A stretch of 64,000 nucleotides of DNA. It comes from an uncultured virus (IMG/VR IMGVR_UViG_3300009168_000043) (Duplodnaviria > Heunggongvirae > Uroviricota > Caudoviricetes). Each line of letters starts with the position of its first letter. The first letter of the stretch is position 1. The translations under genes and the position numbers were made by a program. Below the pieces are notes generated by a model, which ran no database searches, was not told where the DNA came from, and saw only the letters and a list, made by a program, of their open reading frames with translations. Below are positions 1-64,000 of the stretch, piece by piece. The stretch lies in the IMG/VR virus record IMGVR_UViG_3300009168_000043. One strand, written 5' to 3'.

Positions 1-202
1 CTTTTGTTGTGTTAGTATTGTCTATTACTACTTTTTTACCGTTATTGATTTCATCATCTAATGATTCTAAATCAATTGCATCTCGCATAGTTTTTTTATC
101 TAAACTAAGGATGGTCCATCCTTGTTTTTCGTATTCTTTTACTACGGTGCTTTTTCCCGAAGATGGTAATCCAACCATTAACACAATGTCTGTAGATATC
201 AT
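1..202 (-). CDS. P-loop kinase, AAA_33/polynucleotide-kinase-like (partial; runs off window start)
   Basis: Manual translation MISTDIVLMVGLPSSGKST...KKVVIDNTNTTK: Walker A plus the VIDNTN motif of PNK-like kinases; absent from ORF track. Confidence 0.75.
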   Translation of the reverse strand, partial: MISTDIVLMVGLPSSGKSTVVKEYEKQGWTILSLDKKTMRDAIDLESLDDEINNGKKVVIDNTNTTK

Positions 203-205
203 ATT

Positions 206-583
206 TTATTTAAAATAGTAGTGAATAACTTTACATTCTGGTCTAAGACCTCTCAATTCCGGATAGCTAACATCTCCTTCTTCGTCATTATCTATATGAG
301 ATATGTGTAATTCAGTGAACATATGACAGAACTTTTCGTATGTTCTTTTTCCACCTATGCACCAATCTATATGTGAATAGTCTATATGTGGCATATTTCT
401 GTCACATATGAAAAGTTCTCTTCCTCTTAAAGCAGGCAAGCTGCTAGCGGTATTATACCCAACTAGCAGCTTGCATCCCATTGTTAAAGATTTAAAATGC
501 TGTAAATCTTCAGAAGAATGCCATGGAAGCTTTCCGTTTTTCCCTATCCATCCCTTTCTGTTTACTGCAATGATTCCCTTCAT
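206..583 (-). CDS. folA: Dihydrofolate reductase (short, 125 aa)
   Basis: IIAV..GWIGKNGKLPWHSSEDLQHFK..T..C..IGG motifs; adjacent to thyA. Confidence 0.9.
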   Translation of the reverse strand: MKGIIAVNRKGWIGKNGKLPWHSSEDLQHFKSLTMGCKLLVGYNTASSLPALRGRELFICDRNMPHIDYSHIDWCIGGKRTYEKFCHMFTELHISHIDNDEEGDVSYPELRGLRPECKVIHYYFK

Positions 584-586
584 ATT

Positions 587-1687
587 TTAATTACTTAATG
601 GATAATCTATTTTGGGATCATATTTATAATTAACTAAAGATATATCATTGATTGTATATTCAGCAACATCATTGACGTTCATATCAGTGATGTAAACTGT
701 TGGCAATTTATAACCTTCTCTTTGAATTTGTTCTTTTGCTCCTTCGATTTGATTCAAATAAATGTGAGAGTCACCAAACGACCCTATCAGTTCTTCTGGT
801 ACCATGTTAACTTCTTTTGCAAGTATCAACAGTAGCAATCCATAAGATGCTATATTTACCGGTACTCCCAAAGGAAAATCGCAGCTTCTTTGAATCCACT
901 TAAGGCTTAAAGCTCTTGTTGGAATGTTAAGCTTGTCCAGTTTTTCAATTAATTTTGAATCTTCAACATCGATTTCATTCTTGCACAGCGCCCACCTTTC
1001 TAGAGAACTCAACATTCTTGTATAACATTGAAAACCATAATGACAAGGAGGAAGAATCTGTTTTGGAAGGTCGGCCGGATTCCATGCGGTCACCATCAAT
1101 CTTCTACTATCTGGATTCTTTTTCAGATCATTGATCAAATCAAGAATTTGGTCTAAAACTACTGGTTCTTCTTTCCATTTGAACTCTCCTGATGGATAAA
1201 CTTCTCCAGTTTTAACCATTTTTGTTTTGCCGGTGCTCCACTTTCTCCATTGACTTCCGTAAATAGGACCAAGCTCTCCCCATTTTTTTGCAAACTCATC
1301 ATCAGTTTTAATAGCTTCAACGAATTCGGCCATTGAAAACTCTTGATAATCTATATCTACATCCGGATTAGCTTTTATAAAATCTTCAAGCTCTTTACGA
1401 GTTTTATTCACGTAATTCTTATAAGCATCTCCATTCCAGATATTGCAGTTGTTCTTTACCAGATATTGAATGTTTGTATCGCCACGTAAGAACCATAATA
1501 ACTCGTGCACCATAGTCTTCCATGCCATCTTTTTTGTAGTAAGCAATGGAAACCCATCTTTCATATTATGCCTGATTTCTCTGCCAAACAAACTTATAGT
1601 TCCTGTTCCAGTCCTATCTCCTTTTTTGTTACCATTTTCTAAAATGTCTTTAAGAAGATCAATGTAATCTTTATCTAATTTATTCAT
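587..1687 (-). CDS. thyA: Thymidylate synthase
   Basis: DRTGTGT, FPLLTTKK, ELLWFL, LGPIYG, PDSRR, LPPCH, QRSCD..LGVPVN, GDSHIY motifs. Confidence 0.97.
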   Translation of the reverse strand: MNKLDKDYIDLLKDILENGNKKGDRTGTGTISLFGREIRHNMKDGFPLLTTKKMAWKTMVHELLWFLRGDTNIQYLVKNNCNIWNGDAYKNYVNKTRKELEDFIKANPDVDIDYQEFSMAEFVEAIKTDDEFAKKWGELGPIYGSQWRKWSTGKTKMVKTGEVYPSGEFKWKEEPVVLDQILDLINDLKKNPDSRRLMVTAWNPADLPKQILPPCHYGFQCYTRMLSSLERWALCKNEIDVEDSKLIEKLDKLNIPTRALSLKWIQRSCDFPLGVPVNIASYGLLLLILAKEVNMVPEELIGSFGDSHIYLNQIEGAKEQIQREGYKLPTVYITDMNVNDVAEYTINDISLVNYKYDPKIDYPLSN

Positions 1688-1857
1688 ATAAAAAGTATTT
1701 CTATTTTATATAAATAAATGTTAAAAAGGATTTATTCAGTTTCGAACTCTTTTTTAAGTTCAAGATACTTTTTGTACCTTTCTTTTTTCTTTGTTCTAAT
1801 ATATTTGGGTTGATAATCCTAATCTTTTTGCCTCATTTTTTGTTATTAAGTCAGCTT

Positions 1858-2085
1858 TCATAAACTATCTATTTTATCTTTAAGTTTTTTAAGAACTGAC
1901 ACAATACGAAAGAAATATTCGTACATTTCTTTTTCATCCATATGTTGAATGTTATCAATCTCATCTCCCATATAACCATAATCCCATATTTCGCCACTAT
2001 CACCAGTCTTTTCTGTAATATTCCATCTTATTTCAGGAAGTTCACTGATAGCAATCTTTAAATAATCAATATCAACATCTTTCAT
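1858..2085 (-). CDS. Hypothetical protein
   Basis: ATG ORF in a tightly packed minus-strand run. Confidence 0.65.
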   Translation of the reverse strand: MKDVDIDYLKIAISELPEIRWNITEKTGDSGEIWDYGYMGDEIDNIQHMDEKEMYEYFFRIVSVLKKLKDKIDSL

Positions 2086-2087
2086 TT

Positions 2088-2600
2088 TTAATTACTAAAT
2101 ATATTGTTTCTATTAAAATTTATAATGGGGTTAAGAGATTTTACATAATATCCTTTAATGTCTCTAACATCAATGACATTATCTTCAATAACGTTTCTTA
2201 TAGCGTGCGCAAACAAATCGTTGGACTCATTCATTTGATTATATGAAGCATTCACACAAAACAGATTAGCCTCCATATCTTCAGATATGATCATTCCAGT
2301 AAACAAAGGGCTCTTTATGCCGTATTTATGAACAAACTTATCCGCGTTGCACCAGATACAAATACATTCTTTTTCTCTTAACAAATAAACGTGTTGCGAG
2401 CTTATCACAAATCGATCAAACCCTATCAATCCATCTTCGGAACCGTGGCCCAGCATGATTATCCTATCGTGGTCTTTTATAAGCTTGCACAACTTAGACT
2501 TTGACGTGTTGTTATTGACCACAGTATATGTATGACCTTCATAGATTTTCTTCAAAAAATCTGTAGTACTATCAGATGGATGAATTATCAGAGTTTTCAT
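2088..2600 (-). CDS. Hypothetical protein, possible caspase/gingipain-like fold
   Basis: IIMLGHGS ... CIWCNA resembles the His-Gly/Cys dyad arrangement. Confidence 0.6.
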   Translation of the reverse strand: MKTLIIHPSDSTTDFLKKIYEGHTYTVVNNNTSKSKLCKLIKDHDRIIMLGHGSEDGLIGFDRFVISSQHVYLLREKECICIWCNADKFVHKYGIKSPLFTGMIISEDMEANLFCVNASYNQMNESNDLFAHAIRNVIEDNVIDVRDIKGYYVKSLNPIINFNRNNIFSN

Positions 2601-2868
2601 TTTTGTTTATTTTGTTGTATTCTTTTACAACAATGTTAGTAAATCCCGCTATGTATTGTGGAATAAACAACAATATAAATACTAAATCTAACCAAGAAAA
2701 ATAAAGTTCAGACTGAAATAGCTTTGTGATTCCCCACATAACAAAAAAAGGAAATATTATCTTTGATGCTTTCGGCGTGTAGTACGTTTCTCCAAACAGT
2801 TTTACTTCTCTAACACCGGTGAAGTTCTTATATAAGAACTTCACCACACTTTCATATAAGGTTTTCAT
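2572..2868 (-). CDS. Hypothetical membrane protein
   Basis: Two hydrophobic segments. Confidence 0.65.
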   Translation of the reverse strand: MKTLYESVVKFLYKNFTGVREVKLFGETYYTPKASKIIFPFFVMWGITKLFQSELYFSWLDLVFILLFIPQYIAGFTNIVVKEYNKINKNENSDNSSI

Positions 2869-3105
2869 GTTTTTTCATTATGTTGTTAATGATGTAATTC
2901 TTTATCATAGACGGAAGTATGTTTATTCGATATCCTAAAAACTTTTCGTTTTTATTTAAAAAATAATCAGCAGATTCTATATACTTTTTACCGTACGGAG
3001 AACGTATCTTATGTGAGGAAAAGCCACTCCATCTACCAATTCCCACTTCCAAACTTTTTCACCAACATGAATAGTTCTAATCTCATCATGCATCGTATTT
3101 GCCAT
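2852..3105 (-). pseudogene. Probable frameshifted hypothetical gene
   Basis: ATG at 3105 reads MANTMHDEIRTIHVGEKVWKWEL.. in one frame; KIRSPYGKKY...ILPSMIKNYI continues in another frame to the stop at 2852. Confidence 0.4.
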
Positions 3106-3114
3106 TAATAGATG

Positions 3115-3378
3115 TTATTTGTTTTTTAACTTACTTTCTGCATACGCTGTGTTATACAATTCTTCCAATGTATCAAAAAAACGATCTCCTCTAATAACGG
3201 TCATGTTAGGATTGTTAACATTCACATATCGTACATATCTGTTAACTATTCTTTCATAGCACTCTGTTGAATCTCTTCCATCCTCAGTGTTTTCCCATTT
3301 GATATAAACGCGAGGTTCAGTGATAGTAACTAATTTTAACTTATCTATCTGATTGATATATTTTTTATTAGAATTCAT
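3115..3378 (-). CDS. Hypothetical protein
   Basis: ORF overlapping the ligase stop. Confidence 0.65.
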   Translation of the reverse strand: MNSNKKYINQIDKLKLVTITEPRVYIKWENTEDGRDSTECYERIVNRYVRYVNVNNPNMTVIRGDRFFDTLEELYNTAYAESKLKNK

Positions 3379-5278
3379 AAGTGTATGGTACTATTTTGAT
3401 TCCCTTTTTTAATGCAGTTAACATTTTTGATGTAGATGAATTCAAATCATTTGTAACTAAATAGTTACAGTTCTTATCGTTCAAGGCGCACTCCACAAGT
3501 TTTCCACCAAAGTGTTCTAAGAATGCTGATTTTGTAGCATATCCAGCAGATGAAGGACTTCCTGTTAAACACACGAATATCACTTCGCTCGTATCAATAA
3601 TCTTAGGTCTATCTACAACTATGCCTACTTCTTCTAAAGATTTTACGCAGTATTTAATCCAGTAAGTAACCTCTGGTGTTCTCATGCTTTCAACTAAAGC
3701 TCTTTCAAGCTTAGCATAGTCGTATTCCACTCCAGCATGTTCGTTTGCTAACTGAATTGATAGTTTTTTTCCAACATTTGTATATCCAAGAACTTGAATT
3801 ACTTTTGCGTATGGAATGCTTACTATTTTTTTAAATGCTTCTAAAAAAATCTCATGTGATCTAGATTTGTATTGAATTCCATACTTTTCTATATCAGGAG
3901 AATCTCCGTCAGTTCTGGCCCACACGATTAACGATACTAAATCAGTAAAATCTTTTGCAAAGGGAGCTACAGTTTTACTTCCAACTCTTTTTATGTTTAA
4001 AACGTGTAAAGAACTTGCTAATATCTTTGCAATTCTGCCAGGGCATTCTTCGTTGTTACACATCAAATGAATTCCATCAAATACTAATTCGGAGTTACAA
4101 TCTGGACAGTGCGTTGGTAAGCTTACCGGATTAGTGCACTTAGTAACCACGCTCTTAATTTCTGGTATGATATCTCCTGCCTTTATTATAGTAAACACAG
4201 CGCCTGGACCTATTCCCTTATTAGTTATAAATCCTGCATTGTACCCAGATGCTCGTTTCACTGTTGTTCCTGCTAGCTTCACTGGATTCAAAAGCACAAC
4301 CGGAGCAAGCTCCCCGGGTTTACCAACGTTCCATTCTAATCCGGAATAAGATGTTACCGACTCTTCAGCGATGAACTTAACTGCTATTGCCCATTCTGGA
4401 TCATGATCGTTCTCTCCTAAAGATGATCTGTATTCTGGTTGAAACGAGAATACAACTCCATCTAGTTGAAACTGAAACTTTTCTCTTATGTTTATCCAGT
4501 AGTTTAACTCATCTTCGTAATCATCAACAGACATATCTCTTTCATCTAAGATATAAAATCCAGGTGTACATCCAAGATGTGAAATGAATTTATCTCTTCT
4601 TACATTCTCTCCATCATTCAAAAAATGTAATGGGACAATAGTTAGATCTCTTAAAACTTCTTCTTCAAAATCATCTCCACCCAAGATTCCAGCTACAAAG
4701 TTACGAGGGTTCGCAGAATCTGCAGCATACTTTTCTTCGAAAATAGACTTAGCAATAACAACTTCACACCGAATTTCCATCTGTCCCATATCACCTTCTT
4801 CCACATCTCCTCCCGTTAAGAGGTTTTTCGGAGCGATTAACTGAATTCTATCTGTTATGTTCTTTCCAAGCGCTCCATCTCCACGTGTAAGACATTGATA
4901 AAACTCGTTGTTGTTATAAATCAAATTGATAGCGTTTCCATCAAACTTTGCTGATGAATACATACAATTCGATGTAACATTCTGACCCATACTTCCAGAG
5001 TGCATCATGTTCAATCGTTTTTTATACCAAACAATAAATTCTGATTTCATATTGTTTCCTACTTCAGTTTGAAGTTTGGAAAGAGAAAGCATTTTATTTG
5101 GATGGGCATAGTCAAAATCTTTTCTTTTTGACCCCACCTGTTCAACTACTTTAGAGCCGTTTTCTCTTAACAATCGTTCGATAAAGTCGAACTCTGAATC
5201 TTCCATTAACTGACGGCCTTCGTAATACGCAATCTTTGCATCAAGATATTGTTTTTCTAAATCTGAAATGTTTATCAT
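3368..5278 (-). CDS. ligA: NAD-dependent DNA ligase
   Basis: YY.G...D.EFD, HPNKMLSLSK, KFDG adenylation motif, TRGDG, DGVV, WAIAVKF, KAGDIIP, C4 zinc finger, C-terminal BRCT-like domain. Confidence 0.96.
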   Translation of the reverse strand: MINISDLEKQYLDAKIAYYEGRQLMEDSEFDFIERLLRENGSKVVEQVGSKRKDFDYAHPNKMLSLSKLQTEVGNNMKSEFIVWYKKRLNMMHSGSMGQNVTSNCMYSSAKFDGNAINLIYNNNEFYQCLTRGDGALGKNITDRIQLIAPKNLLTGGDVEEGDMGQMEIRCEVVIAKSIFEEKYAADSANPRNFVAGILGGDDFEEEVLRDLTIVPLHFLNDGENVRRDKFISHLGCTPGFYILDERDMSVDDYEDELNYWINIREKFQFQLDGVVFSFQPEYRSSLGENDHDPEWAIAVKFIAEESVTSYSGLEWNVGKPGELAPVVLLNPVKLAGTTVKRASGYNAGFITNKGIGPGAVFTIIKAGDIIPEIKSVVTKCTNPVSLPTHCPDCNSELVFDGIHLMCNNEECPGRIAKILASSLHVLNIKRVGSKTVAPFAKDFTDLVSLIVWARTDGDSPDIEKYGIQYKSRSHEIFLEAFKKIVSIPYAKVIQVLGYTNVGKKLSIQLANEHAGVEYDYAKLERALVESMRTPEVTYWIKYCVKSLEEVGIVVDRPKIIDTSEVIFVCLTGSPSSAGYATKSAFLEHFGGKLVECALNDKNCNYLVTNDLNSSTSKMLTALKKGIKIVPYTYEF

Positions 5279-5279
5279 T

Positions 5280-5543
5280 TTATAAGTGTTTTATAAAAGT
5301 AAAAAGTTCTTTTTGTTTTCGCCAGAAGTAAGCAATAGGAGACGGTACTATCTTATAATTCTGATTTTGTTTTGGACCAATTTCAGCGTATACACGGTTA
5401 CCACCGTGTATGTGATAAATAAACGGTGTTTCTGACATATGATCTGCAATCGATGAATGCACATGAATGATTTTTCCAAGTCTATTCTTGGAATCTGATA
5501 TCCATAAATTCTTTTTAATGTTAGTAGTAGTTAGAAGCTTCAT
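5280..5543 (-). CDS. Hypothetical protein
   Basis: Start moved to MKLLTT, downstream of the promoter at 5565. Confidence 0.6.
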   Translation of the reverse strand: MKLLTTTNIKKNLWISDSKNRLGKIIHVHSSIADHMSETPFIYHIHGGNRVYAEIGPKQNQNYKIVPSPIAYFWRKQKELFTFIKHL

Positions 5544-5564
5544 TTTTGTTTTATTAATTGTATA

Positions 5565-5602
5565 CAAATATATCAAAAAAATTTAAAATTTAAAAATCTT
5601 TT
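5565..5602 (-). promoter_or_regulatory. Bacteroidota sigma70-type promoter (-7 TATATTTG with upstream AAAGATTTT); representative of a family of about 20 sites
   Basis: TATATTTG on minus strand here and at 11862, 15632, 18026, 24450, 26276, 28524, 32947; TAnnTTTAC variants near 37752, 43109, 46361, 49520, 51570, 51830, 52164, 53516, 54430, 55257, 57279. Matches the Bacteroidota TAnnTTTG consensus and lies upstream of gene starts. Confidence 0.75.
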
Positions 5603-5620
5603 TCGTAAAAGTTAAAAACT

Positions 5621-5908
5621 TTATGGAACAAAAAGAGGTTTTTGACCATTAGGCCAGGGACTTTTTACCCAAGTCCACTTCACTGTATCTTTCAGTGTAT
5701 CTTTAACTAACAGTATTCTAATATCACCATTTAACGCATCTTTTTGACCCTCAAAATAAGCCTGTTCTGTAACTTTTATTATTTCATTCGTTACATTTCT
5801 TATCTCGCTGAAACGTCTTTCGACCTCCTTATCGTGGATAAAAATTAAAACTGGAATCGATACAGCTACAAGAACTGCTAGTACTAAGTTAAATGGATCT
5901 ATTTTCAT
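5621..5908 (-). CDS. Hypothetical protein with N-terminal membrane anchor
   Basis: Hydrophobic N-terminus. Confidence 0.7.
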   Translation of the reverse strand: MKIDPFNLVLAVLVAVSIPVLIFIHDKEVERRFSEIRNVTNEIIKVTEQAYFEGQKDALNGDIRILLVKDTLKDTVKWTWVKSPWPNGQKPLFVP

Positions 5909-5921
5909 TGTTTATATTTGT

Positions 5922-8363
5922 TTATATTTGTTTATATTTGTTTATAATGGTTTCTCTGTTTGAAAAGCCTCTACTTCTAGGTGACAATATCAATATAGGC
6001 GCACCCTGAGCAGCTTTAAATACCGAAATTTGACTCTTTGATATTGTAAATATCACTTCCTTTTCAAATTGTTCTTTGCTGTACTTCTCATATATATCAG
6101 AAGGAAAGAAATCTTTAGTAAGTGTTTTGTTTTCAAAGTCTAAAATTAGTTGTCTTTTTGTCTTTCTTAAACGAATAAGTTCTGCACACAATCCAGACTG
6201 TATATAGTAGTCAATAGGATCGTATTTACTATCAGGAAGCTCTGCAGCAGGTTTTATCATACCGTTAAAAAGATCTTCGGGTATTACGTGTTCGCAGTAT
6301 CCCATAGAATGAAAACGTTTGTTTATGTGAGTGCACAGTTCAAAAAGTTCAAGTTTGGTTAAATCTCCAATGGGAGAGAACACTCCAATAGAACCTATAT
6401 CATGAAACGAAGCCCAACCCAATACTATCTCTGTGTGATTACCACAAGCTACTATGCCGGATTTAAACCTGTGACAAGATGCAAGACCCTGCACCGTACG
6501 TAGAACCGCTTGTATTGTAGCTTGACCCGTTGGATTAAGTTCGGATCCGAAGTTTTCCGTGTCTTTCTTTTTGAACGTCTGATATATTTCTTCAAGTTCA
6601 TTAGTGTGCATTTGAACCCCTAAATTTTCAGCCAGCTGATTAACCAGTGGCAAGCTATCGCTGTTTAATGATGTTGGATTTGTTATGAATACACAGTTTT
6701 CTTTTCCCATTGATAGCAAAGACAACGTCATGACTATAGCACTGTCAATTCCACCGCTTACGTGTACCTGAGCATTCTTCATTCCTAACAATCCAAAAAG
6801 CTCTTTTTGCGAAAAAACAACAGCATCTATTATTTCATCGAACTTGTTGTTTTCAATACGATTAGGACGCCCAGATATTTTAAAATCTTGAACTCTATCG
6901 TATAAAACATCAATTTGATCTGGGTTAAACCTCTTTAATTGACACACTTTGTATCCGTTAGCGCTGTAAACCATTGAACTTCCATCGTACACAATGATAT
7001 TCTTTACAATGTCTCCAACTCCAACTGCGTTGACTGCTACGACTGGTATCTTGTGACGTGATGAAATAGTTTTAAAAAGCGTTTCTCTTATAGATTGTTT
7101 TCCGTAATAAAAATAAGATTGATTGATAGAAATCAACATTTCGGCTCCCATCTTAACCATTTCGTTTGGAATATCCCTTGCGTGATCTATATACCAAGCA
7201 TCTTCACAAATAGGAACTCCTATTTTCATTGTTATGCCTTCAAGAACTATATCAAAAACTTTTGATTCCTTTCCAGGTTTAAAATATTTTCTATCTTCAT
7301 GATGATCAGCATTGGCTAAAAGCTGCTTATCGTATCTTTCAATTTTGTTTTGGTTAATAACTGCAACGCTGTTTTTTAAATACGGAAAGCCATCCAACTT
7401 CATACCATGGTAACTAACATAACCAACAATAACACATTTGTTTTGTGGCACTATAGAAGCAAGCCGATTTAGTTTTGCTTCTTGATCAAGTATGAAGTCA
7501 ATATTATCCCATAAAGCTCCCGCGCAATAACCAGTAAATGCTGTTTCAGGCAGTACCATGATGTCTGCATCATCTAACAATGCTTTGTTTACTCCATCTT
7601 CTATCTGTTTATAGTTACCATCCAGATCTCCACTTACTGTTTTTATTTGAATCAAAGATATCTTTGCAGTATTTTTTAGTTTTTTATTAGATGGATATTT
7701 CTTTTGCACCCTAACTCTTTCTTTTTTGAAATACTCTTCAGCATCTTCTTTATTCAAAGCAAAATAGTACGTCCAACTCCACAAATCTCCTGTACCCGTT
7801 CCATATCCTTCTTCTATAGAAGAATCTTCTCCATCAATGATATCAATTTCGTACGGAAATTCTGTATTATCAATAACATATCTTGAGTAAGTATACTTTC
7901 CAATTCCTTCAGATTCTCCATTACCTATACGTGGGTTAAGCTCAATAATTTGAAATTCTTGAACATCTTTTACCCCATCACGATCAGAATACACAACATA
8001 CATCATACCCAACTCTTTTCTTTCAGCTTCCAATCTTTTCTTTTTGTAATAATCATGGAGTTGAGGAGACACCGTATCTTCAAGATATTCTTTCTTTATT
8101 ATCTTAAAGTAACTTTCTACTGGGCCGTACCCATGATCTGTACTTATTTCGTACGGTTTATAATCATCTGAATGATGTAGGTTTTTTATAATGTGAGGAT
8201 CACTAAAAAAACCTGTCATAAAATCACGAAAATCAAACTTTTCGTGAGTATACACTCCTTCTTTTGCTGTGCCCCGACTGATTGGATAAACCCTATCGCC
8301 AACATTAAGATTTTCGTTGGAGAACGTATAAGTTGTAAAATTATGTTCGTAAGTTGTTTGCAT
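5922..8363 (-). CDS. nadE: Glutamine-dependent NAD+ synthetase with ~230 aa unknown N-terminal extension
   Basis: Nitrilase triad motifs LPETAFTGY / YDKQLL / ICEDAW followed by synthetase SGGIDS, GNHTE, GDLTK, PAAEL. Confidence 0.9.
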   Translation of the reverse strand: MQTTYEHNFTTYTFSNENLNVGDRVYPISRGTAKEGVYTHEKFDFRDFMTGFFSDPHIIKNLHHSDDYKPYEISTDHGYGPVESYFKIIKKEYLEDTVSPQLHDYYKKKRLEAERKELGMMYVVYSDRDGVKDVQEFQIIELNPRIGNGESEGIGKYTYSRYVIDNTEFPYEIDIIDGEDSSIEEGYGTGTGDLWSWTYYFALNKEDAEEYFKKERVRVQKKYPSNKKLKNTAKISLIQIKTVSGDLDGNYKQIEDGVNKALLDDADIMVLPETAFTGYCAGALWDNIDFILDQEAKLNRLASIVPQNKCVIVGYVSYHGMKLDGFPYLKNSVAVINQNKIERYDKQLLANADHHEDRKYFKPGKESKVFDIVLEGITMKIGVPICEDAWYIDHARDIPNEMVKMGAEMLISINQSYFYYGKQSIRETLFKTISSRHKIPVVAVNAVGVGDIVKNIIVYDGSSMVYSANGYKVCQLKRFNPDQIDVLYDRVQDFKISGRPNRIENNKFDEIIDAVVFSQKELFGLLGMKNAQVHVSGGIDSAIVMTLSLLSMGKENCVFITNPTSLNSDSLPLVNQLAENLGVQMHTNELEEIYQTFKKKDTENFGSELNPTGQATIQAVLRTVQGLASCHRFKSGIVACGNHTEIVLGWASFHDIGSIGVFSPIGDLTKLELFELCTHINKRFHSMGYCEHVIPEDLFNGMIKPAAELPDSKYDPIDYYIQSGLCAELIRLRKTKRQLILDFENKTLTKDFFPSDIYEKYSKEQFEKEVIFTISKSQISVFKAAQGAPILILSPRSRGFSNRETIINKYKQI

Positions 8364-8379
8364 CTGGTGTTTTAAAAGT

Positions 8380-8619
8380 TTAAATAAATGTCTTCATATA
8401 ATCATCAAGTGGTTTACCATTCCATGCATCCTGAACCAGCTCATCATAGTAAAAATCGATTGCACCCCTAATCGCAGAAAGATAACGATTGCCGATTTCT
8501 TTTTCTATTTCTGGTACCATTTTATATGCGTCACTAATGTTATTAGTTTTAACTATTTTAGAAACTACTTTCCTGTAAATTTCAGTTCCTGATAGTTGAT
8601 CGTCATCGTGTGTTTTCAT
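8380..8619 (-). CDS. Hypothetical protein
   Basis: ATG ORF. Confidence 0.65.
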   Translation of the reverse strand: MKTHDDDQLSGTEIYRKVVSKIVKTNNISDAYKMVPEIEKEIGNRYLSAIRGAIDFYYDELVQDAWNGKPLDDYMKTFI

Positions 8620-8654
8620 AATGGTGTTTCGTTTAGGGTTTTATTTCATTATAT

Positions 8655-8745
8655 GACGCCATTCAGACGTATCAGAGCGAATAATTAATATCGATTAATA
8701 TAAAACCACAATGTGATACACCACATCGTCTGAAATCGCTCTGTT
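8655..8745. repeat. Phased TCAGA/TCTGA intergenic element, copy 1
   Basis: TCAGA 8663, 8672; TCTGA 8729; TCTGT 8740; AT-rich core. Confidence 0.6.
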
Positions 8746-8747
8746 AT

Positions 8748-9245
8748 TTAATACGTGTAAGCTCTGAAAAACTCTTCGTTTGTCGTTTCAACTGCTGCGT
8801 ATGCAATTGTCTTTACATCATCTATTTGTTTTTGCAATGTATCAGAAGATACACCGGCGATGTTAGAATGTAGTTGTTCAAAAGAATCGGCTATTATTCC
8901 GCCTGTCTGAGCTTCACACACCTTAACGCTTCCACGTTTAGTTTTAAACGAGAAAAAATCAAATCCATTGATGTTGCGTCTTTCTATTACATCAACTGTA
9001 GTACATATAATAGCACTACCAGGGCCACCCATAACAAACGGCGTACGCAATAGTGTCCAGATCTTTTCCCTATCAGGTTTATGATCGGCTAGAGTTATTG
9101 TCAAGGTAGGGGAATATGTTCCACCCTCGCTATTCAATCGGTTAAATATATTAGTTATGAATTCTGCTTCAGATTTTTCTAAATCTATTAATATAGAACT
9201 AGCATCTTCTGCAGAGTTACACAGCTCATATCTCTTTTTTTCCAT
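8748..9245 (-). CDS. Hypothetical protein
   Basis: ATG ORF, 165 aa. Confidence 0.7.
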   Translation of the reverse strand: MEKKRYELCNSAEDASSILIDLEKSEAEFITNIFNRLNSEGGTYSPTLTITLADHKPDREKIWTLLRTPFVMGGPGSAIICTTVDVIERRNINGFDFFSFKTKRGSVKVCEAQTGGIIADSFEQLHSNIAGVSSDTLQKQIDDVKTIAYAAVETTNEEFFRAYTY

Positions 9246-9303
9246 TGATGTATTTATTTTAACAAAAGTTTAACATTTCTTTTAAAACCTTTTAAGATTC
9301 GCT

Positions 9304-9360
9304 CATATAAAAGATACTTGAACGAAGTGAAAGCATATAAAAATACTTTAGTATTATAAT
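9304..9360 (+). repeat. Imperfect ~57-bp direct repeat (copy 1; copy 2 at 11941-11997)
   Basis: CATATAAAA..CTTGAA(C/T)GAAGTGAAAGCA..AATACTT(T/A)AGTATTATAAT shared by both copies. Confidence 0.7.
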
Positions 9361-9372
9361 ATAGGAAAACAT

Positions 9373-9630
9373 TCACTCTGTAAAACCTTTTTCTAAAACC
9401 AGAGAAGCTCTCTTAGCAGACTTAGAATCTGGATACTTTTCCACTAAAACCTCCATGGTTTGTTTTAACTTTTTTTGTTCTAAACTTATCATGTTTTTTA
9501 GTTTTTTAATTTCTCTTTCTTCTTTTTTTATCTCTCTATTTATGAAAGATATGTAATCTTCCATGCTCAGTATGTTGTATTCTAGAGATAATCTACTTAT
9601 AGATTTTTTTAGAGGATATAATCCGTACAT
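9373..9630 (-). CDS. Hypothetical coiled-coil protein
   Basis: ATG ORF directly downstream of the GSP synthase gene. Confidence 0.6.
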   Translation of the reverse strand: MYGLYPLKKSISRLSLEYNILSMEDYISFINREIKKEEREIKKLKNMISLEQKKLKQTMEVLVEKYPDSKSAKRASLVLEKGFTE

Positions 9631-9634
9631 TTTA

Positions 9635-10744
9635 TTATGCTATTATGTGAGGAACAAAGTTTGCCATGTTGTTTGTTATTTTAGAATCAGTTTCTCTTAT
9701 TCCGATTCCACACGATTCACCCCCGATAACCCACGAACCGATCACTGGATACTTTCCATCAAAAGGTTTAATCTCCACCAAAGATTGATAAACATATCCT
9801 TCTTCTCCATAGTCTCCATCGGTTTCGCACTCTAACATACCATCTTTATAAATGGAAACATTTGCGCCTTCTCTTGAAAATACAGGTTTTTTGCAGTAAC
9901 AGCCATCTATAAGAGGTTTGTTTCTTGTATCAAGAATCAATGACGAGTTTGGAAACAGTTCAGCTAATATGACTAACATTTGTTTGTTACTCATTATAGC
10001 TTTCCAGAGAGGTTCTATGAACGTTGTTTCGCATTTTGGAATATCCTTTCCGAACTCTTCATTAAACATCCATTCGTACGGATACAGTTTAAACAAAACA
10101 TCTAAGTGTTCGCCACCCGTGTTAAAAAACCTTCCTTTTCTTGCAGATATAGCAGACATATCCATTATAGATGTAGATAATCCTGCATCCGATGCAGTTG
10201 AAAGTATGTAAGCTGTCGTAGTGTAATCTTCTACGTTATCAGTAAGACATGCGAAGTGATATTTATCTGCCTCGTATTTTTGGTGTATGCTTTCGAAACT
10301 CGATATAAGCGATTCGTGAATGCTGTTAAACTGATCGTGTGCTGGAAACTTTTCTTCTTTCCAGTTCCACTGAACTATTGCTGCTTCAAAAAGAGATGTA
10401 GGCGTATCAGCATTAAACTCTAACAGCTTAGGCATTCCATCGACAAATGCGAAATCAAACCTGCCATAAAGAGAAAGCTCATCACTGTCCCAACTATCGA
10501 TCAACGTATCGACCATGTACTGTGGAATGTGAAGTTCTGACCAGCGGTTATTATCTATAACGTTCTGAACCGCTTCGATATACATTTGATAACACTCTTT
10601 GGTTGCCTCATATAGCGTATCGATCTCTTTTTCCGTGAATTGGTAGTACGCATTTTCTAACCAATATTCGTCGCTAAAGTTAAATCCTAACTCTGCTAAT
10701 TTTTCTTTATAACTGCCCCTGGGCATCGTTGCTATTCTCTTCAT
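9635..10744 (-). CDS. Glutathionylspermidine synthase family ATP-grasp protein (YgiC/YjfC-like)
   Basis: YW.E..YY.F, LYGRFDF, KLLEFNADTPTSLFE, FKLYPYEW, EPLWK, KPVFSREGANV, GSWVIG, GIRE. Confidence 0.92.
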   Translation of the reverse strand: MKRIATMPRGSYKEKLAELGFNFSDEYWLENAYYQFTEKEIDTLYEATKECYQMYIEAVQNVIDNNRWSELHIPQYMVDTLIDSWDSDELSLYGRFDFAFVDGMPKLLEFNADTPTSLFEAAIVQWNWKEEKFPAHDQFNSIHESLISSFESIHQKYEADKYHFACLTDNVEDYTTTAYILSTASDAGLSTSIMDMSAISARKGRFFNTGGEHLDVLFKLYPYEWMFNEEFGKDIPKCETTFIEPLWKAIMSNKQMLVILAELFPNSSLILDTRNKPLIDGCYCKKPVFSREGANVSIYKDGMLECETDGDYGEEGYVYQSLVEIKPFDGKYPVIGSWVIGGESCGIGIRETDSKITNNMANFVPHIIA

Positions 10745-11402
10745 TTTTGTGATTGTTTACGAAACGTTCTATTATTAAACCTGATAACAAACCGAATAAG
10801 CTTATTCCTCCGATAGAAACAAATATCGCTAATAGTCTTCCTTCGGTGGTAACAGGATAAAAATCACCGTATCCTATGGTACTTAGCGTGCAGTAACTCC
10901 ACCACAGCGCCTGCTCTGCTGTCTTTATGTTGCCCTTTCCCTCTTCAACAAAGAGTATAAGAATTGGGCTTATTATCATGATCAGCATGAACACCATGGA
11001 AAATAACAGTTTATACGCATGAATTACATTAGTTCGTAAGTAGTATACTATCCTGTTAATTCCGCCGAAAATCTTTATTATCCTTACGATTCGAAGAAAC
11101 CTGATAAACTTTGCATAACCTATGTACGAAAACATAAAAAGGAAAGGGAGACTAGCAATGAGATCAATAGAGTTATAAAAAGAATACTTCCACCTATTTT
11201 CTGCCATTCTAAATCTCCTAATCCAATCTATTATAAAAAATACGCAGGATACGTTATCAAATATGTTAAGCAGCTTAGTGACCTCCGAATCTACTGGTAA
11301 AAATATCTGCCAAGTGATAGAAAAGATGATGTACACAGTAAAAGTAAGAACTATAACCTCAAACACATCTATTCTGTGATCGTCAACTAACCTGGCTCCC
11401 AT
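10707..11402 (-). CDS. Voltage-gated (6TM) potassium channel
   Basis: Selectivity filter TLSTIGYGD-YP, S4-like KFIRFLRIVRIIK, multiple TM helices. Confidence 0.9.
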   Translation of the reverse strand: MGARLVDDHRIDVFEVIVLTFTVYIIFSITWQIFLPVDSEVTKLLNIFDNVSCVFFIIDWIRRFRMAENRWKYSFYNSIDLIASLPFLFMFSYIGYAKFIRFLRIVRIIKIFGGINRIVYYLRTNVIHAYKLLFSMVFMLIMIISPILILFVEEGKGNIKTAEQALWWSYCTLSTIGYGDFYPVTTEGRLLAIFVSIGGISLFGLLSGLIIERFVNNHKNEENSNDAQGQL

Positions 11403-11405
11403 AGG

Positions 11406-11819
11406 TTATGAAGATGCCGATCCTGAACTGCTTCTTCCTGTAGATCCAAACCCACCACTCTTTGCAGTGCCCGAACTTTTACTCGAAGAGTTTGAACGAC
11501 CGAAGAATGAACGAGATGGAGAAGCTGTACGAGCGTGATTAACAAATGACGAACGAGGAATGACCCTCATGCTTTGGTCACGATACAGTCCAGAAGAAGG
11601 ATAGTAATAGTGATACACTCGTTGGTTGTTAATCATAGAGCTTATCATCCAGTACTGCAACGCAGCGTTGTAAACGCTTTGATTACCATAAGGATCCACA
11701 TAAACCTGGCCGTTTGTTGGAGATGCTGGATAAACCAGTTCTTTTTCCCGGTTATCAGTGCAAGCTCCAAGAAGCATCAGTGCAACCAAACTGAAAAATA
11801 AAGGATTTGTTTTTTTCAT
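11406..11819 (-). CDS. Lipoprotein with Ser/Gly-rich GGFG tail (DUF1190/YgiB-like)
   Basis: Lipobox LGAC; C-terminal SGGFGSTGRSSS; co-located with a GSP synthase gene as in ygiB-ygiC / yjfM-yjfC. Confidence 0.7.
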   Translation of the reverse strand: MKKTNPLFFSLVALMLLGACTDNREKELVYPASPTNGQVYVDPYGNQSVYNAALQYWMISSMINNQRVYHYYYPSSGLYRDQSMRVIPRSSFVNHARTASPSRSFFGRSNSSSKSSGTAKSGGFGSTGRSSSGSASS

Positions 11820-11940
11820 TGTGTGAACTTTTATCTTTACGTTTAATTAAAATTTATAGTGCAAATATAATAAAAATACACAAATAAAAAAAACTTTAAC
11901 ACAAAATTAATTCAACAGTAAAAACTTTTTTCGAAAACAA

Positions 11941-11997
11941 CATATAAAACTTGCTTGAATGAAGTGAAAGCAAGATATAATACTTAAGTATTATAAT
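11941..11997 (+). repeat. Imperfect ~57-bp direct repeat (copy 2)
   Basis: Matches 9304-9360. Confidence 0.7.
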
Positions 11998-12008
11998 AAA
12001 AAAGAAAT

Positions 12009-12314
12009 TTAATCTCCTGTATCTCCTGAGATGGAGCTATAAAACCTAGCGATTGCTTCTGCTCCATCTTTAACATATTTTTTCCATTCTAGATTTTCTT
12101 CGATATGAAAGTTATTGTAAGAAAAATAACTCAGTTTCCCATCCGCACCAAATCTTTTAATCATGTCAGTCTTCCAGCTGTCAAACTGCTGTTTGTTATC
12201 TATTGTTGTTACCGATTGAAATGTCTGAGGCAGGTTAAAAGATTTGTTTAACATAAAATCTGAAACTTCTTTGTACTGTACAGTTTCTAGTGGCCAACAT
12301 ATAAGCTCTCTCAT
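12009..12314 (-). CDS. Hypothetical protein
   Basis: ATG ORF. Confidence 0.65.
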   Translation of the reverse strand: MRELICWPLETVQYKEVSDFMLNKSFNLPQTFQSVTTIDNKQQFDSWKTDMIKRFGADGKLSYFSYNNFHIEENLEWKKYVKDGAEAIARFYSSISGDTGD

Positions 12315-12316
12315 GG

Positions 12317-12667
12317 TTACACGAATTTGTTAAATTTAAAATCTGGCATAAACGATAGAGGTACGCTATATTTTTTAGCTTCTTTATCTTCTCCCATTAT
12401 CTGATATTCGTAGCAGAACACACTAAAGTTATACTGGCCAGAGCTCAGATAATTTACGGCAGTTATGATTCCCTCGTGGTTTTTCTTATTTTCATCAAAA
12501 AATTTTATTATCGGACCATCATGAACATATATGAATATGTTTCCGTATTCGGGTACGTTTTTTGAAGTAGACATCCATCCGTTAGCGTAATGAAAACACC
12601 TTTCCTTTCTTTCTTCTTGCATAATACTTATGCAATCCCTTAACAATGATTCTTCGTTTACGTCCAT
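12317..12667 (-). CDS. Hypothetical protein
   Basis: ATG ORF. Confidence 0.65.
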   Translation of the reverse strand: MDVNEESLLRDCISIMQEERKERCFHYANGWMSTSKNVPEYGNIFIYVHDGPIIKFFDENKKNHEGIITAVNYLSSGQYNFSVFCYEYQIMGEDKEAKKYSVPLSFMPDFKFNKFV

Positions 12668-12676
12668 TTTAGTCAG

Positions 12677-13594
12677 TTATTTTATGTAGTTGTATATAGA
12701 TTCAAGCTCTTCAAAAGTACCCATCTTACAGCCTATACCTATTCTAATCACATCAGAGCTGTCTAATTGGTTTAGCCTATATCCAGTTCCGGTCATTTTA
12801 TTATATATATTTAAAGAATGACCTTGCAGTTGAGGAGGGTTCTTTATATAATCTATTACGTTTTTTATCTCGTAATGCGAAAACGTTCCGCTTAAAGAGA
12901 TAGCTTGATGTAAAGTTTTCCTGGCCACAACTTCTACAGATCCAAAAGTGAAGTACATTACATCATTTAATAAATCGTTACTCTCATAAGAAACAGTGTG
13001 TCTAAAATGATGGGAAGCAAATTCTTGTGATATTCCATGTATGTTTCCATACTCATTTATGATAGAAGATCTATTGAAACACAAGTATTTTTTGCCTTGA
13101 ATGAATTCGTGTGAGCTTGCTCCAGTGGAAATACTGTTAGTACACAAGAGGACTTCACCCTTTTCAAAGATAAGCTTTCCTAAATTTTTTACTTCTGATA
13201 TATCTATCTTTTTAGCAAAAATTTTCGGTACGCTGAATATGCTTGGAAGGTTATCGAAGTGATCTATGTCTTTGGGTCCAAACGACATAGAATCTTCACG
13301 TTTAAATATTAAATGATCAATATCAACGGTATGTATCTTGTATGCCTCACCCTCTTTTAAGAATTTTTGCCCTCCACAAAAAGATACCCATTCATTTTCA
13401 TTAAATGATTCTTTTAGCATGAAAGGTTCCCATGATTCTACTATTTCAGACGGCATGTAAAAGTTATCTTTTTCTATACAGTCTATCACTCCATAGTTTC
13501 TATCATCACCAGGCACTCTTACATAAACTGTATCTTTTTTTACATCACCGTTCCATAAGTCGAACGGTACTACGTAACCCAAACTCTTATCCAT
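12677..13594 (-). CDS. Hypothetical protein
   Basis: 305 aa ORF downstream of a promoter near 13620. Confidence 0.75.
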   Translation of the reverse strand: MDKSLGYVVPFDLWNGDVKKDTVYVRVPGDDRNYGVIDCIEKDNFYMPSEIVESWEPFMLKESFNENEWVSFCGGQKFLKEGEAYKIHTVDIDHLIFKREDSMSFGPKDIDHFDNLPSIFSVPKIFAKKIDISEVKNLGKLIFEKGEVLLCTNSISTGASSHEFIQGKKYLCFNRSSIINEYGNIHGISQEFASHHFRHTVSYESNDLLNDVMYFTFGSVEVVARKTLHQAISLSGTFSHYEIKNVIDYIKNPPQLQGHSLNIYNKMTGTGYRLNQLDSSDVIRIGIGCKMGTFEELESIYNYIK

Positions 13595-13680
13595 GATATG
13601 ATTGTTTAAATTTATAATGCAAATGTATACAAAAATATTTAAAATTAAATATCATTTTTAATATTTATTTTAATCAGTAT

Positions 13681-13771
13681 ATGAATTAGATCACCTCAGA
13701 TCACTTAATAAAAAATATATGCGATAATATATGTCCCAAAATTTTAAGTGATCTGAGGTGATCTGATTCAT
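13681..13771. repeat. 28-bp inverted repeat (1 mismatch) with 35-bp AT-rich spacer; phased TCAGA/TCTGA element copy 2
   Basis: ATGAATTAGATCACCTCAGATCACTTAA (13681-13708) ... TTAAGTGATCTGAGGTGATCTGATTCAT (13744-13771). Confidence 0.85.
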
Positions 13772-14028
13772 TATGATTTAAATGGTATGACGTATATCAT
13801 GTTTTCACTTAGATTAATACGCACATCTACTATCTTACAAAAGAGATTAGAAAACTTTTTCATGTTAAGAATACACACTGCTACATCTAAATCTTTTTCG
13901 TTTCTAAAATACAGTTCGAACCTTTTGTTTCCGAACAAGTCTTTTTCTTTTATTTTTACGTAAGAAATCCGATTAAGTTCTAATATAGACTCTAATTCAG
14001 ATTTATTAAGTTTATGTGATTCTTTCAT
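13771..14028 (-). CDS. Hypothetical protein
   Basis: ATG ORF. Confidence 0.65.
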   Translation of the reverse strand: MKESHKLNKSELESILELNRISYVKIKEKDLFGNKRFELYFRNEKDLDVAVCILNMKKFSNLFCKIVDVRINLSENMIYVIPFKS

Positions 14029-14031
14029 CTG

Positions 14032-14610
14032 TTATTCGAATATGCTAAAAGCTTTGTTAATTAATCTTGAAAAACTCCACCAATTGTTGTCGTTATTTTC
14101 CTGTTTTTCTTCAAATTCTGCTTTGTTTTTAACACTAAAATTTTTAGTGTTAATGTTTACACAAGATAAATCTATGTTCAACACTTTTTCTATATACGGC
14201 ACGTATATAGCTCTTTGAAAAGAATTGTTCCAACCTGCATTTTCATTGTTTATCATTGTGATCAAGTTCTCTTCGGATTCTATTATAAGACTATACGGAT
14301 AATCTTTCATTGATTGCGATCCTTCACTATCCCACATTCGACCGTTTATACAGTACATAACATGAGTTGGAGCAACAAAATTACTATCGTTATTGATTAA
14401 ACACATCTCATTATTGATGTATCTATCTTTAGAAGAATATTGATATACACTAACAAATTTAAAATTGTAAGGTGTCTTACGATTAGCTTTCGTCCATAAA
14501 TGCATAGATAACGCTGATATACCACACCCTCCCGAGTTTATATCTTCTATTGTATCTAAAAAAAGCAAAACATCTTTGAATGAAGAAATTCTTTTCATAC
14601 GATTTAACAC
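14032..14610 (-). CDS. Hypothetical protein, possible papain/transglutaminase-like fold
   Basis: GGCGISA ... THVM ... WDS gives Cys-His-Asp order. Confidence 0.6.
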   Translation of the reverse strand: MLNRMKRISSFKDVLLFLDTIEDINSGGCGISALSMHLWTKANRKTPYNFKFVSVYQYSSKDRYINNEMCLINNDSNFVAPTHVMYCINGRMWDSEGSQSMKDYPYSLIIESEENLITMINNENAGWNNSFQRAIYVPYIEKVLNIDLSCVNINTKNFSVKNKAEFEEKQENNDNNWWSFSRLINKAFSIFE

Positions 14611-14620
14611 AAATATGACA

Positions 14621-14650
14621 GCCGGAATCCTACCTAAGCATGATTCCGGC
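14621..14650. terminator. Hairpin, possible terminator
   Basis: GCCGGAATC ... GATTCCGGC. Confidence 0.4.
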
Positions 14651-14667
14651 CCATCAAATTTAACTAA

Positions 14668-15603
14668 TTAATCATCATTAAGAATAGTCAATATCTTTTT
14701 AACGTCGGTTTCTGACAAATAAGAGAGTGATCCAAATGAGAACAATCCATTCGAAGATTCAACGATTTTTATCTTTCTACTTATCTTTCTACCTTCAAGT
14801 TCCTTTTCTTTAACTTTTATGTAAAATGAATCAACCTTATATGAATCTCTTCTGTTTCCATATTCTGGATACGATGTTGTTTCTTCATGATAGCAATTCC
14901 CAAAAAGAGCAGTGTACTTTTTTATTGTTTCTTTTATAGATTCTTGCCTTTTTATTTCCTGTAACGTTTTAGAATTCTTTATAGATAAAAATTTATCAAC
15001 AGATTTCACAAAAGCTTTTACTAAATTTTCTGGGTGGGTGTATCTGTTTTCTTTGGTCCTATATCTGTGATAGTCTCTTTCTAAGATGTAAACATCACCG
15101 TTTTTTGTGTATTCCTTTCTTATATCGGATGAAATGCCGTTATAAACAAGCTTTACGTTCATAGTAGTAAACCTCACATCTCTTTTACAGAATTCATCTT
15201 TTCCTGGAATTTCGCAAGAAAGACCTTCAATGTTTAACGATTTTACCACATCAACAATCAAATGTACCCACGATTTACCCCACGTGTTCGATAGGTAACT
15301 TAACTTTTGATCGTTTATTTGATTGTAAAACTCATCGAGCGATTCAGAATATCTTTTAACAATGTCATCAACATCGATATCTATTACCTGCTGTACCGAT
15401 TCAAATCCTATTATTTTATAACGCACGTTTCTAGATTGTCCATCTGATTCGTTGTTAAGAAACATTCTTCCTTTAGCTTCACCTACGTTTATTAAGATTT
15501 CTGTTTTTAAATCATCATCAAATACACCGTAAGAATTTTTTATTGGAACTAAAAGAGAATTAACTTCTGCCTTTAACTTGATTTTTCCATTTTTATCACT
15601 CAT
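14668..15603 (-). CDS. Hypothetical protein
   Basis: 311 aa ORF with its own promoter at 15632. Confidence 0.75.
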   Translation of the reverse strand: MSDKNGKIKLKAEVNSLLVPIKNSYGVFDDDLKTEILINVGEAKGRMFLNNESDGQSRNVRYKIIGFESVQQVIDIDVDDIVKRYSESLDEFYNQINDQKLSYLSNTWGKSWVHLIVDVVKSLNIEGLSCEIPGKDEFCKRDVRFTTMNVKLVYNGISSDIRKEYTKNGDVYILERDYHRYRTKENRYTHPENLVKAFVKSVDKFLSIKNSKTLQEIKRQESIKETIKKYTALFGNCYHEETTSYPEYGNRRDSYKVDSFYIKVKEKELEGRKISRKIKIVESSNGLFSFGSLSYLSETDVKKILTILNDD

Positions 15604-15669
15604 AGTTGTAGGTTTTTATTAAATTCCTTTACAAATATAATAATAAAAAACACAATAAAAAAATCTGTT

Positions 15670-15969
15670 TTATTTTGTTTCTTCCACTTTTTCAACCGAA
15701 ACGGGTTTGGATTCAGCCCTAACCGGTTCAAATAACTGATATCCAGTTAAAATGATGGGAACCACTAACGTTTCTGAAAGTATCACTGACCAAACGATGT
15801 TTCCTACGTTCAACTGATAGACCACTCCTTCTACCTTTGTAGAGCTTTCGTTTGCCCATCCATAAGGTTCAACTACTGTATCCTTTCCGTTTATATTTAA
15901 CGTTTTGGAATCTGCACAACTTGATAGCATCACTATCATTACGATAAAAACTGCAATAACTTTTTTCAT
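15670..15969 (-). CDS. Lipoprotein
   Basis: Signal peptide with lipobox LSSC; PYGW motif; C-terminal hydrophobic stretch. Confidence 0.75.
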   Translation of the reverse strand: MKKVIAVFIVMIVMLSSCADSKTLNINGKDTVVEPYGWANESSTKVEGVVYQLNVGNIVWSVILSETLVVPIILTGYQLFEPVRAESKPVSVEKVEETK

Positions 15970-15995
15970 GGTGATATAATTTATTTAGTATTGTT

Positions 15996-16469
15996 TTATA
16001 TTATTCTAAATGTCTTTGTCTTCATTACTGGCCACCAGTACATTCCTTCGTTAAAACCTTCGTCATCAGGAAATTTCGATAGGTAAAACGTTTTGTCTTT
16101 TACTATTAGTCTTGATCTCATTGCTCTGTGAAAATCTTCGTTACCCAGCCACCATGGTGTCAATTCTCTTTGATTAGGACGTAATTTTGACATCGTTGTG
16201 TTTATTCTATGCTCATTCAAACAATGATCTAGAAATACGTTGTAATAATTGGCCAAAGATGTCTCATACCCGGCCCACATTTGAACAGCTGGATGATTCA
16301 GCCAACCTCTTTTTATCCATCCCTTTGATTCTTTCCAATCTTCAGGAACACATTGATAATGAAGTATACACAAAATCTGTTTTGCTTCAACTGTTTGTTT
16401 CCAACAACGTTTTTTATCTAATACTTCAGCCGATTGAAGATAATTTTCGTATGGTAAAAATGTCTGAAT
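15996..16469 (-). CDS. Pyrimidine-dimer DNA glycosylase-like protein (MSMEG_6728 family), probable ATT start
   Basis: In-frame extension reads (I)QTFLPY...LDKKRCWKQTVEAKQI; W.NHPAVQMWAGYE; PWWLG.EDFH..M.S.L..KD; family members begin MQTFLPY. Confidence 0.8.
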   Translation of the reverse strand: MQTFLPYENYLQSAEVLDKKRCWKQTVEAKQILCILHYQCVPEDWKESKGWIKRGWLNHPAVQMWAGYETSLANYYNVFLDHCLNEHRINTTMSKLRPNQRELTPWWLGNEDFHRAMRSRLIVKDKTFYLSKFPDDEGFNEGMYWWPVMKTKTFRII

Positions 16470-16509
16470 GGTTTCTAAGTTTTAAGTTTTCCTAATGTAT
16501 GTCATATAA

Positions 16510-16869
16510 CTAAAGCAAAGACTTTCCAGACCATTGACACCAACATAAAGTAGGTTTACTATAAATATCTTTACTATAAACTTTCTTGCCATTACAGTTG
16601 GGTGAATGACCGGGAAGAAATGGATAACCATCATTTTCACAAGTCATATAAGGTCGTTCAGATAAAGAAGGACGCCCGGCATGTTTGGCATAATCTTCGG
16701 GAATTGGAAAATCTTCATCATCCATCAATTTAGATTCAAATATTCCTCTAACAATCCCAGTTTTATCTGAATTAATAACATCTTTAACAATATCAGGATG
16801 AAGATCAAATGCGTCATGACCGTTGATTTCGATTCCTAACTTCATGTTAGTATTTACTGTTGACCCCAT
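16510..16869 (-). CDS. Hypothetical protein
   Basis: ATG ORF, Cys-containing C-terminus. Confidence 0.6.
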   Translation of the reverse strand: MGSTVNTNMKLGIEINGHDAFDLHPDIVKDVINSDKTGIVRGIFESKLMDDEDFPIPEDYAKHAGRPSLSERPYMTCENDGYPFLPGHSPNCNGKKVYSKDIYSKPTLCWCQWSGKSLL

Positions 16870-16979
16870 GATTTTAAAATTTCGTAATTGATATTATAAA
16901 TAACTGCCCCACATAGAATTTGGCGACTCAGAAATTAATCGTTTGGCGGCTCATCTTGTAGGGCAGGTAATTTCAATAA

Positions 16980-17430
16980 AATGTACAAATTGCTTGTTCC
17001 AATGAAGCACCACTATAGCTGTTGCAACAACGTTTTAAGTCAGGAATCGAACCTTATTAATTCGTACACTGTAAATTTTAGTAAAGAATCTATAAAGCCC
17101 ACGTTCGACTTTAAATCTGTGATATGGTTTCGGCCTTGGTATTGTCAGTCGCACGACATGTTATAGTCCACCATATCAAATTCCGTTCCCCTTAACTCTG
17201 GCTACTTTCTCCCGTATTTTTTCCGCGAATACCATTTTCGCATACCGAATAGTTGAACGTTGATGTTCATCACCCTAATGATTGGTAGCATTTATTTACT
17301 TTACAGATTACGATTATTAGAACTAATTCTAACTGCTGATAGCCTTGCATCATGCTTGGCTTCTTGGTATGAACTGATCTAATTTTATCGTTAGATTCTA
17401 CTGCAGCATTTTAAAGAACTATTGATACAA
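16980..17430 (-). ncRNA. Candidate large structured ncRNA directly downstream of the tRNA
   Basis: No credible ORF; complementary pairs 17120-17128/17170-17178, 17069-17075/17300-17306, 16982-16991/17059-17068; T-loop-like GGTTCGATTCC at 17043-17053 (minus); strand inferred from the tRNA. Confidence 0.45.
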
Positions 17431-17441
17431 AGTATCAGAGG

Positions 17442-17515
17442 TGGGCCCCACCGGGAATGATCCGATAACCCCCAGATTATGAGTCTGGTGCTCTAACCAG
17501 TTGAGCTAGAGGCCC
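17442..17515 (-). tRNA. tRNA with CAT anticodon (Ile2/lysidine-type or Met)
   Basis: GGGCCTC-TA-GCTC AACTGGTTA GAGC-A-CCAGA CTCATAA TCTGG-GGGTT-ATCGG ATCATTC CCGGT-GGGGCCC-A cloverleaf; CCA not encoded. Confidence 0.9.
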
Positions 17516-17520
17516 TAATA

Positions 17521-17799
17521 TTATTTTCTATCTACGTGTTCTCTTCCATTAAGAATTTCTTTGACCAACTTTAAATGATCTTCGCTGTCGCTTAATGTTT
17601 TGTGAAACTCTTCTTCTCTTTTTTTGTTTACCACGTCAGTAAATCTTCCTGCATTTGTTTCCCATAGTGGACTACCACAACATCCACAGTACTGAGCAGC
17701 TTGTAGTTTTCTCTCTCTTTTGTAAGACTTTTTATAGTAAGCTAACAGTCTTTTAGTTGTCAGCTTTTCTAACTCTGATAGAGATAACCTTTTCCACAT
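17521..17799 (-). CDS. Hypothetical protein
   Basis: L.TKRLLAYYK ... CGCCG ... IL..REHV. Confidence 0.7.
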   Translation of the reverse strand: MWKRLSLSELEKLTTKRLLAYYKKSYKRERKLQAAQYCGCCGSPLWETNAGRFTDVVNKKREEEFHKTLSDSEDHLKLVKEILNGREHVDRK

Positions 17800-17805
17800 G
17801 TTGTT

Positions 17806-18003
17806 TTACTTGTTAATTTCTTGTTTAAAATCTAAAATGACAGAGTGAGGAATGTTAAGAAACAACTGAGTCTGTGTCATACTTGGACACTTAAACGCTT
17901 GAACCCAACTCGTTATAGCTACCCACAATACACATATCGCGAAAATTATATGTAATATCTCAACTAGTTTTAAGTTTAATGTCGTTTTTTTGTATTTCAT
18001 CAA
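17806..18003 (-). CDS. Hypothetical membrane protein
   Basis: One TM segment; promoter at 18026. Confidence 0.65.
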   Translation of the reverse strand: MMKYKKTTLNLKLVEILHIIFAICVLWVAITSWVQAFKCPSMTQTQLFLNIPHSVILDFKQEINK

Positions 18004-18100
18004 TTATATATTTTAAATTCCTTTACAAATATAATAATAAAATTGTAATAATAAAAATCTTTTATGAAAAAGTTATAAAAAAGTTTTAACAACTTATAGA

Positions 18101-18295
18101 CTAATTCGGTAATGACATCTTAATGACAGCTGGTTCAATTCGATTATTCTTTGATGAAACAAACAATGATAATTTGTTTGTTGGCTTATCATCTTCAATT
18201 ATGTAAGCAATAGATCCACAACAAGGGGTAGATCCTGACCAGTTTTTGTGTCTTGTTTTACACACATTGCATTCAACCCAAAAGTCTTTTTCCAT
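18101..18295 (-). CDS. Small zinc-ribbon-like protein
   Basis: CNVC ... PCCG; start moved to MEKDF. Confidence 0.6.
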   Translation of the reverse strand: MEKDFWVECNVCKTRHKNWSGSTPCCGSIAYIIEDDKPTNKLSLFVSSKNNRIEPAVIKMSLPN

Positions 18296-18299
18296 TGTG

Positions 18300-18905
18300 T
18301 TATTTTGATATGTTAAAAACTTCAACTTCTCCAGTTTCGTATTCTATCTTGTATACTCCAAGAGGATATTCTTTGTTATAATTGTTCTGCACGAACAGAT
18401 ACTTGTCAGATTTCATTGAAGTCCCATCGTATTTGACAACCTCAGAATCGGTCTTAAGATTTCGAATCGTGTTGTTTATACTCATTAAACAACCACCATA
18501 TAGACATGGATACTGAAGTCCTGCTGCTTTGTACACAACCTTACCGGTCTTATCTACTATACAATGAACTCCAGAGTCATAAACGGTCTTCGATTCGTCG
18601 GGTTTTGGCGGTTTACCAGTTCTAGGTCTTGGTTTCTTAGTGTACAGTATAAGATCGATATAGTCTCCTTTCCAATTTGCACCCAGACCACCTTGTCTAA
18701 AGATTAGATCAGATAACTTTTCTTCTCCTTTATAAAGATGAGAATATTTGTCTCTGTTGTTTTCTTCTTCTATAGGCACGAGATAATATCCGCAGCCCAA
18801 CTTATTCCAACCTCTTTTTTGAAATTCATCTTTTTCCGGTTCAGGAAAAATTTTTGATATATCTATACCAAAGAAACTATACATTGATGAAAACGAATTG
18901 AACAT
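18300..18905 (-). CDS. Hypothetical protein
   Basis: 201 aa ORF; WG-repeat-like CIVDKTGKVV segment. Confidence 0.7.
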   Translation of the reverse strand: MFNSFSSMYSFFGIDISKIFPEPEKDEFQKRGWNKLGCGYYLVPIEEENNRDKYSHLYKGEEKLSDLIFRQGGLGANWKGDYIDLILYTKKPRPRTGKPPKPDESKTVYDSGVHCIVDKTGKVVYKAAGLQYPCLYGGCLMSINNTIRNLKTDSEVVKYDGTSMKSDKYLFVQNNYNKEYPLGVYKIEYETGEVEVFNISK

Positions 18906-18917
18906 TGTGTTTAATGA

Positions 18918-19454
18918 TTAAATGTTTAAAAATACTAACAAGAAACCTACTATTACATCGTTATCTGTTTTTTTAGAAAATAATTTGTACACTCCATCGC
19001 CGTATCCGGAAGAGCTCACTACACCAGTTTCGACTGTTCCCCACGAATTGTTAGATACACCACAATCATTGATTGATAATGTTAGCGTACACATTCTTTG
19101 GTACCAATCGTCGCCATCATTATCTGACCAATCTGGACCAAATGCAAGAGGAAGATTATATTCTTTAGATTTTTCATCATTTCTATATTCTTCTAAATTA
19201 AATATTCCACACTGTCCAGAATCTACACCTATATCGTTAGATGTTTCTTCCCACGGTAAGTAACTCGATTTGTAGTCTTTGTGTTCTACTGTTAGTGTAG
19301 CCACTCGTTTTCCCCACGATGTGTCGCTACTGTATTCAACAGACACATCGTACTCTCCAGGACACATTTTATCTGTTATATACTTACAACTAACATCCAA
19401 ATCATAACATGGATCGGACACTATCACTCTGTTTGAAAGCTTTATAGTTTTCAT
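18918..19454 (-). CDS. DUF4241-like hypothetical protein
   Basis: VSDPCY, IGVDSGQCGIF, SSGYGDGVY motifs. Confidence 0.7.
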   Translation of the reverse strand: MKTIKLSNRVIVSDPCYDLDVSCKYITDKMCPGEYDVSVEYSSDTSWGKRVATLTVEHKDYKSSYLPWEETSNDIGVDSGQCGIFNLEEYRNDEKSKEYNLPLAFGPDWSDNDGDDWYQRMCTLTLSINDCGVSNNSWGTVETGVVSSSGYGDGVYKLFSKKTDNDVIVGFLLVFLNI

Positions 19455-19459
19455 ATTGT

Positions 19460-19660
19460 TTAAATAACTTCGCAATATTCCATCATTATACACAACGCTT
19501 CACTGTAACTTTGTGCCCCGAAACATCGACTGGACATTTCTTTTGCTTCATCTTTTTTCCCTACAGATTTAAGAGACTGTGAACACTTACCGATAAGTGC
19601 AAACACATTTCCATCAGTTCCAACCAATTTTACAACGGGTTTATCCGATTTTGTTGACAT
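19460..19660 (-). CDS. Small hypothetical phage protein
   Basis: KLVGTDGNVFALIG ... SYSEAL. Confidence 0.75.
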   Translation of the reverse strand: MSTKSDKPVVKLVGTDGNVFALIGKCSQSLKSVGKKDEAKEMSSRCFGAQSYSEALCIMMEYCEVI

Positions 19661-19737
19661 ATATTTTATTTTTATTGTGTAAATTTAATAAAAAAACACA
19701 TAATCGTAATACTTGAATTAAAAAGTTTTAAAACTTT

Positions 19738-20307
19738 TTAAATAACACGTTCACAATTAATGTTGTTACAGTCTGCAAGCTTTGCCCAGAACCTAATGCT
19801 TGATAACTTCTTTTTTGATTTAGCTCGATATGGGTTGATCAATTCAGTGTTTCCAAGATCATGAGTGCTAAAAGTTAAACTACTGTATTCAGACAATCCT
19901 CTTCTTATGTATATACGATCTATTTTTAACACTGTACCTGCTGGAATAGTCACAGTAATAAGTTCTTTTCCACATGGTTCAGCCTTTGATCTCCATTCCT
20001 TTGTATCATTTTCGTATTTTACATACGCTTCACAGTTTTGTTCAGCAATCTTACACGCTTCTTGATGTTTTTCCCAATGTCTTTCATAACGAATAAAATC
20101 AGAATAATTGGGATATTTAACTTCATAATCTATAGGTCTCATTTCAGGGACATCTTTTCTATCTAACCATTTACCACCGAAGTGATAAAAGAGATAATGA
20201 TCGTTGATAGAACCTAACGATTTGTTTCTTTCTTCTGCATGAAGATCAAAGATCCAATCTTCTAACAACCTTATTTCATCGTTTATCTCAGGTATGTACA
20301 GTTTCAT
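19738..20307 (-). CDS. Hypothetical phage protein
   Basis: YIPEI.D.IRL..DW.F.L..E.RN ... IPAGTVLKIDRIYIR ... RFWAKL.D.N. Confidence 0.75.
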   Translation of the reverse strand: MKLYIPEINDEIRLLEDWIFDLHAEERNKSLGSINDHYLFYHFGGKWLDRKDVPEMRPIDYEVKYPNYSDFIRYERHWEKHQEACKIAEQNCEAYVKYENDTKEWRSKAEPCGKELITVTIPAGTVLKIDRIYIRRGLSEYSSLTFSTHDLGNTELINPYRAKSKKKLSSIRFWAKLADCNNINCERVI

Positions 20308-20323
20308 AATAAATATTTAAAGA

Positions 20324-21250
20324 TTAAAACACTAAGGAAGCTTTCGTTTCCCACCTCGTATAGAGCTTACAGTTTTCTCTAAGAACAAGATACTTATACA
20401 CATCTTTTGGCTGTTCGCTCATACAATCATCATCTACAACAACAGACATTTCGTCTATATCGTAAATACTTGGACCGAAAGGTAACACCCCTAAGAATCT
20501 ACCATCGTTTACCACGAATTTCACAAGCTTATCGTAAAACGTTTTTGACGAATTTTTTTCTATCCATAAGTCTATATCGGTGTTAGAATCAGACTTATAT
20601 AGTTTTCTGAAAGTTATTTGATCGGCGCCCAGATCATTACATCGATCAAGTACTTCTTGTACGTTGTAACGATCATAATCGTTGACAATGTTTAACGATA
20701 ATCTCACATTAAATCCTGCTGATTTAGCCAGCTTAATGGTGTCAAAAAGATTGAACTTTAACATATCGTTACACCCTATAAGTTCTAAATTTCTATCATT
20801 ATCAAAAATGTTTGATACAGAAAACGATAGCGTGGTTATTCCAAGATTTCTAAGGTTGTAAAGGTATTTCAACGATTCAAACGTATCATCTGGTTTGGTC
20901 AACATTACTCCAGTAGTCTGCATCTCTATACTCTTGAATGGAGTTTTAAGGGTGGAATTTACGTGGGAAAAGAATTCGATAAATGCAGGGTTCTGAACGG
21001 GTTCACCCGTTCCAGTTAAGACTATAACGTTACATCCATTATCACGAGCAAACTGCAAACGATTGAAATAATCAGTGTACTTGATATCTCTACGTATCAT
21101 ATCTCTCATCTGTTTATCTTTCCATCCTTTTGATATGGCAGATATGTTATCAACGTATGGATTTGTGTGTGTTCTACTTACACAAAACTCACATTTATTA
21201 ACGCAACTATTGTGAGTAGGAACTACAACAGAAAGACTTTGTATGTTCAT
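20324..21250 (-). CDS. Radical SAM protein
   Basis: CVNKCEFC (CxxxCxxC), LTGTGEP; start moved to MNIQSLS. Confidence 0.85.
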   Translation of the reverse strand: MNIQSLSVVVPTHNSCVNKCEFCVSRTHTNPYVDNISAISKGWKDKQMRDMIRRDIKYTDYFNRLQFARDNGCNVIVLTGTGEPVQNPAFIEFFSHVNSTLKTPFKSIEMQTTGVMLTKPDDTFESLKYLYNLRNLGITTLSFSVSNIFDNDRNLELIGCNDMLKFNLFDTIKLAKSAGFNVRLSLNIVNDYDRYNVQEVLDRCNDLGADQITFRKLYKSDSNTDIDLWIEKNSSKTFYDKLVKFVVNDGRFLGVLPFGPSIYDIDEMSVVVDDDCMSEQPKDVYKYLVLRENCKLYTRWETKASLVF

Positions 21251-21264
21251 TGTATCTATTTTTA

Positions 21265-21480
21265 TTAGTTTAGTGCTTCTATTACATAAAAACCTTGAAG
21301 ATCTGAACACCACGTCATTACATGTGTGGCCAATCCCTTTTCTGTTCTTTTAAACTGAGGACACATCAAGTCGTGTGAAAACAATATGATGGATTTAGCT
21401 TCGTTTTCTAACTCAGGTTTTACATCTATTAACATTTTTATGTTGGAGATGTTGTTTTTCTTGAACGATACTTTTAACAT
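21265..21480 (-). CDS. Hypothetical protein
   Basis: ATG ORF. Confidence 0.55.
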   Translation of the reverse strand: MLKVSFKKNNISNIKMLIDVKPELENEAKSIILFSHDLMCPQFKRTEKGLATHVMTWCSDLQGFYVIEALN

Positions 21481-21493
21481 GGTTAAATTGTAT

Positions 21494-21622
21494 TTAATCT
21501 AAAATAGTTATTAAACCAAATATCACACATATACCTCCTAACACTGGCATGTTTACCAGGGTTAACACTATACCAACTATAAAAAGTATAATTGAAGTCT
21601 GTTGATTTCTCGATAAGTTCAT
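21494..21622 (-). CDS. Small membrane peptide (42 aa)
   Basis: Manual translation MNLSRNQQTSIILFIVGIVLTLVNMPVLGGICVIFGLITILD; fills the intergenic gap. Confidence 0.5.
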   Translation of the reverse strand: MNLSRNQQTSIILFIVGIVLTLVNMPVLGGICVIFGLITILD

Positions 21623-21632
21623 GATTATTCTG

Positions 21633-22550
21633 TTAATTAATTAAAAATTCTTCACCTTTTCCGTACTTTAATAGAGTTTTCACTCCAGAACTGCTAATGT
21701 GATCGTATTGTTTATTAGAAAATACGTTTACAACTTTAATAGATTCGTCCAGACCTCTTAAATACCGATACTGATTGATCTCATACTCAAAATCAGCGCA
21801 ATTTCTTAGACCTCTTATCACTGTTACTTCGTAATTCAAACTTTTTATAAAATCTGTGAGCAACCCATCGTAGTGTTCAACTTGTCGGTGCTCTAAAGAG
21901 CTTGGCATCAAACTCAATACAGAATTCTTTTCGGGATTTATCCCACGAGCAATGATGACTTTATCAAAAATCTTTTCTGCTTCTAATAAGATATCCATGT
22001 GACCCACGTGAAAGGGATTAAAACTTCCTGGATACAACCCTATCTTAGGTTTTACTCGGTTCATCGCTTTGATGTAAGTAGAATCTACTCCGTGTGCTTG
22101 TAAAAATTCTGTACGTCCCTTTATGTAAACTGTCCAGTCTAAGTATGCGTATTCTTTTGCAATCTTTTCTGAATTGTTCATAAACACATCAAAATCTCCA
22201 TACAGATCTTCCATATCGAGATCACACAGTATTTTAGACAAATAATTGGTTGGAATGTGATGCTGAGTATCTAATATAGCATGTCTAACAACATCATTCT
22301 TCACAAAACAACTAAACAGTTTAGCTGAAAGATTTTCATTGTCTGTTCTTTTGGGATCGTACACAACATCGTGAAACAGTATGGCAAGAAATAGATCTTC
22401 GGACAAAATATCCCTTTCTTCTGCTTTAGTTAAAAGATTTACGACGTGATCGATGTTATGGTAGTAACGATGTGGTTCACTGTACCGACCTAACACTTCA
22501 TTATGAGGCACTTGGTGGGTGTCTAACACTCTTTTTATCCTGTCAATCAT
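21633..22550 (-). CDS. HD-domain / phosphopantetheine adenylyltransferase (CoaD-like) fusion
   Basis: N-terminal YSEPHRYYH..H, FHDVVYD, CDLD; C-terminal YPGSFNPFHVGH.DI, IRGLR...DFEYE, ISSS.VK. Confidence 0.85.
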   Translation of the reverse strand: MIDRIKRVLDTHQVPHNEVLGRYSEPHRYYHNIDHVVNLLTKAEERDILSEDLFLAILFHDVVYDPKRTDNENLSAKLFSCFVKNDVVRHAILDTQHHIPTNYLSKILCDLDMEDLYGDFDVFMNNSEKIAKEYAYLDWTVYIKGRTEFLQAHGVDSTYIKAMNRVKPKIGLYPGSFNPFHVGHMDILLEAEKIFDKVIIARGINPEKNSVLSLMPSSLEHRQVEHYDGLLTDFIKSLNYEVTVIRGLRNCADFEYEINQYRYLRGLDESIKVVNVFSNKQYDHISSSGVKTLLKYGKGEEFLIN

Positions 22551-22551
22551 T

Positions 22552-22890
22552 CTATTTTCCATATGATCTCTTAATGTATATAGATTCGGGATATCGTCCA
22601 AATACAAACTTTGTGACCGAACACAGCCAGACTTCAAATTCTATGTTTTTTCCCTTTAGGTGATAATTAGCCCCATCATAAGCTTCTTCTTTGAATGTGA
22701 GCTCATAATCATAACCCTTAAATCGTTCATCTGAAAGACTTAACCTTATCGAATCTTCTCCTTCAGATAATAGATCTAACATTGTATCAGCCCCCATTAC
22801 CATTTCGAGCTCTTCCTTTGAACCTTCCCATTCGGGAATTTCTACAAACCACCTGTAATCTGATTCTTTATTGAATAAGTACGATTTCAT
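22552..22890 (-). CDS. DUF6717-like hypothetical protein
   Basis: MV.GAD.MLD ... WLC.VT.FVFG.YP..IY. Confidence 0.65.
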   Translation of the reverse strand: MKSYLFNKESDYRWFVEIPEWEGSKEELEMVMGADTMLDLLSEGEDSIRLSLSDERFKGYDYELTFKEEAYDGANYHLKGKNIEFEVWLCSVTKFVFGRYPESIYIKRSYGK

Positions 22891-22905
22891 TTTTATAAGT
22901 TGTGT

Positions 22906-23316
22906 TTACTTGTATTTTATATAGTAACCATAATTATCTTGATATTCTATGAATCCTGCAAGAATGTTACGGTTCCAGCTGCAGAAAGTTCCATGAAATC
23001 CATGACATTCTTCATATAGTACAACAACATCTAGATTACATCTATCTAATTCAACAGAAAGTATGTCGTATTTCTTTTCATCATATAAGTGCTTATCATT
23101 AGACCATCTGTAGTTATCTAAAAACGAATACCATCCGAATGCTTCCGGCTTCGCTAACGTTTCCAATTCAATACAATCTAATAAGAACTGAGGTAAACTT
23201 ATTTCGGAAAGAGGGACAACGAGTATGTTATTACGTTTAATTTTATTCCACGCAATATTGAGATGATCGCTTCCTATTCCAATCCCACCGAATTTGCTGT
23301 TTACGTGTTCTTTCAA
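22906..23316 (-). CDS. Hypothetical protein; possible leaderless relative of the 58-63 kb family
   Basis: GGIGIG..AW.KIK..PLSE..LDRC similar to 58864 and 61583 products; TTG start. Confidence 0.55.
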   Translation of the reverse strand: MKEHVNSKFGGIGIGSDHLNIAWNKIKRNNILVVPLSEISLPQFLLDCIELETLAKPEAFGWYSFLDNYRWSNDKHLYDEKKYDILSVELDRCNLDVVVLYEECHGFHGTFCSWNRNILAGFIEYQDNYGYYIKYK

Positions 23317-23801
23317 TTCTTAAAAAACGTTTTTGACGCTATAATAGTTTTAAATACATCGTCAATCCTTATATAATCTAATGTTGGTCCTGGTTTCTGA
23401 TATTTTTCATAAACATCACCACTTATACAAAGACAATCTACTGTGTTTTTTGATGTCTTACGTTTTATGTGTTCTACTATGCTAAAGATAGTCTCACCAG
23501 ATCTTATAAAATCGTCCACAACTACGTTAATGCTGTCAGGAGGAACACTATACATGTATTCACTGTGTGATTCTTCTCCTGATTTTTTTACGTGATTGAT
23601 TATAATCTCTCTATCGTTTAACATACATGCCATCATGCCTGCAATGATGCTACCGGACGACCCTTTACACCACAAGTTAATATCTTTATTGGGATAGACT
23701 GCAGCTACTTCTATTGCCATCTTTTCTATTATGAGTCTGTTTTCGTACAAATAAAGACCACAGGGATATTTTATCTCTTTTGTGTTAGTGTGTACTATCA
23801 T
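23313..23801 (-). CDS. Type I phosphoribosyltransferase-like protein
   Basis: PRPP-binding loop VVVDDFIRSGETI; GSSG. Confidence 0.75.
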   Translation of the reverse strand: MIVHTNTKEIKYPCGLYLYENRLIIEKMAIEVAAVYPNKDINLWCKGSSGSIIAGMMACMLNDREIIINHVKKSGEESHSEYMYSVPPDSINVVVDDFIRSGETIFSIVEHIKRKTSKNTVDCLCISGDVYEKYQKPGPTLDYIRIDDVFKTIIASKTFFKN

Positions 23802-23803
23802 AT

Positions 23804-24343
23804 CTATTGCTCTATCAATTCACACGCTGCTTCTAAACACTCGTTAGCATCATAAAATCCAAAAGAAGAATCTATAAGGTTTTTACCATCATATAACTTG
23901 TACTCGTAAACCTCTCCTTTGAGATAAGCATCGTAAATTTTCACTTCGGCATCTATCACAGAATCCACTATAGATTTTATTTTTTTAGATATACGTTTTA
24001 CACCATATTCTTCTCTCACTCTTTGTTTTGAAACAAACACAAATCCAATCATCCCACTGTCCCACCTATCTCCAAAAGAACCAACAGAAATAGTACATCC
24101 AGAATGATCGAGCAGATATAAAGGTAGTATTGTAAGTGGATCCTCTCTCTTTTTTATTTCTGCCAACATATCTGAAAACGAATCATAATCTCTTTCATCA
24201 TAATCGTGATCTTGATCACCTAGATTATATCTTTTGTGAAAACATAACATGATGCTTAAGTTATCTTCGTCTGTTCGAGGATTGCAATCGTGTTCTGTTA
24301 CATCTACTACAGCTCTGTATTTGCCAATAATTTTTTCTATCAT
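23804..24343 (-). CDS. Hypothetical phage protein
   Basis: PLYLLDHSG..IS ... WDSG.IGF ... YL.GEVY ... GFY. Confidence 0.75.
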   Translation of the reverse strand: MIEKIIGKYRAVVDVTEHDCNPRTDEDNLSIMLCFHKRYNLGDQDHDYDERDYDSFSDMLAEIKKREDPLTILPLYLLDHSGCTISVGSFGDRWDSGMIGFVFVSKQRVREEYGVKRISKKIKSIVDSVIDAEVKIYDAYLKGEVYEYKLYDGKNLIDSSFGFYDANECLEAACELIEQ

Positions 24344-24506
24344 AAGTATAAAGATTGACTGTGAATTTTTCTGATTAGATTTTCATCTTTTACTATTAAA
24401 ACATTTGTACCAATAAGGTATCCATATGATATATTATTTATATAGTATACAAATATAATAATAAAAAACGAAAGTAGAAAATCTTTTTTAAAATATTTTC
24501 GCTTAT

Positions 24507-24598
24507 TCAGAAGTGATCTGATGCACCATTTATTTTCCTTATAATTATATAATAAATCAAAAAAAGATTAAACAGAAATCGCTCTGATATGGCTCAGT
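24507..24598. repeat. Phased TCAGA/TCTGA element, copy 3
   Basis: TCAGA 24507, TCTGA 24517; ACAGA 24572, TCTGA 24583, TCAGT 24594. Confidence 0.55.
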
Positions 24599-24617
24599 AT
24601 ATTATAATCGATTCACT

Positions 24618-24968
24618 TTATTTGCGTTTGGAAAATCCAACGTTCCATTCGTTTCTATTAAGATCATACCAATAATCTGCTAAATGAGTACCATTACTTC
24701 CCCTCTTGTAATCGAAAGAAAACTGTATTGGCATCCAATAAGTAGATTTATCTGGAGACAAACCTCCACCGAAGTTTGTAAGTTTTAATGATTTGTAAAT
24801 ATTAGATAAAATACCGGAAAATTCCTTAAGTTCCTGTGATTCCACCATAAGAACTGGATTATCGGGGAACATCATTTTTATTGAAACATCGAACTTTATT
24901 TTGATACCTACCGAGTCTGATATAAGAGACTCTAAACCTTCTATTTTTATGCAGTTTAAATCTGTCAT
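24618..24968 (-). CDS. Hypothetical protein
   Basis: ATG ORF. Confidence 0.7.
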   Translation of the reverse strand: MTDLNCIKIEGLESLISDSVGIKIKFDVSIKMMFPDNPVLMVESQELKEFSGILSNIYKSLKLTNFGGGLSPDKSTYWMPIQFSFDYKRGSNGTHLADYWYDLNRNEWNVGFSKRK

Positions 24969-24970
24969 AG

Positions 24971-25312
24971 CTATTTAGTTTCTTCGATTGCTTTTCGTAT
25001 TATATTAATCCTAGATTGTTGATCACGAAGAGAAAACCAATAAAACTCATCAAACGGTATGGCAGGTTTCTTACTAAGTATTTCTGGATAACAATTTAGG
25101 TTATCATATGGATCTATATCATTCAACGATATTCCATCTAATACAGATGAGGATGTTATCAGACTTAATATGGCCAACCTTATAGATCTACACATACCAG
25201 TTATTTCATGATGAGCTTTGTCTTTTTTGTATTCGATCAAAGCTCTCTCGTATATGATGTGTCTTTGCTCTTTGGTAAGATACAATCTGTCATTCAAATT
25301 AGAAGTTTCCAT
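24971..25312 (-). CDS. Paralog family A (GxC..PE..P..WF..R)
   Basis: R.IIY ... GMC ... YPEILSKKP ... YWF..RD..SRINII. Confidence 0.75.
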   Translation of the reverse strand: METSNLNDRLYLTKEQRHIIYERALIEYKKDKAHHEITGMCRSIRLAILSLITSSSVLDGISLNDIDPYDNLNCYPEILSKKPAIPFDEFYWFSLRDQQSRINIIRKAIEETK

Positions 25313-25323
25313 CGTGGCAAATT

Positions 25324-25947
25324 TTAGGAGTTAAGTTCTTCATCAAGATCTTTCCATGCAGATAAAATCTTATCAAAGTATTCATAGAGATCATTAATCT
25401 TAATACTGTTACAGCCTACTTTTAATGATTTAGATTTGCTTATGTATGAAACACTATATGACAGAATTTTGTTAATAGTGGCCGTGACTATAAAGTACTT
25501 TGATGGTATCAAAGAAGATAAAGAAACGTATTTAGCTACTTTATCTGGTATGACCATCACCTCTCCATCAGGTAGTGTAACGTTTAACGGTTCTTTCAAT
25601 TTTTTTGTTATTGTTTTCCCAATCTGATAAGGAAACTTGGTAAGAAGAACAGCTTCTTCTTCTGACATGAATTTCGTTTCATCAATCAGATTATCTACTA
25701 ACTTTATAAACAGTTTAAATTCGTTAATACTGAAAATTATTTCAGAACTTCTTATTTTTAGTTTTATAACTACTTCAGAATTTCTTTTAAATTTTGGATA
25801 TATATCCAGACCAAGAGTTATGGCCGCTTCTATGTGTTGTGTATTAACTTGAGTTCCTGTTTGAACATCAAAGTAATAATCTTTACTTGCTAACACTGCA
25901 CTCGAGTCTATATAAGAGGCTGGCAAAATCAATGTTAAATCTTTCAT
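25324..25947 (-). CDS. Hypothetical protein
   Basis: 207 aa ORF. Confidence 0.7.
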   Translation of the reverse strand: MKDLTLILPASYIDSSAVLASKDYYFDVQTGTQVNTQHIEAAITLGLDIYPKFKRNSEVVIKLKIRSSEIIFSINEFKLFIKLVDNLIDETKFMSEEEAVLLTKFPYQIGKTITKKLKEPLNVTLPDGEVMVIPDKVAKYVSLSSLIPSKYFIVTATINKILSYSVSYISKSKSLKVGCNSIKINDLYEYFDKILSAWKDLDEELNS

Positions 25948-25962
25948 TTTTTTATGTGTGTT

Positions 25963-25995
25963 ATGTTATGAATATGTTATGAATATGTTATGAAT
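25963..25995. repeat. Tandem 11-mer ATGTTATGAAT x3
   Basis: Read directly. Confidence 0.8.
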
Positions 25996-26057
25996 CTACT
26001 CCCAAAGAAAGATTGTTTCCGTTTATGTGTAATGAACAAAGAATTAAATCAGAAAGA

Positions 26058-26243
26058 TCATGTTTGTTGAACGTGATTGAAATCTCTATCGCTTTTTATC
26101 CATTCAATAGGATTCATGTGTTGTTCGTCTCTCCAAGTAGATAAAAGTATGTGAGTTGCATACCCCTGCATAATCTTTTCCAACTCTTTTTCAGAAAAAA
26201 AGTATTTTTCAGAAGGATTTTTAGTTTCTTTACGTTTATCCAT
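26058..26243 (-). CDS. Hypothetical protein
   Basis: ATG ORF after promoter at 26276. Confidence 0.55.
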   Translation of the reverse strand: MDKRKETKNPSEKYFFSEKELEKIMQGYATHILLSTWRDEQHMNPIEWIKSDRDFNHVQQT

Positions 26244-26340
26244 TAAGTGCTTATTAATTTAATTAATTTACCATACAAATATAATAAATTAATTCGAATT
26301 AATTATACTTTTAACAACTAATAATTAACTATTTAAAAAC

Positions 26341-26372
26341 AAAAAAGGGAAGATATTATCTTCCCTTTTTTT
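26341..26372. terminator. Intrinsic terminator (palindromic, possibly bidirectional)
   Basis: AAAAAAGGGAAGATA T TATCTTCCCTTTTTT. Confidence 0.8.
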
Positions 26373-26736
26373 ACCAGAATTTTACATTTATATCTGGAAT
26401 GATAACGTTTCCATAAAGTTTCTTAGCGTATGATGCATCATATCCGAAGCTCATACAGATTTTGCCATCACATTTAGATACAGTGACAAAATATCGCTGA
26501 TTATGAGTTGACCACAGTTCTTCTCCTGTAAGCGTTTCATTTGTTACCTCACATCGAACTTCGTTTTGATCTTTACCTATAACATCTGCAATCTGTATAA
26601 ACACACCCATTATTATAGATTTAAACCTAGCATACCTAGCATACTTAGAAGAACTTTCTATCTCATTAATTAAGTCTTCCATGCTGCTAACTTTGGTATC
26701 TGGTGAATAGAATTCTTTTACAAGTTTTGCTTTCAT
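26371..26736 (-). CDS. Hypothetical protein with putative late promoter and KLVKE leader
   Basis: MKAKLVKE; ATATATAA at 26753-26760 (minus). Confidence 0.7.
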   Translation of the reverse strand: MKAKLVKEFYSPDTKVSSMEDLINEIESSSKYARYARFKSIIMGVFIQIADVIGKDQNEVRCEVTNETLTGEELWSTHNQRYFVTVSKCDGKICMSFGYDASYAKKLYGNVIIPDINVKFW

Positions 26737-26765
26737 GATATCTTTTATTTATTTATATATTCGTT

Positions 26766-27101
26766 TCATAAAACAACGCGATTGTATTTCTGAACCAATT
26801 CTTCAATTTTGATCTTTAATGCGGCCAATTGAGGTTCGGATAGATCATTAAGATCCTTCATTCTACATATATTATCTATGCTTTTCTCCAATGATCTTTG
26901 ATCGTACATCTTTCTTTGTTCATCCCTAGATTTCCATAGATACGCAACGTCTTCATCATACCAGCAAGAACTGTCTAAGAAATCAACATTACCATTTATT
27001 ATCTGCCAAATTGAAGCCTTTGGAATCCTACCGGTAATGATAGAACCCATAATATTAACAAACGAAAACGAGATGGTTATTAAAATGTTTATGATGTACA
27101 T
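26766..27101 (-). CDS. Hypothetical protein
   Basis: ATG ORF. Confidence 0.6.
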   Translation of the reverse strand: MYIINILITISFSFVNIMGSIITGRIPKASIWQIINGNVDFLDSSCWYDEDVAYLWKSRDEQRKMYDQRSLEKSIDNICRMKDLNDLSEPQLAALKIKIEELVQKYNRVVL

Positions 27102-27105
27102 GATG

Positions 27106-27690
27106 TTATGATTTAATTATTTGTTTATTAATTATATAGTTAATTTCATTTCGTATGATTCTTCTCTGTTCTGAAACAGACACTCCAAACCTCAACGAAT
27201 CTTGTGGATGCATATCTGACATATAATTCAAACGACATTTTAATTGATCAATTAATATTCTATCTTCGTTTGACATCGCAGCAATCTTGTTTCTTCTTTC
27301 TTTTGCTTCATCAGATTTCAGTTTCTTGATGAATTTCTCGTGATCTATAAGTGGAATTTTAGATCGTTCAATCCTTTTGATTTTTTTTTCATTCTTCTTT
27401 CTCTTATCTGCCATTTCTAGTTTTAAGCGATTGTGTTCGTGCCAACAATCATTTAATCTATTAAGTTCCCTGTTATTCTCAAACCTACGATGACCCATGT
27501 AAGAAGAACTATAGATAGATTCCAACTCGTTCCATTTCTTTTCCCATCTGTCAAAGTGGAAATCACAAGCCTCAGCGTGATCTTCTTCAGAAAAATATTT
27601 ATAAGATTCGTGCCACTTTACATCGTACACATCCTTTCCAGACGTAGTCTTCATCAAAGAACAGATGGTTTTATCAGAAGTCCCTTTCAT
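27106..27690 (-). CDS. Hypothetical protein
   Basis: 194 aa ORF. Confidence 0.7.
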   Translation of the reverse strand: MKGTSDKTICSLMKTTSGKDVYDVKWHESYKYFSEEDHAEACDFHFDRWEKKWNELESIYSSSYMGHRRFENNRELNRLNDCWHEHNRLKLEMADKRKKNEKKIKRIERSKIPLIDHEKFIKKLKSDEAKERRNKIAAMSNEDRILIDQLKCRLNYMSDMHPQDSLRFGVSVSEQRRIIRNEINYIINKQIIKS

Positions 27691-27864
27691 TTATCTTTGC
27701 GCGATTTTAATTTATTAATGCTAATATAATAAATTAAAATCAAAGTTATACACTCAGATGCAACTTTTTAAAAATATGTTTTATCTGTGAAGAGTCTGAC
27801 AGTAGTGCAGGATAATTGTCAGCTGTTTAAAAACTAAACGGTTTTACTTCTAACTATTTTGCAC

Positions 27865-27894
27865 AAAAAAAGATGGTAGATTCTACCATCTTTT
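27865..27894 (-). terminator. Intrinsic terminator
   Basis: AAAAAGATGGTAGA T TCTACCATCTTTT downstream of the 27916 gene. Confidence 0.8.
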
Positions 27895-27915
27895 AACTTA
27901 TAAATTTTCTTTTTT

Positions 27916-28476
27916 TTATTTTACCGATGATGCATCTCCTTCAACAATGACCGGGTTGATATCTTTTTCGAATCGGTAATAACGCTTTCCATCGGTACCT
28001 TTGATTTTTGCTTCTTCGCGGGTTTCACGAATGAATCCAAATATCCTCTGGATTTTACCTTCCATAATCATTGCGCCAGGTTTGTTTGAAGATGGAAAGC
28101 TTACAGTCATTCCAGTACGAAGACCTTTTGTGTCATCACTGAATGCTTCCAACGTTTGAGTGGTTTCGTTTGGTTTGTGTTTTGACGAAACTTTAACTTC
28201 TTCAATCGGTTTTGGAGTCTGTGTTTTTGCAACGATTTCGCCAGTAAGTTTGGCTTTGGCCTGTAACTGCTGCAACACGGAAAGAGGTTTTTTTGGTCCC
28301 GATGAAACCGAAGGTTCTGCTGTATCCACAGCAACGGCAGTATCAGGATTCTTTTTTTGTTCAATAATCGATTCAATAATAGGACGCTCAGCTGGTGTAA
28401 ATCCGCCTTCGCTAAGTTTGGCTTCCAACGATGGTAAAGACATACGTCGAGCTCTGGTAATAGCTTTTGTTTCCAT
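27916..28476 (-). CDS. Paralog family C (low-complexity N-terminus plus KPNETT..DTKG..GK.QRIF..EAKI.G..G.RYYRFE domain)
   Basis: C-terminal domain shared with 51056-51526 and 56621-57256; start moved to METKAI. Confidence 0.8.
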   Translation of the reverse strand: METKAITRARRMSLPSLEAKLSEGGFTPAERPIIESIIEQKKNPDTAVAVDTAEPSVSSGPKKPLSVLQQLQAKAKLTGEIVAKTQTPKPIEEVKVSSKHKPNETTQTLEAFSDDTKGLRTGMTVSFPSSNKPGAMIMEGKIQRIFGFIRETREEAKIKGTDGKRYYRFEKDINPVIVEGDASSVK

Positions 28477-28591
28477 AAATACAATCAAATTTAAATGATT
28501 AAACGTATAATAAATTAGTAATGCAAATATAAACAATTTTAGCGAAATAAAAAAATCTTTTTACACTTTTTTTAAAACTTTTTTTCACTAA

Positions 28592-28672
28592 ACAGAGGCA
28601 CCTCAGACGATGTTTTTATTTTTTAATAATATAATACCATTTAATTAACTTTATTCGTCTGATAATGTCTGA
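28592..28672. repeat. Phased TCAGA/TCTGA element, copy 4
   Basis: ACAGA 28592, TCAGA 28603; TCTGA 28658, 28668. Confidence 0.65.
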
Positions 28673-28709
28673 ATACGGTATTACCATATCTAATTATCGA
28701 TACCAATAC

Positions 28710-30482
28710 CTATTTAGAATTTCTTTCCACCATAGTAGAATCTATCTTTAATTGGTTATTCGATAGTTTTAATCCCAACGAAAGATTCTTAAACGTTATA
28801 ACGGTCAACGGGTTTTCATCAGATTCTACAAATATCAGTTTTACACTGTCTCCAGGATTAGTCAATGCCAGTTCTGATTGAACGTTGCTAGATACATAGA
28901 AAGATTTTCCATTTATCTTATCTATTGTTACATAACACTGTTTGGAAGTAGAGTTTGTCTCCCACCCTATCCTTTCTATCTTTGCTAACAAAGTTTTTGT
29001 GTTTTCTAAAGATTCTGTTGTAATCTGTCCTCCATTAGAAGATATAAGCCTTTTATATTCCATAAGAGCTTCTTGAGGAGTAACTCCTATGGCCACTCTT
29101 TTGTTTTCGTTTTCCACTATGGCCACGCCCATATAGTTCTTACCGTTTTCACTCAATATGGGAACTATAGAACTCATCTTTCCATAAATGTTTTCATACA
29201 CTATCTGTTCTGAAGCGTGCCACATCTTGTAATACACCGCGCTATTAACAGCTTCTATGACAGACTCTTCTGTAGCACCTCCACTTATGGTGTAATACAC
29301 AGATTTACCTGTTCTTGCATTGGTATACATCAATCCGGTCATGGATTGATCTCCATTATTAGTCGAGGTTATCGGTTGAACTATTATGCATTGACCATCA
29401 CTAGAATAGTTCATTGTTGGAGTTTCGGGCTCTAAAAGATTAAGTTTAGACCAAATCCTGTTCAACCAACCATTTTTAAGGCTTCCCCAATAAGACACAT
29501 AGTTTTCTATGAGCGCTTCAGGATATACCCTATCTATCCATTTATACTCCTCAGCGTTTATGTCATTTAAAGATATAAACTTATTATCACCATTGGTTGG
29601 GTCAAAAAGTATTATGCCTTCCACTTTATCTCCCCAATAACTTATTGTAGGAACACACACAGTGATCACCCACCACACTTTGCCATTATCATCTTCTTCA
29701 AATGAATAGTCTGTTAATATCTTATCGTTGTAATCTTTCCAAAGGATTCGTTCTAAGTTATCGTAGAACCATGCACCCGGAGTATATTTAATCTTTTGAG
29801 AAGTAATCATTTCTGGTTTAGCATATGGATCGGTAGCAGATATTTTTATGTATCCCGGTATATAATCTGTATCAGTCCAAACACTGTAACCTTCATAATC
29901 GAGCGGTATCAAATAAAAGTATTCTTCTTTTATCCTTTGTAAGGTTATATAATCATCTGCTAAAGGAAATTGCGAACCTAATGTAGATCCATTGATGCTA
30001 AGCGCTGTCTTTGCAAGGGTTATAGCTAGCTCTCTGGGTACAAGCCTTATGTGTGTAGGATCTAAAGGTTGAATATCATTAGACCAATGCACCATGTCCT
30101 TGCTTTCCATATCACCTATCAAAGAAGCATAAGATTCATCTCTTAACATAGAACAACCACTACCGGATGTGATGAATAGTATTACAACTCCTAAAACAGT
30201 AACCACCCATCCTTTGTGTATCGATTCGTTAACGTTAGCTAACATTATTATAATTGTTATGCCCGAAAACAATACACCAATCAGAAAAACTACACCTAGC
30301 ATAGGATATGCTAACGATGGTAAAGCTGCGTAAAATAGCAAGAAAGCAATTATCAGATAAATTATAAAAATTCTAAATATTGGCTTCTTATAATCAGAAG
30401 ATCGTTTCTCGAATACGAACGGAAGAATTCCAACTATTGCTGTTATAAGCGATAGTAAAAAAGATAAAACAGAAGCTGACAT
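28710..30482 (-). CDS. Membrane-anchored hypothetical protein (about 4 N-terminal TMs plus large soluble domain)
   Basis: 590 aa ORF, hydrophobic N-terminus. Confidence 0.8.
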   Translation of the reverse strand: MSASVLSFLLSLITAIVGILPFVFEKRSSDYKKPIFRIFIIYLIIAFLLFYAALPSLAYPMLGVVFLIGVLFSGITIIIMLANVNESIHKGWVVTVLGVVILFITSGSGCSMLRDESYASLIGDMESKDMVHWSNDIQPLDPTHIRLVPRELAITLAKTALSINGSTLGSQFPLADDYITLQRIKEEYFYLIPLDYEGYSVWTDTDYIPGYIKISATDPYAKPEMITSQKIKYTPGAWFYDNLERILWKDYNDKILTDYSFEEDDNGKVWWVITVCVPTISYWGDKVEGIILFDPTNGDNKFISLNDINAEEYKWIDRVYPEALIENYVSYWGSLKNGWLNRIWSKLNLLEPETPTMNYSSDGQCIIVQPITSTNNGDQSMTGLMYTNARTGKSVYYTISGGATEESVIEAVNSAVYYKMWHASEQIVYENIYGKMSSIVPILSENGKNYMGVAIVENENKRVAIGVTPQEALMEYKRLISSNGGQITTESLENTKTLLAKIERIGWETNSTSKQCYVTIDKINGKSFYVSSNVQSELALTNPGDSVKLIFVESDENPLTVITFKNLSLGLKLSNNQLKIDSTMVERNSK

Positions 30483-30506
30483 TGTTAAAGATTTAGATTG
30501 TTTATA

Positions 30507-30911
30507 CTAATTACTTGCAGACATATCTTGAAAATTATTCAATAGTTTATCGTAAATGATCTTTTGTATGGAATCCAGTCTGTCACATGGAACATAACTA
30601 TAGTCATATTCCCCGTATTTAATTCTAAGACACCTTACTTCTCTGCCGAAAATCTTTTCACCTGAAGATTGTGCCTGTTCTATAGTTTCATCTACATCTT
30701 CATAATCTCCACCTGTCATGTTTTGAGAGGCAGCTTTTACAGTTTCTTTTACCCAATCTGCATATTCTTTCTTAAGAGAATCCGGAACTATTACAGTGGT
30801 TGAAAGACTATATTTTTTTGTATCTACCCATCCTTTGTTAGATACTTCTCCACACGAAGAAAAAATTACAGCAAACAACAAACAAATTACAACAAGTTTT
30901 GTTTTTTTCAT
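30507..30911 (-). CDS. Lipoprotein
   Basis: Signal peptide with lipobox FSSC. Confidence 0.7.
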   Translation of the reverse strand: MKKTKLVVICLLFAVIFSSCGEVSNKGWVDTKKYSLSTTVIVPDSLKKEYADWVKETVKAASQNMTGGDYEDVDETIEQAQSSGEKIFGREVRCLRIKYGEYDYSYVPCDRLDSIQKIIYDKLLNNFQDMSASN

Positions 30912-30931
30912 AACTAATATTGTATTAAAGT

Positions 30932-31423
30932 TTAACGTTGTAAAATAGAATCTAAATAAGATTCACTTATCTCATATTTTTCTGATTGAACATCAAAATA
31001 ACATCTTTCGTTGTCAATATTATATTCTTTAATACTGATAGAAACAACTTCAATAGAAAGAAAATAGAATGTTTGATCATATACTATTCCATTTCTGTTA
31101 TCAAGATTGCCTTTTACTAGAAAGGCTTGTTTTTCACTTGCTGGTACGATTCCAGCAAATCCGAATTCACTTAACTTCTTAAAGGTTCCTATCTCTTTTA
31201 GATCCTTCAGAAGTTTTTCCACTTTTTCTATACCAATCATCCTTCCTGCGTCAGAAAAAGTTACAGGAGAGGTCCTAAAAAGACGAATGCCCTTTATTAT
31301 CTTGTTATCATACGTACGATAAGGAACGTAAGCCATTCCAGGACCTCTTCTATCTGATTCGATTGAACCATAACCATGGTTTTTTAACACCTGATTTATG
31401 TCATTTTTTTTATAAAACGTCAT
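30932..31423 (-). CDS. Hypothetical protein
   Basis: ATG ORF. Confidence 0.7.
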   Translation of the reverse strand: MTFYKKNDINQVLKNHGYGSIESDRRGPGMAYVPYRTYDNKIIKGIRLFRTSPVTFSDAGRMIGIEKVEKLLKDLKEIGTFKKLSEFGFAGIVPASEKQAFLVKGNLDNRNGIVYDQTFYFLSIEVVSISIKEYNIDNERCYFDVQSEKYEISESYLDSILQR

Positions 31424-31599
31424 GATTTACGAGTTTAGTTATTATTGTGTGTTAACTATATTAGTAAAACATATAAGGATCGTTCGCAGAAACTAACTGA
31501 TATTGCTCTTGGGTGTCTTCCGACCCTCAGTAGTATCATTTACGATTTTGGACATCTATTATGATTGTTTCTGTAACCGCAATTTTTCACGATCCTTAT

Positions 31600-31803
31600 T
31601 TACCTTAATATTTCTACTTCTTCTCCAACAGGATGATTCACTTCAAAGAAAAAATCCCACCAGAACCATTCAGTGTTACACACCACTCCATCGCCCTTCA
31701 CTGTAACTTCTCTTTGTGATGGGTGAGTGTTAACTTCAGTAAGTATCACATCACCATCTTTACATATCGATCTTAATTTCTTGTATAGTGTAACTTCTTT
31801 CAT
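31600..31803 (-). CDS. Hypothetical protein
   Basis: ATG ORF. Confidence 0.6.
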   Translation of the reverse strand: MKEVTLYKKLRSICKDGDVILTEVNTHPSQREVTVKGDGVVCNTEWFWWDFFFEVNHPVGEEVEILR

Positions 31804-31808
31804 AGTTA

Positions 31809-32768
31809 TTAGTTATAATAGGTCTTACAAGATAGTTCAAGGCGCAAATTTTTATGCTGATCAAAATTTGCGCCGTTTAACGTGTACCATCCCAGACTGT
31901 GGCTGTATCTTTTCTTTTTAAGATTGTTAAATATGATTTCTATGTTAGCTATTACAAAGCTTTCTACTAAGGGGTTAACACCAATAATTTTTGATAGATC
32001 AAATACGTGAACGAATTCTTCGGTACCACTAGTTGACCAAGGTCCAGATAAATCTGGATGCGTTATGATTTTCTTTGGTTTTAATAAATCTAACAAGATT
32101 GTGATAGATTCTAACGTGATTGTTGATTTAATTTGTTTGATGGTTTTATTTACGAGTTTAGCTTTATACTCATCAATGTGTTCACCTTTGATGAAACTTT
32201 TGTAAGCAGGATTTCTTTTGATCATTCCTATAATGCATTGACCCATTTTTTTAACATATAGATATCTAGGCTTAATGTCATCCCATTCAATACTTTGAAT
32301 GGTTACATCTTTATTAAGATAGCTTCCTTTGTCTATTACTGCTTCCCAAACTTTTCTTTTTACTTTTAAGTTAGTAAAGTTTTTAAACCCACAAGGTGTC
32401 CACACTCCATTGATCTGTTCTCCTTCAATAGAATAATCTTTATAACTACCGTTTTTCAATGCAATTGCAAAATAGTTTCTATCTTTAAAATGACAATCAG
32501 TAAGTTTGTATTTAGTGATCAAATCGCGATTGATAAAAAACTGTACAGTTCTATTAGAGCTGTAACGTTCGGTAGATATTTCAGATCTAAAATAAATACC
32601 ACCCGGACTTTCATAATCAATCACATTGCTATTTGCAAACTTTATTGAAGTAAACTTTAACGGTGATTCTTGCATCTGTTTAACCATCCAAAGCATGACT
32701 TCGTTCCAAATAAAGTCATTACTAATGTAATTTATTTCACTGTATCCGGGTCTGGAAGTTAGCATCAT
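31809..32768 (-). CDS. Hypothetical protein
   Basis: 319 aa ORF. Confidence 0.75.
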   Translation of the reverse strand: MMLTSRPGYSEINYISNDFIWNEVMLWMVKQMQESPLKFTSIKFANSNVIDYESPGGIYFRSEISTERYSSNRTVQFFINRDLITKYKLTDCHFKDRNYFAIALKNGSYKDYSIEGEQINGVWTPCGFKNFTNLKVKRKVWEAVIDKGSYLNKDVTIQSIEWDDIKPRYLYVKKMGQCIIGMIKRNPAYKSFIKGEHIDEYKAKLVNKTIKQIKSTITLESITILLDLLKPKKIITHPDLSGPWSTSGTEEFVHVFDLSKIIGVNPLVESFVIANIEIIFNNLKKKRYSHSLGWYTLNGANFDQHKNLRLELSCKTYYN

Positions 32769-32920
32769 TTTTTGTTTTTAATGACGATGTTGTTATCTTT
32801 CATTAACTGTTTAATATCTCTTACACAATCAGATTTTGTGAAGCCTTCTTTTTTCATGTCCTTGTAATGATCTGCGACTGCTTCATTGAATTCTTTTGTC
32901 GTCCAACTTTGTTGTGCCAT
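32765..32920 (-). CDS. Small hypothetical protein (51 aa)
   Basis: Manual translation MAQQSWTTKEFNEAVADHY...; first gene after promoter at 32947; ATGA overlap with next gene. Confidence 0.55.
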   Translation of the reverse strand: MAQQSWTTKEFNEAVADHYKDMKKEGFTKSDCVRDIKQLMKDNNIVIKNKK

Positions 32921-32985
32921 GATAGAATCGTTTTATTATTACAATACAAATATAACCAAAAATTTTTAATTAAATTAATCTTTTC

Positions 32986-33456
32986 TTAACTTTTTTTTAC
33001 ATTTTTATTCAAATAGTGTTCTGCTAAAAGCTTTACAGTTTTCCTATCAAAAGTACCTGCTCCTATCACAATATACACCACTTGTTTGTTAGAGTATTTA
33101 GAATTATCTTGCATTAAACTGTGTGCTAACAATATCTGTTTCTTTGCAATATGTGCACATCCAAACTTAACATATTCTGGAAAAAATTCTGCAATATATC
33201 CGTTTACTCTGATTACCGATGCTGCGGATTCTATTTCATCTAATGTGGCCAATCGAAACTTCCCTGATATACACCAGATGCCATCTCCATTGATAAATAT
33301 GACGTCTGGTTCATCACCGGTCATTCCCGAATGTGATTCGGATCTTTTAACTACTTCATACGTCCCAGGCCGAACACCCATGCATCCTGGAGTTAAGTCA
33401 GCTGAATTTTCTATGGTTATCCAATCGCCTTCATTAAATTTTTGGTTAATTTTCAT
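32986..33456 (-). CDS. Hypothetical protein (paralog of 43239-43910)
   Basis: GDW.T., FR.AT.DEI, YV.FGCA.I.KK, IG.G.F shared. Confidence 0.75.
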   Translation of the reverse strand: MKINQKFNEGDWITIENSADLTPGCMGVRPGTYEVVKRSESHSGMTGDEPDVIFINGDGIWCISGKFRLATLDEIESAASVIRVNGYIAEFFPEYVKFGCAHIAKKQILLAHSLMQDNSKYSNKQVVYIVIGAGTFDRKTVKLLAEHYLNKNVKKS

Positions 33457-34273
33457 TGTTGTTTATATTTTTATGTTTATTAAAACTATACGCGCTTATA
33501 CATCTTGAACAGTTCGGAACCCACGTATCGTAAAATATCCTGTTAAACTCTTTAAACCTTGTAGAAAATCCTCCATCTATGTAATCTTTAACAGAAGCGT
33601 AATCCCATACTCCAAATCCACACTTGTATATGTCTCCAATTTCATCAATTAAAAACGAGTACTGGTGTTCTGGATTGTGACAGTAACATGCAAACATAGA
33701 GTAGAAACCATAACCGTATACTGATCTACCGATTGGTACCATGTTTTTTTCTGCTTCGTTCAATTCAGACGTTTTACTAACAACGTTTAATTCATTTAAC
33801 TGACGTTGAGCTTCTTCGATGTTTTTGTTAGTGTGCCATTGATCTTTTGATAAGCAAACGTAACAGTTTTTATGTTTGGCGAGGTGTTCTGCAAATCCAA
33901 CGTCTGTTACGGCCCAGTCACCATTGGATACTATTCTGGCCATGTTAGTTGATGGAATCAAAACATCTAATATCTCTTTCCAGTTTGGATTGCAGAACAG
34001 CTCACCACCCATAAGATTTATAGAATGCACTTCATTGGTTTTTAAAAACTTAGCAATCTCTTTGGCAGTTTCTACTGTCATGTGAGTGTCACACTGAGGT
34101 GAGCTTTCAAAACAACAGTGAGAACAAGACTGAGTACACTTTAATGTGATACGTACCGTAGCTCTTAATTTTTTGTTACATTCTGTTTTAAACTTACAGC
34201 TTTCACAGTTGCAAGAACCTGGTCCATTCTTTGCTTTACAATCCCTTTCTAAACATATGTCGCACGGTTTCAT
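33446..34273 (-). CDS. Radical SAM protein with Cys-rich N-terminus and SPASM/twitch-like C-terminus
   Basis: CTQSCSHC, MGGE, SNG, GDIYKCG, CSRC. Confidence 0.85.
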   Translation of the reverse strand: MKPCDICLERDCKAKNGPGSCNCESCKFKTECNKKLRATVRITLKCTQSCSHCCFESSPQCDTHMTVETAKEIAKFLKTNEVHSINLMGGELFCNPNWKEILDVLIPSTNMARIVSNGDWAVTDVGFAEHLAKHKNCYVCLSKDQWHTNKNIEEAQRQLNELNVVSKTSELNEAEKNMVPIGRSVYGYGFYSMFACYCHNPEHQYSFLIDEIGDIYKCGFGVWDYASVKDYIDGGFSTRFKEFNRIFYDTWVPNCSRCISAYSFNKHKNINNNEN

Positions 34274-34295
34274 CAGTCTTTATGATAAGGTTATA

Positions 34296-35285
34296 CTATT
34301 CGAATTCAATCTTAACTCTTCTTGCCATGTCGTACTCTCTTGATTTATCTATACCAACGCTGATCACTTTTATTTTAGATTCGTTTATTCCTAACTTAAC
34401 CAGCTTGTTCTTTACTGCATTTCCACGATTCTGAGCCAGTTTTAAGTTGTATTCAGATGATGCAATGTTAGAACAGTATGCTGTGATTGTGATGGCATTT
34501 TTAAACTTATTAAGAGATTGTTCTATGTTTTCCAACCCATCTTTATCGATAACATAGCTATTGTTGTAAAAGTAAACATATTCAGCTGAAATCTTTTCAG
34601 GTTCGTTCTTGTTAGTAACGTTCTGTACATAGTTGTTGTTTATAACTTTAGATGAATCTACATAATAAACGTTAGTACACGGTTCCATCATTGGTTCAAG
34701 ATAAAAATCAGCATGAGATTTCTTTTTTCCCAAAACAAATATTGCTTTAACATTAAAATCTATGATAGAAGTTGTCATAGTTCTATTGTATGGAGTATAC
34801 TCTGGTCGACTGTTTACTCCGGTTGTAACATTCAATCCTGCTGTAATAAAAAACTTATCAGTTATCCTGAACTCGTTATCAACATAACCAGCTAAATGAA
34901 AGTCAGATATTCGATGAAGTATAACAGTATTGGTGAAGTTTCGTGAATCCGTATAATCTCCACCTATGCCACCCACAATGGTCCATCTATTGTTTGCAAC
35001 ACGTTCCAACTTAGCTAAACGTCCAAAATTACACACTCCCATAACCTGTCCAGAAACGTATTCTATTGGATAGTTTAAATGGGTGTAACTTCCTGATAGT
35101 TTAACTCCAAATATCGGCGTGGCCATGTATCTTACACCCACACCTGTATTAAAGAATCCAACTTTTGTAATGTCTCTTACTTTCGTAAGTCCGAATTCTG
35201 GTTCAATAGACCATTTGTTAAAATCTTGAGCAGACAGTGACGTTATCGTCAATAACACACATAAAATAACAAATAACTTTTTCAT
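34296..35285 (-). CDS. OmpA-family outer membrane protein
   Basis: Signal peptide, beta-barrel-like region, C-terminal OmpA domain YNLKLAQNRGNAVK..L ... ARRV.I. Confidence 0.88.
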   Translation of the reverse strand: MKKLFVILCVLLTITSLSAQDFNKWSIEPEFGLTKVRDITKVGFFNTGVGVRYMATPIFGVKLSGSYTHLNYPIEYVSGQVMGVCNFGRLAKLERVANNRWTIVGGIGGDYTDSRNFTNTVILHRISDFHLAGYVDNEFRITDKFFITAGLNVTTGVNSRPEYTPYNRTMTTSIIDFNVKAIFVLGKKKSHADFYLEPMMEPCTNVYYVDSSKVINNNYVQNVTNKNEPEKISAEYVYFYNNSYVIDKDGLENIEQSLNKFKNAITITAYCSNIASSEYNLKLAQNRGNAVKNKLVKLGINESKIKVISVGIDKSREYDMARRVKIEFE

Positions 35286-35325
35286 TGTTTCTAAAATTTA
35301 AAGTTAATAATTCTTAAACTAAACA

Positions 35326-36045
35326 TTATCTTTCTTCAGGTTTTTTGTAGGCCTGATTTAAAAATTTGTAAACTTCTTCTTCTGTAGTTATGTCGTATTG
35401 ATGGTATCCACCATCGAGTGATTTGTTATCACACAATCCGTATTCAGACAATGAATACCCCATAGATACAGCTGTTTTTCTTAACCTTATATTCTCCGTT
35501 TTGCTACCAGTATAGTGCATGATAGCAAACGGCCAGTGTTTCTCTTCTACAACCTTAAAGTCTATTTGACAGAATTCATCAAACACATACGTAACCTTTG
35601 CATCACCCTTCCATCTTATCTCTGGCACATAATTTTCTTCTACATATTTGTAAAATAAATGAAGTGCATCCAAATTCTTTACAACCATAAGAACATCAAG
35701 ATCTGATACACGTGCAGCTTTTCTTCTCCAAGATCCGCACACCTCGTACTTTGATATAAAAACACTGAATGCATCCATCATGTGTTCTATCATACTCACA
35801 TATCCGTTAAATCGTTCTCTTGGATACCTCACTTTTCCATCAGGATCTGTACCTTCCTTCAGTTTTACTCCTAACACTATATCAGGATTATCTTTTTCGA
35901 ATTGAACTATGTGTTTGCACTTTCTTTCATCTTCATTCTTTCCGAAACTTTTGCAGTGAAACTTAAATCGAGGACAAGTACACGTTATGTCTTCTGAATC
36001 TATTTCGTATTCAACTCCAGTAGAACCTTTCACATTATATTTCAT
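35326..36045 (-). CDS. Family X DNA polymerase core with N-terminal SWIM zinc finger
   Basis: CTCP.F ... CKH (SWIM); GSWRR....SDLDVL, QIDF, HYTGSK..N..LR..A...G.SLSEYGL, EEEVY..L...Y..P.ER; start moved to MKYNVKG. Confidence 0.85.
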   Translation of the reverse strand: MKYNVKGSTGVEYEIDSEDITCTCPRFKFHCKSFGKNEDERKCKHIVQFEKDNPDIVLGVKLKEGTDPDGKVRYPRERFNGYVSMIEHMMDAFSVFISKYEVCGSWRRKAARVSDLDVLMVVKNLDALHLFYKYVEENYVPEIRWKGDAKVTYVFDEFCQIDFKVVEEKHWPFAIMHYTGSKTENIRLRKTAVSMGYSLSEYGLCDNKSLDGGYHQYDITTEEEVYKFLNQAYKKPEER

Positions 36046-36050
36046 ATCAA

Positions 36051-36362
36051 TTAGTCTTGTAAGTTGTTTACCTTTATAAAATCTCCAACTAATGATCTCC
36101 AGATGTTTACTGCTTCTTCTGGTGAACTTAATTCTATATAATAGCTGGTTGAAGAGTGTGCACATTCCCAAGTTATTCTCTTATTATGTAGATAAAGAGT
36201 GTGAGAACGTTTTGATCTGCTAGGCAGTTTTTTCCCCGATGCATGATCAACTAATCTTTGAGCTGCACTCCAAACTTTATCAGTTATTCGTGTTGCGCCA
36301 TCTTCTACAAAATCTGCATTTCGCAAACACATTAGCTTTGAAATAGATGATATTTTTTTCAT
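36051..36362 (-). CDS. Hypothetical protein (paralog of the N-terminal part of 45714-46334)
   Basis: RSHT..L..K.I.WE ... EA..W..VGD.I.VNN shared. Confidence 0.7.
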   Translation of the reverse strand: MKKISSISKLMCLRNADFVEDGATRITDKVWSAAQRLVDHASGKKLPSRSKRSHTLYLHNKRITWECAHSSTSYYIELSSPEEAVNIWRSLVGDFIKVNNLQD

Positions 36363-36365
36363 ATT

Positions 36366-36749
36366 TTAGACTGTTTTATTATCTTTTAAACTCATACAGT
36401 GATTTGTAGCAAGGTGAAAGTTTTCCGCGTCACACATAGCCCATGATCCGTTGTTATAACGAACTGGCCAGTTTTCTTTAATGTATTCCTCTACCATATC
36501 GTGATCAACAAACCTGGATGTTGCATTGTAAAAACATATTCTTTGATCGTATATCTTAGCAAAGAAAAACATTACGGTTACTGGTCTTTTATTTCCTTTT
36601 CCAATGTGTCCTATCTTAGTATGAAAACCTGATGTATCTTCTTTCCAATCACAATTTTTGTGATTATCTTTCCACAAAACATGTTTACTAAACGAATCAG
36701 CTTCTATAAAAAAAACAGTAGATTTCAATTTATCTTCATTAGATTCCAT
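36366..36749 (-). CDS. Hypothetical protein
   Basis: ATG ORF after promoter near 36770. Confidence 0.7.
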   Translation of the reverse strand: MESNEDKLKSTVFFIEADSFSKHVLWKDNHKNCDWKEDTSGFHTKIGHIGKGNKRPVTVMFFFAKIYDQRICFYNATSRFVDHDMVEEYIKENWPVRYNNGSWAMCDAENFHLATNHCMSLKDNKTV

Positions 36750-36809
36750 CTCATTTAATTTTTATTTAACGTATAAAAATAACCAAAATATATTTAATAT
36801 GAAAATCTT

Positions 36810-37397
36810 TTACACCATAAGTTTTTGTAAAGTTAATTTCTTTTTCTTGTTTTTCTTGTTTTTATTCGAGTTTGGTTTCTTTTTCTTTTTAGATATCGGT
36901 CTCATTTTTAAATTAGTCCTGCCGGTTCTTTTATAGTTGGCCAAATAAATCGGAAGTATCTTCAAAAATTCATCGTACGACATGTTTGATTTCCATCTGT
37001 TACATCGTCTACATGCAACCACCCAATTGGCAGTATCTAACTTGTCTATTCCCGAGCTTACTGGTATGACATGATCAATAGTAGCTAGTTTATTGTTCTT
37101 GTTATTGATTTCTGCATCAGCTAACAATCTTTCACCTACTTCTAAATTAGTATGTTTACAGTAGTGACACTTAAGAATTCCATCTCTTTCGAGAATTTCT
37201 GTAAGAAATTCGTGTCTTTTATCTAAATAGTATTGAATATCTTTAGTTTTATCTAAATAATCCTCATCACGTACTCTGTAGTAATCGTTAATCAAAACCA
37301 AAGATGCTAAAGATTTTTGATGTGGTTCATCTACTAAAATGATATTTCTTGATACTATCATTCCCCTTTTTGATGTGTGAGATCCAACTATCATCAT
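36810..37397 (-). CDS. HNH endonuclease
   Basis: CHYC ... TIDHVIPVSSG ... NWVVACRRCNRWK. Confidence 0.85.
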   Translation of the reverse strand: MMIVGSHTSKRGMIVSRNIILVDEPHQKSLASLVLINDYYRVRDEDYLDKTKDIQYYLDKRHEFLTEILERDGILKCHYCKHTNLEVGERLLADAEINNKNNKLATIDHVIPVSSGIDKLDTANWVVACRRCNRWKSNMSYDEFLKILPIYLANYKRTGRTNLKMRPISKKKKKPNSNKNKKNKKKKLTLQKLMV

Positions 37398-37406
37398 ATA
37401 TCAGAT

Positions 37407-37724
37407 TTAACTTATCAAAAAAAGATTAAGAGGATAGTAAGTATTATTGTACTTTATCGCGGCAACTAGATCTTCTTCATCTATGTTTTCATCCTTAACG
37501 AACTCTATTTCGCACTCTGTAAGCTTTTCATCAATTGCAGTGTCTGACCAATCTGACCAAACGATGGCCGAATCTCCAGAATTGGATACAATAATACAAA
37601 GCCCGCCAAAGTTACACTGAACCATAAATGCTTGTGGTTTAAACACTAGTGGATAACCGTTTCCAGCGTAGCTAGTTGAATACTCGTTAGCTAAGTCATT
37701 TAATATATCTTCACGATTTTTCAT
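37407..37724 (-). CDS. Hypothetical protein
   Basis: ATG ORF after promoter at 37752. Confidence 0.7.
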   Translation of the reverse strand: MKNREDILNDLANEYSTSYAGNGYPLVFKPQAFMVQCNFGGLCIIVSNSGDSAIVWSDWSDTAIDEKLTECEIEFVKDENIDEEDLVAAIKYNNTYYPLNLFLIS

Positions 37725-37833
37725 TTGATTAATTTATTATATTTGAATTACGTAAAAATAACAAAAGTTTTCGATATATAAAAACCTTTTAATAACTATT
37801 TTAAAACTATTTTAACGTTGAACGATTTTAAAT

Positions 37834-37863
37834 AAAAAAAGAGAACAATTGTTCTCTTTTTTT
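37834..37863. terminator. Intrinsic terminator (palindromic)
   Basis: AAAAAAAGAGAACAA TTGTTCTCTTTTTTT. Confidence 0.75.
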
Positions 37864-37882
37864 ATTTTTATTTTATCTGTTG

Positions 37883-38629
37883 TTAACTAAGTTTTCGTTG
37901 CCAAAAAAGATGTGTTTCTTCTTTTATGTTTATGACAGAAACAAGCTTCCAACCATCGTTTGGTCTTGATTTTATAGATAAATCGGTTTCATCTTTATTG
38001 CTCGATCGATCTACTATCACTTCATACTTCTTTTTATATGGTGTTATTAACACATCACCTTTATTGATATCTGTTAACGATAAAGAGAAGCTTTCGTTTT
38101 CTTTTATCACAAAAACACCAACACTCACATCTTCTTCTTTATTAGAACATGTATCCGTTTTAATTATGTCTTGATGAGCTATTATAGGTGGTGCTTGATC
38201 ATTTTTTTCTACAGGGTTTTCGTGATTAGCAGAAACACTATGGTTTCTATGTTTAGGATATCTGTATCTGTATGTGTGTTTAGGCGGATATTTTTTGATA
38301 CCATCTCTTACAGCTCTCCATAGTCCATCTTCTCCCTTTTCTAAATAATCAGTTCCTATCAAAAAGTATGGAATCAAACCACTAAATGCTGTACAGTAAT
38401 ACCCTCTATAAGGGTTCGCCATCACAGTTCTTTCAACCCATCGACAATCTTGCCCCCTTTTCTGTACTTTGACGTAAACTGATGTTGGTCTTCTAGACCT
38501 GCGATAAGTTCCAGTAGAATAATTAGTATCGACTATAAACTCTTGTATGTCTACAAATCGACATGCATTCTTAGATTCAACAAATCTAAGAACTTTTTCC
38601 TTCATTGTTACTCTTTTTTCTTTCGTCAT
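37883..38629 (-). CDS. Hypothetical protein (paralog of 41807-42502)
   Basis: KE.L..VE....F..Q.F.VD....GTY ... RG..C.A ... YLEK..DG....VR.G...YP shared. Confidence 0.75.
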   Translation of the reverse strand: MTKEKRVTMKEKVLRFVESKNACRFVDIQEFIVDTNYSTGTYRRSRRPTSVYVKVQKRGQDCRWVERTVMANPYRGYYCTAFSGLIPYFLIGTDYLEKGEDGLWRAVRDGIKKYPPKHTYRYRYPKHRNHSVSANHENPVEKNDQAPPIIAHQDIIKTDTCSNKEEDVSVGVFVIKENESFSLSLTDINKGDVLITPYKKKYEVIVDRSSNKDETDLSIKSRPNDGWKLVSVINIKEETHLFWQRKLS

Positions 38630-38632
38630 AAA

Positions 38633-39199
38633 TTAAATTAAGATGCTATCTAATTTAATCGTATTGCTTGCTGATATTCTATCTACACAAAGCACTCCAT
38701 TTTGATATTCTTTTTGACCACAGTATGGAGTGTTACGTTGTAAGAACTCTCTTAACTTATATTCAGCTTGAAGTTTCTGTTCCTTTTTTGAGATATTACT
38801 GTTGACCTCCACTCTGAACTCATACTGGTTTATTTCTAAAAGATCTGCAAATGCAGTTATTACCGATTTGTGCACGATGGGTTCATCTATGATCAATTCA
38901 TAATCCATACATGTGAATATTTTATCTTCACACTTACGATAACACACCAAGTGCTCATCGTAATCTCCTTCGTACCCATCTTCAAATATGACAGTTGGAG
39001 TAAGAGTTGACAATTCATTGAAAGCTTTCTCGTCATTCTTGCAATCAACTATAGCATAGATACGATTATCTTTTTCGCCAAGCACATAAATATCGAACTC
39101 TTCTGACGGAATGTTGTCTATAAGTTCTTTTTGCCAGTCAACTTCAATCATAGGATTCGGCAATAACATCCTAGCTTTTGACCACATATGAGTTTCCAT
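38633..39199 (-). CDS. Hypothetical protein
   Basis: 188 aa ORF. Confidence 0.7.
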   Translation of the reverse strand: METHMWSKARMLLPNPMIEVDWQKELIDNIPSEEFDIYVLGEKDNRIYAIVDCKNDEKAFNELSTLTPTVIFEDGYEGDYDEHLVCYRKCEDKIFTCMDYELIIDEPIVHKSVITAFADLLEINQYEFRVEVNSNISKKEQKLQAEYKLREFLQRNTPYCGQKEYQNGVLCVDRISASNTIKLDSILI

Positions 39200-39460
39200 G
39201 TTATGTTAAATTATAATATCGGGATAAAACAACACAAACATTGCAATTGCAACAGATATAACAGCTAAAACTAATAATGCTGTTTTGTTAGAAAAAACAG
39301 TAGTTTCTTCTATTTCTTTTTTTGCTTCTTCTTCTTTCATGATATTTAATTTGTTAGTAAATTATTCTAATAAAGAATAAATATTTTGATTATGTAAAAA
39401 TAACAAAAATAAATTTAATAGGGAAATCTTTTAACAACTATTTTTAACATTTATAAACAG

Positions 39461-39484
39461 CAAAAGAGGATTAATCCTCTTTTG
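39461..39484 (-). terminator. Intrinsic terminator overlapping the 39471 stop codon
   Basis: CAAAAGAGGATT AATCCTCTTTTG. Confidence 0.65.
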
Positions 39485-39674
39485 CTTCGTTATACGCTTC
39501 ATTGATAACATCTTTTATAAGTAAAGCAGTGATTTTTTCTTCAGGCAAGCTCCCTGTGTTCTCCCATCCAGAGTGCCATATCCACTTCCACTTCTTTGGA
39601 GTTTTTGCTTTAGAACCATACCTGCTTCTTTTTCCAAAAATAAGAGCTCGTTGAGACTGAGATTTTGCTGGCAT
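39471..39674 (-). CDS. Small basic protein (MPAKS-type, DUF3008-like)
   Basis: MPAKSQSQR ... LPE. Confidence 0.65.
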   Translation of the reverse strand: MPAKSQSQRALIFGKRSRYGSKAKTPKKWKWIWHSGWENTGSLPEEKITALLIKDVINEAYNEAKED

Positions 39675-39678
39675 AGTC

Positions 39679-39894
39679 TTATCCCTCCTTCATATCTGTA
39701 TCTTCAGATGGAAAACACCAACGACATCCGTTGTATCCCTGCTTTAACAGTTTGTTTGCTTTTCTAGAATAGATCTTTTGCTTATCTGTCATGAGCTCAA
39801 CGTGACAGTTATGTTTAAGATTATCTACTTTGTGCACCTCCATCGATCTATAATTCACGATATAAGGTCTTTTTAAAAATGAGAACATACACAT
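39679..39894 (-). CDS. Small Cys/His metal-binding protein (Ada metal-binding-like)
   Basis: H....C ... GYNGCRWC; ATATATAA at 39903-39910 upstream. Confidence 0.6.
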   Translation of the reverse strand: MCMFSFLKRPYIVNYRSMEVHKVDNLKHNCHVELMTDKQKIYSRKANKLLKQGYNGCRWCFPSEDTDMKEG

Positions 39895-39947
39895 ACTTTT
39901 TATTATATATATCGTCGTTCCATTTTAAACTAATTATTAAAAACCTA

Positions 39948-40041
39948 TCAGATACACATTCAGACCTTATCAGATTAAGCCTATCGTTCGATTCAATAAA
40001 TAATACTCTTTAAATATAATTCACTGTCTGAACGCATCTGA
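39948..40041. repeat. Phased TCAGA/TCTGA element, copy 5
   Basis: TCAGA 39948, 39960, 39970; TCTGA 40027, 40037. Confidence 0.65.
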
Positions 40042-40060
40042 AAAGGCAACATCTTAAACG

Positions 40061-41245
40061 TTAAGAAAAATTATCATTGTCTATAGAGCTTTGATCATTA
40101 GATCCTCCCCATTCGCTTTCCGCTCCGCCACCTCCAAATTCTCCTCCTCCAAACTCTACTTCTGGAACAGGATCAAACGGACTTTCAGTTATGAGATCTC
40201 CGATAGTGTCCGACATCATCACATCATTAGACACATATCCAGGTATGAGAGATAAAAACAATCCATCGTCTGTTGGTACTTCTCTTTTCTTAATGTACTC
40301 TTTAACATATTTTGTTTGACTTTCGTCTCCAATATAAAGACCATTTTCATCTTTCTCACATATGTTTTTTGACTTCGGTGTGAACTCTTGAATGCGTTTC
40401 AGGTACTGTCTCTTTTCTACATCACCGTGCCATACATGAAACAGATTGCCCTGCGTATATCCAATCATTCCTCTCACAACATCATAAAAGTCTTCACTCC
40501 ATGAGTTAATTTCATCAATGTTATCAGTAAAAGATTTAGTGATGCACGGATGATTTATCTGTCCAGCTGCAGCGTGAGCCATTATATGATCAGCTCCACC
40601 TATCAAAGCCCGGTCGTACAACATAATCTTATCGAACACTTCTCTACGTGCACCCCAAGCAAATCCAACGTGTCCATGAATGTTATAGTTATTATCGTCC
40701 CACAGAGATGTCTTCACATAGTTCGAACAGAAACTTCGCCAAACTTTAGAGTTTTCCATGTTCGGAATAAACTTTTTAGATACTGCATGTACATCAAACG
40801 ATGGTTCAGTTTGATCTTTATCCAAGTGTACGCAGCAATCGAAGGGCTGCATTATCATCTTTCCTTCCAATACCTTGCAGCTTTCAACTAACCAGTTTGG
40901 GTTATCAAACAGAACATCTGCATCCAGCCAAAACACATACTTATATTTCTTAGGAAGCTTAGATATTGCATAGTTTAACAAGCCTTCTTTGTGCCACAAC
41001 ATGCTACCCGAATGCAGTTGTGTAATGTTTTTATCCGTATTTATATCAAGTTCAGGTTCAGATCCATCTATTACACATTCAACTATTCTATAATTGAGGT
41101 GTTTGATGCTTTCGTAAAAAAGCTTGAACGCTTTTGATCTGTAAGGAGATCTTTGAGGATTAAAAAAACATGTAACTATCACAGCATCAGAATCAATCCG
41201 ATACTTTCTAGGACTAAGAAATAAGTTTTTAATAAAGTCTAACAT
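40061..41245 (-). CDS. GT-A glycosyltransferase-like protein with Gly-rich C-terminal tail
   Basis: WHKE.LLN, WLDAD (DxD), GFAW, GGAD, H.WHG; tail GGGEFGGGGA. Confidence 0.75.
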   Translation of the reverse strand: MLDFIKNLFLSPRKYRIDSDAVIVTCFFNPQRSPYRSKAFKLFYESIKHLNYRIVECVIDGSEPELDINTDKNITQLHSGSMLWHKEGLLNYAISKLPKKYKYVFWLDADVLFDNPNWLVESCKVLEGKMIMQPFDCCVHLDKDQTEPSFDVHAVSKKFIPNMENSKVWRSFCSNYVKTSLWDDNNYNIHGHVGFAWGARREVFDKIMLYDRALIGGADHIMAHAAAGQINHPCITKSFTDNIDEINSWSEDFYDVVRGMIGYTQGNLFHVWHGDVEKRQYLKRIQEFTPKSKNICEKDENGLYIGDESQTKYVKEYIKKREVPTDDGLFLSLIPGYVSNDVMMSDTIGDLITESPFDPVPEVEFGGGEFGGGGAESEWGGSNDQSSIDNDNFS

Positions 41246-41300
41246 AACTATAAATTTAAAATTATTGTCTGAGTGATAACTAATTAAATGAGTTTTACTG

Positions 41301-41501
41301 TTAAAATTGTAATTCTAACATGTTACTTTCCAAATCAAAACAGTCTCCATCCTGATCTTCCACCGTTATCATATCTTCTTTGAAATCAATAACAGTACCA
41401 ACAAATCCATACAAGTGCAAATCAAGGTTAGATGTAGGTTTGGCCACTTCTACTTGATCACCCTTTTTTACAACATCACCGTTACAATCAAAATGTTTCA
41501 T
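41301..41501 (-). CDS. Small SH3/KOW-like hypothetical protein
   Basis: DCNGDVVKKGDQV ... GTV; start moved to MKHFD. Confidence 0.6.
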   Translation of the reverse strand: MKHFDCNGDVVKKGDQVEVAKPTSNLDLHLYGFVGTVIDFKEDMITVEDQDGDCFDLESNMLELQF

Positions 41502-41509
41502 CTGTTTAG

Positions 41510-41803
41510 TTATTTTAATGCTAACAATCCACTTTCTACCAATCCCAGGATCTTCATCTGATTTGTATCTAGCCAAATACCAGGAAAGAAGAATACCGAG
41601 TTTCCTACAGCATCCAAGACGTTTACCATGCCCTTAGAATCGATGTTGACAAAGGCGCTGTTGACTAATCTCATATCGAAGTTTTTTCCGATGTTCTTGT
41701 ATTTTATCTCTCCTTCTTCAGAAATGTAAGATCCATCTTCGTTTTCTACTATAAATATAGACCTATCGGAGTTTATCCGAAGCAGTTTTCCGTGTGTATT
41801 CAT
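41510..41803 (-). CDS. Hypothetical protein
   Basis: ATG ORF. Confidence 0.6.
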   Translation of the reverse strand: MNTHGKLLRINSDRSIFIVENEDGSYISEEGEIKYKNIGKNFDMRLVNSAFVNIDSKGMVNVLDAVGNSVFFFPGIWLDTNQMKILGLVESGLLALK

Positions 41804-41806
41804 ATC

Positions 41807-42502
41807 TTAATAACCGTTAGGATGTAATTCGTGACCACACCACTGACAAAACCTGGGCTTATCTTCTAATGATTTATCGATCACATGTATTTCTTGAGCA
41901 TGCAATCTTTCTTCAGATTCTATGATGTCAATGATTTCAGACTGTGATAGTATCGGTAAAACGTGATGTGGCTCGTGTTTATCATCAAATCTGTAATGGG
42001 ATGATTCGCTTTCAACATACTTACCCCATTCATCTTTTTCATCGAGAATTGGTTTATACCACTCGGAAGGGTTTCTACCTTCATCTTTATTTTCAAACAC
42101 TTCCTCTAAAACTGGTTTATCATCATTAGCTTTAGATGAATACTTGTATTTCTTAGGATACGGTTTGTGCTCACCATTACGAACAGTAACGTAATTTCCA
42201 TCCGAATTTTTTTCCAAGTAAGAATGACCTAGACGTAGGTACCCATCATATCGGCAAAGCGCTCCACAAACCGCTCCTCTCCACCTGTTTAACAATCTGG
42301 TTTTATGATAATGTTTGCATGTTTTTGGATCGTACACATACACTCCAACCATGCATTTTCCAGAGTCATACGTTCCTTCACCGTGTTTCGCATCTACATA
42401 AAAACGTTGAACTTCTGTAAATGTAGATGGTCCATTGTTCTCCACCTTACTAAGCAGCTGTTCTTTGATGGTTGATTTATTTTCGCCGTTTTTCATGATC
42501 AA
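41807..42502 (-). CDS. Hypothetical protein (paralog of 37883-38629) with C-terminal CxxC
   Basis: Shared N-terminal domain; FCQWCG. Confidence 0.75.
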   Translation of the reverse strand: MIMKNGENKSTIKEQLLSKVENNGPSTFTEVQRFYVDAKHGEGTYDSGKCMVGVYVYDPKTCKHYHKTRLLNRWRGAVCGALCRYDGYLRLGHSYLEKNSDGNYVTVRNGEHKPYPKKYKYSSKANDDKPVLEEVFENKDEGRNPSEWYKPILDEKDEWGKYVESESSHYRFDDKHEPHHVLPILSQSEIIDIIESEERLHAQEIHVIDKSLEDKPRFCQWCGHELHPNGY

Positions 42503-42900
42503 TCATTTGTAAAGGATAGATTGTATTTCTTTGCAAGACTTAAATATATAGTTTCTGAAACGGTAAGAGTAGAACTCATATCTTTTATTATAGTCTGTAA
42601 TATCTTAATACGACAATCTGCATCAAACCTATCAAACCAGTAACTATGATCTTCATTTCGTATAGGATGATAAGCATACAATTCAACCAGTTTATCTAAG
42701 GGATATTCAAATCGATAATAAGAAGCATTGGGAATAAAAAAACAGAATCCGTACACAGCGTTAGGATTATAAATGTTTCTTTGTTTTTTTTCAATCATCG
42801 ATCTTAACATATGATCGTACATCACAATCCTATCTACATAAGATACTCTGACCCCAATCCTCGTAGCTGTCAACTTTATTATGTTTTTTTCTTTTGTCAT
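42499..42900 (-). CDS. Paralog family A
   Basis: RIVMY..ML ... GFC ... EL...P ... YWFD..D...RIKIL. Confidence 0.8.
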   Translation of the reverse strand: MTKEKNIIKLTATRIGVRVSYVDRIVMYDHMLRSMIEKKQRNIYNPNAVYGFCFFIPNASYYRFEYPLDKLVELYAYHPIRNEDHSYWFDRFDADCRIKILQTIIKDMSSTLTVSETIYLSLAKKYNLSFTND

Positions 42901-42902
42901 GA

Positions 42903-43082
42903 CTATTCTTCTACATCTGCTAAACCGTTAGCTAACAAATAATCAGAAGCAAGGTCTACTGCTCTTTCTATAGAACCACCTCTTTCGATAAAATCAACAA
43001 TTTCGTAATCTTCAAGTTCCAACGAAATGTAACTTTTTGTTTCCGACCATAAACTTTTAAATTCTTCTACTTTGGCTTCCAT
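42903..43082 (-). CDS. Small acidic hypothetical protein
   Basis: Start moved to MEAKVEE after promoter at 43109. Confidence 0.6.
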   Translation of the reverse strand: MEAKVEEFKSLWSETKSYISLELEDYEIVDFIERGGSIERAVDLASDYLLANGLADVEE

Positions 43083-43176
43083 TGCGATATGTTTTTTAAT
43101 TTGATACAGTAAAAATAACAAAAGTTTTCGATATATAAAAATCTTTGATAAACTATTTTAAAACTATTTTAATGTT

Positions 43177-43256
43177 TCTGTCACTTTCAGACGATGCATT
43201 AATTTTAGTGTGGTATTCCACCAATAAATAATCATGCACTATTCAGACACATCTGA
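43177..43256. repeat. Phased TCAGA/TCTGA element, copy 6 (overlaps the end of the 43239 gene)
   Basis: TCTGT 43177, TCAGA 43187; TCAGA 43243, TCTGA 43252. Confidence 0.55.
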
Positions 43257-43910
43257 ACCATGTAAAGACTTATCTAATAAATCTTTATTAGAATCAAACC
43301 ACTCGTAGTATTTTGCAATCCTTTTCACATCATTCATGTAAAAAACTCCCTTTCCAATGGTAACAGATGTTAAAAACCTGATAGAATTACTGATAGAATT
43401 CTTATCATTAAAATGTTCATTAATTATAGATTGATTCAGTTTATTTATCTCGATAAAGTATTTTTTGTGTATACGAGCACAACCGAACCTAACGTAATCA
43501 TCATCAAAATTCGCACGATAATTATTAATTAAAATTATTGGTTTGATTGCTAAAATGATTTCATCTGTTGTTGCTTTTCTAAAATCAGCACACATTCCTC
43601 CCCCTATATCAGATGATAAGCTCTTCACAGGCCAGTACGTTCCTTTCATGTACTTAGCTTTATCACCTACGATCAAAAAAGTCTTTTCCTCGGTCATACA
43701 CAACCAGCCTGACCTGTTTTTAGTTACAGTTACCCAATCTCCTATCTTTAAGTTTTCTTCATAAACAGGTTCCCAAAACTCAGGATAATTTTCACACATG
43801 GACATCAATTTAGATGTACTATCTATTTCACCACTTCCAGGATACTTCTTTATGAGTTTATAGTGTAAGGGTTTCATATCAATCGAATTTAACTTATCTC
43901 GTTTTTTCAT
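43239..43910 (-). CDS. Hypothetical protein (paralog of 32986-33456)
   Basis: YKLIKKYPGS, YPEFWE; shared C-terminal motifs. Confidence 0.75.
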   Translation of the reverse strand: MKKRDKLNSIDMKPLHYKLIKKYPGSGEIDSTSKLMSMCENYPEFWEPVYEENLKIGDWVTVTKNRSGWLCMTEEKTFLIVGDKAKYMKGTYWPVKSLSSDIGGGMCADFRKATTDEIILAIKPIILINNYRANFDDDYVRFGCARIHKKYFIEINKLNQSIINEHFNDKNSISNSIRFLTSVTIGKGVFYMNDVKRIAKYYEWFDSNKDLLDKSLHGSDVSE

Positions 43911-43917
43911 TTTTATT

Positions 43918-44289
43918 TTAAAACATTTTTGTTAATATATTCCAAACTTTCAAGTTAATAGTTTCTTCTCCCATAAACAACGAAAACTTAGTAGGACCAC
44001 TTGCTATATTGTGCAAAACATGGCCATCTTTAGAAAGGTTAACTAGACCACAACACATTCCACCATCTCTCATGGCCATTATTTGAACACAAGCCAACTC
44101 ATTTCGTGGAGCAGATCCAGCCCAGGGCAGTCCCCATATCATTACAGATGTTATAGATTCATCATAAGGTTTTATAATAGTCAATAATTCCCTAGCACAC
44201 TTTTCTCTGTAAGCAGCCCTTCCTCTTGTCCAAGACTCGTTCACCTTTGGATCTATAACCTTTCTGTTTGAACTAACACTGGTACTCAT
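43918..44289 (-). CDS. Hypothetical protein
   Basis: ATG ORF. Confidence 0.65.
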   Translation of the reverse strand: MSTSVSSNRKVIDPKVNESWTRGRAAYREKCARELLTIIKPYDESITSVMIWGLPWAGSAPRNELACVQIMAMRDGGMCCGLVNLSKDGHVLHNIASGPTKFSLFMGEETINLKVWNILTKMF

Positions 44290-44863
44290 TTGGATTATCT
44301 TTGATTTTAACTAAAAGAACACGAGCTTCTTCCTTTGTCAAACGTAGTGATGTTCTTCCATCACCTAAACTGCCAAAAGTCATATCTTCTTTCAGCTCTC
44401 TATCATCTATTCCATTCATGCTGTCTCCTGTTATGATAGAACAGTGGCTGTACACTGTGTATGGCTTCTTTTTATCTCTCATAATGGTGTGAACCTCAGC
44501 TATACGTGGCTGGGCTGCATCAAAATTTATTACATTCGTTGCAGCCTCAATTGCTTCGTTTAACAGATTTATTCTCGAATCGTAATCTCTTGGAGAAAAC
44601 CACCAATTGCCAGAATGATTACGTGCTGGTTTAAGGGCAATAAGCTCAGGAAAGAGTTTAATTACATAGTTAGTTGCAAACACATTAAACTCTGACGGAA
44701 AACACAGACACAATCCACACAACCAATTATCGTATTTGTTTATGTACACCTGTTTTAACAGATAATTGTACATGTTGATCCTATATTTAGGATCTTTTAT
44801 CTTTTTTCTTAATTCTTTCCTTGTCTGTTTATTTTCTTGTGATAAGTATTTCATGATATACAA
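44273..44863 (-). CDS. Paralog family A with C-terminal extension
   Basis: RINMY.YLL ... GLC..FP ... FPEL...KP ... WWF...DYDSRINLL. Confidence 0.8.
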   Translation of the reverse strand: MYIMKYLSQENKQTRKELRKKIKDPKYRINMYNYLLKQVYINKYDNWLCGLCLCFPSEFNVFATNYVIKLFPELIALKPARNHSGNWWFSPRDYDSRINLLNEAIEAATNVINFDAAQPRIAEVHTIMRDKKKPYTVYSHCSIITGDSMNGIDDRELKEDMTFGSLGDGRTSLRLTKEEARVLLVKIKDNPNEYQC

Positions 44864-44976
44864 TTTAAGATCGGGTTACTCATAGCTGTGTTTTAATTAT
44901 CAAATAAAATTAACCAAAAAAAACGAATATATGAAATCTTTTTATGACTATTTTGAACTATTTTATAATAACAGTC

Positions 44977-45717
44977 TCATTTAATCTTTTCTATGTTAAC
45001 TATTTTATCACCTTCTACATAGTAAACAGTTCTATCTGTTGTATCTAATATGTCTTTCACCACGTAATACTTTATAGTTTTTTCACCTATCTTTATTGAG
45101 GTCTTTTTCACATCAATCAAAGACACGAATTCCTGTAACATCTTTACAGAGTTTTCACCCATGCCAACATTAACGATACCCATCATCAATAACATCTTTA
45201 AATCATCAGACATATCAATTAGGTCCCTTGCGTTCTGAACCATACACATCTTATCAAACATGCGTCTATTATGTTTTATCTTTTCTAATAGCTTTGCTCT
45301 GTTTCTTTTATTCAAATTTTCTCGTGAATAGTATTTCTTTCCTTCATCAGTTTCTTTCCATTTCGACCATTCATCACGTACAGATTCTGGCTCATAGCTA
45401 AATCTAAGACTGTCATAATAGTAAGGCAATGGATCGGTTGGAAAATTAAACATGTCATAGAACGAATCTTTTACTAAAGGATCTAGTTCTATCGAATTAA
45501 CCTTTCTTATTGAATCTATATAGTTCTTCCACACCCTATCTTCTTCAAACTCTTCGTAAAAAACTACCTTTTCGTTGGATGGAATATCAGACACATACTT
45601 GAATATTTCAGGCTTAGAAAGTTCAGAAATGACAACCATCTTAGATATGGTAGCTACCAATATTGCTAACAATAATATCGCGGTGACAATTGATCCAATC
45701 TTTAACAGGTTTTTCAT
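44977..45717 (-). CDS. Hypothetical protein with N-terminal membrane anchor
   Basis: Hydrophobic N-terminus. Confidence 0.7.
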   Translation of the reverse strand: MKNLLKIGSIVTAILLLAILVATISKMVVISELSKPEIFKYVSDIPSNEKVVFYEEFEEDRVWKNYIDSIRKVNSIELDPLVKDSFYDMFNFPTDPLPYYYDSLRFSYEPESVRDEWSKWKETDEGKKYYSRENLNKRNRAKLLEKIKHNRRMFDKMCMVQNARDLIDMSDDLKMLLMMGIVNVGMGENSVKMLQEFVSLIDVKKTSIKIGEKTIKYYVVKDILDTTDRTVYYVEGDKIVNIEKIK

Positions 45718-46334
45718 GATACAATGGTTTTATATAGATTAGTTATGTACTCTGCAAAGCCATTTAAAGTTCCCCAGTCAGGCATATAAATTTCCATGAT
45801 AGTAGAATTACCGTATGTTTGAAAGAAATCTACAAGACGTTTTATCTTTTCTTCACTTGAATCGTTGCTTTCTACTATCTCATAGTATTCTTCCACTGCA
45901 TCATCGTTATCTTCAGGTAGATATTTGTCCATCTTAAAATAGAGCTCTCCATAGTCAACATCTTTAGATGCATCGTTGTTGACCACTATCTTATCTCCTA
46001 CTACATCTTTCCAGACAGTTAATGCTTCCTTTTCTGTTTCAAACTCAACAAAGAACCAAATAGATCTCTTTCCTTCCCATGATATCTCTTTGCCCATTAA
46101 ATGACATGTGTGAGATCTTTCTGGTCCAGGAACATCTGTCATCTGGCCAAGATCTATTACACTGTTTCGAAACTGTTGAGATGCTTTATCAAGAGCTGCT
46201 TTAGTGTATCTTACAGCAGAACTGTTCTGTTCTGAGGACTTTCCGTAACGATTGTGGTTTGCAAAGAAACCGTTTTTAAGCTTAATAAAATCTTTAGGAC
46301 TTTTCAGCTTATTCCATCTGTTATATGTTCTCAT
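45714..46334 (-). CDS. Hypothetical protein (N-terminal part paralogous to 36051-36362)
   Basis: Shared RSHT/WE/VGD.I.VNN motifs. Confidence 0.75.
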   Translation of the reverse strand: MRTYNRWNKLKSPKDFIKLKNGFFANHNRYGKSSEQNSSAVRYTKAALDKASQQFRNSVIDLGQMTDVPGPERSHTCHLMGKEISWEGKRSIWFFVEFETEKEALTVWKDVVGDKIVVNNDASKDVDYGELYFKMDKYLPEDNDDAVEEYYEIVESNDSSEEKIKRLVDFFQTYGNSTIMEIYMPDWGTLNGFAEYITNLYKTIVS

Positions 46335-46420
46335 TTGTTAAATTGTTTTAATTTGATTAGGTAAAAATAACAAATATATTTTAAACGATAAAACTTTTAC
46401 CTAACTATTTTAAAACATTT

Positions 46421-46798
46421 TTAACGTAAACCTAAGTTGGCTTCTATCTTAGACTTCAAACCAACGATTATATCGGTAAGGATCTCTTTCCTCACGTTTA
46501 CGTCAGTTGCATCGAACCAGTACGATCCAAATCTTGAATGATCTTTTGGTTTCATCTTCCACAGCTCTGGTAAAACTTTCAACCGGGAATCCAGCTGCAA
46601 CCGTTTAGTCTTTTTAATGAAACGCGGAGTGTACAGGCAAAAACCGAACAAAAGATTTCCTTCTTCGTATCCCCTCACTATACGATCAAACATGAATTCG
46701 TAAACTGCAAGCCTTGTGCGGTCATCGCTAAGAACCTCTTTTAACTTCTTAATAGAACTACACGGTTCTATGGTCAGTAATGTTTCATTTGTTTCCAT
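46421..46798 (-). CDS. Paralog family A
   Basis: RLAVYEFM ... GFC..TP ... LPELW..KP ... YWFD.TD..VR..IL. Confidence 0.8.
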   Translation of the reverse strand: METNETLLTIEPCSSIKKLKEVLSDDRTRLAVYEFMFDRIVRGYEEGNLLFGFCLYTPRFIKKTKRLQLDSRLKVLPELWKMKPKDHSRFGSYWFDATDVNVRKEILTDIIVGLKSKIEANLGLR

Positions 46799-46830
46799 TG
46801 TAAATGTGTTATGATTTAAACTTTTTTGTT

Positions 46831-47211
46831 TCACACAATGTTCGATTCCATTTCACTAATGATGGTTTCTAATATCTTTATTCTAACTATAGAATCATAT
46901 CTACTAAACCACCAACCTTTCTCTGCGTTCTTTTTAGGTTTGTACTTAAGAAGTTCTGGACACATTCTTAACCTGTACCAGTAAATAAACACACCGAATT
47001 CTGGAGGAAAAGAAATACAGAATCCGGTCCTAGCTTCGTAACAAGAATTCGTGTGCCATTTCATCGTTTTTAACATGTATTTATAAACTATCAAACGATA
47101 CGATGCAGCCAACATTTTGGTTCTTATTGCTTTTCTTTCTTTTGCTTCATCCCTTTTAACTTTACATCTGTAATGTGAATCGTAGCCTTGATGTATATCA
47201 TCTGTTATCAT
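46831..47211 (-). CDS. Paralog family A
   Basis: RLIVY.YML ... GFC..FP ... PEL...KP ... WWF...D..VRIKIL. Confidence 0.8.
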   Translation of the reverse strand: MITDDIHQGYDSHYRCKVKRDEAKERKAIRTKMLAASYRLIVYKYMLKTMKWHTNSCYEARTGFCISFPPEFGVFIYWYRLRMCPELLKYKPKKNAEKGWWFSRYDSIVRIKILETIISEMESNIV

Positions 47212-47578
47212 GGTTCGACGTTGTTTTTGAACTCATTTCTTCTATAATAGTGTTAAGAATACTAATCCTCGTATCATAATCAAATGGTTGAAACCACCAC
47301 GAGAACGTAAAACGTTTTGATATAGGTGGTCGATGAACCCTTAACTCTGGAAACAGACTTATCCTTTTTGCCATATCAAAAGCGTCGTATTCTTCTGGAA
47401 AAGACCTGCAAAACCCGCACGTGTTTGCTATAGATTGCTTAAATTCTATAGTTTCTAACATTGATCTGTACACCTTTAGCCTGTTTGCAGGATCTGTAAT
47501 TTCCTTACGAATGCGTGATCTTATTAACCTTTCTTTGTATATAGACCACTTTCCTGAATTACCACGTTTTCTTATCAT
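47198..47578 (-). CDS. Paralog family A
   Basis: RLKVY..ML ... GFC..FP ... FPEL...RP ... WWF...DYDTRISIL. Confidence 0.8.
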   Translation of the reverse strand: MIRKRGNSGKWSIYKERLIRSRIRKEITDPANRLKVYRSMLETIEFKQSIANTCGFCRSFPEEYDAFDMAKRISLFPELRVHRPPISKRFTFSWWFQPFDYDTRISILNTIIEEMSSKTTSNHDNR

Positions 47579-47583
47579 CTTAA

Positions 47584-47964
47584 TTACGAATTTTTATCTG
47601 TTATAGATAACTTCTTTTTTAACCTTGAAATGATCTTATTTAGGATTGCATACCTCACATCAAAATCCGTGTGATCAAACCAGAATGCTCCGTGAGGGAA
47701 TTCATGATCTTCTGGTCTTTTTCGCCAGAGCTCCGGCAAGGATCTTAATCTGTATTTGGTATGAAGATTCGGAACAACCTTCATGAAGAGAGGTGTGCTT
47801 ATACACATAGATGCAGAGTAACCAATTTCTTGTCTGTGATGCAGTTCAGTTAACATATAGATGTAAACTGCTAGTCTCAATCTATCATCTTTCAGGCACT
47901 CTTTCAGATCTTTTTCTTCTTCAAACAGATCAAGTGGCACGACTTTAATCAAATCTTTTTCCAT
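47584..47964 (-). CDS. Paralog family A
   Basis: RLAVY.YML ... SMC..TP ... LPELW.KRP ... FWFD.TD..VR..IL. Confidence 0.8.
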   Translation of the reverse strand: MEKDLIKVVPLDLFEEEKDLKECLKDDRLRLAVYIYMLTELHHRQEIGYSASMCISTPLFMKVVPNLHTKYRLRSLPELWRKRPEDHEFPHGAFWFDHTDFDVRYAILNKIISRLKKKLSITDKNS

Positions 47965-48340
47965 ACCGTGTAAGTTATTGAGTTATTCTTTATTGCTCTT
48001 TGTATCTAAGTACACAGCATATCCAGCCATAAACAGGATAAAAATCAAACCTCTTGTGTCAGTATTGGCCTTAAATGTTTCAGGATTGATGCACTGTGCA
48101 ACATAAAGCAGTCCTACAAAAGTTATTAGTCTCATATGGTTTAAATTAATTAGGGTTTAACCTACGTAAATCTTCTACTTTTCTTTCTATCTCAGCACAA
48201 TCTTCTGATAGGATTCCGTAATAAAGAGCTCCACCCATTTGATTCCTGATAGATCTTGCTTCTTCAAGCTTCTTCAACCCATCTTCAACCGTATCGAACT
48301 CTAAGTATTTGTGTAAGTAATTCATATGATTATAGCTATT

Positions 48341-48700
48341 TTAGTTGTGTTTAGCTTTCATTTTCTTTATGATATTTTTAATGAGATTAATTCTCACATT
48401 AAAATTCGTTGGGTCAAACCAGTATGCTTGGGGAAACCATTTCTGACGAAGTGGTCTTTTATTCCAGAGCTCTGGCAGGACCATCAGACGAGTGCTTAAT
48501 CTGTCTTCTCTATCTGCAGCAATGAAAAACGGGACCATGGAACACATTCCAGCATAGCAGCCTTCCACTTTTTGACACCGTTCAAGAGTATTTAAGATGA
48601 ATTCGTACACAGCGATTCTAACGTTAGGATCGCTTAGGTACTCTATCATTTCCTTTCTGGTTGAGAAATCCTCTTCTGGCAAAACTATTCTTTCATTCAT
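48341..48700 (-). CDS. Paralog family A
   Basis: RIAVYEFIL ... GMC..VP ... LPELW.KRP ... YWFD.T...VRINLI. Confidence 0.8.
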   Translation of the reverse strand: MNERIVLPEEDFSTRKEMIEYLSDPNVRIAVYEFILNTLERCQKVEGCYAGMCSMVPFFIAADREDRLSTRLMVLPELWNKRPLRQKWFPQAYWFDPTNFNVRINLIKNIIKKMKAKHN

Positions 48701-48740
48701 GATGTATCTTTGTGTGATTTATAACTAATGTTATAAAGTT

Positions 48741-48935
48741 TCAACGTTTTCTTTTTCCTAAAGCTGAAATCTTAACAGTAACAATGTTGGGTTTTATACT
48801 GACATCAAACCATTTAAACAGCTTTCTTAACTGTGGTAACATCTCGTTGAACTCTTTGTAAGACATCGTGTGAGATGTTGACAGACAATTTCCAAGAGAT
48901 GTTTTTCTATACTCTATTATGTCGTTAATCGTCAT
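48741..48935 (-). CDS. Hypothetical protein
   Basis: ATG ORF. Confidence 0.55.
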   Translation of the reverse strand: MTINDIIEYRKTSLGNCLSTSHTMSYKEFNEMLPQLRKLFKWFDVSIKPNIVTVKISALGKRKR

Positions 48936-48953
48936 ATAATGATCTGTTAAGTG

Positions 48954-49484
48954 TTATAATCCAAAGAATCCACCTGGGTTTACTTTAGGAACGTGCACAT
49001 CTTCTTCGATTGGTACGGCTTTTATGTAATTGTAAGAACCCAATCCTCTGCTGCCAGAATCTGTGACTGCAAAGATGTATGTACCATCCAATGGGACATC
49101 ATATATGGTTGGGAATATGCTGTCGTTCCATAAGTTACCTAACAGACAACGAGATGTATAGTTCTTGCCCTCCCCTTGATAGTTCCAGATGTAAGGATCA
49201 TACACGTTCCAGCTGGCTTTTTTTGATTTTAAACACGTTATGTGTTCGTTTATCTCGCTTAGCAAACTATCAGCTCTACCGTGATGATAGTACTTCACAT
49301 CGTTCTTTTTCATGAACAAAAGAACTGCCAGCTCTCTTTTAACGTTTTTCTTTCTTTCTTTTTCCAACCGTTTCTCTTCTTTCTCGTACATTATCTGTTC
49401 TTTTCTATAAAGACGATGTTCACGAGCTGCTTCTTTTTCTTCTTTAGTGGGTTGATACCTTTTGAAACCTTCTGGATGTGGCAT
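48954..49484 (-). CDS. Hypothetical protein
   Basis: 176 aa ORF after promoter near 49520. Confidence 0.7.
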   Translation of the reverse strand: MPHPEGFKRYQPTKEEKEAAREHRLYRKEQIMYEKEEKRLEKERKKNVKRELAVLLFMKKNDVKYYHHGRADSLLSEINEHITCLKSKKASWNVYDPYIWNYQGEGKNYTSRCLLGNLWNDSIFPTIYDVPLDGTYIFAVTDSGSRGLGSYNYIKAVPIEEDVHVPKVNPGGFFGL

Positions 49485-49576
49485 GACGTATACAGTTTGA
49501 ATTATTTAATTTGATTAGGTAAATATATCAAAAATTATTTTAATAAGAAAATCTTTTATTAACTATTTATAAAAAG

Positions 49577-49861
49577 TTAATCACCCAATGGGTTTGCCCA
49601 ACCACCATGATCTTTAAAGTTTTCCTTTCCATACGATGATAATCCAACATTCGGACCGAATGTGTGTCTATTTTGTAGTTTTTTCATTTTAGTGGAAATT
49701 TCTTCGGGTAAGATCTGCAGCTCACAGTATTCAGTCTTACCAGATATGACAGTAAACCCTCCAACTTTAGACACATCTGAACATGCAGTACAGGTTCTTG
49801 TTTTTGGCAAAGCTTTAAGACGACCTTCGGCAATTTCTCTGCCACAAACTTCACAGATCAT
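49577..49861 (-). CDS. DksA/TraR C4-type zinc finger protein
   Basis: CEVCGREIAEGRLKALPKTRTCTAC. Confidence 0.85.
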   Translation of the reverse strand: MICEVCGREIAEGRLKALPKTRTCTACSDVSKVGGFTVISGKTEYCELQILPEEISTKMKKLQNRHTFGPNVGLSSYGKENFKDHGGWANPLGD

Positions 49862-49960
49862 ACGTTTGGTTTTATATTTGTTTAACCAAAAATAATAAAA
49901 ATATAATTAATATGAAAATCTTTTGCCATTTTTTTAAAACTATTTTATGTTATCACATCA

Positions 49961-50040
49961 TTTCCCTGTGAAGAAAACTGAGGTAGTGCACGTAAACTAA
50001 CAGCTTACTGCTTTCCCTGTGAAGAAAACTGAGGTAGTGC
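49961..50040. repeat. Perfect 29-bp direct repeat x2 with 22-bp spacer
   Basis: TTTCCCTGTGAAGAAAACTGAGGTAGTGC at 49961-49989 and 50012-50040. Confidence 0.9.
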
Positions 50041-50139
50041 TGGCTGTAATCATCGATAAATATAAGACGTGCTAAAACAGAAGATCTTTGTTATGTCTTA
50101 AATTTAAGATGAAAATTAAAAAACCTATCACCTCACACA

Positions 50140-50241
50140 TCAGTGTTTATCACACACGCTTTCAGACATTCTCTGATCACCTTTAGATTATTTTTAATGG
50201 TATTATACCACCCAATTCCCACACCATCAGAGCGCATCTGA
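50140..50241. repeat. Phased TCAGA/TCTGA element, copy 7
   Basis: TCAGA 50162, TCTGA 50172; TCAGA 50227, TCTGA 50237. Confidence 0.6.
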
Positions 50242-50542
50242 AAAGCGAATTTAAACACAATAAAGATGATCAGAAAAAGAACAAAACAAAAGGGCAGTAA
50301 CACATTGAGTGCCCTACCCTACCCTTTTGCCTATGGACGATCAGTTACAGAAAACAGAAACCCGATGTTTGTAAATCTGGGTTCCAATGAAAACCTACAA
50401 TTGGATGGCTTTGTTCGTTTTTGGTTAAACACGTTGATTACTTAATCAACGTATTGTGAACCTGAATTTCTTTCTATTGATAGATTAAATCAGAACGCGA
50501 ATTAGACTGTGATTCTGAAGATTTAAAGCATCAATAATCTGC

Positions 50543-50701
50543 TTACACTGGAATACTAACAAGTTGCCAGTCGTTTGGATCCTTTACAGAGTTAGCCATT
50601 ATGAGCGTGGCATGTCTTTCATCTCCATAACACTCTACTGTAAAAGTGACACGTGAAACACCGCGTATGTTCTTAAAGATGTAAGTTTTTAATGGTGGCA
50701 T
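50543..50701 (-). CDS. Small hypothetical protein (52 aa)
   Basis: Start moved to MPPLKTYIF; the upstream part of the track ORF lies in a GC-rich structured region. Confidence 0.5.
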   Translation of the reverse strand: MPPLKTYIFKNIRGVSRVTFTVECYGDERHATLIMANSVKDPNDWQLVSIPV

Positions 50702-50728
50702 AAGATTAGTATTTATACAGTTAAAAAC

Positions 50729-51005
50729 AAGAGGGAGTCTGCCGGATTGTGCTGTACCGAACGGTATCGGATTGTGCTGTACCGGGAGAACTCCCTCCGC
50801 CTGATGGTTCCACGGATCATATATATTCGGTGCCCGATTGCCGGAAGCGCTTATATCTAGAATCATGCGCGCCGGACTGGCGTTACCGAGGAACCTTTTA
50901 CCCGCCAAGATAATAATAAAACCGCAATTCCACAGGATGCCCCGACATGATAGTCGATTACGTTGGGCGATTCGGAAGCGGCAACGGCCAGCGGGATTAT
51001 CTACA
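50729..51005 (-). ncRNA. Candidate structured RNA with twin identical repeats
   Basis: GC-rich island; GAGGGAGT (50731-38) pairs with ACTCCCTC (50790-97) enclosing CGGATTGTGCTGTACCG x2 (50743-59, 50768-84); T-run follows on minus strand. Confidence 0.4.
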
Positions 51006-51008
51006 TAT

Positions 51009-51038
51009 AACAGGGTCGGAAATGTTACCGACCCTGTT
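51009..51038 (-). terminator. Hairpin terminator downstream of the 51056 gene
   Basis: AACAGGGTCGG AAATGTTA CCGACCCTGTT. Confidence 0.65.
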
Positions 51039-51055
51039 TGTCTTTCCGCGCCGGA

Positions 51056-51526
51056 TTAAACTGTTGCTTCAGAAGAAGCAGCTTCGGCAACCGGGGCAGT
51101 TTCAGCAGGAACAATAACGGTAAGATCTTTTTCGAAGCGGTAGTAACGGTTTCCGTTAGCTCCTTTGATCTTTGCTTCCTGGCGTTCTGGTTTGGCATAA
51201 AAATCGAAGATACGTTGTACCTTACCGGTAGTCATCTTTGCATCCGGCTTGCTCGATTCTTTGAAAGAAACTTCGGTACCTACGCGGATTCCTTTGGTGT
51301 CATCTTTGAAAGATTCGATGGTCCGGGTGGTTTCGTTCGGTTTGTTTTTTGCTTTCTTTTCAACTGCGGGAGCGGCTTCTGATGTTACAGCTTCTGCTGC
51401 AATCATTTCCTGAGCGGCTTCAACGGGAGCTTCAACTTTTTCAACTGCAGGAGCTTGAACTTCAACTGCTACTTCTTCTGCAACTGCGGCAGAACTTGCG
51501 TGATTTTTTTTGTTTTTGTTTGACAT
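51056..51526 (-). CDS. Paralog family C
   Basis: Ala/Glu-rich N-terminus; KPNETTRTIESFKDDTKGIRVG ... GKVQRIF ... RQEAKIKG.NG.RYYRFEKD. Confidence 0.85.
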   Translation of the reverse strand: MSNKNKKNHASSAAVAEEVAVEVQAPAVEKVEAPVEAAQEMIAAEAVTSEAAPAVEKKAKNKPNETTRTIESFKDDTKGIRVGTEVSFKESSKPDAKMTTGKVQRIFDFYAKPERQEAKIKGANGNRYYRFEKDLTVIVPAETAPVAEAASSEATV

Positions 51527-51557
51527 CTTCTTTGTTTTTTAGAAGTGAATAATTAAA

Positions 51558-51862
51558 TAATTTCGATATGTAAATGTAATACAATTTCGCGTAATAAAAA
51601 AATCTTTTAGCAATTATTTTTAGAACTTTTTGAACTTTTTTTAAACTTCAACTTCAAAGTTTTCTTTCATCCAATTACCGAAGTCAGGCGCTTGAACTGC
51701 ATCGGACATTTCCATTTCCAAAGCAAGCGTATCAGATTCAAAGGCTTCTCCAGCTATGAAAGCTGCTCTCATGTCTGATAAAGTGTAAAGTTTTTCTTCC
51801 ATCTTATGTGTTTTTTTTAATTTCGATATGTAAATGTAATACAATTTCGCGTAATAAAAAAA
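51558..51862 (-). repeat. Identical 45-bp promoter-containing repeat x2 (51558-51602, 51818-51862)
   Basis: TAATTTCGATATGTAAATGTAATACAATTTCGCGTAATAAAAAAA; related copy near 52155-52198. Confidence 0.85.
51641..51802 (-). CDS. Small acidic hypothetical protein
   Basis: Start moved to MEEKLY; own promoter. Confidence 0.65.
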   Translation of the reverse strand: MEEKLYTLSDMRAAFIAGEAFESDTLALEMEMSDAVQAPDFGNWMKENFEVEV

Positions 51863-51899
51863 CCTTTCGCCAACTATTTTCGAACTATTTTATAGATCT

Positions 51900-52133
51900 T
51901 TAGTTGCCATAGTTCACCTCAAAGTCTATATACTCGTATCCGTAATGGGATTCGAACCAGGCCGCGATCTCTAAGATCTGTTCTGGAAAGTACCCCTCAT
52001 CATCACGTCTAGCAGTCGGCAGTCCAGTGATGGAACTGTAGTGCTTGTGGCAGTAGTTGGATACCTGCGCCATGTTAGGCTCGAGACCATACTCCTTGAT
52101 GATGTTTGCGACGTGTTCGTTTATCTTCTTCAT
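51900..52133 (-). CDS. Hypothetical protein
   Basis: Start moved to MKKINE; own promoter. Confidence 0.65.
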   Translation of the reverse strand: MKKINEHVANIIKEYGLEPNMAQVSNYCHKHYSSITGLPTARRDDEGYFPEQILEIAAWFESHYGYEYIDFEVNYGN

Positions 52134-52233
52134 TGTGATCTTTATTTGTTTTATTTTCGATAAGTAAAAGTAACAAATATTCACGTAATAAAAAAACCTT
52201 TTGCCAACTATTTTATAACTATTTTACGCTTTA

Positions 52234-52324
52234 TCAGACACCCTCAGACGATGCACCATATTAAAGGTATTAATATACCACAATACCATCTCACGTAATC
52301 TGTCACCAACAGATTATTGTCAGA
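52234..52324. repeat. Phased TCAGA/TCTGA element, copy 8
   Basis: TCAGA 52234, 52244; TCTGT 52299, ACAGA 52309, TCAGA 52320. Confidence 0.6.
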
Positions 52325-52428
52325 AACGATCGAATGGTGTTTTTTCTTACAATTCCAATAAAAAAAGGGAGGAAAGCCCAATCATAAGCTACTCCTCCCA
52401 ACTATACAAATGCTACTTACTTCCAGTT

Positions 52429-52875
52429 TCAGTTCCTCACACCCCTAACGTACCAGTTCTCAAGCGTGACGAATCCATTTGTGTGCTCTTCCAACCTGTA
52501 CCTTCCTCGTATGGTTTCCAGTTCTCTCTGTATGATCTTCTGTTTGATAGGGTCAAGACGATATACCTCGTTATAGTTAAGCGGACTGTCAACATCACAC
52601 AGCTGCATTATCCTCTTCATTCTATCCATGATGTCTAACCACACATCGTTCATTCCAGCCTGAACCTCTTCTCTTAACTTTTCAGATGGTGTATACCTCC
52701 ATATCAGATCTCCCATGATCTCAACGTTCCTAGCCACGGTCTGTGAGTACTGTTTCTTCTTTTCTTCCATTATCGAACCGATTTCAGATGGTATAACGGT
52801 TGATGGAAACGTATCGATCGTTATCTTTCTAATCGGTTCAAACTCCTGTTGGTGTGGTGAATACGTCTTTTTCAT
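52429..52875 (-). CDS. Hypothetical protein
   Basis: ATG ORF overlapping the upstream stop. Confidence 0.7.
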   Translation of the reverse strand: MKKTYSPHQQEFEPIRKITIDTFPSTVIPSEIGSIMEEKKKQYSQTVARNVEIMGDLIWRYTPSEKLREEVQAGMNDVWLDIMDRMKRIMQLCDVDSPLNYNEVYRLDPIKQKIIQRELETIRGRYRLEEHTNGFVTLENWYVRGVRN

Positions 52876-53489
52876 CGCGGGCTGTATTTATAGATTGCTT
52901 GCACGTACCTTTCTCTGTTCATCAGTTCCTTGAGCCTCTCGTTCTTCCAGTGTTGAGACCTTATCCAGCTCTCTAAATCGGTACCATCGAACGGTACGTC
53001 TTCTACCCTGTCTCCCAACACCCTTACGTAACATATATCCATTATCTTAAGAATACTAACAACAAGCCTTGCGTCTTCCTGCTTCGTAGTATCTATGATG
53101 GACTTTATTTCGGTTGCCATCTCTAATATCTTTTGGGCGTCCCTTACTGCCCTATCGTACTCCGAGTGCAGGTTCTGATAGTGAGTGTCCATGTGAGATA
53201 TAGAAGTACACAGTTCCAACAACCTCTCGATCTGTGTCTGTTTCGGCTCATCGTAGAATATGTCTCCATACACATCGTACCTGACAGAATCTTCCATCTC
53301 ACTGTAAGTGCTGTTAGCATACTCCCTACGTAACTGATCAAGAGTCCTCTTCTTCGGCAACCTCTCGAAATGATCTACCTCTCCCAATCTCTTTTTTCTT
53401 CTAAGCTCCCGAGATGCTTTCTTTACATCGTAAGGTTCGGGAACTGGTACCGATTCTACTCCTATTGGTTCGTACATCTTGTTTTTCAT
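52872..53489 (-). CDS. Hypothetical coiled-coil protein
   Basis: Start moved to MKNKMY after promoter. Confidence 0.7.
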   Translation of the reverse strand: MKNKMYEPIGVESVPVPEPYDVKKASRELRRKKRLGEVDHFERLPKKRTLDQLRREYANSTYSEMEDSVRYDVYGDIFYDEPKQTQIERLLELCTSISHMDTHYQNLHSEYDRAVRDAQKILEMATEIKSIIDTTKQEDARLVVSILKIMDICYVRVLGDRVEDVPFDGTDLESWIRSQHWKNERLKELMNRERYVQAIYKYSPR

Positions 53490-53579
53490 AACGGTATTTG
53501 TTTTAATTTCGATAGGTAAATATAACAATTCCTTTCGACACTCCAAAACCCTAGACCAACTATTTCACAACTATTTTTG

Positions 53580-53924
53580 CTACTTAGGTTCATCCGCAAT
53601 CACGTACAGGTAACCTATCATACCGTTCTTCTTCCTGTCTGATCGAGTAGTTACCCACACGAACTGTACAGTGAACTCCTTTCCGGTCTCCCACTCATCT
53701 ATACCGATCATCGTGATCGTCTGCGTGGCTCCGGTAGAATACCTCTCCGTAACGGTCTTTCCAGAGTACCGCTCACTGAGCCCCTTCACCATGTTTAACA
53801 ACCTGTCACCCTTCACATCAAACACTGGATAACCATAATCACTGGCATCAGGATAGATCCTGTGAGAGCTTCTCTCAACTTCTCTGACTCCGAACAACAA
53901 CTCTTTGTAAACTGACATGGTCAA
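53580..53924 (-). CDS. Hypothetical protein
   Basis: ORF in packed run. Confidence 0.65.
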   Translation of the reverse strand: MTMSVYKELLFGVREVERSSHRIYPDASDYGYPVFDVKGDRLLNMVKGLSERYSGKTVTERYSTGATQTITMIGIDEWETGKEFTVQFVWVTTRSDRKKNGMIGYLYVIADEPK

Positions 53925-54103
53925 ACCTCCTCTAAAAATAACGTTACCGGACCAAACTCGTTGTTCTTAACCCTTTCGTGATAGTGCTCGTAAACTATCC
54001 TACCCTCAACGTCTCCCTCCGTGTTACCCGGAACAGAAAGTATGCTTTCTCTGTACAGCTCCCAAGTCGGTTGGGCAAATGCTCTGATCTCTTCCTCTTT
54101 CAT
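53921..54103 (-). CDS. Hypothetical protein
   Basis: ATG ORF. Confidence 0.6.
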   Translation of the reverse strand: MKEEEIRAFAQPTWELYRESILSVPGNTEGDVEGRIVYEHYHERVKNNEFGPVTLFLEEV

Positions 54104-54121
54104 GATCTTATATTTAGACGA

Positions 54122-54403
54122 TTAATAGTTCTCTTCTATGTGCTTCTCTAACAGGGCCACGCACTCTTGATAAGTTCCGGAACCCAACACGATCTGTGAC
54201 CGCCCCCAGTTTACTAATGCTTCACATGAGATGTTTATCACTTCCATGTTAACCGGATCGACTGTCGCAGTAGTGTTAATGTAGAACGCATCGGCCTTCC
54301 CAGTTTCAAGGTTCAAAAGCGGATACACCAACTGTCTGTGTTCAAAGAATATCAGGTTCCTTGCAGGCTTTTTCAACTTATCCAGTGCTTCTTGCTTGTT
54401 CAT
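54122..54403 (-). CDS. Hypothetical protein
   Basis: ATG ORF after repeat promoter. Confidence 0.7.
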   Translation of the reverse strand: MNKQEALDKLKKPARNLIFFEHRQLVYPLLNLETGKADAFYINTTATVDPVNMEVINISCEALVNWGRSQIVLGSGTYQECVALLEKHIEENY

Positions 54404-54478
54404 AGTTACGTTTTATTTAATTTGATTAGGTAAATGTAACAATTCCTTTCGACACTCCAAAACCCTAGACCAACTATT

Positions 54479-54811
54479 TTACAACTCTTTCAACGTGATC
54501 TTTTTCAACATCTCTTCGAGCTTGTCATCCGGCATCTTCTCTACCAGGGCTACTATAAGTGTTGTAGAATCATAAGGTCTTACCCTTCTCTTTATGACCT
54601 TGAGAACAAAGGCCATCACCATCTTCATAAAGCCATTGGTAATGTCACTGATCGGCTCCTTACTGTAATCTTTGAAACCATCAGCTTTACTATCGTAAAG
54701 CTCTACCGAAACGTCCTCTTCCATCTTGCTTAACACTCCACGAACTATCAGATTGGCTCCTTTCGAACCACCAAGATCTATATTTATGCTGTACCTTCTT
54801 CTCTTTCCCAT
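54479..54811 (-). CDS. Hypothetical protein
   Basis: ATG ORF. Confidence 0.65.
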   Translation of the reverse strand: MGKRRRYSINIDLGGSKGANLIVRGVLSKMEEDVSVELYDSKADGFKDYSKEPISDITNGFMKMVMAFVLKVIKRRVRPYDSTTLIVALVEKMPDDKLEEMLKKITLKEL

Positions 54812-54866
54812 GACTATCCCGTTTTAAACGTTACACTTATTGAACTCGTTTTCCCACTCTTCTCTT

Positions 54867-55232
54867 CTACTCAACATAAGGCCTCGGATCTTCACTCCAT
54901 CCGAACAGCGTACCATCCTTCATCGCCCTCCAAGACGCTATCCTAGCCTTCTTGAACTGGTACGGATACACTTCCCTCTTGTAATCTTCTACCGACTTGA
55001 TTGGTATCAGTACAGGAGCTCCACTCTCCCAACTCACGATACAGTAAGAGTAACACTCTATAGACTCCCCTACGAATCCACTGAAGCTTGACACAGCTTC
55101 CAACAACATACGAGAACCGTGCAACCTCTGTGAATCAACGACTGCATCTTTCATCCACCAATCGCTACTGTCTCTCAACACTTCTCCTACCGATAACGGA
55201 TATCTTTCTTCAACGTCTTCTTTCTTTGCCAT
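54867..55232 (-). CDS. Hypothetical protein
   Basis: ATG ORF after repeat promoter. Confidence 0.65.
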   Translation of the reverse strand: MAKKEDVEERYPLSVGEVLRDSSDWWMKDAVVDSQRLHGSRMLLEAVSSFSGFVGESIECYSYCIVSWESGAPVLIPIKSVEDYKREVYPYQFKKARIASWRAMKDGTLFGWSEDPRPYVE

Positions 55233-55336
55233 GATTGATTTATTAAATTTGATTAGGTAAATATAACAATTCCTTTCGACACTCCAAAATCCTTTTCAAA
55301 CTATTTTCCAACTATATTCAAACTGTTTTTCTCTAC

Positions 55337-55375
55337 ACTCAGACACCACTCAGACACCACTCAGACACCCTCTGA
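55337..55375. repeat. Tandem 11-mer ACTCAGACACC x3 (phased TCAGA array)
   Basis: TCAGA at 55339, 55350, 55361; TCTGA at 55371. Confidence 0.8.
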
Positions 55376-55988
55376 CTCACCCTTCTCCACAATCCACATG
55401 TACAACCATCCCCACACCCTCGCATCACCCTGTCATCCCCCTCACTCAACTTCCCAGATTCAAAAAATACATCTCACACCCAACTCTCGCCCCCTCTTCA
55501 AGACATTCTACATTTTCCCCTAAACAGACACCAGAACCTCATTAACCAAACAAACACACTAGGACACTATCTAAGACACACTGTCCTACCTACTCCAATC
55601 ACTCTTCTCTTCTCACCACTTTCGTGCAGAACAAGACATCCCAGTGAACTTCAACATCAGGTGCTCACACTACATCTCATCCATAAGAACACTAACATCA
55701 AACCACCACATCACCAGACTCTAATACAACACAACAACCAACAGAACCAACTCACAGAACATCACAAAAAACAATATCACTGGGTTTTGAACTCGGGACG
55801 AAAAAATTCAAGAAAGGTGGACGACTAAGTGCGTCAGCGCGTGTCTGTCGTCTCACTCAGTGCACCCAATCTCACCAGACACGTAGCTACACCATCAAAA
55901 AGAGCTCATCGTCTGAGTGTATCTGAGTGGTACCCTGACAATTGAACCGCTGTAGCGCCGTCGAGAAAAAGTTTTGTAACTTTTAGTG

Positions 55989-56026
55989 AAAAGATTTTTA
56001 ATTCCCAAATACATTGGTTATATTTG
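55989..56026 (+). promoter_or_regulatory. Bacteroidota-type promoter on the plus strand pointing into an ORF-free region
   Basis: AAAAGATTTT followed by TATATTTG at 56019-56026, same architecture as the minus-strand promoters. Confidence 0.7.
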
Positions 56027-56032
56027 TAATGT

Positions 56033-56600
56033 CATTAAGGTAAATAGTACGGTCGGTGACACACAAAGCTACACAGCAACACACAGACACATTTACAGAC
56101 GGGTTGGGGATCGCTGTTGACGGTTCCCCAGAGGGTAGACTCCGTCCTGCTTTATATTATAAAGCGTGTTTTCATTCAAAATAACGTCAGTTAGAAGAAA
56201 ACGACACAGCTAACCATAATGTTTGTGGTCTTATCATCCAATGAGTTGTACGTCGCTATCACGGTTTTGCCCGACGGCTCGAGTCTTACGGTTAAAAATC
56301 TGGGATTCTGGAACTCCAATCAGTTAGGGTACCTCGGAATCACGTGAAGGAGCAGAAGAAGTGTTAGGCCCGTGAAGATCTCCCGTGAGTGTCTTCACAT
56401 AGTGCATCTGGATGGTCTCGAAGACACACAACGGATGCAAGTACGGAGACGATAACCGTAGAAGCTGAGGTGCACCGCTGTGGTAAGCCCTCTCGAACCG
56501 TGTGGTCTCAGACGTGTGCAGACTGAGAGGCGCTTCTGGATTACACCCGGTATCTACTCCTTCGTAAAAAGGAGGGATCTAACCAATCCCTCCTTTCTGT
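56033..56600 (+). ncRNA. Candidate ~560-nt structured ncRNA
   Basis: Bracketed by a promoter and a terminator hairpin; no credible ORF; many nested helices (listed in findings). Confidence 0.6.
56566..56598. terminator. Bidirectional intrinsic terminator
   Basis: AAAAAGGAGGGAT CTAACCA ATCCCTCCTTT between the convergent ncRNA candidate and the 56621 gene. Confidence 0.75.
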
Positions 56601-56620
56601 GTTGTTTTCCGAAGTGTACC

Positions 56621-57256
56621 TTAGGCCTTTGCTTCTGTACCTTCGGTTTCTTTGTTAGCTTCCGGGGCCTGTACCGGTTCGATGGGTGCCGGAACGAAGA
56701 GGTTGATCTCTTCCTCGAACCTGTAAACCCTGTTACCGTTGTCCCCTAAGATCTTGGCTTCCTGACGAGGAGCTCCTTTGTGTTTGTACTTAGCCTCGTC
56801 GTAAAATTGGAAGATGCGTTGTACCGTACCCAGGCAGGTCTTGTTTGTGCCCTTTTCGGTGTAGGTGACCCGGGCGAGAGGGTTTTCCTTGGTGCCGGCC
56901 CGGATTCCCTTGGTGTCGATCGTGAAGGCCGGAATGGTGAAGGTGGTCTCACCTGGCTTCTTCTTTTCGATCTTTTCAACGGGAGCTTCAGGAGCATCGG
57001 GAGCTTTTTCTTCGGGAGCTTTTTCTTCGGGTGCGGAAGATCCTTCGGTTGTTCCAGTGGTGGCATCGCTAGCCACACCGGCCTGAAGGGTTTCTACTGC
57101 TCCCTGTGAAGCTTCCTTAGGTGCGCTAAGGCCAGCCATCCGGGTCTTCAACTGTTGCTTCTGGACTGCGGTCAGGTTTTTTACTGCCATTGCCACTGTA
57201 CACTCTTCCATTGTCATCTTAGAGATGGCGTCTTTTGTAACGTTCTTTGCTTCCAT
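56621..57256 (-). CDS. Paralog family C
   Basis: KPGETTFTIPAFTIDTKGIRAG ... GTVQRIF ... RQEAKILGDNGNRVYRFEEEI; A/E/P/K-rich linker. Confidence 0.85.
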   Translation of the reverse strand: MEAKNVTKDAISKMTMEECTVAMAVKNLTAVQKQQLKTRMAGLSAPKEASQGAVETLQAGVASDATTGTTEGSSAPEEKAPEEKAPDAPEAPVEKIEKKKPGETTFTIPAFTIDTKGIRAGTKENPLARVTYTEKGTNKTCLGTVQRIFQFYDEAKYKHKGAPRQEAKILGDNGNRVYRFEEEINLFVPAPIEPVQAPEANKETEGTEAKA

Positions 57257-57278
57257 AATGATAATTAATTAATGATGA

Positions 57279-57520
57279 GTAAATATAACAATATTCTCCG
57301 GGATAAAAAAATCCGGATGAACTTTTTTTGCAACTTTTTTTCCAGTATGTCAAAGACCTTTTTGTTCCATTTTCGATAAGTAAAGGTAACCATTTTCTCC
57401 GGGATAAAAAAACTTTTGGTGAACTTTTTTTAAACTTTTTTTGGTGACCTTTAAAAGAACTTTTTGTTTTATTCCAATGATTAAAAGTAACCATTTTCTC
57501 CGGGATAAAAAAACTTTTCG
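57279..57520 (-). repeat. Three promoter-like repeats with 101-bp period
   Basis: TTCTCCGGGATAAAAAA at 57294, 57395, 57496. Confidence 0.8.
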
Positions 57521-57994
57521 GCAACTTTTTTTGGTCTTTTTTAAAATGTGTGACGGCCCAGACGGCGTCTGTCTGTCGTGAGCCGCGGCTACCGTCTGCT
57601 GCGATGGGTCCGGAGGGTGCTGTCTGGGCCTCTATTATAAGCTGTCAGGCCTGACGGCGCTGACAGCGCTTAGCCTTTTTAATTTTTTTCTGGAAATTTT
57701 TTCGAGAGCTCTGTAGCCCTTTAGGTCTGTAGTTATATAGCGTTTATGTGTCTATATGTATATGTGATCGTTTTGGGATATATTTGTCTCTGTGCGATTT
57801 TCGTAGGTAGTTCTTACCTCTGTCTGAGAATGTGATGTTTTTGTGTCTAGAAAAAAATCCCGGGAAATTTTTTTTGGATCTGCAGCCTTTGCGACATCTG
57901 TAACTGTTACGAAACCGTTAATGTTTGATTAAAAAACGATTAATGTAAAAACCTTTTAGACAATACGTTATATATAACATAAAATCTTATATGT

Positions 57995-58240
57995 ATGAAG
58001 TTAGCAGTTGTGGTGATGTTGTTAGGAGTTTGTAGTAGGAGTGTTGTTATAGTAGATTCCAAGACTGGAGAGTCGTTGGTTGGAGTTGGGGTGGTGTGTG
58101 GTAGAGACACTTTGTTCTCTGACATGGATGGTTGTGTGAGTGTGGGGATTGGAGTAGATAGTGTTTGTGTATCGTATGTAAGTTATGAGGGTGGGATGGT
58201 AGAAGTGAGAGACACTGTTAGGATGGTGGTTGTGAAGTGA
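57995..58240 (+). CDS. Small secreted CarbopepD_reg_2-like protein
   Basis: Signal-like N-terminus; VDSKTGESLVGV.V ... SDMDG ... SYVSY resembles the N-terminal extension domain of Bacteroidota SusC/TonB receptors; ATATATAA at 57970. Confidence 0.55.
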   Translation: MKLAVVVMLLGVCSRSVVIVDSKTGESLVGVGVVCGRDTLFSDMDGCVSVGIGVDSVCVSYVSYEGGMVEVRDTVRMVVVK

Positions 58241-58706
58241 TGTCATCATCGAGTGCATAGATTGTGAAATCTGATGTGTGTTCGTCGTTTGTGTACTTTG
58301 TGTAGATCATTTTCACGGCCTGTCTGTTTCTGTTGTAGATCATTTTGACGATCGTTTTTTTTGTAGTGTCTTCTTCGTTTTTTGTGTAAGTGTGTTCTTC
58401 GGTTATCGTGTCGTTATCTGGAGTAAAGAGTGAGTTTAGGAATCTTATCTGTGAGACGTTCAGGTGGTTGACTTTTGTTAGGAGTATGTTTTCTGGTTTT
58501 GTTTTGAGTAATCGAGTGATGTCTGGTAGAACGGAAAGGTTTTTTGTTTCGTTTGCGTGTTTGAGGTTTTCGTACTGGTTTTCTTCCATCATTTTTTTCA
58601 GAGTGTCTGATGCCAGCTGTACAGCTTTTCTTCCTATTCCTATACTAGATAGTCCGAATTCTTTGTCCTGTTTTATCTCGTTGATCGATTCCCTTACTAG
58701 TTTCAT
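58218..58706 (-). CDS. Leader family B protein
   Basis: MKLVRESINEIKQDKEFGLSSIGIG; ATATATAA at 58717-58724. Confidence 0.8.
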   Translation of the reverse strand: MKLVRESINEIKQDKEFGLSSIGIGRKAVQLASDTLKKMMEENQYENLKHANETKNLSVLPDITRLLKTKPENILLTKVNHLNVSQIRFLNSLFTPDNDTITEEHTYTKNEEDTTKKTIVKMIYNRNRQAVKMIYTKYTNDEHTSDFTIYALDDDITSQPPS

Positions 58707-58863
58707 GGTGTTTGTTTTATATATTTAAGGGTTCGTACGTCGCCGGGAACCGTTGGACGTCTTTGGTGATAGAGGGGCTCCAGAGGCGAAGAGAAGGGTG
58801 AGAGACGCGTTTTGGGAGTCTTAGAGACTGAAAGATATATATTTTATATAACGTGATAGTACA

Positions 58864-59949
58864 ATGAAAGCAAGGTTAATCGTAAACGAGATAAAACAGG
58901 GGTTGGGTTCTGGAATGGAAGGTATTGGTGTGGGCAGGTCTGCATTGAGCAAGGGATACAAGAAGATGAAGGAAGTCTTCCCTGGTATAGAAGAGTTCGA
59001 GATACCGTTGGTAGAATTCGAGTGGTTTAAAGCGAGCGGCACTTTCTTTGGTAGTTTCGAGAGTGAAGAAGATGTGACTATAAGTCTTAGTCGTGATGAG
59101 ATGGAAGACGTATCGTCGATATCTGGAATACCGTTAAAAGATTTGGTCTACATAGATCCTGCTCACTACAGTCAAAAGTTTGCTGAAGATGCCACCATAG
59201 AGGGATTGTTACCGCTTAGTCAGTATTTGGATAGGTGTGATCACGTTAAGGTAGAGCTTAACACTAACGATCCACGTAGGATGTTAGAGAATAACAGTGT
59301 CGTGAGGTTTACGTTTGTGTGGTGGGAATCTGCGAGGTTTGGATACCTCGTGATAGAGAACGGCACGTACATTTTCTTGGTGTACGAAAGACAAAACGTA
59401 TCAGAGAGGAGGGTAAACGAGATAAGGACTGAAACAGAAGGTTCTGGTCTGGGGGCGATAGGTGCTGGTAGGGTTAAGATGTTATTTTCTGACTTTCTTA
59501 AGTCGTACGATCCATCGTTCAAGTTTAGAACCACGTTAGATAAAGATACGTTTCCAGGATCAACAGAAGATTTTTCTGTAAATTGCGCGAATCTAGCTGC
59601 TGAAGAGTTAGGAGTTTCTTTTAACAGGATTAAAAGAAAGGATTACGATTATATAACAGGACCTGCAAAGGTGGAGCTTAGGAAGATAATAGCTAATCCA
59701 GAGACCACCAAGCGTGATGTGATAATACAGCATCAGGACTTTAAAGAAGAAAAAGAGTATTCTGATGATGGAACATCTGTATCTGTTAAAGCAGTTCCAA
59801 CAGGAAGCTATTCCAACATTAAAGTTACGATAGTGAAGAATTTAGATCGTGGAGTAGTGATGTTACAGTATGACCTCAACGAAGAAGACGTTATGGATGA
59901 CGATTACGATGTAGACCTGTACGATCACGATGTTTACATGATAGTGTAA
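58864..59949 (+). CDS. Leader family B protein, two tandem units
   Basis: MKARLIVNEIKQGLGSGMEGIGVG and internal VSERRVNEIRTETEGSGLGAIGAG. Confidence 0.8.
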   Translation: MKARLIVNEIKQGLGSGMEGIGVGRSALSKGYKKMKEVFPGIEEFEIPLVEFEWFKASGTFFGSFESEEDVTISLSRDEMEDVSSISGIPLKDLVYIDPAHYSQKFAEDATIEGLLPLSQYLDRCDHVKVELNTNDPRRMLENNSVVRFTFVWWESARFGYLVIENGTYIFLVYERQNVSERRVNEIRTETEGSGLGAIGAGRVKMLFSDFLKSYDPSFKFRTTLDKDTFPGSTEDFSVNCANLAAEELGVSFNRIKRKDYDYITGPAKVELRKIIANPETTKRDVIIQHQDFKEEKEYSDDGTSVSVKAVPTGSYSNIKVTIVKNLDRGVVMLQYDLNEEDVMDDDYDVDLYDHDVYMIV

Positions 59950-59950
59950 T

Positions 59951-60418
59951 TCAAGGTCTTCTAAAACATATGTAGCTCATCCACTTTCCGTTCTCATCTG
60001 TGTAAGATAGGTAAGATACCCCGTATAAGTTGTTAGAAAGCAGTGTGACTGGCAGTTTAACGTTGGGGTAGTTAATGTTGAAAGTTATCTGGTTAAGCTC
60101 GTCTTTGTGATTGCCAGAAAGTCCCATTAGAACTATCACGTAGTCAAGCACCTTGACTGGTACCTTGTTTGTTTCTATGCAAACGATGTTTTTTGTAGAA
60201 GTATCTAAGGCTTTAGCTATCTTGCTTGGAATCTTCTTCATTTCTTTTTCGTAGGGCCAGTTTGTGCTGTTAAGGGGTTTGAGGTCTCCTATCGTGGAAT
60301 CTATTTGAACGGCCATCGTGTATGCTTTATAAAAAGACACTGCACCCACTCCTATAGAAGAAAGTGCCGATTCTCTGTCTTGTCTTATTTCGTTAAGTGA
60401 TTCTCTTACCAGTTTCAT
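59951..60418 (-). CDS. Leader family B protein
   Basis: MKLVRESLNEIRQDRESALSSIGVG (start moved). Confidence 0.8.
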   Translation of the reverse strand: MKLVRESLNEIRQDRESALSSIGVGAVSFYKAYTMAVQIDSTIGDLKPLNSTNWPYEKEMKKIPSKIAKALDTSTKNIVCIETNKVPVKVLDYVIVLMGLSGNHKDELNQITFNINYPNVKLPVTLLSNNLYGVSYLSYTDENGKWMSYICFRRP

Positions 60419-60432
60419 CTTTTTTAATTTTT

Positions 60433-60945
60433 TTATTCGAACGGTATACACCATCCAGATATCTCGTTTTTTTCCTTACGTAGACCTTCTGCTGTGTAGT
60501 AGTGTTCTACGTACCACAGGTATGCAGTCTTTCTTTCTGGATCTGATTTTATCAGTGTGATTGCACCATCGTAATCGTTACCTTTTCCACTGTTGTTCAT
60601 GTAAATGTAGGTTGGATTATCATCGGATGAAGTGTCGTAAGACGGGTATAAACTACGTAGGAAAGCTTTCAAAGCGGGTGGTGCTGTCCATTCGGCTATC
60701 CAAATCATTTTATCTGTTGAAGTGCCAAGCGTTTTCGATATCTTTTCTGTCCATTCTGCTGCCAGTTTTTTGTTCTTAACCACAGAAAAACGTAAATAGA
60801 CTGTAATGTGATCGGGTTTTATGTTCCATCTTTTTAGTATGGTTTTATACACGGATAAAGCTGCTTCTTTTCCTATGCCGAGTCCAGCCAGGCCAGATTC
60901 TTTATCTTGTCTTATTTCGTTTAGTGATTCTCTTACCAGTTTCAT
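60433..60945 (-). CDS. Leader family B protein
   Basis: MKLVRESLNEIRQDKESGLAGLGIG. Confidence 0.8.
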   Translation of the reverse strand: MKLVRESLNEIRQDKESGLAGLGIGKEAALSVYKTILKRWNIKPDHITVYLRFSVVKNKKLAAEWTEKISKTLGTSTDKMIWIAEWTAPPALKAFLRSLYPSYDTSSDDNPTYIYMNNSGKGNDYDGAITLIKSDPERKTAYLWYVEHYYTAEGLRKEKNEISGWCIPFE

Positions 60946-60951
60946 ATTTAA

Positions 60952-61428
60952 TCAGTATTTTAAAAAGAAGAAAGTACAGTATAGAACTGGTACGTTCATC
61001 GTTTTATATATGTTGTAAACCGATGCAGTTACCAATCCCATGGATTCAGAGTAGCGTATGGTTGCATATTTTGTTTTAGATATCGTTATTCTGTATTCCG
61101 TTAAATCAAAAGACTTCATAACGTTTTTTAGACACCATCTTAACATAACAGGTAGTATCTTGTGCACCCGTACCGCGTACATTATCCTTTCGTGTTCATT
61201 AAAAAGTCGTATTGCTTCTTCTGATATTGTTGGATACATAAGCATTAAGGATTTGTAATAGTGTTTCGCATTGGATATAAGATCAAAGTAGTCTTCGTAC
61301 TCATCAGGCCACGTCTTAGTTATGTGTTTGTATGCTTTGTTGATGGCCGTGCTTCCAACACCTATCGTAGATAGAGCAGATTCTTTATCTTGTTTTATCT
61401 CGTTAAGATATTCCTTAACTATTTTCAT
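60952..61428 (-). CDS. Leader family B protein
   Basis: MKIVKEYLNEIKQDKESALSTIGVG (start moved); ATATATAA at 61442-61449. Confidence 0.8.
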   Translation of the reverse strand: MKIVKEYLNEIKQDKESALSTIGVGSTAINKAYKHITKTWPDEYEDYFDLISNAKHYYKSLMLMYPTISEEAIRLFNEHERIMYAVRVHKILPVMLRWCLKNVMKSFDLTEYRITISKTKYATIRYSESMGLVTASVYNIYKTMNVPVLYCTFFFLKY

Positions 61429-61550
61429 TCGATCGTTTGTTTTATATATCAATGAGAATTTGGGTCACAAACCTTCTTAGGTTTAAACCGAATAATAAAC
61501 TATAGCAGAACGTGATTCTAGTGTGTTCTGATGGTGAATCATCAATAGGA

Positions 61551-61558
61551 ATATATAA
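61551..61558 (+). promoter_or_regulatory. Putative late promoter ATATATAA (representative)
   Basis: Same octamer 10-60 bp upstream of starts at 26736, 39894, 57995, 58706, 60945, 61428, 61583, 63094; resembles the T4 late promoter TATAAATA. Confidence 0.55.
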
Positions 61559-61582
61559 ACTATAAAACTTAATATAGATGTT

Positions 61583-62083
61583 ATGAGGGCTAGGTTAGTT
61601 AATGAGATAAAACAGGATGTCCACAGTTTGGGATTGGGACCGATAGGAATAGGAAGATCTAAGATACAAGCTGGATACGAAAAGCTAAAACAGATCTATC
61701 CTGAAATAGATAACTATGTCTATCCACTGTCAGATTTTAAAGAGATCAAGGTGAATGGATTGATGATAGGTGGCGATAGTGAAGATATGAGCATTGGATT
61801 ATCTATGAATGAAAAAATGCAGATATCAAGTTTCACTGGGTTTCCTATAGAAGATCTTTATTTCGTTGATTACTACATAAACAGTAAGTATGACACCGAA
61901 GAGCTTGATGAATTCCTGCGAAGGTTTGATATAGAGTTTAAAGAGATTAAAAGGGGCACGAAATCCGCTATACATCACTTAGACGAGTGGGAGTTCGAAT
62001 GGTGTCCAGCTGTAAACATAGGATACTTAGAGTTGGGAGACGAACCTCTGATAAGGGTGGTATTCGTCAAGGGAAAGAGTTAA
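61583..62083 (+). CDS. Leader family B protein
   Basis: MRARLVNEIKQDVHSLGLGPIGIG. Confidence 0.8.
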   Translation: MRARLVNEIKQDVHSLGLGPIGIGRSKIQAGYEKLKQIYPEIDNYVYPLSDFKEIKVNGLMIGGDSEDMSIGLSMNEKMQISSFTGFPIEDLYFVDYYINSKYDTEELDEFLRRFDIEFKEIKRGTKSAIHHLDEWEFEWCPAVNIGYLELGDEPLIRVVFVKGKS

Positions 62084-62160
62084 AAGTATCACATATTATA
62101 CTATCAGTAATTTTTAGATGATAGATTAAGTTTTTTTTATGAAAAGTATCACATAAGGTA

Positions 62161-62616
62161 CTAATGAGGCACTCTAAGACCATAAAAGCTTTCGGTTTTT
62201 TTCCCAAACCCTTCGTATGTTATCCAAGTCGCACCATACCTTGAGTTAGTCATGTAATCTACATAAGCTGCACCATCAGATGTGCTAAAGTGAGTGGTTT
62301 TAAAGTTCTCCCTTACACTAAACACAACGTCATCCATGTATTTTATCACATAATCGGGCAAAGTTTTTACATTAACGACAACTATTTTGGACTGAGGATA
62401 GTCTAATACTTTTTCTAACTGAGACGGTAAATCTTTATATATGTCGTTCCAATTCCAGAATTTACTATCTATGGGAAATATCCTGTTTATTTGGTTCCAA
62501 AGTTTTTCTACTTCCACGTAAGCTCTACACATCACGGTAGATCCAACTCCAATTGCAGATAATCCCGAACCTTTATCTTGCTTTATTTCATATAGGGTTT
62601 CCTTTACTATTTTCAT
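62161..62616 (-). CDS. Leader family B protein
   Basis: MKIVKETLYEIKQDKGSGLSAIGVG. Confidence 0.8.
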   Translation of the reverse strand: MKIVKETLYEIKQDKGSGLSAIGVGSTVMCRAYVEVEKLWNQINRIFPIDSKFWNWNDIYKDLPSQLEKVLDYPQSKIVVVNVKTLPDYVIKYMDDVVFSVRENFKTTHFSTSDGAAYVDYMTNSRYGATWITYEGFGKKTESFYGLRVPH

Positions 62617-62629
62617 TTTTACATTTATA

Positions 62630-63094
62630 TTATGGTTTTCTAAATGCGTAATAGTACTGTCTTAAAGATGCATCTTCCACATAATTAAAGTAAACTGCTC
62701 CCATTTTTCTGTTGGTGTATACGTTCATCATAGTTTTTCTAGAAGATTCCCAATGTAGCTCTACTTGAGACTCTTCCACATCAGGATGATCTCCATTTAT
62801 AAAAAACACTCTTGAATCTAAATACTCTTCTATATTGTTAGATATATTGTATAGGTTAACGAGTGCTATATTAGATATAGGCACCTCAAGAAGTTTTACA
62901 AGCATCGGTTTGATCACATGCAAAGCATCGTTGAATATCCATGCTTTATCATCTAAATTAAGATAGTTTTCGACCTCGTCATTTATGTTAAGAGCTTCTA
63001 AATAGGCCCTACACGTGTAAGCTTTTCCGACTCCGATTGCAGACAATCCTGATTCTTTATCTTGTTTTATTTCGTTTATGTATCTAGCTCGCAT
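62630..63094 (-). CDS. Leader family B protein
   Basis: MRARYINEIKQDKESGLSAIGVG; ATATATAA at 63108-63115. Confidence 0.8.
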   Translation of the reverse strand: MRARYINEIKQDKESGLSAIGVGKAYTCRAYLEALNINDEVENYLNLDDKAWIFNDALHVIKPMLVKLLEVPISNIALVNLYNISNNIEEYLDSRVFFINGDHPDVEESQVELHWESSRKTMMNVYTNRKMGAVYFNYVEDASLRQYYYAFRKP

Positions 63095-63107
63095 TGAGAT
63101 GTTTTAT

Positions 63108-63845
63108 TTATATATCGTTGATTTGTTTTGCAAACTCGCAGTTTCTACATAAGAGATCACTGTCGTTTTGTACCATAGATAATTCTATTTCTAACCTTTT
63201 TTTGTTGAATTCTTCTGAACCGTATTCGTTTAAAAACACGTTGCCTATCTTGTGTTTAAGAGCCCAATCCATACAACAAAGATAAACATCTCCGTTAGGA
63301 AGTATCTGATTACAGTCCCACACGTTGTTGTTAGTGTAGAAATCACACCGAATCCTACCGAGTTTTCTTTCTACGTAAGTATCTTTTAGATTGCTTGCTC
63401 TTGTAAACACTTTGCTTTGTACGCTCTGCACATCATATCGGTTTATGTTTATTAACCTAACGAATTTTTCTACACTGTTGTAAAAAGATGAATCTCTGTA
63501 GTACTTACCGTTAAACTTGTGAAAGTTAACGTAATTGAAAGTAACGGTATCTTTTAGTCTGTTTATCTTTTCATCTGTTAATCCTATCAACGTCGTAAAG
63601 AGATTTATTCTGAACTTTTGTTCGTATGCGTGCACCATCATTTCTGCTATTTCTCTATTAAACATGTTCTCGGAGTATCCTGCAAAGTTTATTATAACGT
63701 GTTTGCTTATGTTGTCAAGCATGGTTTTAAACTTATCTATAGAGAGAAGTTTTTCTCCGTAGTAGTTGCTCAGTAATTTATCCTGTGGACAGTACGTACA
63801 CGAGTTTGGACATCCAACTATCGTAGTTATATCTACACTCTTCAT
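63108..63845 (-). CDS. Radical SAM/SPASM-domain protein
   Basis: CPNSCTYC; C ... ILPNGDVYLCCMD ... IGN ... LCRNC. Confidence 0.88.
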   Translation of the reverse strand: MKSVDITTIVGCPNSCTYCPQDKLLSNYYGEKLLSIDKFKTMLDNISKHVIINFAGYSENMFNREIAEMMVHAYEQKFRINLFTTLIGLTDEKINRLKDTVTFNYVNFHKFNGKYYRDSSFYNSVEKFVRLININRYDVQSVQSKVFTRASNLKDTYVERKLGRIRCDFYTNNNVWDCNQILPNGDVYLCCMDWALKHKIGNVFLNEYGSEEFNKKRLEIELSMVQNDSDLLCRNCEFAKQINDI

Positions 63846-64000
63846 GATATAAATTTAGAAGTTTCTTTTTTTGTTGTATCGTTAAAGACCAACACGTTTT
63901 TATCTGATATGGTTTTTTCGTACTCTATAATGAGATCATTGCTTTCAGGAAACGTATCTTTCAGAACGTTTTTTATCTTATCAATGTTAGATTGAGTAAA
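63842..64000 (-). CDS. C-terminal part of a CDS running off the window end
   Basis: Open frame FTQSNIDKIKNVLKD...KFIS* with ATGA overlap into the radical SAM gene. Confidence 0.6.
   Translation of the reverse strand, partial: FTQSNIDKIKNVLKDTFPESNDLIIEYEKTISDKNVLVFNDTTKKETSKFIS

Follow-up and report, generated by a model that had tools for sequence, protein, structure and literature searches.

The stretch at positions 56033-56600 of the window (the whole 64,000-nt stretch of phage DNA analyzed in this work) is a real, somewhat unusual orphan transcription unit, and is not demonstrated as a structured RNA. An untranslated RNA from this stretch is plausible, and the reading tentatively preferred here is that the plus strand gives an untranslated RNA of ~535-565 nt, made early and functioning as RNA. 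The unit owes its credibility to its promoter, which resembles other promoters of the phage, rather than to its helices. This promoter family, the lack of coding signal, the outlying GC content, the position within the largest ORF-free gap and the terminator all speak for an untranslated transcription unit.

The window is AT-rich (GC ~33%) and reads as a large phage, with nearly all long ORFs carried on the minus strand. Its gene content includes a thymidylate synthase, an NAD-dependent ligase, an NAD synthase fusion, a glutathionylspermidine synthase, three radical-SAM proteins and a polymerase-beta-like protein, and a 590-aa phage protein has distant phage matches only (identity <=27%). A single tRNA-Met was found in the window by cmscan and ARAGORN (17440-17515, ~38 kb from the candidate stretch), and ARAGORN reported neither tRNA nor tmRNA inside the stretch itself. 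The stretch lies within a 10-kb region (50000-60000) of GC 0.40-0.49 in this 33% GC genome; since the phage's own promoter families occur both inside and outside this region, the region does not represent an assembly chimera.

Promoter elements of 70-90 nt, in two related families (A and B), occur upstream of many minus-strand genes (sites include 37735, 43092, 46343, 51810, 52146, 53497, 54409, 55236 and 57274). They combine an upstream block of the AAAATAGTT type with a -7 box of the TTGTTATATTTAC type, and the leaders that follow are A-rich and lack a Shine-Dalgarno sequence. The element at 55961-56034 (plus strand) is a family B copy (nhmmer E 5.7e-15, the copy itself being among the seeds), in which the conserved upstream block AAAAGATTTTTA precedes the -7 box TATATTTG (56019-56026) by 18 nt, and is the top-scoring member of its family, though used as a seed. 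Further strong family B copies lie at 5559-5630, 18018-18090 and 32939-33005, all on the minus strand; the plus-strand element aligns over ~65 nt with three minus-strand copies, and the likeness stops a few bases past the -7 box, as expected for promoters. This element had been described, from the sequence alone, as the only plus-strand host-type promoter, which is wrong as worded: the loose host-type motif TANNTTTG is present at chance level (82 occurrences, 82.6 expected), with 41 of these on the plus strand, and the octamer TATATTTG in its exact form is found 17 times where 6.1 are expected (a count reached by none of 100 shuffles), 8 times on the plus strand. Its uniqueness survives only as that of the sole plus-strand copy of the ~70-nt repeated promoter element in the window. 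Among 18 other promoter copies examined, 15 have an ORF of 51-211 aa within ~40 nt downstream, one has an ORF ~100 nt downstream and two are distal members of a tandem array; the copy ending at 56034 has only a 42-aa GTG ORF downstream. Sequence comparison thus places the promoter in the phage's own repeated promoter family, and its predicted activity would give the candidate the promoter of its own that an independent non-coding unit calls for.

At the other end of the unit lies a hairpin (56568-56596; 11-bp stem, 7-nt loop) preceded by an A-run and followed by a T-run, an arrangement that allows it to act as an intrinsic terminator in both directions; on the plus strand the T-run follows the stem, as in an intrinsic terminator closing a non-coding unit. 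A converging minus-strand gene (56621-57256, GC ~0.55) encoding a 211-aa protein has its stop 24 nt before the hairpin in its own reading direction, and this gene needs a terminator anyway. The hairpin read from the sequence is therefore real and fits the plus-strand unit, but it is common to the converging gene and is not specific to the unit or independent evidence for it. Past it, the plus strand is antisense to 56621-57256 and the next plus-strand ORF with coding signal starts only at 57995, so the stretch lacks the downstream same-strand gene that a riboswitch or attenuator leader would control. The 211-aa protein has one distant homologue (P0002), received no assignment from PDB, Atlas, Pfam or PHROGs, and gave a poor AlphaFold model (mean pLDDT 51.8). 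Its C-terminal domain (FT.DTKG.RAG ... YR) also ends a 463-aa protein of metagenome contig L001 (367-1758, plus strand); the context there is unrelated and only this domain is in common, so it behaves as a mobile domain.

The GC content of the stretch is 0.48, rising to 0.53 at 56346-56567, against 0.27 +/- 0.08 for the other non-coding gaps. It is the GC-richest non-coding DNA in the window, with the two GC-richest non-coding 200-nt windows falling in its 3' part. Its description as a GC-richer stretch is thereby borne out, and its GC content is exceptional for this phage's non-coding DNA. Because the whole 50-60 kb region is GC-elevated (local coding sequence 0.43, coding sequence adjoining the stretch 0.43-0.55), high GC is not specific to the candidate. 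The ORF-free gap that holds it (55233-56620, 1388 nt) is the largest in the window, its left edge marked by a family A promoter copy (55236-55320, minus strand) for the gene at 54867-55232. The locus is unusual in that the window's two largest true ORF-free, non-coding gaps flank one single, GC-rich gene.

The predicted untranslated transcript body (56035-56567, plus strand; ~533 nt, GC 0.48) has non-coding scores, no Rfam match and a fold z of -0.86. The sequence-only reading had called the unit highly structured and had itself proposed comparison with dinucleotide shuffles; for the body without its terminator (56033-56565) the comparison went against it, with z -0.86 on the plus strand (a fold energy equaled or bettered by 19 of 100 shuffles) and -0.68 on the minus strand (21 of 100). 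Over the full 568 nt, z was -1.95 on the plus strand, mainly owing to the terminator hairpin, and -2.21 on the minus strand; 200-nt windows containing the terminator gave -3.7 (plus) and -3.5 (minus), and a 200-nt sliding fold scan agreed with the part-wise scores. The 5' hairpins (56098-56165, plus strand) consist of GACGG...CCGTC around a GGGGA/UCCCC stem, then GCUUUAU-AUU-AUAAAGC, then GUGUUUUC, and the 5' part as a whole (56033-56185) is within chance (z -0.63). The hairpin at 56149-56165 with GUGUUUUC could be a weak early terminator yielding a ~140-nt RNA. The central stretch (56186-56345, plus strand) contains a 42-aa ATG ORF (56219-56347) preceded by an A-rich leader and has less structure than its shuffles (z +1.51; 186 of 200 shuffles fold at least as well).

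The 3' hairpin cluster (56346-56563, plus strand; GC 0.53) is closed by GAAGGAGCAGA/UCUACUCCUUC when folded alone, in which case its minimum-free-energy and centroid structures coincide (z -1.15). Its ensemble diversity is low on the plus strand (1 of 60 shuffles as low) and average on the minus strand (27 of 60), so that the domain is well defined on the plus strand only, which counts mildly for a plus-strand unit. Its closing helix is absent from the full-length fold, and 56340-56566 folds better on the minus strand (z -2.01) than on the plus strand (z -1.15). The placement of all 18 strings of the nine helices proposed from the sequence alone, of TATATTTG (56019-56026) and of the hairpin (56566-56598) is exact, and the helices fare unequally on folding. 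Three are robust in every context (GCTTTATA/TATAAAGC, GTGAAGA/TCTTCAC and TGCATCTG/CGGATGCA; pair probability 0.84-1.0), three are context-dependent and emerge only from folding a sub-domain by itself (GACGG/CCGTC, GAAGGAGCAGA/TCTACTCCTTC and TACGG/CCGTA), one has partial support (TGGGGATCG/CGGTTCCCCA, ~0.5) and two lack thermodynamic support (GAAGC/GCTTC and CCTCTC/GAGAGG, <=0.24). As matters stand, the chief lesson is that helices selected by hand from GC-rich sequence do not amount to evidence of structure.

Searches for known families and relatives covered Rfam and several sequence collections. Rfam 15 cmscan of the whole window returned nothing but a tRNA at gathering level, and at E<=10 on 55300-57000 returned two weak matches, both outside 56033-56600; with ARAGORN finding no tmRNA, this agrees with the earlier impression that hallmarks of RNase P, tmRNA and group I/II introns are absent, and the Rfam check proposed with that impression gave no family match in the stretch at either level. 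A sub-threshold match to Ms_AS-1 (56681-56778, plus strand; 25.6 bits against a gathering cutoff of 37, E 0.022) lies antisense within the 211-aa gene and is probably due to chance. No homologous DNA was found by blastn in the phage or plasmid collections, and tblastn of the 211-aa protein against the phage collection gave nothing. Viral contigs searched by protein, profile and two DNA patterns yielded nothing, genome contigs held no related DNA, and metagenome contigs returned only L001, with the 211-aa C-terminal domain in its unrelated context.

This lack of conservation in any collection searched, fold energies equal to those of shuffles on both strands, and a helix set of which 2 of 9 are unsupported and 3 of 9 context-dependent would also suit a functionless relic, in which a duplicated promoter fires into a decayed or recently acquired spacer and the helices are chance pairings in GC-rich DNA. 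Promoter copies in this phage are duplication-prone, as the three tandem copies at 57274-57540 illustrate, and the surrounding 10 kb differ in composition from the remaining phage sequence, which could point to a module acquired recently. A former gene, if any, must however have decayed fully, as no codon signal is left in any frame; moreover, the GC content has not drifted to the 0.27 typical of this phage's non-coding DNA, and the promoter copy is the best-scoring in its family (though a seed). We regard a relic as rather unlikely.

The wider 3-kb locus bears on a second alternative, a DNA-level element such as a replication origin or a genome-terminal (repeat) region. In that case the promoter would act in transcriptional activation or in priming, and the 530 nt would not function as a free RNA. 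From left to right the locus comprises the family A promoter of gene 54867-55232, a C-rich stretch, a GC island, the family B promoter, the candidate, the terminator, the 211-aa gene, tandem promoters, a second GC island and a G-rich stretch. Three perfect 11-nt tandem repeats of CACTCAGACAC (55336-55369, plus strand; TRF, 100% matches) lie in the very C-rich stretch upstream of the promoter, and the window contains 16 copies of CAGACAC where 5.2 are expected, 7 of them within the 750 nt of 55340-56090. On the far side, three tandem 101-nt family A promoter copies (57274-57540, minus strand) lie upstream of the 211-aa gene and are followed by a long GC-rich hairpin, so that repeats and hairpin together span 57270-57690. 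The GC skew reaches -0.79 at 55300-55499 and +0.76 at 58000-58199, mirror-image extremes around a skew-neutral 2-kb core, and the cumulative GC skew of the window has its minimum, and turns, at 55-56 kb. The two largest true ORF-free gaps around one gene are likewise in keeping with such an element. Only one public run was found to contain the region, X1, a DNA run labeled as freshwater sediment metagenome and probably the source sample; no RNA run turned up. The X1 assembly adds a weak hint, as the piece covering 55260-57415 has a depth of 14 (one figure per contig), compared with 8.2 and 8.78 in the flanking pieces and 7.1 and 5.7 elsewhere in the phage, and a 129-nt piece (57388-57516) has a depth of 21.7. 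This step hints at a two-copy segment (e.g. a terminal repeat), at collapsed tandem copies or at a segment shared with another genome. Taken together, the tandem promoters, iteron-like repeats, mirror-image skew and depth step may indicate where the genome has its origin or its ends.

Several properties of the locus argue against this alternative, which we consider unlikely. Origins and unwinding elements are usually AT-rich, whereas the stretch is the window's GC-richest non-coding DNA. Persistent RNA-DNA hybrids favor G-rich RNA, whereas the GC skew of the transcript is near 0 (0.03-0.10 across 56000-56600) and its 5' part is C/A-rich. The transcript runs into a strong terminator; phage skew largely tracks gene orientation, and only 8 kb of the window lie to the right of the turn; and the contig breaks coincide with repeated promoter sequence, so that the depth step has other possible causes. 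A transcript-primed origin should show a G-rich segment or an unwinding element, and the only AT-rich stretch here is the promoter itself. The replication-primer role that the sequence-only reading had offered as an alternative is weak for the same reasons, namely that the transcript is not G-rich and ends at a terminator, despite the adjoining iteron-like repeats and skew turn.

Other features of the locus were recorded alongside. The GC island at 57545-57690 (plus strand; GC 0.58), which comprises a long hairpin (57552-57632) and a second hairpin followed by a T-run, folds with z -4.32 on the plus strand (0 of 200 shuffles as stable) and -3.39 on the minus strand, has no Rfam match at E<=10, and is a stronger structured-element candidate than 56033-56600. 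Comparison of the GC islands at 55810-55965 and 57540-57695 gave no homology in either orientation. Weak inverted repeats link 55300-55800 with 57900-58300 (e.g. 55388-55424 with 58133-58169, 70% complementarity). An 81-aa ORF in the G-rich stretch (57995-58240, plus strand) has a gene-like codon score (0.14-0.23 per codon) and is probably a real plus-strand gene; it has no Pfam match, and its neighbors in the protein Atlas are clusters of carboxypeptidase-regulatory-like domains, mostly from Bacteroidota (scores 0.90-0.94), a hint at the host phylum. The divergent genes at 58218-58706 (minus strand) and 58864-59949 (plus strand) have a common N-terminal motif (..NEIKQ..G.GIGR..), of which a further occurrence lies inside the 361-aa protein. 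A perfect 16-nt inverted repeat (58667-58682 with 58885-58900) mirrors the motif, and the genes look like a small paralogous family.

Coding potential was assessed on both strands of the stretch. The plus strand is tiled by ORFs of 42, 42 and 45 aa, with an 89-aa ORF crossing the terminator into the antisense of the next gene. In a codon model built from local genes, the small ORFs score -0.17 to +0.005 per codon (-0.06 for the ATG ORF at 56219-56347), below the 5th percentile (0.083) of real 42-codon gene chunks, which average 0.26. The stop-masked best of six frames lies between -0.12 and +0.08 across 55410-56490 against an average of 0.20 for real genes, genetic code table 4 and a TAG=Q code opened no credible ORF, and Pfam gave no family for the 13 small ORFs submitted. 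The view taken from the sequence that no credible ORF is present thus holds, and protein coding is absent as it should be in a non-coding transcription unit. A pseudogene or a paralogue of a window gene was considered and set aside: translated gap fragments searched against all window ORFs gave only self-matches below E 0.02, and the masked codon scores are flat. The GTG ORF at 56056-56181 gave three matches, all to long proteins and one of them a row without an aligned stretch; these were judged spurious, the two inspected being tandem-repeat proteins with 7 and 14 matched stretches.

That the unit encodes one or more very small proteins, likeliest the 42-aa ATG product, is very doubtful: the low structure around this ATG would suit a translation start lacking a Shine-Dalgarno sequence, and other family B promoters precede ORFs of 51-98 aa, but besides the low codon scores, absent Pfam families and spurious matches just described, the opposite strand carries similar ORFs of 30, 38 and 42 aa, and 56195-56344 used as query found neither a homologue nor itself in the protein collection in which the neighboring 211-aa protein does find itself.

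The preferred reading, an untranslated plus-strand RNA, would work as follows. An orphan unit with a host-type promoter, opposed to the mostly minus-strand genes, would be transcribed from a start near 56035 to the two-way terminator at 56568-56596 that it shares with the converging 211-aa gene, and a fraction of transcripts may stop earlier, after the weak hairpin at 56149-56165. We infer that an RNA is made, that it is made early and that the molecule functions as RNA. Its accessible, binding part would be the C/A-rich 5' leader together with the unusually unstructured middle, and the GC-rich 3' hairpin cluster with the terminator may confer stability. Pairing of the C/A-rich 5' segment with the translation-start regions of 104 gene calls reached -28.0 kcal/mol at best, a value equaled or bettered by 7 of 15 shuffled seeds. 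This lack of better-than-shuffle trans-targets counts against an RNA function, as do a body that folds like shuffles on both strands, a 3' domain that folds better on the minus strand, the loss of its closing helix in the full-length fold, the lack of an Rfam match and of homologous DNA, and a terminator that the converging gene needs anyway. A more specific and quite improbable version would make the unit a phage RNA of ~0.55 kb that stands alone and belongs to no family, transcribed from an early host-type promoter within a 2.2-kb segment at ~2x genome depth, possibly a first-entering terminal repeat, with the compact 3' domain and open middle serving as a decoy, scaffold, replication or packaging RNA. 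If the RNA is real, it adds an unclassified long non-coding RNA to a phage lineage with essentially no relatives in current collections.

Among known systems, ColE1 RNA II and the R-loop origins oriF/oriG of phage T4 are transcript-primed origins. The candidate is like them in being a promoter-driven untranslated transcript of similar length near repeats and a GC-skew turn, and unlike them in having no G-rich hybrid tract, no AT-rich unwinding element downstream, a strong terminator in its path, and no initiator or RNase H evidence. GC-rich intergenic regions are used in AT-rich genomes to search for structured RNAs, a principle which the candidate fits as the GC-richest non-coding DNA of a 33% GC genome and from which it departs in that the adjoining coding sequence is also GC-elevated (0.43-0.55), leaving the signal unspecific.

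The sequence-only reading had likened the unit to ROOL, GOLLD and OLE, a likeness that holds for size class and fails on Rfam match and fold energy. In common with these RNAs the candidate has a size class of ~0.55 kb, no coding signal and a phage-borne setting. ROOL and GOLLD are reported to be encoded by prophages and by phages, frequently close to tRNA islands, in an account that draws the profiles of ROOL, GOLLD and OLE all from Rfam (PMC12286853). The tRNA-island setting, which in that account is typical and not strictly defining of ROOL and GOLLD (PMC12286853), is absent here, the sole tRNA being ~38 kb off. The candidate differs further in finding no match among the Rfam 15 models even at E<=10, and in being known from one sequence with a fold energy equal to shuffles, whereas these classes rest on extensive covariation. 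The unit should not be filed with ROOL, GOLLD or OLE.

Smaller phage RNAs offer a further comparison. Lambda OOP, P22 sar and phi29 pRNA are promoter-to-terminator phage non-coding RNAs of ~70-175 nt that overlap a target gene or have a defined structure. The candidate is unlike them in its length (~550 nt) and in overlapping no gene unless its terminator is read through, and is like them in its host-type promoter, its untranslated body, its intrinsic terminator and its orientation against the main direction of transcription.
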